The notes under the pieces: generated by a model | Database searches by the model: none | Seen by the model: only the letters and a program-made list of their open reading frames with translations | Told to the model about the DNA's origin: nothing | Source: Candidatus Bipolaricaulia bacterium | GTDB lineage: Bacteria > Bipolaricaulota > Bipolaricaulia > JBHIAT01 | Length of the DNA: 11,731 nucleotides | Assembly: GCA_046758705.1 (NCBI GenBank) | Contig: JBHIAT010000120.1 | Coordinates: 1 to 11,731, forward strand | Direction of reading: 5' to 3' | Part shown: piece by piece, positions 1 through 11,731 of the stretch | How the letters are laid out: each line of letters begins with the position of its first letter | Position numbering within the stretch: position 1 is the stretch's first letter | Made by a program: the position numbers and the translations under genes

Positions 1-598
1 TCATCAGCACCCACGGCGTCCACCAGTCACCGAACACCGTCAGTCCGAAGATGCTTCCAAATCCCAGCAGTTCACGCACCACACCCAGCAGCGTCAGCGA
101 CATCAGAAAGCCAAACCCGGTTCCCAGCGCATCCATGGTCGCCAGCCACGGCCTGTGGCCCGAGGCGTACGCTTCGGCTCGTCCGAGTATGAAGCAGTTG
201 GTGATGATCAACGCCACGTAGGGTCCCAACTGTTTGCTGAGGGACGGGATGTACGCCTTGAGGAACAGATCGACGAGGGTGACGTAGAAGGCGATGATGA
301 TCATGTAGGAGGCAATGCGCACCCGATCGGGGACGATGTTTCGGATCAGGGACACCGTCGCCGAGGAGGCGGCCACCGAGAAGGTGGTGGCCAATGCCAT
401 GCCGACGGCATTGGTGGCGGTGTTGGTGACGGCCAAGGTGGGGCACATGGCCAGGACCATGCGAAACGTGGGGTTGTCGTCCCAGATATCTTTGACGAGC
501 TCTTTGAACGATTCGGTCTTGGTCCAGCGTCGCCAGGTGGGCAGGGTTTCGGTGGTGGCGGGTGCCTGGGCCTGAGCCCGCTCGATGTTTTCAGCCAT
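1..598 (-). CDS. rnfE: Rnf electron transport complex subunit E (RnfE/NqrD family), 3'-truncated by window edge
   Basis: Not in the ORF track (no stop inside the window). Manual translation from ATG at 598 gives MAENIERAQ...DIWDDNPTFRMVLAMCPTLAVTN...YVALIITNCFILGRAEAYA...VRELLGFG, with the two conserved Cys motifs (CPxLAVT, NCxILGRAE). GAGGAGGGAG RBS upstream; follows rnfG. Confidence 0.93.
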   Translation of the reverse strand, partial: MAENIERAQAQAPATTETLPTWRRWTKTESFKELVKDIWDDNPTFRMVLAMCPTLAVTNTATNAVGMALATTFSVAASSATVSLIRNIVPDRVRIASYMIIIAFYVTLVDLFLKAYIPSLSKQLGPYVALIITNCFILGRAEAYASGHRPWLATMDALGTGFGFLMSLTLLGVVRELLGFGSIFGLTVFGDWWTPWVLM

Positions 599-622
599 TG
601 GATCTCCCTCCTCTTCTATATT

Positions 623-1243
623 CTATTGTGCAAGAATCTCCCTCAATCTGTCAAGCTCTGCATTCAACAGCCTTCGGATCGCTGTCGAGGTGAACGTCGC
701 TCCGGTAATCGCCCGGTAGATGTTCGGCGCGGTCGGATCCGCAAATCGGATGAAGTCGACATGTTGCGGATCTTCCCATTTCACCTGCAACCCGTTGAAC
801 TGCGCTCGAAATTCAGCCTCCTCCATCCGCTGTCCCAGGCCGGGGGTCTCGCCGGTCTCGACGACCTCCATCCCGGTCAGCGTCCCCAGGTCCGGTTCGA
901 CCCCGATGGCCATGTCGACGATCCCCTGGAACCCGCCGCCTTGGGGGCGGATCACATATCCGATGATCTCTCCGCTCTCGTCCCGGCCGATCCAGTAGGT
1001 GAAGTCGTCGACCGTCTCCTCGGTGACGTAGCGGTTAAACGTCTCAAGCTGCTGGTCGAAGTCATCCTCGTCAAACGCGATGTCAAGGACGGCCATGATA
1101 TTCTGGCGCAGCCTTCTGGCGCCCGCTGCCTTGATCGTCGGTTCGGTGACGGTGGCGGCGATCGCAAGCACCAGGGCCGCAGCCACTGCGATCCCGGTCA
1201 TCACCCAGATCATCTTCAGCCCGGTCCGATCAATCAGCTTCAT
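623..1243 (-). CDS. rnfG: Rnf subunit G (FMN-binding, RnfG/NqrC family)
   Basis: N-terminal TM anchor, GFQG, ETPGLG and ITGATFTS (flavinylation motif S/TGAT). Start reassigned to ATG 1243 (MKLIDRTG), 5 bp after the rnfD stop and preceded by GGAGG. The 1408 start in the track overlaps rnfD. Confidence 0.92.
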   Translation of the reverse strand: MKLIDRTGLKMIWVMTGIAVAAALVLAIAATVTEPTIKAAGARRLRQNIMAVLDIAFDEDDFDQQLETFNRYVTEETVDDFTYWIGRDESGEIIGYVIRPQGGGFQGIVDMAIGVEPDLGTLTGMEVVETGETPGLGQRMEEAEFRAQFNGLQVKWEDPQHVDFIRFADPTAPNIYRAITGATFTSTAIRRLLNAELDRLREILAQ

Positions 1244-1248
1244 AGGCG

Positions 1249-2361
1249 CTATACCGCCTCCCTCCGATAGCCTTTCGGCAGGGTGAGTAGGTCGATCAGT
1301 GGGGTGAACATGTTCATGAGCAGTACGGCAAACAGGACGCCTTCTGCAAACCCGGTCAGCGCTCGAATCAATACGGTGAGTACACCGCAGCCGATCCCGA
1401 AGATCCACTTGCCCCGGCTGAGCATCGGATGGGTGACTGGATCGGTGAGCATGAAGAAAGCCGCGAGGAACACGCCGCCGGCCAGCATCTGGAACAGTGG
1501 GGGGGCGAACCTCTCCGGAGTCAGGATGTTAAGCCCCCAGGCGAGCAGGCCGACCGTCCCGATGTAGCTCAGCGGTACCCGCCAGTCGATGATCTTGGTG
1601 ACGATCAGCAAAATCCCACCCAACAGCAGCAACAGTGCCGAGGTCTCTCCAATCGACCCGGAGATGTTCCCCAAGAACATCTCTCGCAACGGGAAAGTCT
1701 CCGCTGTGGCCTTGAAGTTAATCAATGGGGTTGCCCGGCTAATCGCATCGGAGGAAATGGCATAGGTTCCAAACCCGGCAACGCCCCCGACCATCGGCTC
1801 CGCCCATCGGGTGGTCATCTCGACCGGGAACGAGATGAGCAGAAACGCCCGACCGACCAGTGCCGGGTTGAAGATGTTGTTCCCGGTTCCGCCAAAGATC
1901 TCCTTGCCCATCGCGACCCCGACGATGATTCCCAACGCCACCATCCATAGGGGGGTCGTCGGCGGCAGAGTGAGCGGGAACAGGATCCCGGTGACCAGAA
2001 GTCCCTCGGTGATGTCCTCTCCACGGACGTAGCTGAAGATCATCTCGGTGAGCCCGCCGACCGTATAAGAGACAGCCACGATCGCCAGCGCCCGCCAGCC
2101 GAAGAAGTAGATGCCTGCCAGCGTCGGTAGCATGAGCCCGATGATCGGCATCGACATGAACCGCTGCATCCCGATGTTGTCCCGCAGGTACGGGAAAGTA
2201 TCGGCGACCAGCTCGGTCCCGCCGAAGAGGAATCCCTCAGCACCCTTAACAAGCGGGGTTAACTTCTTTAATCGCTCGTCCGATTCCACCCGGTTGTTGA
2301 GGTTCTCGAACAACCGTTCAAGGCGCTCCTCGATCGCCCGAGATCTCTCTTGGTCGGCCAT
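1249..2361 (-). CDS. rnfD: Rnf subunit D (RnfD/NqrB family) membrane flavoprotein
   Basis: Polytopic protein with EGLLVTGILFPLTLPP, KEIFGGTGNNIFNPALVGRAFL, DAISRATPL (covalent FMN Thr), GSIGETS, FFMLTDPVT and EGVLFAVLLMNMFTPLID. Confidence 0.95.
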   Translation of the reverse strand: MADQERSRAIEERLERLFENLNNRVESDERLKKLTPLVKGAEGFLFGGTELVADTFPYLRDNIGMQRFMSMPIIGLMLPTLAGIYFFGWRALAIVAVSYTVGGLTEMIFSYVRGEDITEGLLVTGILFPLTLPPTTPLWMVALGIIVGVAMGKEIFGGTGNNIFNPALVGRAFLLISFPVEMTTRWAEPMVGGVAGFGTYAISSDAISRATPLINFKATAETFPLREMFLGNISGSIGETSALLLLLGGILLIVTKIIDWRVPLSYIGTVGLLAWGLNILTPERFAPPLFQMLAGGVFLAAFFMLTDPVTHPMLSRGKWIFGIGCGVLTVLIRALTGFAEGVLFAVLLMNMFTPLIDLLTLPKGYRREAV

Positions 2362-2425
2362 TGGTGCTCGCTATGCTCCCTTCTGGGTCAGGCGGTCAAA
2401 AACCAGAGTTCTTCAGTCCGCATTT

Positions 2426-2454
2426 ATATTAGTCCATCAACCCTCAAATGTCAA
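2426..2454 (-). promoter_or_regulatory. Putative internal sigma70 promoter upstream of rnfD
   Basis: Minus strand TTGACA (2454-2449), 17-bp spacer, TAATAT (2431-2426), in the 131-bp AT-richer rnfC-rnfD gap. Confidence 0.55.
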
Positions 2455-2492
2455 GCGATCCTATCATGAATCAGAAGGGCCTTATCGTCACT

Positions 2493-3935
2493 TTACTGCC
2501 CCTCCATCATCTGTCGTTCGAGCTTCTCCTTCCCTTCCTTGATCAACGCGGCCAGCGGGATCTTTGACGGACAGACGTAAGAGCAGAGCCCGCAGTCGAT
2601 GCAAGCGAAGATATTCAGATCCTGAGCCCGATCGAACATCTCGTGCTGTGCGTACCGGGCGAGGAAGATCGGCGAGATGTCCACCGGACAGACGTCGAAG
2701 CAATAACCACAGCGGACGCATTCTCGCGGTTCGCCGTGCAGACCGACATCCGCCTGTTTGGCTTTGTCGCCACCGGGGACCGGCGGAAACACTCCCGTAT
2801 AGGAGCTCCGATCGAACCCGGGTTTGACGAACGCCAGCAATTCCCGGGTCGGTCGCTTGAGCACGGTGACCGCCTGGGTATTCTTTAACACCGGTGCCTC
2901 CAGGCTCTCCTGCGCATGGCCTCGTATCGGTCCGCCGAGCAGAATCACCCCCACCTGTTCCTCGATCAACCGATCCGAAAGCAATGCTTTGAGCGGGGTC
3001 CCGACCCGCACCCAGAAGTTTCCTGTATGTTGTAATGCCGAGCCGCTGATCGAGGTCGTCCGTTCGACGAACGGCCGGCCCAAGATCACCGCATCATAGG
3101 CGGCAACCAAGTACTGTACATCGACGACGACGGCGCCGACGTCGGTGGTGTACCCCCGGGTCGGTTCGGTTGGCACGTAGAGATCGAGCAGCGTCCTGAG
3201 CAGTACGTCATCCTCCCCTTGAGGGTACTTGGGACGGAGCGGGTGGATATAAAACCAATCCAGATGTTGGATCCGAGTCTCAAGTTCCTCGATGATCCGG
3301 GGCTTGTTATAGCCGATCCCGACGTGAACCTCCACGTTGCCGAGCGCGGTGCGCATGATCCGGATCCCGGTGAAGAACTTTTCGAACTCCTCGTAGATGA
3401 GCTGGTCTTCGGCTTCGAGATACGGCTCGGTCTCGACCGCATTGATTACCAGATACTTCACATTGCCGGGCTCGGTTTGGGCGGAGTTGAACGGTGTAGG
3501 GAATCCGGTCCGCCCGATGTCGGTCACCCCGCCAAGGTACAACAGCTCACCGAGCTCCTCCTGGCTTTTGCGTTCGAATGCCCCCCCGGCTTCCGCCAAC
3601 GTCTCCCAGCTGTCCTCGCCGTCGGACTCGATCACCACCGCCGTTGCCTCTCCGCCCAGTGGGTGCGGCCGTTCCTCGATCTCGACCACCTCTCCTGAGA
3701 TGCTGGCGTGGATCGGCGTTGAAACGACTTCATCATCTCGACCGATGATCTGGCCTGTCTTCACCCGGTCGCCGACCTCCACCTGGGGTTTGACCGCCTC
3801 GCCGACCCCCGGCTTAAGAAAAACAGTCACCCGGTCGGGTGGGGGGAGGCGCTCCAGCCGTTCAAACCTTGGCGTCCCTTCATACAGGTCGAAGTAGTGT
3901 CCCCCTTTGAACGTCTTGAGTGTCTCTAAAGGCAT
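2493..3935 (-). CDS. rnfC: Rnf subunit C-like protein (RnfC/NqrA family) with two [4Fe-4S] motifs
   Basis: KTFKGG start, VGDRVKTGQ and PIHASISGEV (N-terminal domain), GFPT, INAVETEPY, KYPQG, VRVGTP, GGP, plus CVRCGYCFDVCP and CIDCGLCSYVCPSKIPL. Confidence 0.92.
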   Translation of the reverse strand: MPLETLKTFKGGHYFDLYEGTPRFERLERLPPPDRVTVFLKPGVGEAVKPQVEVGDRVKTGQIIGRDDEVVSTPIHASISGEVVEIEERPHPLGGEATAVVIESDGEDSWETLAEAGGAFERKSQEELGELLYLGGVTDIGRTGFPTPFNSAQTEPGNVKYLVINAVETEPYLEAEDQLIYEEFEKFFTGIRIMRTALGNVEVHVGIGYNKPRIIEELETRIQHLDWFYIHPLRPKYPQGEDDVLLRTLLDLYVPTEPTRGYTTDVGAVVVDVQYLVAAYDAVILGRPFVERTTSISGSALQHTGNFWVRVGTPLKALLSDRLIEEQVGVILLGGPIRGHAQESLEAPVLKNTQAVTVLKRPTRELLAFVKPGFDRSSYTGVFPPVPGGDKAKQADVGLHGEPRECVRCGYCFDVCPVDISPIFLARYAQHEMFDRAQDLNIFACIDCGLCSYVCPSKIPLAALIKEGKEKLERQMMEGQ

Positions 3936-3973
3936 TGACGGTTACCACTCTCTCTGCGAACGGAGGTTCAAGT

Positions 3974-4753
3974 TCAAGATCTGCGGGTGCCGACCGACTC
4001 CCGTTTCTGTTCCTTGCGCAACGGCTTGCTGAGGCCATCCGCGCGCACCCGCCAAATATGCAGGAAGATAAACAGCAACATGACGGCCGGGAACAGGATG
4101 ACATGAGTCACATAAAACCTGATCAGCGATGGTTGCCCCAACTCAGTCCCTCCGAACAGGGCAAATTTCGCCTGATCCCCGAAGAACGGCGTCGCTCCGG
4201 CAATGTTTGAGGCGATGCTCGCCGCCCAGTAGGCGAGCTGATCCCAGGGAAGCAGATACCCGGTGAAGCCCATGACATAGGTGAAGACGAACAGAAGTAC
4301 CCCGAGCACCCAGTTAAACTGACGGGGCTTCTGATAGGAGCCGGTGAAGAACACCCGGATCATGTGGATGGTGACGGTCACGACCATCAGGTTGGCCGAC
4401 CAGCGGTGCAGGTTCCGGGTGAATCGCCCCAGGGTGACGACGTTGCTGATCTCCAGGATGCTGTTGTAAGCGCGCTCCACCGAGGGGATATAGTAGAACA
4501 TCAGGAAGATCCCGGTCAACAGGGTGACGAAGTAAAGCCAGAGCGAGATCGCCCCCATGTACCAGGTATAAGAGAACGCCAACGCGCGCTTGCTCTCCCG
4601 AGCACCGACCCACCAAAGATGGACAAAGAAGTTCCGGCTGATCACCGAAATCCGCTCGGCGGTGGTACGCGGCAGATGGTCCCGTCTGAAGATCGACCGC
4701 CAGACCTCCGTCCGTCTCACATACTGGAACAGCAGCAGCAGCTTGTCGATCAT
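3974..4753 (-). CDS. Cytochrome b6-like protein (cytochrome b N-terminal domain, PetB/QcrB-like)
   Basis: TGIFLMFYYIPS..AYNS, RNLHRWSANLMV...HMIRVFFTGSY.KPRQFNW, FTGYLLPWDQLAYWA, RFYVTH...LHIWRVRADGLSKPL. Four heme-ligand His, with 14 residues between the helix-D pair (b6-type spacing). Confidence 0.93.
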   Translation of the reverse strand: MIDKLLLLFQYVRRTEVWRSIFRRDHLPRTTAERISVISRNFFVHLWWVGARESKRALAFSYTWYMGAISLWLYFVTLLTGIFLMFYYIPSVERAYNSILEISNVVTLGRFTRNLHRWSANLMVVTVTIHMIRVFFTGSYQKPRQFNWVLGVLLFVFTYVMGFTGYLLPWDQLAYWAASIASNIAGATPFFGDQAKFALFGGTELGQPSLIRFYVTHVILFPAVMLLFIFLHIWRVRADGLSKPLRKEQKRESVGTRRS

Positions 4754-4778
4754 CGTGTCATCGTTCGTCTACAGATCT

Positions 4779-5360
4779 CTAAATATCGACCGGCTCTCCT
4801 TGGTCGTTGATGTGCCTGCCGTCCGGGGTCAGGTAGATGTTGTGATCGATCCCCTTCCAGTAACTGCCTTTGTCGATCGACTTATCGACCAGCAGCCGGC
4901 CGTCGACCGCCAGCGTCATCAGGAAGAACGGCAGCGGCAGCGGCGCCGGCCCATTAATAACGGAGCCGTCCCGGGCGAACACGCTCCCGTGACACGGGCA
5001 TTCGAAACGCAATCTGGTTGAGCTCCACTTCGGCTTACAGCCCAGATGAGTACAAACGTTGGAGATCGCCTGGAATCCCAATTCAGCTCGAAAGACGAAG
5101 ACCCGTTGGTCCCCCATGTCTCCGATGTCCCCGATCTGAAAGTCGGAGGGCTGCCCCGCGGAAAAGATCGGCGAGGATTCAAAGGTGATGCTGGGGTAGA
5201 AGAGTCCGACACCCCAGGCTGTAACGGTCCCCAGAACCAACGTGAGCGATCCCAAACCGAGGCGGGCGAAGAACCGCCGGCGGGTGATCTGCTGGGCTTC
5301 CTTCGGGATACCTGAAAATAGCTCCGGCTGCTCCGGCCTTCTCTCTAGCTCGCTTCCCAC
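4779..5360 (-). CDS. Rieske [2Fe-2S] protein of Rieske/cytochrome b type (PetC/QcrA-like) with Tat anchor
   Basis: TRRRFF twin-arginine motif followed by a hydrophobic helix; CTHLGC and CPCHGS boxes; GPAPLPL loop. GTG start preceded by GAAGGAAGG. Confidence 0.93.
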   Translation of the reverse strand: MGSELERRPEQPELFSGIPKEAQQITRRRFFARLGLGSLTLVLGTVTAWGVGLFYPSITFESSPIFSAGQPSDFQIGDIGDMGDQRVFVFRAELGFQAISNVCTHLGCKPKWSSTRLRFECPCHGSVFARDGSVINGPAPLPLPFFLMTLAVDGRLLVDKSIDKGSYWKGIDHNIYLTPDGRHINDQGEPVDI

Positions 5361-5390
5361 ATCTGACCTTCCTTCTTCAGTACGTTGCCC

Positions 5391-5419
5391 ATTTTATGGA
5401 ACCGGATCGGATATGTCAA
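5391..5419 (-). promoter_or_regulatory. sigma70 promoter of the Rieske-cytb-rnf operon
   Basis: Minus strand TTGACA (5419-5414), 17 bp, TAAAAT (5396-5391), 30 bp upstream of the Rieske GTG. Confidence 0.75.
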
Positions 5420-5534
5420 GGATACAGATCGATCCGACTTTAGTTCGGCGTAGCTTTCCGTTTCTAAGTAATCCTCTTGACAAATTTATACAATCCAACC
5501 CCATTATACTATGACCGACGTCATTCCAAAATAT

Positions 5535-5549
5535 GATATGAATCATATC
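5535..5549. promoter_or_regulatory. Palindromic candidate operator GATATGA-A-TCATATC
   Basis: Perfect 7-1-7 inverted repeat in the AT-rich region between the divergent promoters. Confidence 0.4.
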
Positions 5550-5564
5550 TTGATTTGAGTTCCT

Positions 5565-5594
5565 TTGACAGGTGATCCGACGGTGAGCTATAGT
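5565..5594 (+). promoter_or_regulatory. sigma70 promoter of the aldehyde dehydrogenase gene
   Basis: TTGACA (5565-5570), 18 bp, TATAGT (5589-5594). Followed by a purine-rich RBS (GGAAGGAAGGAAAGGG) and ATG at 5639. Confidence 0.65.
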
Positions 5595-5648
5595 AATGTT
5601 AGAATTAGGGATCTGGAAGGAAGGAAAGGGAACTATTCATGGAGATTT

Positions 5649-5902
5649 GTGACGCTCCACGCACTAAAGTACGTGGCTTCTCGCTTCACAGACGGAACTT
5701 GCACAAGCAGAGGTTCTCGTCTCCACGCAGGCCGCGCCCGGCCTGGTACACACAGCATTTTAGTTTCTTTAGGCCAGGCTTGGTGGCGGTTAGCTTCTGT
5801 CTCGCTGAACCGCAAAACGCTGGCAAAATACACCTGGCTATACCCACAACGTTTTACGTTGCGCAGGGTTGTGGCAACAACCCCCTACGTTGTCAAAGAC
5901 CT
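5649..5902 (-). ncRNA. Putative TnpB omegaRNA (reRNA)-like structured RNA
   Basis: Lies downstream of an internal promoter, is rich in hairpins (5691-5721, 5786-5813, 5847-5861, 5866-5883) and ends exactly at the IS right end TCAC. The 5' end is estimated from the -10 position. Confidence 0.6.
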
Positions 5903-5908
5903 ATGGTG

Positions 5909-5937
5909 GTTATACCACATGCAGGAGGGGAAGTCAA
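5909..5937 (-). promoter_or_regulatory. sigma70 promoter inside the IS element
   Basis: Minus strand TTGACT (5937-5932), 17 bp, TATAAC (5914-5909), just inside the left-end hairpin. Confidence 0.7.
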
Positions 5938-5987
5938 GGGCGGCTGTATCCGCGCACTAAAAGTACGCGGTTTTAGCCGCTGAAAGA

Positions 5988-7463
5988 ATGAATAAGAATC
6001 TGATCGGTGGCCAATGGGTTGAGGCCGAGGGAGGGGGTACGTTCGAGTCACGCAATCCGGCTGACACCTCCGACCTGATCGGGGTATTTCCCGACTCCGA
6101 CAAACACGATGTCGCGCGGGCGGTGGCGGCGGCCGACGAGGCATTTTTCGATTGGAAGCAGTTTCCAGCCCCCAGGCGGGCGGAGATCCTGTTTGAAGCT
6201 GCCGAGGTGCTGAAGCGGAAGAAAGAGGAGCTCTCGAAGTTGATGACCCGGGAGATGGGCAAGGTGCTCAACGAGGCGCGCGGCGATGTCCAGGAGGGGG
6301 TCGACATGACTTACTACATCGCCGGGGAGGGCCGTCGGCTTCACGGCTACACCACCAAAGCCGAACTTCCCAACAAGGCGACGTACGCGCGCCGAGAGCC
6401 GATCGGCCGCATCGCTGTCATAACCCCGTGGAATTTCCCGCTGGCGATTCCCACCTGGAAGCTGATGCCGGCACTGGTGGCCGGCAACACGGTCGTGTGG
6501 AAACCGGCCACAGACACGCCCCGTCTCGCATACGAACTGGCGGTGTTGCTCCAGGAGGCCGGACTCCCGGACGGGGTGCTCAACGTCGTCTTCGGCCACG
6601 GCAAGCGTGTCGGCCAACCGCTCGTCGAGCACGAAAAGATCGATATGCTCACGTTTACCGGATCGACCGAAGTCGGCAGACACCTGTACCGGGTTGCGGC
6701 GGACAAACTGAACGTGGTGCATCTGGAGATGGGCGGCAAAAATCCGCTCATCGTCATGGACGATGCCGACCTCGACCTGGCGCTGGACGGGATCATTTGG
6801 GGCGCGTTCGGGACGACCGGACAGCGCTGCACCGCCGCCAGCCGAATCATCGTTCACAAAGGGGTCATCGGCGAAGTGATCGAACGGCTCGTCACCGCCA
6901 CTAAACAGCTCAAGGTCGGAAACGGCCTCGACGAGGAGATCGACGTGGGACCGGTCATCAACAAGGCCCAGCTGGATACGATTCACCACTATGTTGAGAT
7001 CGGTCAACAGGGGGGAGCTGAGCTCCTGTGCGGCGGTCGAGTCCTCGACTCGGGGTCCTACGTGAACGGTTACTTCTACGAGCCGACGGTGTTCGCTGGC
7101 GTCACCCCGGAGATGAGGATCTTCAAGGAGGAAATCTTCGGGCCGGTCGCGGTGGTGGTAGAAGCTCAAGACTACGAGGATGCGATCCGGATCGCCAACA
7201 ACACCGACTACGGTCTGTCGTCGGCGATCTACACCCGGGACGTCAACCTGGCGCATCGGGCGATGGACGATCTGGAGGCGGGAATCGTCTATATCAACAG
7301 CAGCACGATCGGTGCCGAGATCCATCTGCCGTTCGGCGGGGTCAAGGGAACCGGGAACGGGCATCGGGAGGCGGGTCAGGCTGCGCTCGAGACCTACACC
7401 GAGTGGAAGGCAGTGTATATCGACTACAGCGGCAGACTCCAGAAGGCCCAGGGGATCGAATAG
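5988..7463 (+). CDS. NAD(P)-dependent aldehyde dehydrogenase family protein (original start probably 5639, interrupted by IS element)
   Basis: ITPWNFP, WKPA, FTGSTEVG, LEMGGKN (catalytic Glu), GQRCTA (catalytic Cys), EEIFGPV, LPFGGVK. Substrate cannot be assigned. Confidence 0.95.
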   Translation: MNKNLIGGQWVEAEGGGTFESRNPADTSDLIGVFPDSDKHDVARAVAAADEAFFDWKQFPAPRRAEILFEAAEVLKRKKEELSKLMTREMGKVLNEARGDVQEGVDMTYYIAGEGRRLHGYTTKAELPNKATYARREPIGRIAVITPWNFPLAIPTWKLMPALVAGNTVVWKPATDTPRLAYELAVLLQEAGLPDGVLNVVFGHGKRVGQPLVEHEKIDMLTFTGSTEVGRHLYRVAADKLNVVHLEMGGKNPLIVMDDADLDLALDGIIWGAFGTTGQRCTAASRIIVHKGVIGEVIERLVTATKQLKVGNGLDEEIDVGPVINKAQLDTIHHYVEIGQQGGAELLCGGRVLDSGSYVNGYFYEPTVFAGVTPEMRIFKEEIFGPVAVVVEAQDYEDAIRIANNTDYGLSSAIYTRDVNLAHRAMDDLEAGIVYINSSTIGAEIHLPFGGVKGTGNGHREAGQAALETYTEWKAVYIDYSGRLQKAQGIE

Positions 7464-7582
7464 ATCGGTCCGGTTGTCAGATGCGTACATAGGCATGTTC
7501 TACCTACCATAACCCCATTTCATTTCCCTAGGTGTCAATTTGACACAAATTATCATTATGATTGCGATAAGATGGTAATCAA

Positions 7583-9595
7583 ATGAGGCACAAAGTGATT
7601 GTTTCCATAAGTCTGGTCGTGGCATTAGTACTAGCGGCATCCGGTCCAGCCGAATCACAACCCAGGCGTTCATATGCGGGCACAACGCCCGCTCCGGAGT
7701 TTCCAATCGGTCTGGATTGGCTCAACACTGATCGACCACTCACCCTTGAGCAACTCAAAGGCAAGGTGGTGCTTCTAGATTTCTGGACTTACGGGTGCAT
7801 CAATTGTATGCACATCATTCCAGAGTTAAAGCAGTTGGAGGAAGAGTATCGCAATGAGCTAGTGGTGATTGGCGTTCACTCCGCTAAGTTCACCAACGAA
7901 GGGGATACCGACAACATCCGCCAGATTATTCTTCGCTACGGATTGGAACATCCCGTCGTCAACGACCGGAACTTTTTGCTATGGCGCATGTGGGGCGCGC
8001 GCGCCTGGCCCACCCTGGTCCTGATTGACCCGGCAGGCAACGTCGTCGGCGGACACATGGGCGAAGGCATTTATCCGATCTTCAAGCCGGTGATCGAATC
8101 ATTGGTGCAGGAGTTTGAGGCCAAGGGCATACTGGATCGTACGCCGTTGGGCCTCAAGCTGGAAAAAGAGGGCTTGCCCGAAACCGTGCTATCATTCCCC
8201 GGCAAGATTCTGGCCGATGCAGACGGCGGTCGCCTGTTCATCGCTGATACCAACCACAACCGGATCGTCATCGCTGATATTGACAGTGGTGACGTATTCA
8301 ACCTGATTGGCAGCGGGGAGCGTGGTTTTGACGATGGTGATTTCCGCACAGCAACCTTTTCTCAGCCGCAAGGGATAGCGCTTTCGGAAGACGGTCGCAC
8401 GCTCTATGTCGCCGATACCGAAAATCACGCTGTGCGTCAGATGGACTTGGTGAACGAAGCGGTGACGACGCTGGTCGGCACCGGTTTCCAGGCACGTATG
8501 TATCCACCAGTATTTGGCTCGGCTCCGAATGTCGCGTTGAACTCCCCATGGGATCTGGAGTTGGATGGCCATCTGCTTTACATTGCTATGGCCGGCTCCC
8601 ATCAAATTTGGGTTGTCAATCTGTCGACAGGAGTGACTCTACCGTTTGTCGGCAACGGCCGCGAGAGCACGCTTAACGGTCCTCGAGACCGGGCGGAGTT
8701 GGCGCAGCCCAGCGGCTTGGCGCTGGATGGCCAGGGCCGACTGTACTTCGCCGACTCCGAGAGCAGTTCGATTCGCTGGGCGGAGACCGATCCGGAGAAC
8801 GGCGAGACCGGCAGCCTGGTCGGCAGCACGAGCAGCTTGTTTCAGTTTGGCGATGTGGATGGTGTGGGTGTCGAGGCTCGCCTACAGCACCCGCTAGGCG
8901 TGGTCTATCACGAGGGTGTGCTCTATGTCGCTGATACCTACAACAGCAAGATCAAGCGCGTTGTCCCTGAGACGCGAGAGATTCAAACATTCATGGGCAG
9001 CGAGCATGGCTGGCGAGACGGTACCGATCCGCTGTTCTACGAGCCCGGTGGTATCGATGTGGCTAACGACAAACTCTATGTGGCCGACACGAACAATCAT
9101 GTGGTGCGGGTCATTGAACTGGACACCCAGGAAACCCGCACGCTGATACTCAAAGGCATCGAGCGCTTCATGGCCTCGCCGGATGACGAAGGCTTCGGCG
9201 GTAAGATCGTGCTCGTTGATCCCATTGAGGTTGGAGTCGGCAGGGGCAAGGTGCTGATTTATATAGCGTTTCCCGACGGCTATAAGGTCAACGATGAGGC
9301 TCCCAATTCGATGGCGTGGGAGGTTGATGGCGACGTGGTCGTGCTGCCTTCCGATGCGAACCGTTCCATCGTGGCCCCCAGCTTCCCGCTGGAACTGGAT
9401 GTCACCTTCAAGCAGGGTGAAGGCCAGCTGACTGGCGACCTGAACATCTTCTACTGCGAGGTGGAAAAGGAAAGCATCTGCCTGATTGAGCGAGTGCGAT
9501 TGGAAGCGCCGATCAAGGTCAAGGACAACGGGGACGACATCTTGAAGCTGAGCCATAGCATCGAGCTCCCGGAGATTGATACGCAAGCACCGTGA
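7583..9595 (+). CDS. Thioredoxin-like + NHL-repeat beta-propeller protein (NHLRC2/SOQ1-like) with signal peptide
   Basis: N-terminal MRHK + hydrophobic stretch; LLDFWTYGCINC, VIGVHSAKF, RAWPTLVLIDP; repeated L(Y/F)(V/I)ADTxNH motifs, LNSPWDL, LAQPSGL, LQHPLGV; C-terminal beta-rich domain with FYC...SIC. Confidence 0.92.
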   Translation: MRHKVIVSISLVVALVLAASGPAESQPRRSYAGTTPAPEFPIGLDWLNTDRPLTLEQLKGKVVLLDFWTYGCINCMHIIPELKQLEEEYRNELVVIGVHSAKFTNEGDTDNIRQIILRYGLEHPVVNDRNFLLWRMWGARAWPTLVLIDPAGNVVGGHMGEGIYPIFKPVIESLVQEFEAKGILDRTPLGLKLEKEGLPETVLSFPGKILADADGGRLFIADTNHNRIVIADIDSGDVFNLIGSGERGFDDGDFRTATFSQPQGIALSEDGRTLYVADTENHAVRQMDLVNEAVTTLVGTGFQARMYPPVFGSAPNVALNSPWDLELDGHLLYIAMAGSHQIWVVNLSTGVTLPFVGNGRESTLNGPRDRAELAQPSGLALDGQGRLYFADSESSSIRWAETDPENGETGSLVGSTSSLFQFGDVDGVGVEARLQHPLGVVYHEGVLYVADTYNSKIKRVVPETREIQTFMGSEHGWRDGTDPLFYEPGGIDVANDKLYVADTNNHVVRVIELDTQETRTLILKGIERFMASPDDEGFGGKIVLVDPIEVGVGRGKVLIYIAFPDGYKVNDEAPNSMAWEVDGDVVVLPSDANRSIVAPSFPLELDVTFKQGEGQLTGDLNIFYCEVEKESICLIERVRLEAPIKVKDNGDDILKLSHSIELPEIDTQAP

Positions 9596-9605
9596 CTCAT
9601 TCCAC

Positions 9606-10661
9606 CTAATGCTCTAGCTCTATGCCCAACTCGCTGCCCAGTTCCTCTAGCTCAGCATATAGCTCTTGGCTCAGCGGAATCCCGTGTTTCAGGCGCTCGC
9701 GCTCCGTCCTTGCCTCAGGCTCCCCTGGAAGAAAGACTTCATCAAACTCCTCTGCCGGTGGGATCGACTTGATCTCACGGATCATCTGATCGACTCGCTG
9801 CTTAAATTCGTCTGCGGGCAGATAGCTGGCGATATCGATCGCGCCGACAAAGTGCCCGATCGCCTGAGGTTCGGAGAAGTTGTCGTACATGCGGTTGATG
9901 TGGACACCGAAGGCTGATCCGGTCAGCAGGGCGGAGAGAATGTCAATGATCACCGCCAGGCCGTAGCCCTTCGACCCTCCCAGGGGACGAACCGCTCGAG
10001 CTTTCTTGGGATCGGTGATGGGATTCCCTTCCGTGTCCACCGCCCAATCTTCGGGGATCTCGCGCCCCTCCTGTGCCGCTACCATGACCTTGCCCATGGC
10101 GACCCCGCTGGTGGCCATATCCAGAACAATAGGTAACTCATCTTTGGCGGGAACGGCTATCGCGAGGGGATTTGTCCCGAGGACAGGTTTTTTACCGCCG
10201 AAGGGGATCATATCGGCCTCGGCGTGAGTGAGGGCGAGGCCGATCATATCGTCCTCCAGGGCCCTCATGGCGAAGTAGGCCGCGGTTCCGAAGTGGTTGC
10301 TGTTCTTGATCGCAACAAATCCCACGCCTGCCTCCTTGGCGATTGGGATCGCTTCGTCCATCGCTCGTAGCGCGACCAGTTGTCCTGGCCCATTTCCCCC
10401 ATCCAAGATCGCCGTGGCAGGTGCGGTTCGCGTCAGCCTCATCTCAGGCTGGGTCACGATCAACCCCATCCGCATTCGCTTGACATAGATGCCCAGGCGC
10501 ATCACTCCATGGCTGTCCACACCGCGAAGGTTGGCCTTAACCAGGGAATCCGACACAATTTCGGCATTCTCCGGCGAAAGTTCGGCCTTGATCAGCACCT
10601 CACGACAGAAATCTTTGAGTTTTTCCGCTCTTACTTTAAGTACATCGTTATTTTCATTCAT
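9606..10661 (-). CDS. Ldh_2 family (malate/L-lactate/ureidoglycolate) dehydrogenase, AllD-like
   Basis: ANLRGVDSHG, NSNHFG, PFGG...GTNPLA, LDMATS, KGYGL, LPGEPE. Start placed at ATG 10661 (or 10664), overlapping the upstream stop and following AGGAAG. Confidence 0.9.
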   Translation of the reverse strand: MNENNDVLKVRAEKLKDFCREVLIKAELSPENAEIVSDSLVKANLRGVDSHGVMRLGIYVKRMRMGLIVTQPEMRLTRTAPATAILDGGNGPGQLVALRAMDEAIPIAKEAGVGFVAIKNSNHFGTAAYFAMRALEDDMIGLALTHAEADMIPFGGKKPVLGTNPLAIAVPAKDELPIVLDMATSGVAMGKVMVAAQEGREIPEDWAVDTEGNPITDPKKARAVRPLGGSKGYGLAVIIDILSALLTGSAFGVHINRMYDNFSEPQAIGHFVGAIDIASYLPADEFKQRVDQMIREIKSIPPAEEFDEVFLPGEPEARTERERLKHGIPLSQELYAELEELGSELGIELEH

Positions 10662-11106
10662 CATCTTCCTGATCTTCGGGCTCGGAGTCAAGCACCGCGA
10701 TCGCCTCGACTTCGATGAGCATCTTGGGGTCCACTAGGCCTTGGACCTCGACCATCGTGAGCGCCGGTCGGATCTCCCCGAAGAACTCTGCGTGGGCGCG
10801 CCCGTACTCTCGCCAGCGTGAGATGTCTGTGACGTAGAAACGCGTGCAGACGACGTGGCGTCGGGCAGCTCTCGCCTGGTGGAGAGCCCATTTGACCTTC
10901 TCCAACGCATAGCGGGTCTGCGCATAGGCATCCCCTTCACCGACTACACGCCCCTCGGCATCAGAGGCAGTCGTCCCGGCGACGTACACCGTATCTCGAA
11001 CACGTACCGCCCGTGAGTAGCCCACAATCGGCTCCCAGGGCGCCGCCGATGAGATGCGTAGCCGCTCCACTGCCCCGGTCTCCTGCCCTGTATTCGGCGG
11101 TTTCAT
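10654..11106 (-). CDS. Rid (YjgF/YER057c/UK114) family protein
   Basis: WEPIVGYSRAVRV, VAGTTA, AHAEFFGEIRPALTMVEV, LIEVEA. Start at ATG 11106 after AGGAAGGAG (alternative start 11124). Confidence 0.9.
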   Translation of the reverse strand: MKPPNTGQETGAVERLRISSAAPWEPIVGYSRAVRVRDTVYVAGTTASDAEGRVVGEGDAYAQTRYALEKVKWALHQARAARRHVVCTRFYVTDISRWREYGRAHAEFFGEIRPALTMVEVQGLVDPKMLIEVEAIAVLDSEPEDQEDDE

Positions 11107-11120
11107 CGTTCTCTCCTTCC

Positions 11121-11731
11121 TCATTGCACCTCTGTGGCTGACCTGGAGGCGTGCAGACCAACGGGCCGTCTGATGTACTGCCCCTCGGGCGTGCCTACGA
11201 GCTCACCGTTCGCTAAGACCGGACGGCCCCTGAGTATCGTGTGGGTGGGCCATCCTCGTATCTGCATCCCGGCAAACGGAGTGAAGTCTTGAGCTGACCG
11301 AAGCACCTCCGGCGTCACCTCCACCTGCTGCTCAAGATCTATGATGCTGAGATCGGCGTCGCTACCGATGGCGATTGTCCCCTTGATGGGATAGAGCCCG
11401 AAGGCGCGCGCCGGGTTGGCGCTGATCAGCTCAGCGATGCGCGTCAGGGAGAGACCCTGCTGATGATATCCTTCAGAGATGAGGTAGGGGTAGAGGAGCG
11501 CCGTGCCCCCGAAGCCGGGAAGGGCTTTCCAGAGATCCTCACCCTTCTGTGCTTCGAAGCAGCACGCGTGGTCGCTCACCACGGTATCGATGCGGCCATC
11601 GATCATAGCCTCCCAGAGTGCCTCGCGATCATCCTCGGTACGAATCGGAGGATTGACCTTGCCACGAAGGTCACCGGCCGTGGCGTGGGTCAGGGCAAGG
11701 TGATGGACCGTGGTTTCCAGGCGGATGTCCA
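11121..11731 (-). CDS. Cyclic amidohydrolase (allantoinase/dihydropyrimidinase/dihydroorotase family), C-terminal part, 5'-truncated
   Basis: The reading frame runs to the window edge: ETTVHHL..GKVNPPIR..DREALW..IDTVVSDHA..PGFGG..NPARAFGLYPIKGTIAIGSDADL..TPFAG..GWPTHTILRG. Confidence 0.9.
   Translation of the reverse strand, partial: DIRLETTVHHLALTHATAGDLRGKVNPPIRTEDDREALWEAMIDGRIDTVVSDHACCFEAQKGEDLWKALPGFGGTALLYPYLISEGYHQQGLSLTRIAELISANPARAFGLYPIKGTIAIGSDADLSIIDLEQQVEVTPEVLRSAQDFTPFAGMQIRGWPTHTILRGRPVLANGELVGTPEGQYIRRPVGLHASRSATEVQ

What the first reader, a model, noticed from the sequence alone, without database searches (positions are those of the whole stretch)
1..5419. Rieske + cytochrome b6 module heading an rnfCDGE operon: candidate quinone-linked Rnf variant
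Seen: one promoter, then Rieske, cyt b6, rnfC, rnfD, rnfG and rnfE on the same strand, with 25- and 38-bp gaps between the first three genes. Known: canonical Rnf is a ferredoxin:NAD+ oxidoreductase without Rieske/cyt b. In Methanosarcina (mmcA) and Desulfovibrio (dhcA) a multiheme cytochrome c occupies this position ahead of rnfC. Inference: here an externally facing Rieske protein and a diheme membrane cytochrome may link the complex (e.g. via the external FMN of RnfG) to the quinone pool, giving a hybrid ion-pumping complex. I do not recognise this arrangement as a described one, but cannot confirm novelty.
Basis: partly seen in the sequence, partly recalled or inferred. Interest (0 to 1): 0.85.

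Follow-up and report, generated by a model that had tools for sequence, protein, structure and literature searches.

The report
Rieske/cytochrome b complex built into Rnf
This operon of an uncultured Bipolaricaulota bacterium joins a quinol-oxidising Rieske/cytochrome b complex to an Rnf-type redox pump through unusual iron-sulfur adaptor proteins, a design noted once in print in 2012 but never studied.

Summary
The genes lie on the minus strand: Rieske (5360-4779), cytochrome b6 (4753-3974), rnfC, rnfD, rnfG and rnfE, with gaps of 25 and 38 nt and one promoter-like site at 5419-5391. The window is a whole contig that cuts rnfE.

By synteny the operon continues on contig C154 with:
- the end of rnfA;
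- a non-canonical "RnfB" (one membrane helix, an NqrF-type 2Fe-2S domain and the RnfB N-terminal FeS domain, no polyferredoxin);
- a last gene that fuses a 2Fe-2S ferredoxin to cytochrome b subunit IV.

The cytochrome b complex therefore brackets the rnf genes, which argues for one machine.

Rieske-cyt b-rnfC order is kept in all 26 Bipolaricaulota genomes found. None of the 54 nearest cytochrome b relatives in other phyla has it. Some lineages lost rnfG/E/A; no ApbE flavin transferase was found in their genomes.

The evidence points to cytoplasmic wiring. The proposed RnfG-Rieske contact was not tested. The direction of electron flow is unresolved.

It is not new. Takami et al. 2012 mention the cluster in Ca. 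Acetothermum autotrophicum, and this scan found the truncated form before on other DNA (e1-1200341). The fused subunit IV and the odd RnfB were not found in print.

The parts
5391..5419 (-). promoter-like site TTGACA-17-TAAAAT, 30 nt upstream of the Rieske start
   Evidence: 11 of 12 matches. Four sites were found in 3800-6100 against 1.2 expected from shuffles. Consensus match only.
4779..5360 (-). Rieske [2Fe-2S] protein, 193 aa, with a twin-arginine leader and one membrane anchor
   Evidence: PF00355 E 2.4e-12.: below the cut-offs of all named Rieske families (PetC 67 against 250).: CTHLGC and CPCHGS kept in all 21 rows aligned.: one hydrophobic stretch at 36-54.
3974..4753 (-). cytochrome b6-type subunit (N-terminal, four-helix, two-haem half of cytochrome b), 259 aa
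   Evidence: PF00033 E 5.8e-42.: ExtP model 249.6 bits (cut-off 290).: invariant H116/H130 and H217/H232 (14-residue spacing in the second pair), and no invariant Cys.
2493..3935 (-). RnfC, 480 aa: RnfC_N, Nuo51-type FMN/NADH domain, two 4Fe-4S motifs. It has an altered glycine loop and a family-specific insert at about residues 365-400.
   Evidence: TIGR01945 343 bits.: 9ERI_C E 6.4e-63; canonical GLGGATFPT aligns with DIGRTGFPT.: the substitution is family-wide.
1249..2361 (-). RnfD, 370 aa, with the threonine of the flavin-attachment site (AISRATPL)
   Evidence: PF03116 E 6.5e-104; TIGR01946 290 bits.: alignment of 20 orthologues.
623..1243 (-). RnfG, about 206 aa: one membrane helix plus an FMN_bind domain with the flavinylation motif ITGATFTS
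   Evidence: PF04205 E 1.3e-11.: TIGR01947 82 bits, below the cut-off of 102.: the motif is kept in 10 of 10 full-form rows.
2..598 (-). RnfE, first 199 aa, cut by the contig end. Both conserved cysteines are visible (MCPTL, TNCFILGR).
   Evidence: PF02508 E 3.1e-57; RsxE model 210 bits. The remainder (end of rnfE, rnfA, rnfB-like, ferredoxin-subunit IV) lies outside the window. The last three are on contig C154 at 8240-6285, minus strand.

Best explanation
The window holds the first six genes of a nine-gene operon for one membrane complex. A Rieske/cytochrome b6/subunit IV quinol-oxidising module is built into an Rnf-type redox pump.

Shown:
- The gene order is Rieske, cyt b6, RnfC, D, G, E, A, an RnfB-like protein and a ferredoxin-subunit IV fusion.
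- RnfB's polyferredoxin, the usual entry for soluble ferredoxin, is absent.
- In its place stand two NqrF-type 2Fe-2S domains. One sits on a short anchor that keeps RnfB's N-terminal 4Fe-4S domain. The other is fused to the N-terminus of subunit IV.

Inferred:
- The N-terminus of subunit IV is taken to face the cytoplasm, by homology. The fused ferredoxin would then sit near the inner haem of cytochrome b.
- Electrons would pass between that haem and the Rnf core through the chain: 2Fe-2S, then 4Fe-4S and 2Fe-2S of RnfB', RnfA/E, RnfG-FMN, RnfD-FMN, RnfC.
- This would connect the menaquinone pool with NAD(H), in place of the ferredoxin:NAD+ reaction of ordinary Rnf.

Direction is not settled. 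The known polarity of Rnf and NQR (recalled, not tested here) says ions are exported only when electrons run from the B side to the C side. My preferred reading is therefore quinol oxidation at the outer site. The Rieske electron would go to the aerobic chain. The low-potential electron would be sent inward towards NAD+.
For: - One operon, bracketed by the cytochrome b complex. Rieske and cyt b6 are at the 5' end. The ferredoxin-subunit IV fusion is the last gene in the own genome (C154 7322-6285). Evidence for the fusion: PF00111 E 1.9e-13 plus PF00032 at 20.1 bits; ExtQ model E 1.9e-18 over the whole profile; stand-alone subunit IV and full-length cytochrome b proteins at E 1e-21 to 1e-14 in a search of 5.8 billion proteins.
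- In 54 of 54 non-Rnf relatives, the homologue of this C-terminal domain directly follows cyt b.
- The Qo-motif position reads SPWY here and APWY in 20 Rnf-linked and 52 of 54 ordinary loci.
- Synteny holds in 12 of 12 loci and 26 of 26 loci.
- RnfB' matches NqrF profile positions 11-137 of 405 and RnfB positions 34-99 of 190. Eight Cys are invariant.
- No other Rnf/Nqr core was found. PF02508 gives exactly 2 matches, both inside this operon, in each of the 6 full-form relatives, and 0 in the 6 reduced-form genomes. The own genome has only this operon's pieces and one PF04060 domain.
- Flavin sites are present in RnfD and RnfG. ApbE is found in 7 of 7 full-form genomes and 0 of 6 reduced-form genomes.
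- A MenA-like gene is over its cut-off in 4 of 5 genomes. Haem-copper oxidase is in 13 of 13.
- The Rnf-linked cytochromes b form one clade (SH-aLRT 96).
Against: - No physical evidence exists. No RNA data were found.
- The link of C120 to C154 rests on synteny with relatives. About 500 bp (the end of rnfE and most of rnfA) is unassembled. A second contig, C147, carries a 95%-identical rnfA end followed by unrelated DNA.
- The RnfC glycine loop differs from all three solved RnfC proteins (G to R/Q/K). NAD(H)/FMN binding is therefore not assured.
- No redox partner for the Rieske cluster is encoded in the operon. No c-type cytochrome is a conserved neighbour: of 14 loci examined, only two had flanking ORFs with CxxCH motifs.
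- Energetics: from ordinary b-haem potentials, electron flow to NAD+ through a pump that exports ions is uphill. The opposite direction would import ions while running downhill. Neither simple scheme is satisfying.
- The reduced forms show that the Rieske/cyt b-RnfC/D link does not need the ion-translocating core.
Confidence: 0.6

Rival explanations
1. The main contact is on the outer face. The mobile Rieske head exchanges electrons with the covalently bound FMN of RnfG (or RnfD). NADH-derived electrons then reach the outer quinone site by way of RnfC, RnfD, RnfG and Rieske. This may coexist with the cytoplasmic link, so that two one-electron paths converge on one quinone.
For: - The Rieske protein has a twin-arginine leader. 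By homology its head should lie on the same outer side as the RnfG FMN domain.
- No cytochrome c partner for the Rieske protein is encoded in the operon or conserved next to it.
- RnfG and RnfD keep their flavin sites, and ApbE is present.
Against: - The Rieske protein is kept in every reduced-form locus that is long enough (5 of 5; 10 of 10). Those loci lack RnfG. ApbE was not found in 0 of 6 such genomes, and the RnfD motif is degenerate there.
- This wiring does not explain the two extra cytoplasmic 2Fe-2S modules.
- It was not tested by any structural call here.
Confidence: 0.15
2. Two ordinary complexes that merely share an operon: a Rieske/cytochrome b quinol oxidase that hands electrons to a cytochrome c encoded elsewhere, and a separate Rnf ferredoxin:NAD+ oxidoreductase, as published metabolic models of Acetothermia assume.
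For: - All 13 genomes tested have a haem-copper oxidase. In G007 and G027 this query found no cytochrome b other than the operon's own. The Rieske/cyt b pair may therefore also serve normal respiration.
- The Qo motif is the same as in ordinary relatives.
- Takami 2012 and Colman 2022 (PMC9586279, passages read) treat the Rnf as canonical.
Against: - Subunit IV is separated from cyt b by six or seven rnf genes and is fused to a ferredoxin.
- The RnfB-like protein has no polyferredoxin and falls below the RnfB cut-off (56.8 against 68.7).
- The order is invariant across 26 genomes that share only about 50% protein identity.
- In reduced forms RnfC/D persist without RnfA/E/G, which cannot be a working Rnf.
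Confidence: 0.1
3. A ferredoxin-fed branch point. Soluble reduced ferredoxin, or another low-potential donor, reduces the exposed NqrF-type 2Fe-2S domains. From there electrons go either through the Rnf core to NAD+ (pumping ions) or through cytochrome b to menaquinone at the inner site. That second route would be a hard-wired version of the ferredoxin-to-quinone route proposed for cytochrome b6f in cyclic photosynthetic flow (recalled).
For: - It gives a thermodynamically downhill, ion-exporting direction through the Rnf core.
- 5 of the 7 full-form genomes carry acetyl-CoA synthase (CdhC) and so probably make reduced ferredoxin.
- Both adaptor domains are ferredoxin-like.
Against: - The window's own genome showed no CdhC match (93.9% complete), as did 6 further genomes of the 13.
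- This scheme gives the Rieske protein and the outer quinol site no role.
- No ferredoxin-docking polyferredoxin is present.
Confidence: 0.15

Closest known systems
Ca. Acetothermum autotrophicum cluster OP4C155-0162 (Takami et al. 2012, PMC3267732; passages read)
   Same: Same phylum-level lineage and the same stated order. [quoted passage not shown]
   Different: In the passages read, the paper gives one sentence and treats the complex as a normal ferredoxin:NAD+ Rnf. It counts eight genes, so the ninth (ferredoxin-subunit IV) is not included, and the non-canonical nature of "RnfB" is not mentioned. I did not see its figures or supplements. On the cytochrome b tree the window's copy is the most divergent of the 27 Rnf-linked copies compared (it sits on a long branch, so its placement is uncertain).
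Canonical Rnf complex (structures 9ERI of A. woodii, 8AHX of A. vinelandii, 7ZC6 of C. tetanomorphum)
   Same: RnfC, D, G, E and A are homologues (RnfC against 9ERI_C E 6.4e-63). The flavin-attachment motifs and the RnfE cysteines are present. ApbE is in the genome.
   Different: There is no polyferredoxin RnfB. The RnfC glycine loop is altered and RnfC has an extra insert. Rieske, cytochrome b and subunit IV are added.
Na+-NQR (NqrF of 8A1T and 7XK3)
   Same: Both adaptor proteins carry a 2Fe-2S domain that resembles NqrF (E about 1e-9 against the PDB; nqrF model E 1e-17 and 8e-14). RnfB' also keeps the N-terminal membrane helix that precedes it. Like NQR, the complex would be quinone-linked.
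   Different: There is no FAD/NADH domain (only profile positions 11-137 of 405 match). The RnfC-type subunit keeps its two 4Fe-4S motifs, unlike NqrA. The quinone site would be supplied by a cytochrome b complex on the opposite end of the electron path.
Anammox Rieske/cytochrome b complexes with an NAD(P)H-linked subunit (Kuenenia; PMC12954380, search listing and start of abstract only)
   Same: A Rieske/cytochrome b complex co-encoded with a nicotinamide-linked module and proposed to generate NAD(P)H.
   Different: The partners differ: a flavoprotein and multihaem cytochromes there, Rnf subunits here. Those complexes are also not settled biochemically.
Ordinary Rieske-cyt b-subunit IV operons of the ExtP/ExtQ type, and Bacillus QcrABC (the latter recalled)
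   Same: These are the nearest cytochrome b relatives (41-48% identity, 54 loci in Acidobacteriota, Planctomycetota, Bacteroidota and others). They have the same APWY motif and the same split of cytochrome b. In Bacillus, subunit IV is also a fusion protein (with cytochrome c; recalled).
   Different: In those operons subunit IV follows cyt b directly and no rnf genes are present. Here the fusion partner is a cytoplasmic ferredoxin at the N-terminus.
Truncated form found earlier by this scan (e1-1200341) and a cyt b-RnfC-RnfD trio (e1-1087783)
   Same: e1-1200341 describes the same family in its reduced version: Rieske, cyt b, RnfC, RnfD, RnfB-like and ferredoxin-subunit IV. I re-found that version here in 10 of 26 loci.
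   Different: The window carries the full version with RnfG/E/A. The tree suggests the full version is ancestral. I did not examine the trio.

Membership tests
Rnf complex (RnfABCDGE) | RnfC, RnfD and RnfE score over the curated family cut-offs | tested here: met
   RnfC TIGR01945 343 against 245.95; RnfD TIGR01946 290 against 207.05; RnfE (truncated) RsxE model 210.3 against 184.
Rnf complex (RnfABCDGE) | RnfG and RnfA are present and score as family members | tested here: inconclusive
   RnfG scores 82.3 bits on TIGR01947 (cut-off 102), although it has the FMN_bind domain and the motif. Only the last 61 aa of RnfA are assembled (C154). The RnfA orthologue in L038 scores 219.6 against 229.3.
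Rnf complex (RnfABCDGE) | RnfB with 4Fe-4S polyferredoxin domains as the ferredoxin entry | tested here: not met
   the RnfB-like protein has only PF00111 (2Fe-2S) and PF04060. It scores 56.8 bits on rnfB against a cut-off of 68.7 and covers profile positions 34-99 of 190. No other PF04060 protein is in the genome.
Rnf complex (RnfABCDGE) | Flavin-attachment threonines in RnfD and RnfG, and an ApbE flavin transferase (motifs recalled) | tested here: met
   AISRATPL in RnfD and ITGATFTS in RnfG.: ApbE at C15:2106-2981, 251.6 bits.
Rnf complex (RnfABCDGE) | Intact NADH/FMN glycine loop in RnfC | tested here: inconclusive
   GLGGATFPT in 9ERI_C aligns with DIGRTGFPT here. The third residue before FPT, a glycine in the solved proteins, is R, Q or K in 19 of the 20 sequences readable at this position (W in 2 of them; 1 of the 21 rows is masked there). 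Both 4Fe-4S motifs are intact.
Rieske/cytochrome b complex (bc1/b6f kind) | Rieske cluster-binding boxes and an export signal | tested here: met
   CTHLGC, CPCHGS and the TRRRFFARLG leader.
Rieske/cytochrome b complex (bc1/b6f kind) | Four haem-ligand histidines on two helices | tested here: met
   H116/H130 and H217/H232 are invariant in 13 of 13 sequences.
Rieske/cytochrome b complex (bc1/b6f kind) | C-terminal cytochrome b domain or subunit IV with the Qo (PEWY-type) motif | tested here: met
   it is present, but as the last gene of the operon (on C154) and fused to a ferredoxin. The motif is SPWY (APWY in relatives). Matches to solved subunit IV and cytochrome b are weak (E about 1) but in the right register.
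Rieske/cytochrome b complex (bc1/b6f kind) | A c-type cytochrome partner encoded with the complex | tested here: not met
   No CxxCH-bearing ORF lies in the operon. In the flanks of 14 loci only two unrelated multihaem ORFs were seen.
Cytochrome b6f / b6c with haem ci | Conserved N-terminal cysteine that binds haem ci (recalled) | tested here: not met
   no invariant cysteine in the 13 aligned cytochromes b.
Na+-NQR | NqrF with a FAD/NADH domain; NqrA without Fe-S clusters | tested here: not met
   only nqrF profile positions 11-137 of 405 match.: nqrA models fall far below their cut-offs, and two 4Fe-4S motifs are present.
Bipolaricaulota Rieske/cyt b-Rnf cluster (Takami 2012) | Order Rieske, cyt b, rnfC, D, G, E, A, B-like in a member of this lineage | tested here: met
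   for the window and for C154. The window's genome is "same class" as genomes whose records are titled Bipolaricaulota, Acetothermia or Fraserbacteria. The join across the contig break is inferred from synteny.

The most novel reading that the evidence does not exclude
The complex is a "complex III that makes NADH". Quinol oxidation at the outer site splits the two electrons. One goes through the Rieske protein to the aerobic chain. The other, low-potential electron leaves the inner haem through the fused ferredoxin, instead of being recycled to quinone. It then runs through the Rnf core to NAD+. This would be quinone-based electron bifurcation hard-wired to an ion-translocating Rnf. The tree suggests it was present in the ancestor of these Rnf-linked operons. 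Organisms without complex I would have a reverse-electron-transport route, and the reduced forms would be an uncoupled version.
Probability: 0.2. Interest if true: 0.85.

Novelty: new member of a known kind. Interest (0 to 1): 0.6.

Why it matters
In the 13 genomes tested, this hybrid holds the only Rnf/Nqr-type membrane-core genes found. Published metabolic models of Acetothermia treat their Rnf as an ordinary ferredoxin:NAD+ pump that conserves energy in acetogenesis (passages read in Takami 2012, and Colman 2022). One of the full-form loci (L058) comes from a record titled Candidatus Acetothermia.

If the ferredoxin entry is missing and the complex is wired to a quinol-oxidising cytochrome b, those energy budgets need revisiting.

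More generally, this would be a natural example of a Rieske/cytochrome b complex whose inner haem chain is led out to cytoplasmic iron-sulfur proteins. That bears on the long-debated ideas of NAD(P)H-producing bc complexes in anammox bacteria and of ferredoxin input into cytochrome b6f. The full and reduced forms, together with the matching presence and absence of ApbE, offer a ready-made comparison for biochemistry.

Tried and rejected
- Contig joins. I looked for k-mer overlaps between the start of C120 and other contig ends and found none.
- Taxonomy. I first guessed the class was Dehalococcoidia from the small genomes of the relatives. The record titles show Bipolaricaulota/Acetothermia/Fraserbacteria, so I dropped that guess.
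- Solved structures. A profile of the subunit IV part gave only E about 1 for b6f subunit IV and cytochrome b. Homology rests instead.
- AlphaFold2 model of the ferredoxin-subunit IV protein (14-row alignment): mean pLDDT 66. The ferredoxin and a helical domain (about residues 100-195) were modelled moderately. The membrane part scored 37-60. I did not run a fold search on it.
- Complex prediction of RnfC + RnfB' (30-217) + ferredoxin-subunit IV (1-205): no verdict, score 0.20 against a mark of 0.32, controls not run. This is evidence neither way.
- Sequencing runs: no RNA holder listed, so co-transcription could not be examined.
- The futalosine-pathway family PF02621 gave 0 of 5 genomes.
- Literature:
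  - Searches returned no paper other than Takami 2012 that links Rieske/cytochrome b with Rnf in this lineage.
  - (RnfC + RnfD + Rieske + cytochrome b) returned 0 papers.
  - The library lacks most subscription journals, and supplements were closed. Gene tables of Takami 2012 and Dataset S2 of Colman 2022 may hold more.
- I considered and rejected a separate canonical Rnf elsewhere in the genome.

Full report
WHAT IS IN THE WINDOW

The window is the whole of contig C120 of a metagenome-assembled genome: 3,698,413 bp, 319 contigs, 57% G+C, 93.9% complete, 4.7% contamination. The genes of the finding are real but lie on the minus strand.

- Rieske protein, 5360-4779.
- Cytochrome b6-type subunit, 4753-3974.
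- rnfC, 3935-2493.
- rnfD, 2361-1249.
- rnfG: probable start at 1243, end at 623.
- rnfE, 598-2, cut by the contig end.

The gaps of 25 and 38 nt are exact. A promoter-like site (TTGACA, 17 nt, TAAAAT) lies at 5419-5391, just before the Rieske start. An aldehyde dehydrogenase gene is transcribed divergently from 5988.

The Rieske protein has both cluster-binding boxes and a twin-arginine leader. The cytochrome b has the four haem-ligand histidines, invariant in 13 of 13 orthologues, and no conserved cysteine.

THE REST OF THE OPERON

A search of the genome for the RnfA/E family found fragments at three other contig ends. Contig C154, read on its minus strand from its end, begins with the last 61 residues of an RnfA-type protein. 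Two more genes follow.

The first (8013-7360, 217 aa) has one membrane helix, a 2Fe-2S domain closest to that of NqrF, and the small N-terminal Fe-S domain of RnfB. It has none of RnfB's 4Fe-4S ferredoxin domains. It scores below the RnfB cut-off (56.8 against 68.7 bits).

The second (7322-6285, 345 aa) starts with another NqrF-like 2Fe-2S ferredoxin. A helical region of about 100 residues follows. It ends in a three-helix membrane domain that is cytochrome b subunit IV. The evidence for that identity:
- Pfam PF00032 scores just under its cut-off (20.1 against 20.7 bits).
- The ExtQ model (partner of the ExtP cytochrome b) matches along its whole length at E 1.9e-18.
- In a search of 5.8 billion proteins, after 35 full-length fusion proteins, the next hits are stand-alone subunit IV proteins and full-length cytochromes b at E 1e-21 to 1e-14.

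The position of the PEWY quinol-oxidation motif reads SPWY.

That C154 follows C120 is inferred from relatives, in which exactly this order is contiguous. About 500 bp (the end of rnfE and most of rnfA) is missing from the assembly.

CONSERVATION

I searched 60 genomes that the tool ranks as the nearest relatives (all only "same class"). Full-length orthologues of the cytochrome b (51-58% identity) were found in 12. They are confined to three families: 7 of 8, 4 of 4 and 1 of 1. The three largest other families gave 0 of 14, 0 of 15 and 0 of 14. All 12 loci have Rieske, cyt b and RnfC in the same order and strand.

A scan of one genome per species (185,579 species) with the cytochrome b alignment kept 80 loci.
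- 26 of them carry rnfC directly after cyt b. All carry Bipolaricaulota, Acetothermia or Fraserbacteria titles, except three "uncultured Thermotogae" and one "uncultured bacterium". Twelve are the same contigs as above, so 14 are additional genomes.
- The other 54, from Acidobacteriota, Planctomycetota, Bacteroidota, Chloroflexota and others, have no rnf gene. They have a subunit IV gene directly after cyt b.

The Qo-motif position is APWY in 52 of those 54 and in the 20 Rnf-linked loci long enough to show it. The quinol site therefore looks like that of ordinary relatives.

TWO FORMS

Thirteen of the 26 loci are the full form seen here, with rnfG, rnfE and rnfA. Ten are a reduced form. Three contigs are too short to tell.

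In the reduced form rnfD is followed after about 330 bp by the RnfB-like gene, which carries about four membrane helices at its N-terminus, and then by ferredoxin-subunit IV.

Whole-genome searches agree with this split.
- The RnfA/E family gives exactly two matches, both inside this operon, in each of the six full-form relatives. It gives none in six reduced-form genomes (86-94% complete; for one of them, G059, the form is inferred from this search and from the tree, because its contig is short).
- The flavin transferase ApbE is found in 7 of 7 full-form genomes and 0 of 6 reduced-form genomes.
- RnfG keeps its flavinylation motif in 10 of 10 full-form rows.
- RnfD keeps an A-T-P-L site in full forms and a degenerate one in reduced forms.

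I built a quick maximum-likelihood tree of cytochrome b. It used the window, the 26 linked loci and 18 of the 54 ordinary loci as outgroup. I left out the other 36 to save time. The tree puts all Rnf-linked copies in one clade (SH-aLRT 96). The window's copy is sister to the rest (99). Reduced forms fall in two places. That fits one origin of the link, a full ancestral form and two losses. The window's branch is long (0.55), and the tool warns that such placements are uncertain.

HOW IT PROBABLY WORKS

Shown:
- The operon encodes every part of a Rieske/cytochrome b complex except a c-type cytochrome.
- It encodes every part of an Rnf complex except a ferredoxin-oxidising RnfB.
- It adds two 2Fe-2S modules, one of them covalently joined to subunit IV.
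- No second Rnf or NQR core was found in these genomes.

Inferred:
- By homology the N-terminus of subunit IV should be cytoplasmic. The fused ferredoxin would then sit at the inner face, next to the inner haem.
- In NQR the 2Fe-2S domain of NqrF feeds the intramembrane cluster of NqrD/E (recalled). The NqrF-like domain of RnfB' should do the same for RnfA/E.
- Together these give a continuous chain: quinol site, haems, fused ferredoxin, RnfB', RnfA/E, RnfG, RnfD, RnfC, NAD(H).

Caveat on RnfC: it keeps both 4Fe-4S motifs, but its glycine loop differs from the three solved RnfC proteins. NAD(H) binding is therefore probable, not certain.

Direction is open. Rnf and NQR export ions when electrons run from the B/F side to the D/C side (recalled). 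Export here would thus need electrons from the cytochrome b side to reach NAD+. That is feasible only if the outer quinol site bifurcates and the Rieske electron goes to a high-potential sink. All 13 genomes have a haem-copper oxidase. A MenA-like gene is over its cut-off in 4 of 5.

Other observations bear on direction.
- The four full-form genomes of genus g4 showed no NuoH (91-96% complete). This would fit an NADH-to-quinone role instead.
- The reduced forms show that the link works without the ion-translocating core.
- The window's organism has NuoH, an oxidase and two further Rieske/cytochrome b pairs (C16, C222). No acetyl-CoA synthase match was found. Here the complex is an extra, specialised one in an apparently respiring heterotroph.

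WHAT IS KNOWN

Takami et al. 2012 (PMC3267732, passages read) state that rnfCDGEAB of Ca. Acetothermum autotrophicum forms a cluster (OP4C155-0162) with Rieske and cytochrome b genes, and treat it as an ordinary Rnf. Colman et al. 2022 (PMC9586279, passages read) also treat Acetothermia Rnf as ferredoxin:NAD+ oxidoreductase and do not mention quinones.

My other searches found no analysis of the hybrid, of the fused subunit IV or of the atypical RnfB. Supplements and most subscription journals were out of reach.

This scan met the reduced form before on another genome (e1-1200341). That note led me to the Takami paper.

VERDICT

The object is a new and divergent member of a gene cluster already mentioned in print, but biochemically unknown.

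Noticed in passing
own genome, contig C147:1-190 against C154:8241-8052: C147 starts with a 95%-identical copy of the last 185 nt of rnfA. It diverges right after the stop codon into unrelated genes. This is either a second strain or allele in the bin (contamination 4.7%) or a rearranged second copy.
   Followed up: partly
own genome, contig C199:4779-5009: The contig end holds a shortened rnfE start. 63 nt are identical and about 125 nt are 98-99% identical to C120, with the stretch between them missing. Unrelated sequence follows. It is probably an assembly chimera or a deleted allele.
   Followed up: partly
own genome, contig C70:2058-2633: A stand-alone Rieske paralogue, 77% identical to the operon's Rieske protein, with no cytochrome b beside it. 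It lies between a CcdA/DsbD-like membrane protein and TusA-like and sulfite/nitrite-reductase-like genes. These names are judged by eye from the translations, not by a family search.
   Followed up: partly
relatives: L038, L040, L042, L044, L059 (upstream); L048, L049, L063, L065, L073 (downstream): Riboflavin-synthesis genes lie within about 3 kb of the operon in 10 of 14 loci examined, in both full and reduced forms. I recognised ribE-, ribBA- and ribH-like genes by eye from their N-termini. No family search was run. The window itself shows no such genes.
   Followed up: no
window 5988-7463 (+) and L073:7557-9035: An aldehyde dehydrogenase (2,5-dioxovalerate / alpha-ketoglutarate semialdehyde dehydrogenase-like, 549 bits, below its cut-off) is transcribed divergently from the operon in the window. 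A similar-looking one sits in the same position in a distant reduced-form locus.
   Followed up: no
relatives: reduced-form Rieske proteins (for example L045-L049, L063, L065, L068, L073, L074): Reduced-form Rieske proteins carry a C-terminal extension that ends in a conserved D/E-C-x-(P/A)-C motif. It is absent from full forms, from the window and from the L039 reduced-form locus.
   Followed up: no
relatives L073, L074 and L039/L062: Architecture variants. In L073 and L074 the ferredoxin and subunit IV parts are two separate genes. In L039/L062 there are two RnfB-like genes: one with four helices plus 2Fe-2S only, and one soluble with 2Fe-2S plus the FeS domain.
   Followed up: partly
window 7583-9595 (+), 9606-10691 (-), 10654-11124 (-): Unrelated neighbours: a 670-aa thioredoxin-fold plus NHL-repeat protein, an Ldh_2-family (ureidoglycolate/sulfolactate-type) dehydrogenase, and a RidA/L-PSP protein whose longest ORF overlaps it by 38 nt.
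   Followed up: no
own genome, contig C16:23887-26479: A second Rieske/cytochrome b pair, whose cytochrome b match has one in-frame TAG, lies next to the MenA-like prenyltransferase gene.
   Followed up: no
window 1-5600: The only public runs that hold this stretch are three runs of one study labelled hydrothermal vent metagenome (X1-X3, 0.92-0.95 of the words), plus a partial fourth. They may be the source sample, so they are not independent evidence.
   Followed up: no

Follow-up and report, generated by a model that had tools for sequence, protein, structure and literature searches.

In canonical Rnf, the FMN of RnfC receives electrons from the RnfD riboflavin through two iron-sulfur clusters. 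According to published accounts, Na+-NQR descends from an Rnf that lost RnfB and acquired NqrF, while its RnfC decayed into the cofactor-less NqrA. Their accessible text names no intermediates, and a joint alignment of NqrA and RnfC for a tree could not be built (Reyes-Prieto 2014). In Vibrio cholerae NqrA (7XK3/8A1U), the loop Arg330-Asn379 serves as a membrane anchor and is intertwined with the N-terminus of NqrB (PMC9325719). The RnfC of the Desulfobacula toluolica Tol2-type Rnf is said to be without NAD-binding domains, and the idea that some RnfC variants need a non-NAD acceptor is already in print (PMC5109826, citing Wöhlbrand 2013). In Ca. Acetothermum autotrophicum OP4C155-0162, an rnfCDGEAB-like cluster accompanied by genes for a Rieske protein and cytochrome b was interpreted as an ordinary Rnf, a ferredoxin:NAD+ enzyme serving energy conservation in acetogenesis; the accessible part of that discussion does not mention altered C, D or B subunits (Takami et al., 2012, PMC3267732). 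Rieske/cytochrome b modules with extra cytoplasmic redox subunits have also been described in anammox bacteria, but these contain oxidoreductase subunits of the NAD(P) type and lack an Rnf/Nqr core (PMC12954380).

Here we analyzed a stretch of 11,731 nucleotides from a Candidatus Bipolaricaulia bacterium (hereafter the window), which is a whole contig (JBHIAT010000120.1), and focused on the gene in the RnfC/NqrA position, designated C' (Table 1). An assembly gap separates the window from contig C154, on which the operon continues. The closest named relatives of the window belong to the same phylum-level group as OP4C155-0162.

Table 1. Positions of genes and motifs in the window (nt, window coordinates; aa, residues of the encoded protein)
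Feature	Residues (aa)	Position (nt)	Strand	Remarks
E subunit (RnfE/NqrD family)		2..598	minus	PF02508 3.1e-57; 3' end cut by contig start
G subunit (RnfG/NqrC family, FMN_bind)		623..1243	minus	TGATFTS; likely start ATG 1243
D subunit (RnfD/NqrB family)		1249..2361	minus	PF03116 6.5e-104
NqrB-type N-terminal extension of D subunit	1-55	2197-2361	minus	
C' subunit (RnfC/NqrA position)	480 aa	2493..3935	minus	ATG at 3935
Second CxxCxxCxxxCP, CIDCGLCSYVCP	445-456	2568-2603	minus	C445/448/451/455
First CxxCxxCxxxCP, CVRCGYCFDVCP	406-417	2685-2720	minus	C406/409/412/416
NqrA-type insertion RELLAFVKPGFDRSSYTGVFPPVPGGDKAKQADVGLHG, 38 residues	364-401	2733-2846	minus	Equivalent to NqrA loop Arg330-Asn379
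DVQY	272-275	3111-3122	minus	NVxT in canonical RnfC
ETEPY	168-172	3420-3434	minus	ECEPY in canonical RnfC
FMN/NAD glycine-rich loop remnant DIGRTGFPTPFN	139-150	3486-3521	minus	Canonical consensus G.GGA.FPT..K
Cytochrome b6-type protein, N-terminal half only		3974..4753	minus	PF00033 5.8e-42
Rieske 2Fe-2S protein		4779..5360	minus	Twin-arginine leader RRRFF; CTHLGC and CPCHGS boxes

Fold and motifs of the C' subunit

C' matched the Pfam families RnfC_N (2.2e-24) and Complex1_51K (4.9e-23) as well as Fer4 families, and its score against the rnfC model TIGR01945 (343 bits) was over the cut-off of 245.95. It stayed under the cut-off of the RsxC equivalog model (316.2 against 345) and far under that of the NqrA model TIGR01936 (112.2 against 321.05), and scored 136.9 bits against a cut-off of 450 with the NqrA model NF003761, to which residues 26-476 aligned at model positions 22-448/449. 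In a Foldseek search, the AF2 model of C' (pLDDT 95.6) was closer to RnfC (TM 0.83) than to NqrA (TM 0.75). The solved RnfC structures of A. woodii (9ERI), A. vinelandii (8AHX) and C. tetanomorphum (7ZC6) superposed on it with TM 0.80-0.83 at 26-28% identity, with the same fold and domain order; C' further shares with these proteins the two CxxCxxCxxxCP motifs and the place before D-G-E-A. Because the frame is intact, the pLDDT is 95.6 and hundreds of conserved relatives exist, we rejected the reading of C' as a pseudogene or a decaying copy. In its own genome, no second RnfC or NqrA scored above the cut-offs, and the only match was a 24%-identical one in a 404-aa frame.

An earlier note, made from the sequence of the window, had described C' as a degenerate RnfC with an altered FMN/NAD site, two intact [4Fe-4S] motifs and an NqrA-like insertion. 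The loop remnant, ETEPY and DVQY that it listed are all present, with coordinates checked by translation. In the solved RnfC chains 9eri_C, 8ahx_C and 7zc6_C, by contrast, G(L/M)GGA.FP, ECEPY and N(V/A)xT stand at the matching places in all three, so that C' is without the three marks of a canonical RnfC, namely the glycine-rich loop, the ECEPY Cys and NVxT. The DIGRTGFPTPFN stretch aligns with NqrA residues about 128-138, and the Gln of DVQY is common to the rest of the insertion-bearing family described below and to NqrA, where it lies in YQD. Both [4Fe-4S] motifs are present in the C-terminal ferredoxin domain, as in canonical RnfC, and all eight Cys are invariant in an alignment of 127 diverse sequences. 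These motifs are absent from the four NqrA sequences examined; C' thus differs from NqrA, which has no redox cofactor sites, in keeping its eight Cys.

The insertion lies directly before the ferredoxin domain. The three solved RnfC chains cover C' at about residues 8-363 and 402-479 and leave 364-401 unaligned, whereas V. cholerae NqrA (7xk3_A) aligned with C' in HMMER free of gaps over 371-420, which includes most of the insertion (E 1.1e-13 for the whole sequence and 5e-07 for this stretch). C' is hydrophobic where NqrA has L334, F335, W337 and A338, and a Pro matches P340; at the sequence level, C' therefore has the C-terminal loop Arg330-Asn379 that characterizes NqrA. Since both the 7xk3_A and the NF003761 alignments run through the segment, its resemblance to NqrA reflects real homology rather than chance, which confirms the insertion as the earlier note had read it.

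Family groups and phylogenetic position

We sorted the rows of a 238-sequence alignment by simple rules into canonical RnfC (87 rows, assigned by the presence of G.GG), X (80 rows with a G[FILV]P[TS] remnant, the insertion and the Cys motifs), X2 (40 rows with an NqrA-like loop, the insertion and the Cys motifs), insertion-less Y (21 rows) and NqrA (7 rows); the NqrA count includes three duplicates and the X2 count four. In the canonical rows, the consensus was G.GGA.FPT..K, ECEPY and Nv.T, and the linker comprised about 10 aa. From the alignment column of residue 362 to that of residue 405, family X has 42-47 aa and NqrA 44-47 aa, against about 10 aa in RnfC; C' has 44 aa there, in place of the short linker that connects the SLBB domain to the first Cys in canonical RnfC. 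Over this stretch, which measures 42-47 aa across X, X2 and NqrA, the three groups follow the common pattern E..RE.L.[FW].RPG....S...[DT]T..[HN]G..R. Both CxxCxxCxxxCP motifs are intact in X and X2, and the Cys of ECEPY and the NVxT are replaced across the insertion-bearing family. The altered FMN/NAD site claimed for C' thus stands, but a degenerate singleton it is not, since the loop, ETEPY, DVQY, the insertion and the two Cys motifs are all common to a large and well-conserved family.

The glycine loop itself is invariant in canonical RnfC, a class to which rows had been assigned by G.GG, and varies in the clade of the window. In this clade, GFPT is preceded by DIGRT, SAGRA, CGGQA, ALGKW or DLGLE, which means that the first half of the loop differs among its members, and the loop is deleted in L120 and P0042. 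The canonical Gly at the fourth loop position is not Gly in any family-X loop examined, and the final Lys is usually lost. This pattern agrees with the earlier suggestion that NAD(H) turnover has probably been lost.

The changes in C' are matched in the neighboring D subunit, which scored 290 bits with the rnfD model and 280-283 bits with nqrB. Its N-terminal extension, of the NqrB type, is shared by the window, 5/5 X, 4/4 X2 and 4/4 NqrB loci, compared with 0/6 for canonical RnfD, and its SRATPL site is read as a covalent-FMN threonine motif. The window protein therefore has what defines the X/X2 set, namely the insertion, eight Cys, a non-canonical loop, an extended D and a 2Fe-2S input subunit. 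X2 proteins, which occur in Desulfobacterales, Planctomycetota and others near NqrF-type genes, share all of this except that their loops are already NqrA-like.

We then placed the family in three trees, all from quick searches with SH-aLRT support alone. In an unrooted tree of 66 rows, the order was NqrA, X2, a grade of X, the window clade and RnfC, and RnfC plus the window clade had a support of 98. A tree of 76 rows placed all insertion-less rows on one side of a branch supported at 100, with the window clade as sister (99) and NqrA as sister to Desulfobacterales X2 rows (99). For the rooted tree, six NuoF-like rows served as the outgroup, and residues 112-362 were used, leaving out the insertion and the Fe-S domain. 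The insertion-bearing proteins formed one clade (99), in which the window clade was basal (98) and NqrA was nested deep inside, in a tree whose outgroup branch is long. In all three trees, sequences that have lost the same loop residues may have been drawn to one another artificially. NqrA was represented in the trees by three sequences from Gammaproteobacteria and one from Planctomycetaceae, with no Bacteroidota, a thin sampling that arose because the NqrA family search found true NqrA in only 4 of the 10 other genomes. Taken together, the trees support the view that the insertion-bearing proteins are one clade that arose within canonical RnfC, with the cofactor-less NqrA nested inside. The phylogeny that the earlier note had called for has thus been run, and its idea of an intermediate between RnfC and NqrA fits the position of these proteins between the two in all three trees.

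No published name for this insertion-bearing Fe-S lineage was found, and neither Fe-S-bearing NqrA-like subunits nor the position of the family is described in the openly accessible literature searched. The terms 'hybrid', 'intermediate' and 'Rieske' are absent from a 2025 RNF/NQR review.

Operon context and the input subunit

The cytochrome b6-type gene lies 38 nt upstream of C' and matched the cytochrome b6 model with 193 bits and ExtP with 249.6 bits, and the likely start of the G subunit is 5 nt past the D stop codon. Relatives carry a conserved nine-gene operon in the order Rieske, cytochrome b6, C', D, G, E, A, the input subunit B' and a ferredoxin::subunit IV-like fusion. Among 21 related metagenome loci, a cytochrome b gene is directly upstream of C' in 20 and a Rieske gene is upstream in 18, two more loci being cut inside cytochrome b. 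The nine-gene order was found in nine (in one the last gene is cut by the contig end) and a six-gene form without G, E and A in five; one locus is cut inside A and six are too short to tell. The genome of the window encodes a haem-copper oxidase and a MenA-type protein, whose score of 109.1 is just above the cut-off of 102.15, and no MqnA/MqnD-type futalosine gene was found in this assembly (93.9% complete). The co-encoded Rieske, cytochrome b6-type and probable subunit IV-like proteins in relatives, together with the NqrB-type stretch on D, the MenA-type gene and the oxidase, point to the quinone direction that had been proposed for the complex.

B', encoded on C154, consists of a membrane helix, an NqrF-type 2Fe-2S (Fer2) domain and an RnfB-type 4Fe-4S domain (PF04060); the matches gave E 2.8e-7 versus NqrF residues 45-140 and 1.7e-7 versus RnfB residues 32-89. 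Judged by these domains, B' is a chimera of the N-terminal parts of NqrF and RnfB. It shares the helix and 2Fe-2S domain with the input subunit of Na+-NQR but is without the FAD/NAD domains, and it is not the polyferredoxin RnfB that partners canonical RnfC; neither RnfB nor NqrF scored above cut-offs in its own genome. When 22 insertion-bearing loci were examined together with this genome, the NqrF-type 2Fe-2S domain was present in 22 of the 23 and polyferredoxin RnfB in none, the exception (L043) showing only FAD and NAD domains. Of the 13 X2 sixth subunits examined, 11 are full NqrF-type proteins, and in two a Fer2–NuoE fusion precedes a NuoF-like gene. In most sister lineages, the opposite end of the complex has an NAD(H) module of its own, of NqrF or NuoEF type.

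In the fusion, the subunit IV part scored 20.1 bits with PF00032, under the cut-off of 20.7. A profile of its C-terminal domain had only two matches in the PDB, both to C-terminal halves of cytochrome b at the PEWY region, and the domain is probably subunit IV-like; we keep to 'probably' because these matches have E 0.23-0.25 and a single-sequence search with the fusion retrieved only ferredoxins and NqrF. A complex prediction for C' (with two 4Fe-4S clusters and one 2Fe-2S cluster) and fusion residues 1-100 gave a score of 0.00 and no verdict.

Proposed electron route and implications for Nqr evolution

We consider it somewhat better than an even chance that C' is a flavin-less Fe-S relay in an Rnf/Nqr-type complex that is co-encoded with a Rieske/cytochrome b6-type module and is linked to (mena)quinone rather than acting as an NAD+ reductase. 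For C', we infer the loss of FMN and of NAD(H) turnover, as well as the electron partner, the direction of flow and the ion coupling. The lineage would have branched from canonical RnfC, gained the membrane-anchoring loop of NqrA and lost the glycine-rich loop while keeping both [4Fe-4S] clusters, and the cofactor-less NqrA would be a later arrival inside it. The clusters of C' would most likely carry electrons between the riboflavin of D and a non-nicotinamide partner, for which the tethered Fe-S domains of B' and of the ferredoxin::subunit IV-like fusion, or quinone itself, are plausible candidates. With either partner, electrons would pass between the complex and the (mena)quinone pool, and NAD+ would not be reduced.

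It is rather unlikely, although worth weighing, that C' is instead a working RnfC whose divergent loop binds FMN and which reduces NAD+ or oxidizes NADH, the operon then being an Rnf, or an NAD(H) module, joined to a Rieske/cytochrome b complex, which is the reading of Takami et al. (2012). The score over the rnfC cut-off and the fold closest to RnfC agree with this, and NAD(P)H generation has been proposed for the anammox Rieske/cytochrome b complexes (PMC12954380). Furthermore, a weakened flavin site could persist in C', because its clade is the nearest to canonical RnfC among the insertion-bearing clades and retains GFPT, KYPQG[ED]D and the two acidic residues of ETEPY; GG.AGFPT even persists in some relatives. 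However, KYPQG need not mark a flavin site, since its counterpart in the cofactor-less NqrA is HPAG. The missing fourth Gly and final Lys, a loop that varies or is deleted within one clade, and the family-wide replacement of the ECEPY Cys and NVxT argue against a working RnfC, and so does the separate NAD(H) module of most sister lineages.

Another reading, in which the former FMN pocket takes the quinone head group and C' itself is the quinone reductase, fed by its two [4Fe-4S] clusters, is improbable in our view. In V. cholerae NqrA, photoaffinity labelling with ubiquinone marked the head-ring segment Phe131-Lys138, with which the loop remnant of the window aligns, and the cavity there is large enough for the head-ring and about 30 Å from riboflavin (PMC9325719). 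The retained Fe-S chain would bridge this distance, and the adjacent insertion dips into the membrane in NqrA. Nevertheless, the same cavity lies about 20 Å above the membrane (PMC9325719), and solved Nqr structures list ubiquinone under NqrB (PMC12174285). Still lower stands a docking port with polarity swapped relative to Rnf, at which C' would receive a soluble low-potential carrier such as ferredoxin or flavodoxin; we hold this to be highly improbable. The two conserved clusters are predicted to be close to the surface with no flavin behind them, and the polyferredoxin portion through which RnfB binds ferredoxin is missing from B'. However, the operon has no dedicated ferredoxin gene besides the two tethered 2Fe-2S domains, and since forward, ion-exporting flow in Rnf and Nqr enters on the B/F side and leaves on the C/A side (PMC12174285), electrons donated to C' at low potential would drive the pump in reverse. 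Finally, a purely structural lid with vestigial Fe-S motifs, modelled on NqrA with neither cofactor nor assigned direct function (PMC12174285), can hardly be reconciled with eight Cys invariant across 127 diverse sequences and CxxCxxCxxxCP motifs intact in X and X2.

Building on the flavin-less relay, one may speculate, though we think it quite unlikely, that the nine-gene operon encodes a nicotinamide-free machine that runs from quinol oxidation through the Rnf/Nqr pump core to quinone via C'. A low-potential electron from quinol at the Rieske/cytochrome b Qo site would leave cytochrome b on its cytoplasmic face via the 2Fe-2S domain tethered to the subunit IV-like protein, move on to B' and the pump core, and reach quinone again by way of the D riboflavin and the Fe-S clusters of C'. 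Lacking G, E and A, the six-gene form would represent this circuit minus the pump. In such a machine, the former FMN pocket of C' would be the ancestral quinone site, or a docking site for an Fe-S domain, of the NQR lineage, and the ubiquinone-labelled cavity of V. cholerae NqrA would be its relic.

By its sequence features and phylogenetic position, C' together with its family is an intermediate between Rnf and Nqr, a conserved in-between form. The distribution of traits suggests that the early steps were the gain of the membrane-anchoring loop, of the NqrB-type N-terminus and of the 2Fe-2S input domain, together with the loss of the flavin loop, and that the Fe-S clusters were the last to go, within a lineage already equipped with NqrF. 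NqrA, which has no direct function assigned, thereby gets a testable history, and its ubiquinone-labelled cavity a possible explanation. Since relatives are present in the cultured organisms Acetohalobium arabaticum (P0116, family X) and Desulfoluna butyratoxydans MSL71 (L092, X2), biochemistry is feasible. For the Acetothermia/Bipolaricaulota, metabolic reconstructions in which this cluster figures as a ferredoxin:NAD+ Rnf that conserves energy in acetogenesis are probably wrong on this point, and caution is needed in annotating such gene clusters, which would not be ordinary Rnf pumps.

Sequence and family of the subunit at the RnfC/NqrA position

The subunit at the RnfC/NqrA position, C', is encoded by a real and intact ORF running on the minus strand from 3935 down to 2493 (480 aa). 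Every motif quoted in the earlier note was present, at coordinates confirmed by translation. Pfam assigned to C' an RnfC N-terminal barrel-sandwich domain (2.2e-24), a NuoF-type Complex1_51K domain (4.9e-23), and 4Fe-4S dicluster families. The NCBIfam rnfC score was 343, above the cut-off of 245.95, and the NqrA model NF003761 aligned end-to-end (residues 26-476 to 22-448/449) with 136.9 bits, far below its cut-off of 450. Three solved RnfC chains, which have G(L/M)GGA.FP, ECEPY, and N(V/A)xT at the matching sites, matched C' in two pieces (approximately 8-363 and 402-479) and skipped residues 364-401, whereas V. cholerae NqrA aligned gap-free through 371-420, which covers most of this insertion. 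These alignments bear out the claim of an NqrA-like insertion, and that of two intact [4Fe-4S] motifs also held, the eight Cys residues being invariant in a 127-sequence alignment. The AlphaFold2 model built with these 127 sequences (pLDDT 95.6; insertion 80-92) superposed best on RnfC (TM 0.80-0.83) and next on NqrA (TM 0.75-0.76).

That C' is a decayed copy was ruled out, because it belongs to a family of many homologues. Of 7999 candidates scored in a word-indexed search, 2253 proteins reached E ≤ 1e-10 (best non-self match, 56% identical); their source names vary among RnfC, "4Fe-4S dicluster domain-containing protein", and "NqrA". An exhaustive representative search found 1124 representatives at E ≤ 1e-30. 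Representatives matching C' in one stretch were insertion-bearing, and those matching in two were canonical RnfC. Proteins from both searches and C subunits from fetched loci were aligned (238 rows, including 7 duplicates) and classed by simple rules into canonical RnfC (87 rows), X (80; remnant G[FILV]P[TS], insertion, and Cys), X2 (40; NqrA-like loop, insertion, and Cys), Y (21; no insertion, non-canonical loop), and NqrA (7, of which 4 distinct). Canonical RnfC had the consensus G.GGA.FPT..K, ECEPY, and Nv.T, with approximately 10 residues from the SLBB domain to the first Cys; in X, X2, and NqrA this stretch was 42-47 residues long and followed one common pattern. The relatives L003/P0003 and P0010 have an extra Glu/Lys/Leu-rich insertion of approximately 50 residues in the SLBB region (columns 411-460 of alignment A1).

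Operon organization

The window is an entire contig (C120), and the operon continues across an assembly gap on contig C154 (locus L018) of the same genome.

Features of the operon, its neighbors, and related fragments in the own genome
Feature	Contig	Position	Strand	Remarks
Rieske protein	C120		minus	first in order; twin-arginine leader, both cluster boxes
Cytochrome b6-type N-terminal half	C120		minus	between Rieske gene and C'
C'	C120	2493..3935	minus	between cytochrome b6-type gene and D
D subunit	C120		minus	after C'; SRATPL
G subunit	C120	623-1408 (longest ORF)	minus	after D; TGATFTS
E subunit	C120		minus	after G; cut by contig start
B'	C154	7360-8013	minus	217 aa; follows RnfA
Ferredoxin::subunit IV-like	C154	6285-7322	minus	345 aa; last operon gene, after B'
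Aldehyde dehydrogenase	C120	5988-7463		adjoins thioredoxin-like/NHL gene
Thioredoxin-like/NHL protein	C120	7583-9595	plus	670 aa, secreted; thioredoxin-like/AhpC-TSA domain fused to NHL repeats
Ldh_2 family dehydrogenase	C120	9606-10691	minus	adjoins thioredoxin-like/NHL gene
Rnf-Nqr family membrane-protein fragment	C199	4800-4964		at contig end; no adjoining rnf genes
Rnf-Nqr family membrane-protein fragment	C147	2-157		at contig end; no adjoining rnf genes

We take SRATPL and TGATFTS to be putative covalent-FMN threonine motifs. For A. woodii, Thr156 of RnfD and Thr185 of RnfG are named (PMC11889175). The longest ORF of G starts at GTG and shares 160 nt with the end of D; from the likelier start, an ATG at 1243, 5 nt past the stop codon of D, the N-terminus is a normal signal anchor (MKLIDRTGLKMIWVMTG...).

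C154 ends with an RnfA C-terminus that is 63% identical to RnfA of the Acetothermia MAG locus L021, where the nine-gene order of the window plus C154 is repeated. B' begins with an NqrF-type membrane helix and a 2Fe-2S domain that corresponds to NqrF residues 45-140 (E 2.8e-7), followed by a domain (PF04060) that corresponds to residues 32-89 of RnfB, its flexible [4Fe-4S] domain (E 1.7e-7). Pfam identified this chimera in the own genome and in L021, and tblastn in 15 related loci; it looks like an RnfB/NqrF intermediate in its own right. In the 345-aa protein, a plant-type 2Fe-2S ferredoxin domain is joined by an acidic linker of approximately 110 residues to a membrane domain of three helices, in which PEK.PWYF is invariant. 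The membrane domain weakly matched PF00032 (cytochrome b C-terminal/subunit IV; 20.1 bits against a cut-off of 20.7) and, in a PDB profile search, cytochrome b alone (E 0.23). The protein is thus probably similar to subunit IV of cytochrome b6f and would bring its ferredoxin to the cytoplasmic face of cytochrome b.

In the own genome (93.9% complete), neither a second RnfC/NqrA nor any RnfB or NqrF above the cut-off was found. It encodes a haem-copper oxidase and a MenA-type protein just above its cut-off. Because there are five cytochrome b genes, the others being on C222, C16, C4, and C53, the Rieske/cytochrome b pair of the window is a dedicated paralogue. The C16 copy lies approximately 1.3 kb from the MenA-type gene. 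The C199 and C147 fragments may represent an orphan RnfA/E-like gene, and this paralogy may be why the assembly breaks within the operon.

Synteny was compared in 21 metagenome loci from the window's clade (46-57% identity): 20 had cytochrome b immediately upstream of C', and L120 had 1.2 kb upstream without a match. The nine-gene order was present in nine loci, one with its last gene cut by the contig end; one further locus was cut inside A and six were too short to tell. The remaining five (L112, L122, L127, L130, and L131) had a six-gene form, Rieske–cytochrome b–C'–D–B'–ferredoxin::subunit IV-like, from which G, E, and A, the route of electrons across the membrane in Rnf/Nqr, are missing. 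This form shows that C'–D–B' can work with Rieske/cytochrome b proteins without the pump core.

In X and X2 loci more distant from the window, A was followed by one of three kinds of gene: NqrF-type (full in L022, L023, L041, L042, L045, L052, L058, L061, L066, L072, L073, and L083; FAD and NAD domains alone in L043; cut after the 2Fe-2S domain in L034), a short helix plus 2Fe-2S protein with NuoE-/NuoF-like genes nearby (L024, L025, and L028), or a 2Fe-2S::NuoE fusion followed by NuoF (L027, L039, and L046). A polyferredoxin RnfB was found in none of the 22 insertion-bearing loci inspected. X2 loci of Desulfobacterales (L041, L042, L045, L061, L066, L071-L073, L083, L092, and others) and Planctomycetota (L034, L038, L052, and L058) encode "NqrA-like" subunits that combine NqrA-type loops and the insertion with two intact CxxCxxCxxxCP motifs. 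The operons whose sixth gene was inspected (those of the named loci except L038, L071, and L092) contain NqrF-type genes.

Phylogenetic position between RnfC and NqrA

Phylogeny had been proposed as a check on C' as an RnfC-to-NqrA intermediate, and three quick IQ-TREE trees (LG+C20 by PMSF, SH-aLRT support only) were built. The unrooted 66-row tree gave the order NqrA–X2–a grade of X–the window's clade–canonical RnfC, with support of 100 for RnfC as a monophyletic group and of 98 for RnfC together with the window's clade. With X2 and Y added (76 rows), all insertion-less rows (RnfC and Y) fell on one side of a branch at 100, with the window's clade as their sister at 99; X2 and NqrA grouped at 95, and NqrA was sister to Desulfobacterales X2 proteins at 99. 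The 75-row tree, rooted with six NuoF-like proteins, used residues 112-362 only, so that the insertion and ferredoxin domain could not influence the topology, and omitted seven long-branch rows (X2_L043, X2_L032, Y_L080, Y_L088, Y_L060, Y_L089, and Y_L065). Its root was placed within canonical RnfC. A single clade, supported at 99, united the 43 insertion-bearing rows, with the window's clade (98) and P0121 at the base, and NqrA was nested within X2 at 98. The searches were quick, the outgroup branch is long, NqrA is thinly represented (4 sequences, none from Bacteroidota), and common loss of loop residues might draw sequences together. All three trees place insertion-bearing rows between RnfC and NqrA and so favor the proposed intermediate. 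Group Y (L030, L037, L064, L074, L086, L089, L097-L099, and others, including Desulfacinum infernum DSM 9756, L098) is insertion-less, with FMN loops non-canonical or missing. Because its RnfC-like subunits branch with canonical RnfC, further independent losses of the flavin site are suggested.

Possible electron path and implications

In canonical Rnf, electrons pass from the RnfD riboflavin through two RnfC clusters to FMN and NAD+ (PMC9588780, PMC11889175). If the glycine-rich loop of C' (residues 139-150) no longer held the flavin phosphate, variation or deletion within the window's clade would be expected; its first half reads DIGRT, SAGRA, CGGQA, ALGKW, DLGLE, or AGGKG, and the loop is wholly deleted in L120 and P0042. 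This non-canonical loop supports the earlier suggestion that NAD(H) turnover has probably been lost. A weakened flavin site may nevertheless persist in C', as the window's clade is nearest to canonical RnfC and retains GFPT, ETEPY, and KYPQG; however, NqrA has HPAG at the KYPQG position, so that KYPQG alone is no argument for flavin. With the clusters and the contact with D kept, even reinforced, and the flavin/nicotinamide loop gone, C' most likely has no flavin and relays electrons through its Fe-S clusters between the riboflavin of D and a partner other than NAD(H).

The contact with D can be compared with that of NqrA, whose loop Arg330-Asn379 intertwines with the N-terminus of NqrB, and whose Leu334, Phe335, Trp337, Ala338, Pro340, Leu352, and Leu355 would dip into the membrane as an anchor (Kishikawa et al., PMC9325719). 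In the alignment, ELLAFVKPG of C' falls on this segment and matches Leu334, Phe335, Trp337, and Ala338 with hydrophobic residues and Pro340 with Pro. If the insertion served an NqrA-like purpose, D would be expected to have an NqrB-type N-terminus, and it has one: an extension of approximately 35-40 residues ending in PH[VI]RD..D.KR[FYM]M occurs in the window's D, 5/5 X, 4/4 X2, and 4/4 NqrB proteins, and is absent from 6/6 canonical RnfD. BLASTP start points gave the same split. Together with the Rieske/cytochrome b6 operon, this N-terminus is consistent with the quinone-directed complex envisaged in the earlier note. The only candidate partners that this operon offers would be quinone itself or the tethered 2Fe-2S/4Fe-4S domains found in B' and in the subunit IV-like protein, which would connect with cytochrome b on its cytoplasmic side. 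Two segments of NqrA, Leu32-Met39 and Phe131-Lys138, are labelled by a photoreactive ubiquinone, and the second falls on the loop remnant of C' in the alignment; the labelled cavity is approximately 30 Å from riboflavin, too far for electron transfer (Kishikawa et al., PMC9325719).

Ca. Acetothermum autotrophicum likewise has rnfCDGEAB with Rieske and cytochrome b genes, a cluster taken for a ferredoxin:NAD+ pump (Takami et al. 2012, PMC3267732). According to PMC5109826, which cites work on Desulfobacula toluolica Tol2, there is a type of Rnf in which RnfC has no NAD-binding domains and must use a different acceptor. Reyes-Prieto et al. (2014) suggested a decay of RnfC into NqrA once RnfB had been lost, and were unable to align the two proteins for tree building. 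A 2025 review (PMC12174285) assigns NqrA neither a cofactor nor a direct function, and intermediates go unmentioned there. In the openly accessible full-text literature, we found no description of Fe-S-bearing NqrA-like subunits. Given the intact X2 motifs, the NqrF-type operons, and the nesting of NqrA among X2, many gene sets likely annotated as Nqr may carry two extra Fe-S clusters. Our interpretation of C' is supported by sequence, structure prediction, phylogeny, and genomic context; it would correct a common annotation, and C', as an intermediate that still exists today, is of real interest for research on Rnf and Nqr.

Follow-up and report, generated by a model that had tools for sequence, protein, structure and literature searches.

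A recently inserted PATE in codon 4 of an ALDH gene from a Candidatus Bipolaricaulia bacterium, with a new in-frame ATG at the element's end

The ALDH gene and its severed start

The window, by which we mean the whole 11,731-nt stretch of contig JBHIAT010000120.1 that was analysed, carries on its plus strand an aldehyde dehydrogenase (ALDH) gene whose present reading frame in the ORF list runs from 5988 to 7463 and specifies a product of 491 aa beginning MNKNLIGG. The frame is intact, with residues 10-476 of the product matching positions 1-461 of the 461 positions of the Pfam family Aldedh (PF00171) at an E-value of 3.4e-180, and the product can be aligned to ten orthologues of 63-69% identity from residue 2 or 3 through to residue 491. 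The best relatives of the ALDH were 67% identical in genome_contigs and 69% identical in metagenome_contigs, and no near-identical locus was found in either of these collections, from which records of the genome's own may be left out.

The ATG of the present frame and the first base of its second codon are derived from an inserted element, and the original start is found upstream of it. A sigma-70-like site, TTGACA-18-TATAGT at 5565..5594 of the plus strand (11/12 matches in the promoter scan), is the likely native ALDH promoter, and a TATAAT-like box is found at a similar distance from the ATG in the orthologues; the scan returned three promoter-like sites in the region, the expectation being 0.7. 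Reading on along the plus strand, there follow a purine-rich Shine-Dalgarno-like tract (5615..5632) and the original start, ATG GAG ATT T (5639..5648), which is now cut off from its gene, the next base, 5649, being the first of the element. The insert splits codon 4 of the gene, TAT, into T|AT. This split, which had been proposed in a preliminary description of the locus, agrees with the N-termini of the orthologues, since all ten begin M/V-x-[Y/F]-K-N with an ATG directly after a Shine-Dalgarno motif and two codons upstream of the Y/F, and the rejoined allele would read M-E-I-Y-K-N.

A young insertion with a known empty allele

Bases 5649-5991 (343 nt) make up one copy of a repeat that encodes no protein and is of the IS200/IS605 type, a PATE (palindrome-associated transposable element), for which 24 BLAST matches, the copy itself included, are found in its own genome. 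The edge at 5649 is sharp and common to 20 listed ends, all of which begin GTGAC and continue into unrelated flanks, while the edge at 5991 is followed by ATAA in all ten complete copies as well as in a copy at the edge of contig C2. On the minus strand this ATAA reads TTAT (5992..5995), and as judged from both the copies and the empty allele it is host sequence that serves as target and transposon-adjacent motif, with the insert lying directly 3' of it and without any duplication of the target.

The limits 5649-5991 had been predicted from the sequence of the window, and the junction expected of an empty allele, 5648 joined to 5992, is indeed found in nature. The junction data are Logan contigs from four sequencing runs of a single study (X1-X4), of which X1 is possibly the source of the assembly. 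In run X4 a contig of 560 nt (record 25, depth 5.8) covers 5426-5648 and 5992-6328 and skips exactly the 343 bases, with no letters extra or missing and no ambiguity at the joint, giving a rejoined start that reads MEIYKNL. It differs from the filled allele in 12 letters of the 560 flanking positions and is thus from a strain about 2% different. The filled allele is represented by contigs that cross the left junction (5176-5677 in X1, 5000-5677 in X2 and X3) and the right junction (from 5966 onward in X1 and X2), extending 26-29 nt into the element. We can conclude that the insertion is polymorphic, being present in three samples and exactly absent from the strain of approximately 98% identity in the fourth. 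Since an almost identical full copy is found on contig C45 (99% identity, 4 mismatches in 351 aligned bases) and the empty allele still exists in so close a relative, the insertion is young, and 5649-5991 is accordingly a recently inserted non-autonomous IS200/IS605-family PATE inside codon 4 of the ALDH gene.

Anatomy and affiliation of the element

The element's own strand is the minus strand of the window, with the left end (LE) at 5991 and the right end (RE) at 5649, and on comparison of the repeat copies it falls in a group that we term subfamily A. At the RE, a subterminal hairpin CCACG...CGTGG (5657..5676, minus strand) is followed by a terminal motif ...GCGTCAC ending at 5649, and RE-like ends of the same hairpin design occur 23 times in the genome, those of subfamily B with a compensatory change to CCCCG/CGGGG. 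At the LE, an inverted repeat (I1; 5940..5980, minus strand) forms a nested subterminal hairpin, as predicted by folding and by comparison with the LE of a tnpB-bearing IS on contig C185, and on the plus-strand mRNA this hairpin would fold just upstream of the new ATG. The hairpins are also apparent as direct repeats (D2/D3, at 5656-5679 and 5949-5973), so that both ends carry a subterminal palindrome on the same strand, and inverted terminal repeats are absent. The element has no coding capacity, its minus-strand frames being full of stops, and a blastx search against all genome frames of at least 60 aa returned only other copies of the repeat and no remnant of TnpB. No Rfam family reaches its gathering score anywhere in the window, and with the threshold relaxed to E <= 10 the interval 5560-6080 gives only a chance-level match to the eL15 leader (14.9 bits, where the gathering score is 33.7).

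The ends of the element are related to those of complete IS copies in the same genome. In the C185 IS, which specifies a 393-aa TnpB with HTH_OrfB_IS605, OrfB_IS605 and Cas12f1-like_TNB domains, TTAT adjoins an LE of the same architecture as that of the PATE, and its RE ends ...GAGTGTCAC. Furthermore, the final ~105-110 nt of the element can be aligned with the RE regions of the tnpB-bearing copies on C274 and C185. The genome contains 23 matches to the TnpB zinc ribbon and 6 to Y1 TnpA, 4 of the latter with long open frames; Y1 TnpA genes are located on C207, C27, C257 and C204. Of these, the IS copies with TnpA on C207 and C27 have the ...TCAC motif in common with the element, and that on C207 also TTAT, but their hairpins differ. 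In this family a Y1 TnpA acts on the hairpins of an element and matches DNA guides inside it to the transposon-adjacent and terminal motifs. With its palindromes, fixed TTAT motif, IS-homologous ends and lack of both target duplication and gene, the element has, as far as sequence can tell, the characteristics of a non-autonomous PATE of the IS200/IS605 family, in agreement with the earlier attribution to elements moved by a Y1 TnpA, for which scarless excision is the expected chemistry, the donor joint of this IS family being scarless (10.1101/2023.03.14.532601).

The name PATE was introduced for elements of Haloquadratum walsbyi (PMC3119063), and such elements are also noted in Geobacillus stearothermophilus, in a study according to which PATEs often encode guide RNAs on which TnpB must act in trans (10.1101/2023.03.14.532601). 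Like those described in the two papers, the present element has no room for a transposase, no inverted terminal repeats, similar near-terminal palindromes and no target duplication, its ends are related to tnpB-bearing IS copies of its own genome and its insertions are strain-specific (PMC3119063; 10.1101/2023.03.14.532601). The motif adjoining the LE is used by TnpA and TnpB alike, and as in ISGst2 the insertion is located 3' of a 4-5 nt motif beside the LE, here TTAT and in ISGst2 TTTAT (10.1101/2023.03.14.532601). The present copy would likewise have in common with the elements of that study a scarless donor joint, a guide RNA that extends through the RE into the flank, and a nuclease target composed of the transposon-adjacent motif and the flank of the empty site, but unlike them it has neither tnpA nor tnpB inside, and both would be needed in trans. 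It also differs from known PATEs in that its LE promoter is separated from the last ~110 nt at the RE by a module of ~150 nt unrelated to tnpB, although the supplements of the papers may show comparable interiors. The case leaves what is known of the IS200/IS605 family unchanged.

An internal promoter-like site and a putative guide-like RNA

Within the element a site resembling a promoter, TTGACT-17-TATAAC with TG ahead of the second hexamer, can be read by eye at 5909..5937 of the minus strand. It was not listed by the promoter scan, whose rule calls for a final T where this hexamer ends in C, whereas the homologous site of subfamily B (TGGACT-17-TATAAT, likewise with TG) was listed, and the site is kept in four subfamilies. 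It is directed at the RE and, beyond this, at the ALDH leader, and faces the ALDH promoter. Transcription from it would produce an RNA of ~250 nt ending in the RE and reading into the flank, and the last ~110 nt of this RNA (5649..5758, minus strand, as delimited by global alignment to the tnpB copies on C274 and C185) would be homologous to the guide-RNA region of the genome's own tnpB copies, presumably corresponding to the 3' part of the omegaRNA scaffold. By the position rule for TnpB guides, the would-be guide is the RE-side flank at 5629..5648 of the minus strand, which is complementary to the spacer and the former start codon of the gene, and the read-out RNA would accordingly be antisense to the gene's former ribosome-binding site and ATG. 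With TnpB supplied in trans, the RNA would furthermore direct cleavage of the restored allele, where TTAT is again joined to the flank, and such cleavage would favour retention of the element over reversion.

Structure prediction for the RNA gives 79 pairs, of which 10 show compensatory changes among five copies. The likeness to a guide scaffold is limited to the last ~110 nt, since the preceding ~150 nt bear no relation to the 3' coding part of tnpB (z <= 2.2); when the 190 nt upstream were globally aligned with the 3' regions of tnpB genes, z against shuffles ranged from -0.19 to 2.2. This internal module has a conserved core of ~65 nt (5837..5901, minus strand), which is common to PATE subfamilies with different ends and to the PATE-like copies of a second genome of the phylum, G152. 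A 66-column alignment of the core allows two alternative helices, with 0 and 1 pairs changed on both sides, which is not above shuffles. It is conceivable, if improbable in our estimation, that the element is not just a decayed IS but a mobile promoter-driven RNA cassette, in which a module of ~65-150 nt replaces the tnpB-overlapping half of the guide scaffold and yields a hitch-hiking guide or regulatory RNA of a new type. If so, each insertion would give rise to an antisense or RNA-guided regulator specific to its locus, the read-out tail of which pairs with whatever neighbours the insertion, in this case the spacer of the ribosome-binding site and the start codon in the ALDH mRNA.

Translation of the ALDH gene from the filled allele

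With the element in place, the old ATG at 5639 opens a junk frame of 114 codons that passes through the element on the plus strand (5639..5983) and ends at the TGA 5981..5983; no Pfam family was found for its product. Four bases (5984-5987) separate this stop from the ATG at 5988, which is built from the terminal ...ATGA of the element and the target ATAA and reads ATG AAT AAG in the ALDH frame. Both the read-through and the in-frame ATG had been described previously and are evident from the sequence and the ORF list alike. Such a donated ATG is nonetheless not a conserved trait across the group, since ATGA is found at the end of subfamily A alone, other ends being ...GATA (subfamily B), ...AGGT (the copy on C106) and ...TTCT (the C185 IS). 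Moreover, of the two frames permitted for an insertion in this orientation, one gives an in-frame ATG. Taken together, these two observations suggest that the new start codon arose incidentally from the end sequence of subfamily A and is not an adaptation.

In bacterial operons, translation may be coupled by termination and reinitiation, where a well-initiated upstream frame ends a few bases before the next start. The TGA a few bases ahead of ATG 5988 resembles this arrangement, but unlike in operon coupling the upstream frame has arisen by accident, as 114 codons read through the element, and the start is composed of element end and target. According to the predicted fold, ATG 5988 is located in a single-stranded A/U-rich stretch just after the LE hairpin. 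Re-initiation at 5988 is plausible, and translation of the ALDH may continue, most probably through coupling of termination to reinitiation at this unstructured site. Its level would probably be reduced, because the message must cross a structured insert of 343 nt against the converging promoter inside the element, and whether a useful amount of enzyme would be made from the filled allele appears about an even question. The near-silent insertion that had been suggested earlier is thus a possibility; a search for RNA runs containing 5200-6500 returned none.

Alternatively, the filled allele may be null or strongly hypomorphic, the gene having been cut from its ribosome-binding site and its transcription blocked or opposed, with the in-frame ATG a coincidence and the frame intact only because the event is recent. 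We consider the chance of this to be somewhat short of even. The intact frame is indeed uninformative on function because the insertion is young, and both signs of youth, the C45 copy and the empty allele of the related strain, are in keeping with a null allele, as are the failure of other subfamilies to keep the ATG in their ends, the converging promoter, the poor Shine-Dalgarno spacing before 5988 (GAAAGA ends 1 nt upstream) and the presence in the genome of a second ALDH, a paralogue of 40% identity on contig C149. However, a stop followed after 4 nt by a start, behind a well-initiated frame, is the classical layout of coupling, the start is in an unstructured A/U-rich stretch, and a scan of 5350-6100 revealed no terminator-like site, all of which is in poorer agreement with a null allele.

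Excision and the remaining alternatives

A reversible switch, in which TnpA excises the element scarlessly at a useful frequency, MEIYKNL is restored and both states are kept in the population, had also been suggested for this locus. The suggestion fits the chemistry of the family, with which a lacZ switch going from off to on by excision has been built (10.1101/2023.03.14.532601), it is compatible with the presence of Y1 TnpA genes in the genome, and both alleles do occur in nature. The empty allele, however, with its 12 differences in 560 flanking positions, represents another lineage and not an excision product of the filled one, and no skip joint was found among the contigs of the three filled-allele samples X1-X3, bearing in mind that contigs drop rare variants. 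Furthermore, the candidate TnpA copies on C207 and C27 carry different hairpins, and the element's own read-out RNA would be expected to guide TnpB to the restored site. We therefore regard a switch as unlikely. An assembly artefact, by which the repeat was mis-joined into the ALDH gene, might be suspected in an assembly fragmented into 319 contigs, many of which break at this repeat, but is highly improbable given that contigs of three runs cross the left junction and those of two the right, even though a single study supplied all of the runs and the assembly itself possibly derives from X1. That nothing was inserted and the gene natively starts MNKNL, for which there is the open frame from 5988 and nothing beyond, can be dismissed, since the sequence is a multi-copy repeat with sharp ends, a contig without exactly these 343 bases exists and all ten orthologues have Y/F and not N before K-N, with an ATG two codons upstream after a Shine-Dalgarno motif.

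The best explanation of the locus as a whole, which we hold with considerable confidence, is thus a young PATE insertion followed by an intact ALDH frame restarted at 5988, together with the above interpretations concerning translation, the by-product nature of the ATG and the guide-like RNA. The locus provides a clean natural case, with both alleles known, of a gene-less IS200/IS605 derivative that remodels the beginning of a metabolic gene, in an uncultured bacterium from a hydrothermal vent, as the insertion has swapped the N-terminus and placed a junk frame ahead of the gene, and a putative converging promoter and locus-specific guide-like RNA over the translation start. It may consequently serve as a test bed for how much expression outlasts such insertions by way of translational coupling, and for whether protein-less PATEs feed guide RNAs to TnpB in trans and thereby lock insertions in place.

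Other copies and other genomes

The idea that copies of the element might generally sit near gene starts is not supported, as only two of the ten complete copies are found within the first four codons of a gene, one being the ALDH copy and the other that in a tnpB gene on C65. Four others are located 5-61 nt after the stop of an upstream ORF (C279, C183, C85 and C42), two are inside other open frames (C63 and C106), one is in a degraded SDR remnant (C80), and the C45 copy is in a promoter-like TATAAT box. The incomplete copy at the edge of C2 is 27 nt upstream of the ATG of a SIS-domain gene.

Among 184 genomes of the phylum the element has matches in three, its own genome included. One of the other two, G132, has a single match of 26 nt, while G152 has three matches of ~70 nt in PATE-like copies; neither tnpB nor Y1 tnpA was found in G152, which gave no match to PF07282 or PF01797 but is a genome only 85% complete. 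A 17-nt core motif gave one hit in viral_contigs, which shows no surrounding similarity and is attributed to chance. Across two families belonging to a single bacterial class, the internal module shows ~90% conservation.

The element and its insertion in the ALDH gene

The character of the sequence changes at 5649, and the stretch 5649-5991 has 24 matches in the genome to which the window belongs (3.7 Mb, 319 contigs), among them a full copy on contig C45 that matches all but 4 of 351 aligned bases (98.86% identity), six mutually identical copies of a subfamily B that share 89% identity over 270 nt with the window element, and more distant copies on C106 and C244, further copies being contig-edge fragments. 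GTGAC opens 20 of 20 listed ends at the position equivalent to 5649, the flanks being unrelated. The opposite end finishes in ...GAATGA in subfamily A, that of the window element, and in ...CCGATA in subfamily B, and the next four bases are ATAA in all ten complete copies and in one edge copy. Similar hairpins are found near both ends on the same strand, and there are no terminal inverted repeats. Combined with a constant four-base motif that adjoins just one of the ends, these two properties make up an IS200/IS605 signature, from which it follows that the element's own strand is the window minus strand, with the left end (LE) at 5991 adjoining TTAT and the right end (RE) at 5649 finishing in ...GCGTCAC. 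PATEs are defined by lacking inverted terminal repeats, having near-terminal palindromes, causing no target duplication and being too short for a transposase (PMC3119063), and the window element is alike in all these defining features, i.e. ends, palindromes, target and size. By this published definition it is a PATE, and a new one of the known IS200/IS605 family.

A near-identical ALDH locus was not found in two assembly collections, where the best identities were 67% and 69%, and the locus is present in four hydrothermal-vent metagenome runs of one study (X1-X4), the first of which is possibly the source of the assembly. Logan contigs of these runs were compared with window 5000-6700. Contigs of X1-X3 span the left junction as far as 5677 in the element, those of X1 and X2 also pass from its interior (from 5966) into the ALDH gene, and a 560-nt contig of X4 (depth 5.8) covers 5426-5648 and then directly 5992-6328, skipping the 343 bases GT..GA with an unambiguous joint. 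This contig shows that the element is bounded at 5649-5991, just as the preliminary description had proposed, that the ATAA is host sequence and that no target duplication took place. It has 12 differences from the window, and of those listed none falls in 5618-5648 or 5992-6139; its origin is therefore a related strain about 2% different rather than excision within the same lineage. The insertion is young and polymorphic.

A search of 41 genomes gave ten ALDH orthologues with 63-69% identity, which belong to other families of the same class and all begin M(or V)-x-[Y/F]-K-N-[W/Y/F]-I with a GGAGG-like motif directly upstream. The rejoined allele begins M-E-I-Y-K-N-L-I and the present one M-N-K-N-L-I, and since the rejoined N-terminus fits all ten orthologues, the conserved TAT codon is, judging from this comparison, split by the insertion as T/AT, which bears out the earlier claim of an insertion in codon 4. 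That the gene might natively start with MNKNL is ruled out by the rejoined allele and by the orthologues, none of which starts in this way.

Possible expression of the interrupted gene

The original start, ATG GAG ATT T, is found at 5639-5648 on the plus strand behind a purine-rich tract (5615-5632) and a promoter-like site, TTGACA-18-TATAGT (5565-5594), with 11 of 12 matches in a promoter scan that gave three such sites in the region, where 0.7 were expected. Apparently the ALDH gene stands by itself, with a promoter of its own. An ORF listing confirmed exactly the earlier reading of an ATG at 5639, a 114-codon frame (5639..5983) ending with TGA 5981-5983 and an ATG at 5988, four bases further on, where the ALDH frame restarts, so that the replacement in-frame ATG is likewise real. 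The 491-codon frame from this ATG (5988..7463) encodes a full-length aldehyde dehydrogenase, its residues 10-476 matching positions 1-461 of the 461-position Pfam Aldedh profile (E 3.4e-180). As to the neighbours, divergent genes for a Rieske protein, cytochrome b and RnfC- and RnfD-like proteins are found upstream (1249-5360, minus strand), and downstream (7583-10691) follow genes for a 670-aa thioredoxin-like/NHL-repeat protein and, on the minus strand, an Ldh_2 family dehydrogenase.

With the element in place, the native promoter, ribosome-binding tract and ATG lead into the 114-codon frame, whose product has no Pfam family. Ribosomes finishing one frame can re-initiate at a nearby downstream start, which is known as translational coupling, and those ending the 114-codon junk frame may in this manner re-initiate at 5988. 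The new ATG is predicted to be unpaired, in A/U-rich sequence that directly follows the LE hairpin, and a scan of 5350-6100 found no terminator-like sites. The yield would likely suffer from the absence of a well-spaced Shine-Dalgarno, from the 343-nt structured insert, from a converging promoter and from an antisense tail over the old start, and the chances that the allele with the element gives enzyme in useful amounts seem about even. The in-frame ATG is on these sequence grounds no evidence of adaptation, since subfamily A is the only one to finish in ATGA and since the layout is a one-in-two outcome once the element has inserted into a gene in this orientation: the ATAA target is possible in only two frames of a gene on this strand, because the third would hold an in-frame TAA, and one of the two always gives both an open junk frame and an in-frame ATG. 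The value of the ALDH insertion lies in having both alleles in hand and in its compact, testable layout.

Protein-coding relatives and a presumed guide-like RNA

The genome has 23 TnpB zinc-ribbon domain matches and six Y1 transposase (TnpA) matches; its IS200/IS605-type load is heavy, and many of the 319 contigs break at such repeats. An IS on C185 has the layout TTAT, an adjoining LE built like that of the element, a promoter, tnpB (product of 393 aa with domains HTH_OrfB_IS605, OrfB_IS605 and Cas12f1-like_TNB) and an RE finishing ...GAGTGTCAC. REs of this design number 23 in the genome, and five of them are found behind tnpB genes (C5, C54, C184, C185 and C274). A good alignment was obtained between the element's final ~105-110 nt and the sequence that follows tnpB on C274 and C185, but not for the ~150 nt before them (z -0.19 to 2.2 versus shuffles), and no TnpB remnant was found in the element by blastx. 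TnpA-bearing copies on C207 and C27 finish in ...TCAC, and that on C207 also adjoins TTAT, but the hairpins of both differ from those of the element and neither is therefore assigned as its mobilising TnpA.

Just inside LE and directed to RE is a promoter-like site, TTGACT-17-TATAAC with TG before the second hexamer (5937-5909, minus strand), which was recognized by eye, the scan rule rejecting the final C. In subfamily B the homologous site reads TGGACT-17-TATAAT with TG and was detected by the scan, and the site is kept in four subfamilies despite diverged surroundings. From here to RE a stretch of ~255 nt folds better than shuffles (z -2.8), and when five copies are aligned, 10 of its 79 predicted pairs show compensatory changes. 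An RNA ending at RE and reading into the flank is the nuclease guide RNA of tnpB-bearing relatives, the motif adjoining LE is the nuclease recognition motif, and PATEs are said often to encode guide RNAs for use in trans (10.1101/2023.03.14.532601). Homology to a tnpB-linked scaffold extends over just half of the presumed one. By analogy, the tail read out of the element would be complementary to 5629-5648, i.e. the ALDH spacer and old start codon, and the nuclease target, TTAT plus the 5629-5648 flank, would be exactly the restored allele, which we infer to be what a guide-like RNA of the element targets.

The preliminary description also raised the possibility of a reversible expression switch by scarless excision. 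Such excision is indeed the chemistry of the family, and an off-to-on lacZ switch working by excision has been built (10.1101/2023.03.14.532601), but a switch is improbable here, since the empty allele belongs to another lineage, since no skip joint is present in the contigs of X1-X3, even if contigs would miss rare variants, and since the presumed guide-like RNA of the element may itself oppose reversion.

A conserved internal module

Within the ~150-nt interior lies a core of ~65 nt (5837-5901, minus strand), found in 12 assembled copies of six subfamilies (e.g. locus L004 1690-1754, minus strand; L009 1051-1115; L010 131-195; L012 1426-1490; L013 1483-1547), including copies on C159 and C144 with other ends. 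Another genome, G152, from a different family of the class, has the core in four PATE-like copies (L231 1560-1624; L232 1662-1726, minus strand; L233 672-736; L234 704-768, minus strand), and in it, at 85% completeness, neither tnpB nor a Y1 tnpA was found. Conservation of the core is ~90%, both across PATE subfamilies that differ in their ends and between the two genomes, and its alignment has a mean column identity of 88% with 41 of 66 columns invariant. The core gave no Rfam match, its alignment no significant covariation, and no consistent reading frame was found in it.

Insertion sites of other copies

Whether other copies sit near gene starts had been suggested as a check, and no such rule emerged, since just two of the ten complete copies interrupt a gene in one of its first four codons, namely the ALDH insertion and, in codon 3 of a tnpB on C65, a copy of subfamily B. 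The other eight are found shortly past stop codons, in a promoter-like TATAAT box, in a degraded SDR remnant and in other open frames, and an A/T-only target in a G+C-richer genome suffices to explain a drift towards gene borders.

The C65 copy (~136-456; L006) splits the tnpB as ATG GCT A/AT AAC in the same gene-relative orientation as in ALDH and is an IS200/IS605 derivative nested in the nuclease gene of a relative. The 99% identical sister copy on C45 (21801-22143; L002) splits a promoter-like site, TTGACA followed after ~16-17 nt by a TATAAT-like box containing the ATAA target. A subfamily-A LE at the edge of C2 (L015 ~1477-1554) precedes the ATG of a SIS-domain gene (248 aa, PF13580, E 5.5e-38) by 27 nt, just before its AAGGAGG motif, and the matching RE at the start of C273 may be the other half of this copy. 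Finally, a 149-nt internally deleted subfamily-A copy on C80 (9201-9349; L011) is found in a degraded short-chain dehydrogenase remnant, of which only profile positions 1-40 and 197-223 were found, in two different frames, and the internal joint of this copy (window 5759 to 5954) recurs in contigs of X1 and X3.

What the first reader, a model, noticed from the sequence alone, without database searches (positions are those of the whole stretch)
5649..5991. 343-bp non-autonomous IS200/IS605 element whose ends obey the guide/cleavage-site pairing rule
Seen (minus strand): TTAT | 17 nt - AAAA - CCGCGTAC TTTTA GTGCGCGG ... GAAG - CCACGTAC TTTA GTGCGTGG - AGCG - TCAC |. Known: in IS608, guide AAAG selects TTAC and guide GAAT selects TCAA. 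By the same rule AAAA selects TTAT and GAAG selects TCAC, exactly as found. These boundaries independently match those that restore the ALDH frame. No transposase is encoded, so mobilisation would need a TnpA (HUH Y1) in trans. Standard annotation would miss it.
Basis: partly seen in the sequence, partly recalled or inferred. Interest (0 to 1): 0.75.

Follow-up and report, generated by a model that had tools for sequence, protein, structure and literature searches.

The report
Guide-RNA mini-transposon splitting a dehydrogenase gene
A 343-base, protein-less jumping element of the IS200/IS605 kind has recently landed in the start of an aldehyde dehydrogenase gene of an uncultured vent bacterium; it is a known kind of element with its own promoter and a folded guide-type RNA, but the RNA's first hairpin, shared with mini-elements in distant bacteria, is unexplained.

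Summary
A metagenome contig from a sister strain joins window 5648 directly to 5992, skipping exactly 343 bases. That is a natural empty site with no target duplication. The element is multi-copy in its genome: about 4 copies of this subfamily and 10-11 of a sister subfamily, each with different flanks. All four left ends of this subfamily lie 3' of TTAT. Both ends obey the published IS608 guide/cleavage pairing, and that pairing covaries in related elements of other genomes.

It is a non-autonomous IS200/IS605 element (PATE). Three intact Y1 TnpA genes and 23 TnpB hits lie elsewhere in the genome.

The last ~115 nt resemble the ends of tnpB elements, so this is most likely a stand-alone TnpB guide RNA. 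That kind is already described, and this scan found it before on other DNA.

Unexplained: a 5' hairpin, the best-conserved part, found only in protein-less elements of eight assemblies from at least two phyla, and absent from Rfam.

The parts
5992..5995 (-). TTAT: target and left cleavage site (it would also be the TnpB TAM); stays in the flank
   Evidence: The joint 5648|5992 in the empty-site contig places it outside the element. TTAT precedes 4 of 4 left ends of this subfamily.
5946..5991 (-). Left end: 17-nt spacer (5991-5975), guide AAAA (5974-5971), imperfect hairpin (5970-5950), ATAC (5949-5946)
   Evidence: ATAC 3' of the left hairpin is also named for IS608. The left end of the C185 tnpB element is homologous.
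5909..5937 (-). Promoter-like site: TTGACT (5937-5932), 17-nt spacer, TG-n-TATAAC (-10 at 5914-5909)
   Evidence: Read. The hexamers sit at the same place in the other subfamilies, where three carry TATAAT. The scan tool did NOT list this copy, because its -10 ends in C.
5841..5901 (-). 5' hairpin domain of the RNA: helix alpha, internal loop, helix beta, C-rich loop
   Evidence: 22 sequences, 97.4% of cells paired, 11 of 16 pairs changed on both sides, 0 of 500 shuffles as good. It is the most conserved part among the genome's subfamilies, with mean identity 0.90.
5762..5840 (-). Middle domain of the RNA (long stem with an inner hairpin), specific to this genome's elements
   Evidence: Helices 4 and 6, each with compensatory changes. 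In other genomes this part is replaced by other sequence.
5649..5761 (-). TnpB-type guide-RNA scaffold (~113 nt). It contains the right end: guide GAAG (5680-5677), hairpin (5676-5657), AGCG, TCAC (5652-5649)
   Evidence: nhmmer matches to the 3' ends of tnpB elements C274, C185, C24, C14, C33. A coding remnant is detectable. Helices 7-12 covary. AUGCU pairs with AGCGU just before TCAC, the same layout as the ISDra2 pseudoknot described.
5629..5648 (-). Flank that would be read as the 3' guide; it is antisense to the original ALDH start codon and ribosome-binding site
   Evidence: Inferred from the anatomy. No terminator-like site was found in 5350-6100.
5988..7463 (+). Aldehyde dehydrogenase ORF as it now stands (491 aa). 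Its ATG (5988-5990) and the next base lie inside the element's left end
   Evidence: Pfam Aldedh, E 3.4e-180.
5565..5648 (+). Cut-off original ALDH front: promoter-like site (5565-5594), purine-rich stretch, original ATG at 5639
   Evidence: Promoter scan, 11 of 12 matches.

Best explanation
Window 5649-5991 (top strand = window minus strand) is a protein-less IS200/IS605 derivative, a PATE-type mini-transposon. It inserted recently, 3' of TTAT, into codon 4 of an aldehyde dehydrogenase gene.

Shown: exact boundaries, absence of target duplication, an empty site in a sister strain, many copies, and ends built like IS608 ends.

Inferred: a Y1 TnpA encoded elsewhere binds the two subterminal hairpins on the top strand. 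It finds its cut sites through the 4-nt guides (AAAA with TTAT, GAAG with TCAC). It excises the strand as a circle and pastes it 3' of another TTAT.

The interior is an RNA gene. A sigma-70-like promoter next to the left hairpin would drive a ~255-nt structured RNA that runs through the right end into the flank. Its last ~115 nt are a TnpB-type guide-RNA (omega RNA) scaffold. The following ~16-20 flank bases would then serve as guide. A TnpB made by one of the genome's tnpB elements would cut the TTAT-plus-flank joint left after excision, so that the element is copied back. This is the published homing model, applied in trans.

The 5' 60-nt hairpin is a conserved extra domain of unknown role. 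My guess is that it gives stability, or an advantage in loading onto TnpB, to an RNA that starts at its own promoter rather than being cut out of a tnpB mRNA.
For: Transposon:
- Empty-site contig.
- 24 matches in the own genome; about 4 copies of subfamily A and 6 complete identical copies of subfamily B, plus 4 left-end and 4 right-end fragments at contig ends.
- Flanks differ immediately outside TTAT and TCAC.
- The pairing scheme is as in IS608.
- In 31 related elements, a right end obeying the rule was found automatically in 21, against 3 of 620 shuffled segments. A left end obeying it was found in 19 of 31, against 40 of 620.
- The guide/site combinations covary: GAAG/TCAC, GAAT/TCAA, CAAG/TGAC at the right end; AAAA/TTAT, AAAG/TTAC, GAAA/TCAT, CAAA/TGAT at the left end.
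- Three intact Y1 TnpA genes are present.

RNA:
- 78 pairs, 94.1% of cells paired, 17 pairs changed on both sides, 0 of 500 shuffles as good; slid controls pair only 36-44%.
- Frequent G-U pairs fix the strand as the one the promoter serves.
- The 3' part is homologous to tnpB 3' ends.
- The C185 TnpB resembles ISDra2 TnpB (E 1.7e-58), and in the one alignment printed (to the related chain 9yyg_A) the stretches with the RuvC acidic residues align.
- The ISDra2 scaffold is 116 nt, with a pseudoknot between -5..-3 and -105..-103. Here AUGCU and AGCGU pair about 106 nt apart.
- Stand-alone guide RNAs that act in trans are in print.
Against: - There is no expression data.
- This copy's -10 is TATAAC and fails the consensus scan.
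- No tnpA-bearing element with these hairpins was found.
- Which of the 23 TnpB hits, if any, binds this RNA is unknown.
- The 5' 150 nt have no counterpart in any tnpB or iscB element of this genome. All 12 model hits are protein-less elements.
- One genome (G050, 85% complete) has 4 such elements but no detectable TnpB, OrfB or Y1 TnpA.
- In this genome a 9-bp helix (CAGCGUUUU with AAAAUGCUG, 100% paired, 2 compensatory pairs) competes for the strand that the TnpB-type pseudoknot would need.
- Some related elements have only ~85 nt between the 5' hairpin and the end. That is short for a scaffold unless the hairpin is part of it.
Confidence: 0.75

Rival explanations
1. It is the same mini-transposon, but the RNA's real business is the conserved 5' hairpin domain, which works without TnpB. 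It could be a protein-binding or regulatory RNA, or a structure of the single-stranded DNA intermediate. On this view the IS200/IS605 ends are only its vehicle, and they are swapped for whichever ends the local transposase can move.
For: - The 5' hairpin is the best-conserved part (mean identity 0.90, against 0.63 for the TnpB-type scaffold).
- It covaries strongly across eight assemblies.
- It is joined to at least four unrelated right-end types: two tnpB types and a C207 type in this genome, and an iscB-type end elsewhere.
- It was never seen inside a nuclease-bearing element.
- G050 has the elements but no TnpB hit.
Against: - The RE-proximal hairpins keep their pairing through compensatory changes although nothing is coded there (helices 7-10). 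This argues that the TnpB-type scaffold is itself under selection.
- The RNA has no terminator before the end, as a guide RNA needs.
- G050 is only 85% complete, and repeats are often lost from such assemblies.
Confidence: 0.17
2. It is a decaying, functionless leftover of a tnpB element. The ends still allow passive mobilisation, but the interior RNA does nothing.
For: - Copies without the interior exist: C80, an internal-deletion derivative also seen in reads as the 5759-5954 joint, and C297.
- This copy's -10 box is imperfect.
Against: - Covariation is seen in both the 5' and the 3' parts.
- The 5' hairpin is conserved between phyla.
- Promoter hexamers are retained in every subfamily although the surrounding sequence is only 43% identical.
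- The interior-bearing forms have the most copies.
Confidence: 0.05
3. The structured RNA lies on the other strand and is an IscB-type (HEARO) guide RNA that starts at the right end and reads inward.
For: - A weak HEARO match (21.3 bits; gathering score 83) lies on the bottom strand of a related element, L084.
- The own genome has 7 IscB-type (RRXRR) hits.
Against: - The match covers only the antisense right-end hairpin and the first helix.
- The window region has no Rfam match at E up to 1.
- Genuine HEARO RNAs of this genome and of two others end about 20 nt before iscB and do not contain the hairpin.
- The many U-G and G-U pairs would be A-C mismatches on the other strand.
- The RE-proximal part of this element is derived from tnpB.
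Confidence: 0.02

Closest known systems
PATE-like protein-less IS200/IS605 elements and stand-alone omega RNAs. Sources: Meers et al. 2023 preprint, PMC10055086, passages read; Altae-Tran et al. 2023, PMC10691335, passages read
   Same: It has left and right ends but no gene. It is presumably mobilised in trans by a Y1 TnpA. It carries a guide-RNA scaffold at the right end for a nuclease encoded elsewhere. It is multi-copy in a genome rich in tnpB.
   Different: The RNA begins with a ~60-nt hairpin domain (plus a middle domain) that is absent from all nuclease-bearing elements I could examine. That domain is shared by protein-less elements of Bipolaricaulota, Actinomycetota and an unclassified bacterium. 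The passages I read mention no such domain. I did not see those papers' extended-data figures or supplements, which may show PATE anatomy.
IS608 of Helicobacter pylori: end architecture and guide/cleavage pairing (He et al. 2011, PMC3201880, passages read)
   Same: Subterminal imperfect hairpins. A 4-nt guide 5' of each hairpin foot pairs with a 4-nt cleavage site by the same scheme. ATAC follows the left hairpin and AG follows the right hairpin. Insertion is 3' of the left site without duplication.
   Different: The sites are TTAT and TCAC instead of TTAC and TCAA. The distances differ: 21 nt from the cut to the left hairpin foot instead of 19, and the right site begins 4 nt after the foot instead of 10. 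There is no tnpA or tnpB.
ISDra2 TnpB guide RNA (Nakagawa et al. 2023, PMC10097598, passages read)
   Same: The 3' guide lies outside the right end. The scaffold is about 115 nt, with bases just before the guide pairing ~100 nt upstream. A 5' extension is present, which in ISDra2 is dispensable. The genome's C185 TnpB is a close relative of ISDra2 TnpB.
   Different: In ISDra2 the RNA overlaps the tnpB reading frame and is cut out of a longer transcript. Here it stands alone behind its own promoter, and the 5' extension is a conserved hairpin rather than coding sequence.
HEARO / IscB guide RNA (Rfam RF02033)
   Same: It is an RNA of an IS200/IS605-family element that contains the right-end hairpin. 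Related mini-elements in two genomes (L084, and the G050 copies) use an iscB-type right end ending in TTGAC.
   Different: It lies on the opposite strand, with the guide at the 5' end. This window has no match. Genuine HEAROs of the same genome are unrelated in sequence.

Membership tests
IS200/IS605 family, non-autonomous derivative (PATE) | Subterminal imperfect hairpins at both ends, similar to each other, on one strand | tested here: met
   Both are 8-bp stems with a conserved T-G mismatch. Stem changes are compensated between subfamilies, e.g. CCACG..CGTGG against CCCCG..CGGGG.
IS200/IS605 family, non-autonomous derivative (PATE) | Insertion 3' of a fixed short site, no target duplication, and scarless empty site | tested here: met
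   The X4 contig joins 5648 to 5992. TTAT precedes 4 of 4 subfamily-A left ends. The restored reading frame matches orthologue N-termini.
IS200/IS605 family, non-autonomous derivative (PATE) | Cleavage sites specified by 4-nt guides 5' of the hairpins (IS608 scheme) | tested here: met
   AAAA/TTAT and GAAG/TCAC fit the scheme read. Covariation across 31 related elements: right end 21 of 31 against 3 of 620 shuffles; left end 19 of 31 against 40 of 620. Two right ends break the rule at one position (L085, L091). Boundaries outside this genome are inferred, not shown by empty sites.
IS200/IS605 family, non-autonomous derivative (PATE) | No transposase gene of its own, and several copies in the genome | tested here: met
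   No Pfam family in the 3 overlapping ORFs. 24 matches in 21 contigs.
IS200/IS605 family, non-autonomous derivative (PATE) | A Y1 (HUH) TnpA in the same genome able to act on these ends | tested here: inconclusive
   Six Y1_Tnp hits, three of them intact genes of 131-144 aa. The C207 element uses TTAT/AAAA and GAAG/TCAC as well, but none of the tnpA elements has these hairpin sequences. The assembly is 93.9% complete in 319 contigs.
IS200/IS605 family, non-autonomous derivative (PATE) | Excision as a single-stranded circle and re-integration | not testable with these tools
   Needs an excision or circle-junction assay.
Stand-alone TnpB guide RNA (omega RNA) | Scaffold abuts the right end with the guide outside it, and is homologous to the 3' end of tnpB elements | tested here: met
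   nhmmer: C274 E 2e-10, C185 9e-6, C24/C14/C33 about 1e-4, all to model positions ~240-348. tblastn of the C274 TnpB C-terminus on the C244 element gives 22 aa at 77% identity, E 5e-8.
Stand-alone TnpB guide RNA (omega RNA) | Conserved secondary structure with a pseudoknot next to the guide | tested here: inconclusive
   Helices 7-12 covary. The AUGCU/AGCGU pairing predicted varies only by one-sided changes, and it competes with a 9-bp helix to the 5' domain.
Stand-alone TnpB guide RNA (omega RNA) | Transcribed, bound by TnpB, and directs cleavage next to the TAM | not testable with these tools
   No RNA run was available for this DNA. Needs RNA-seq, RIP and cleavage assays.
HEARO / IscB guide RNA (RF02033) | Match to the covariance model, upstream of iscB, on the strand reading inward from the right end | tested here: not met
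   No Rfam match in 5300-6300 at E up to 1. Six genuine HEAROs elsewhere do not contain the hairpin.

The most novel reading that the evidence does not exclude
The 60-nt 5' hairpin has this layout: helix, asymmetric internal loop AUGRGGU/UAAAA, helix, then a C-rich loop. It may define a previously undescribed family of structured RNAs that live only in protein-less IS200/IS605 mini-transposons. That family crosses at least two phyla (Bipolaricaulota and Actinomycetota) and changes its transposon ends and guide-RNA scaffold to suit the local transposase and nuclease. On this reading it is a parasite of the parasite, with its own conserved RNA module. That module could capture TnpB or IscB better than the parent's RNA does, or it could do something unrelated to them.
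Probability: 0.35. Interest if true: 0.65.

Novelty: new variant of a known kind. Interest (0 to 1): 0.5.

Why it matters
It has an exact empty site in a wild population. Guide/cleavage covariation is seen for seven guide/site combinations. The insertion also donates a new start codon to the gene it hit.

For the field of transposon-encoded guide RNAs, protein-less elements that borrow TnpB are known but little studied. Here their RNAs share a strongly covarying 5' domain that the nuclease-encoding parents lack. That gives a concrete handle on two open questions: how such hitch-hikers compete for the nuclease, and whether they have another function.

The practical gain is small. Annotation pipelines should expect RNA genes inside such 'intergenic repeats'.

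Tried and rejected
1. Rfam 15: no match in window 5300-6300 at E up to 1. In three related loci the only relevant match was a weak HEARO hit, which proved to be the antisense right end.
2. Exact scans for a 23-mer and a 21-mer of the RNA found nothing: 0 in genome contigs and 0 in metagenome contigs. A degenerate pattern then found 10 loci in 4 assemblies and 1 metagenome contig.
3. I looked for an empty site in related genomes. The nearest genomes held are only 'same class', so only the ALDH coding part aligned. The reads solved this instead.
4. My first fold of the 5' motif, two separate hairpins, was rejected. Changes in other genomes break it and support the nested alpha/beta hairpin.
5. 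I tested whether the 5' 150 nt derive from a tnpB gene. tblastn with two TnpB proteins and nhmmer over the genome gave nothing beyond the last ~100 nt. A 7-mer shared with tnpB looked like chance.
6. I tested whether the hairpin is a 3' extension of the IscB RNA. It is not.
7. Model hit G023 (E 1e-5) looks like an ordinary promoter, so I do not count it as a member.
8. The 3' part of the short elements of G153 was found only in other protein-less copies.
9. No RNA holder was listed for this DNA, so expression could not be examined.
10. I could not assign the cognate TnpA. The ends of the tnpA elements C27, C207 and C257 differ in hairpin sequence.
None of the passages I read describes the 5' hairpin. 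Keyword searches cannot exclude that it is in print or in supplements I could not open.
Full report
OBSERVATION

TTAT lies at 5995-5992. The element starts at 5991 with a 17-nt spacer, then AAAA (5974-5971), then the hairpin CCGCGTAC-TTTTA-GTGCGCGG (5970-5950). At the other end come GAAG (5680-5677), the hairpin CCACGTAC-TTTA-GTGCGTGG (5676-5657), AGCG, and TCAC (5652-5649). Both hairpins are the minimum-energy folds of the single DNA strand. The left one is clearly better than shuffles (3 of 200 as good). The right one is not (27 of 200), so fold energy alone proves little.

THE BOUNDARIES ARE EXACT

The genome is a 319-contig assembly, 93.9% complete. No genome closer than 'same class' is held, so an orthologous empty site could not be sought in genomes. 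Public reads gave it instead. Four DNA runs of one study of hydrothermal-vent metagenomes hold this stretch. In X1-X3, contigs cross both junctions of the filled site. In X4, a 560-nt contig (depth 5.8, 12 differing letters) joins 5648 directly to 5992. It skips 343 bases, with no base shared between the two sides of the joint.

So a sister strain has the uninterrupted site. The element is exactly 5649-5991, TTAT belongs to the target, and nothing was duplicated. The rejoined sequence reads ATG GAG ATT TAT AAG, that is M-E-I-Y-K-N-L-I-G-G-Q-W. Two distant orthologues begin M-R-Y-K-N-W-I-G-G and M-K-Y-K-N-W-I-G-G. The interrupted gene is an aldehyde dehydrogenase (Pfam Aldedh, E 3.4e-180).

IT IS A MULTI-COPY MOBILE ELEMENT

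BLAST of the element on its own genome gives 24 matches in 21 contigs.

- Subfamily A, which includes this copy, has a second full copy at 99% identity (C45) and an internally deleted copy (C80). It also has a left end and a right end at the ends of contigs C2 and C273. The C80-type deletion also appears as a joint in the reads (5759 to 5954).
- Subfamily B has a different left end but the same interior and right end. It has six identical complete copies, four right-end fragments and four left-end fragments at contig ends.
- Single divergent members lie in C106, C244, C159 and C144.

All 14 right ends found by a hairpin regex are followed by AGCGTCAC and then by unrelated sequence. All four subfamily-A left ends follow TTAT. 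The C80 copy sits in frame inside what reads like a short-chain dehydrogenase tail. The family therefore hits genes.

THE ENDS WORK LIKE IS608 ENDS

The IS608 paper (PMC3201880, passages read) states several points. The cleavage sites are recognised by four bases 5' of each hairpin foot. C-3 pairs with G-35 and T-4 with A-34, while A-2 has no partner. The two bases 3' of the right hairpin (A, G) form triples. An ATAC lies 3' of the left hairpin.

In other words, site position 1 pairs with guide position 2, site position 2 pairs with guide position 1, site position 4 pairs with guide position 4, and site position 3 is A. Applied here, AAAA gives TTAT and GAAG gives TCAC. ATAC follows the left hairpin and AG follows the right one.

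The rule also covaries. I examined 31 related elements from eight assemblies.
- An automatic scan found a right end obeying the rule in 21, against 3 of 620 shuffled segments. The combinations were GAAG/TCAC, GAAT/TCAA and CAAG/TGAC.
- Two hairpins broke the rule at one position (L085, L091). In eight, my strict hairpin filter found nothing. By eye several of those eight obey the rule too, including a GAAC/TCAG case in L128.
- At the left end, 19 of 31 had an obeying site 5-18 nt upstream, against 40 of 620 shuffles. The combinations were AAAA/TTAT, AATA/TTAT, AAAG/TTAC, GAAA/TCAT and CAAA/TGAT. A few of these 19 are probably chance hits.

Outside this genome the boundaries are inferred from the rule and from where copies diverge, not from empty sites.

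PARTNERS IN THE GENOME

There are six Y1_Tnp hits, three of them intact genes of 131, 138 and 144 aa, and 23 TnpB-type hits.

The tnpB-only element in C185 has ends homologous to this element's. Its left end reads TTAT, 16 nt, AAAA, hairpin, ATAC and then the same -35 region. Its right end reads GAAG, hairpin, AGTG, TCAC. Its TnpB is close to ISDra2 TnpB (E 1.7e-58). The alignment printed (to a related chain, 9yyg_A) lines up the three stretches that carry the RuvC acidic residues.

The tnpA+tnpB element in C207 uses the same TTAT/AAAA and GAAG/TCAC but different hairpin sequences. No tnpA element with this element's hairpins was found, so the cognate transposase is not identified.

THE INTERIOR IS AN RNA GENE

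Next to the left hairpin every subfamily has -35 and -10 hexamers 17 nt apart with a TG extension. Here they are TTGACT and TATAAC; three other subfamilies have TATAAT. This copy's -10 ends in C and is not listed by the consensus scan.

From there to the right end, six subfamily sequences support a common structure of 78 pairs. Of the cells, 94.1% are paired, and 17 pairs have changes on both sides. None of 500 shuffles is as good, and slid controls pair only 36-44%. Many pairs are G-U or U-G, which would be mismatches on the other strand. The RNA strand is therefore the one the promoter serves. No terminator-like site precedes or follows the right end, so a transcript would run into the flank.

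THE LAST ~115 nt ARE A TnpB-TYPE SCAFFOLD

A profile of the copies matches the 3' ends of tnpB elements in C274 (E 2e-10), C185 (9e-6), and C24, C14 and C33 (about 1e-4). These matches always fall over model positions ~240-348. The C244 member still translates to 22 residues of the C274 TnpB C-terminus (77% identity, E 5e-8).

The hairpins in this part keep pairing through compensatory changes, although nothing is coded here (helices 7-10). RNAalifold pairs AUGCU with AGCGU, the bases just before TCAC, about 106 nt apart. In ISDra2 the scaffold is 116 nt, and bases -5 to -3 pair with -105 to -103. Everything 5' of -116 is dispensable there (PMC10097598, passages read).

The simplest reading is a stand-alone TnpB guide RNA. 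Its guide would be the ~16-20 flank bases (5648-5629). Its target would be the TTAT-flanked joint left after excision.

Such protein-less elements and stand-alone guide RNAs are already described. Meers et al. write that PATE elements 'often encode' such RNAs to be used in trans (PMC10055086). [quoted passage not shown] Earlier reports of this scan found the same kind in other genomes.

THE UNEXPLAINED PART

The 5' 150 nt have no counterpart in any nuclease-bearing element of this genome. All 12 hits of two covariance models are the protein-less copies.

The first ~60 nt recur elsewhere. A degenerate pattern found 10 loci in four other assemblies. By their record titles these are a Candidatus Bipolaricaulota MAG, Candidatus Hakubella thermalkaliphila, an uncultured Actinomycetota MAG and an uncultured bacterium. 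It also found one metagenome contig. A model built from these sequences found 4, 10, 1 and 14 copies in those genomes. It found further members in G063, G205 and G210, out of 151 and 87 genomes sampled.

Every instance I read is a short element without an ORF. Each has a left hairpin, promoter hexamers, the motif, 85-330 nt of other sequence, and a right hairpin.

The motif folds as one long hairpin: helix alpha, an internal loop (AUGRGGU opposite UAAAA), helix beta, and a loop ACAAnCCC. On 22 sequences, 97.4% of cells pair and 11 of 16 pairs change on both sides (45 cells). None of 500 shuffles is as good, and slid controls pair 24-56%. That alignment was fitted to the model, which favours the structure.

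Within this genome the motif is the most conserved part. Mean pairwise identity is 0.90, against 0.79 for the middle, 0.63 for the TnpB-type scaffold and 0.43 for the promoter region.

The motif is joined to unrelated right-end parts: two tnpB types and a C207 type here, and iscB-type ends ending in TTGAC elsewhere. One carrier genome (G050, 85% complete) shows no TnpB, OrfB or Y1 TnpA hit.

I found no Rfam family for the motif. The passages I read do not mention it. Supplements and figures were not seen.

WHAT IT IS NOT

It is not an IscB (HEARO) RNA. The single weak HEARO match, in a related element, covers only the antisense right end. This genome has 7 IscB-type hits. Six genuine HEARO RNAs were found upstream of iscB genes (four in this genome, two in others). 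Going by the two alignments printed, they end about 20 nt before the gene and lack the hairpin. The three ORFs overlapping the element have no Pfam match.

VERDICT

The element is a recently active PATE of the IS200/IS605 family, a known kind, and very probably carries a stand-alone TnpB guide RNA, which is also known. I estimate about 0.9 that it is a PATE moved by a TnpA in trans, and about 0.6-0.7 that its RNA is used by TnpB. What goes beyond the known picture is the conserved, cross-phylum 5' hairpin domain, which is confined to the protein-less elements. Its role is open.

Noticed in passing
window 5639-5990 (+): The original ALDH start codon (5639) now opens a 114-codon frame. It reads antisense through the whole element and stops at TGA 5981-5983, 4 nt before a new ATG (5988) supplied by the element's left end. 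The new ATG restores the ALDH frame minus three residues (MNKNLIGG). Two of the three antisense frames have only one stop. Re-initiation might keep the enzyme expressed.
   Followed up: partly
G000 contig C80:9201-9349 (locus L011/L021): An internally deleted copy (left-end bases 1-38 joined to bases 233-343, with no promoter or 5' hairpin) sits in frame inside the C-terminal part of what reads like a short-chain dehydrogenase. The same deletion joint (window 5759 to 5954) appears in contigs of runs X1 and X3.
   Followed up: partly
G000 contigs C279, C183, C85, C65, C63, C42 (loci L003-L008): Subfamily B is the most numerous, with identical copies. It has a left end unrelated to its own right-end hairpin: a bulged hairpin CACCGGAC-TTCA-GTCCGCGTG with guide AATA, always preceded by TTATTAT. 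How one transposase handles two unlike hairpins is unclear.
   Followed up: partly
locus L105 941-1014 (-) (G000 contig C14): A c-di-GMP-I-GGC riboswitch (70.4 bits, above the gathering score of 59) lies about 190 nt upstream of an IscB guide RNA (HEARO, 1201-1447) and its iscB gene, on the opposite strand.
   Followed up: no
G000 contigs C1, C14, C73, C18 (two), C241, C162 (loci L102, L105-L110): The genome carries 7 IscB-type (RRXRR) hits, four of them with recognisable HEARO RNAs, beside 23 TnpB hits and 6 Y1 TnpA hits. This is an unusually rich set of IS200/IS605 elements, with at least two target motifs (TTAT and TGAT).
   Followed up: partly
G000 contig C204:556-2699 (locus L028): A serine-recombinase-like ORF (373 aa) overlaps a 399-aa ORF whose C-terminal part matches the Y1 transposase family. 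This may be a fusion or a nested insertion.
   Followed up: no
G000 contig C144:4454-4600 (locus L013): A copy of the 5' hairpin and part of the middle domain, without a left end or promoter. It is joined directly to a right end of the C207 type (…TAACTCAC) and lies behind a 21-codon coiled-coil-like mini-ORF next to msrA.
   Followed up: partly
locus L135 (G153 contig C4): Two right ends (…AGTCGTCAC and …TAGTTCAC) lie about 90 nt apart downstream of one 5' hairpin. This suggests one element inserted next to or into another.
   Followed up: no
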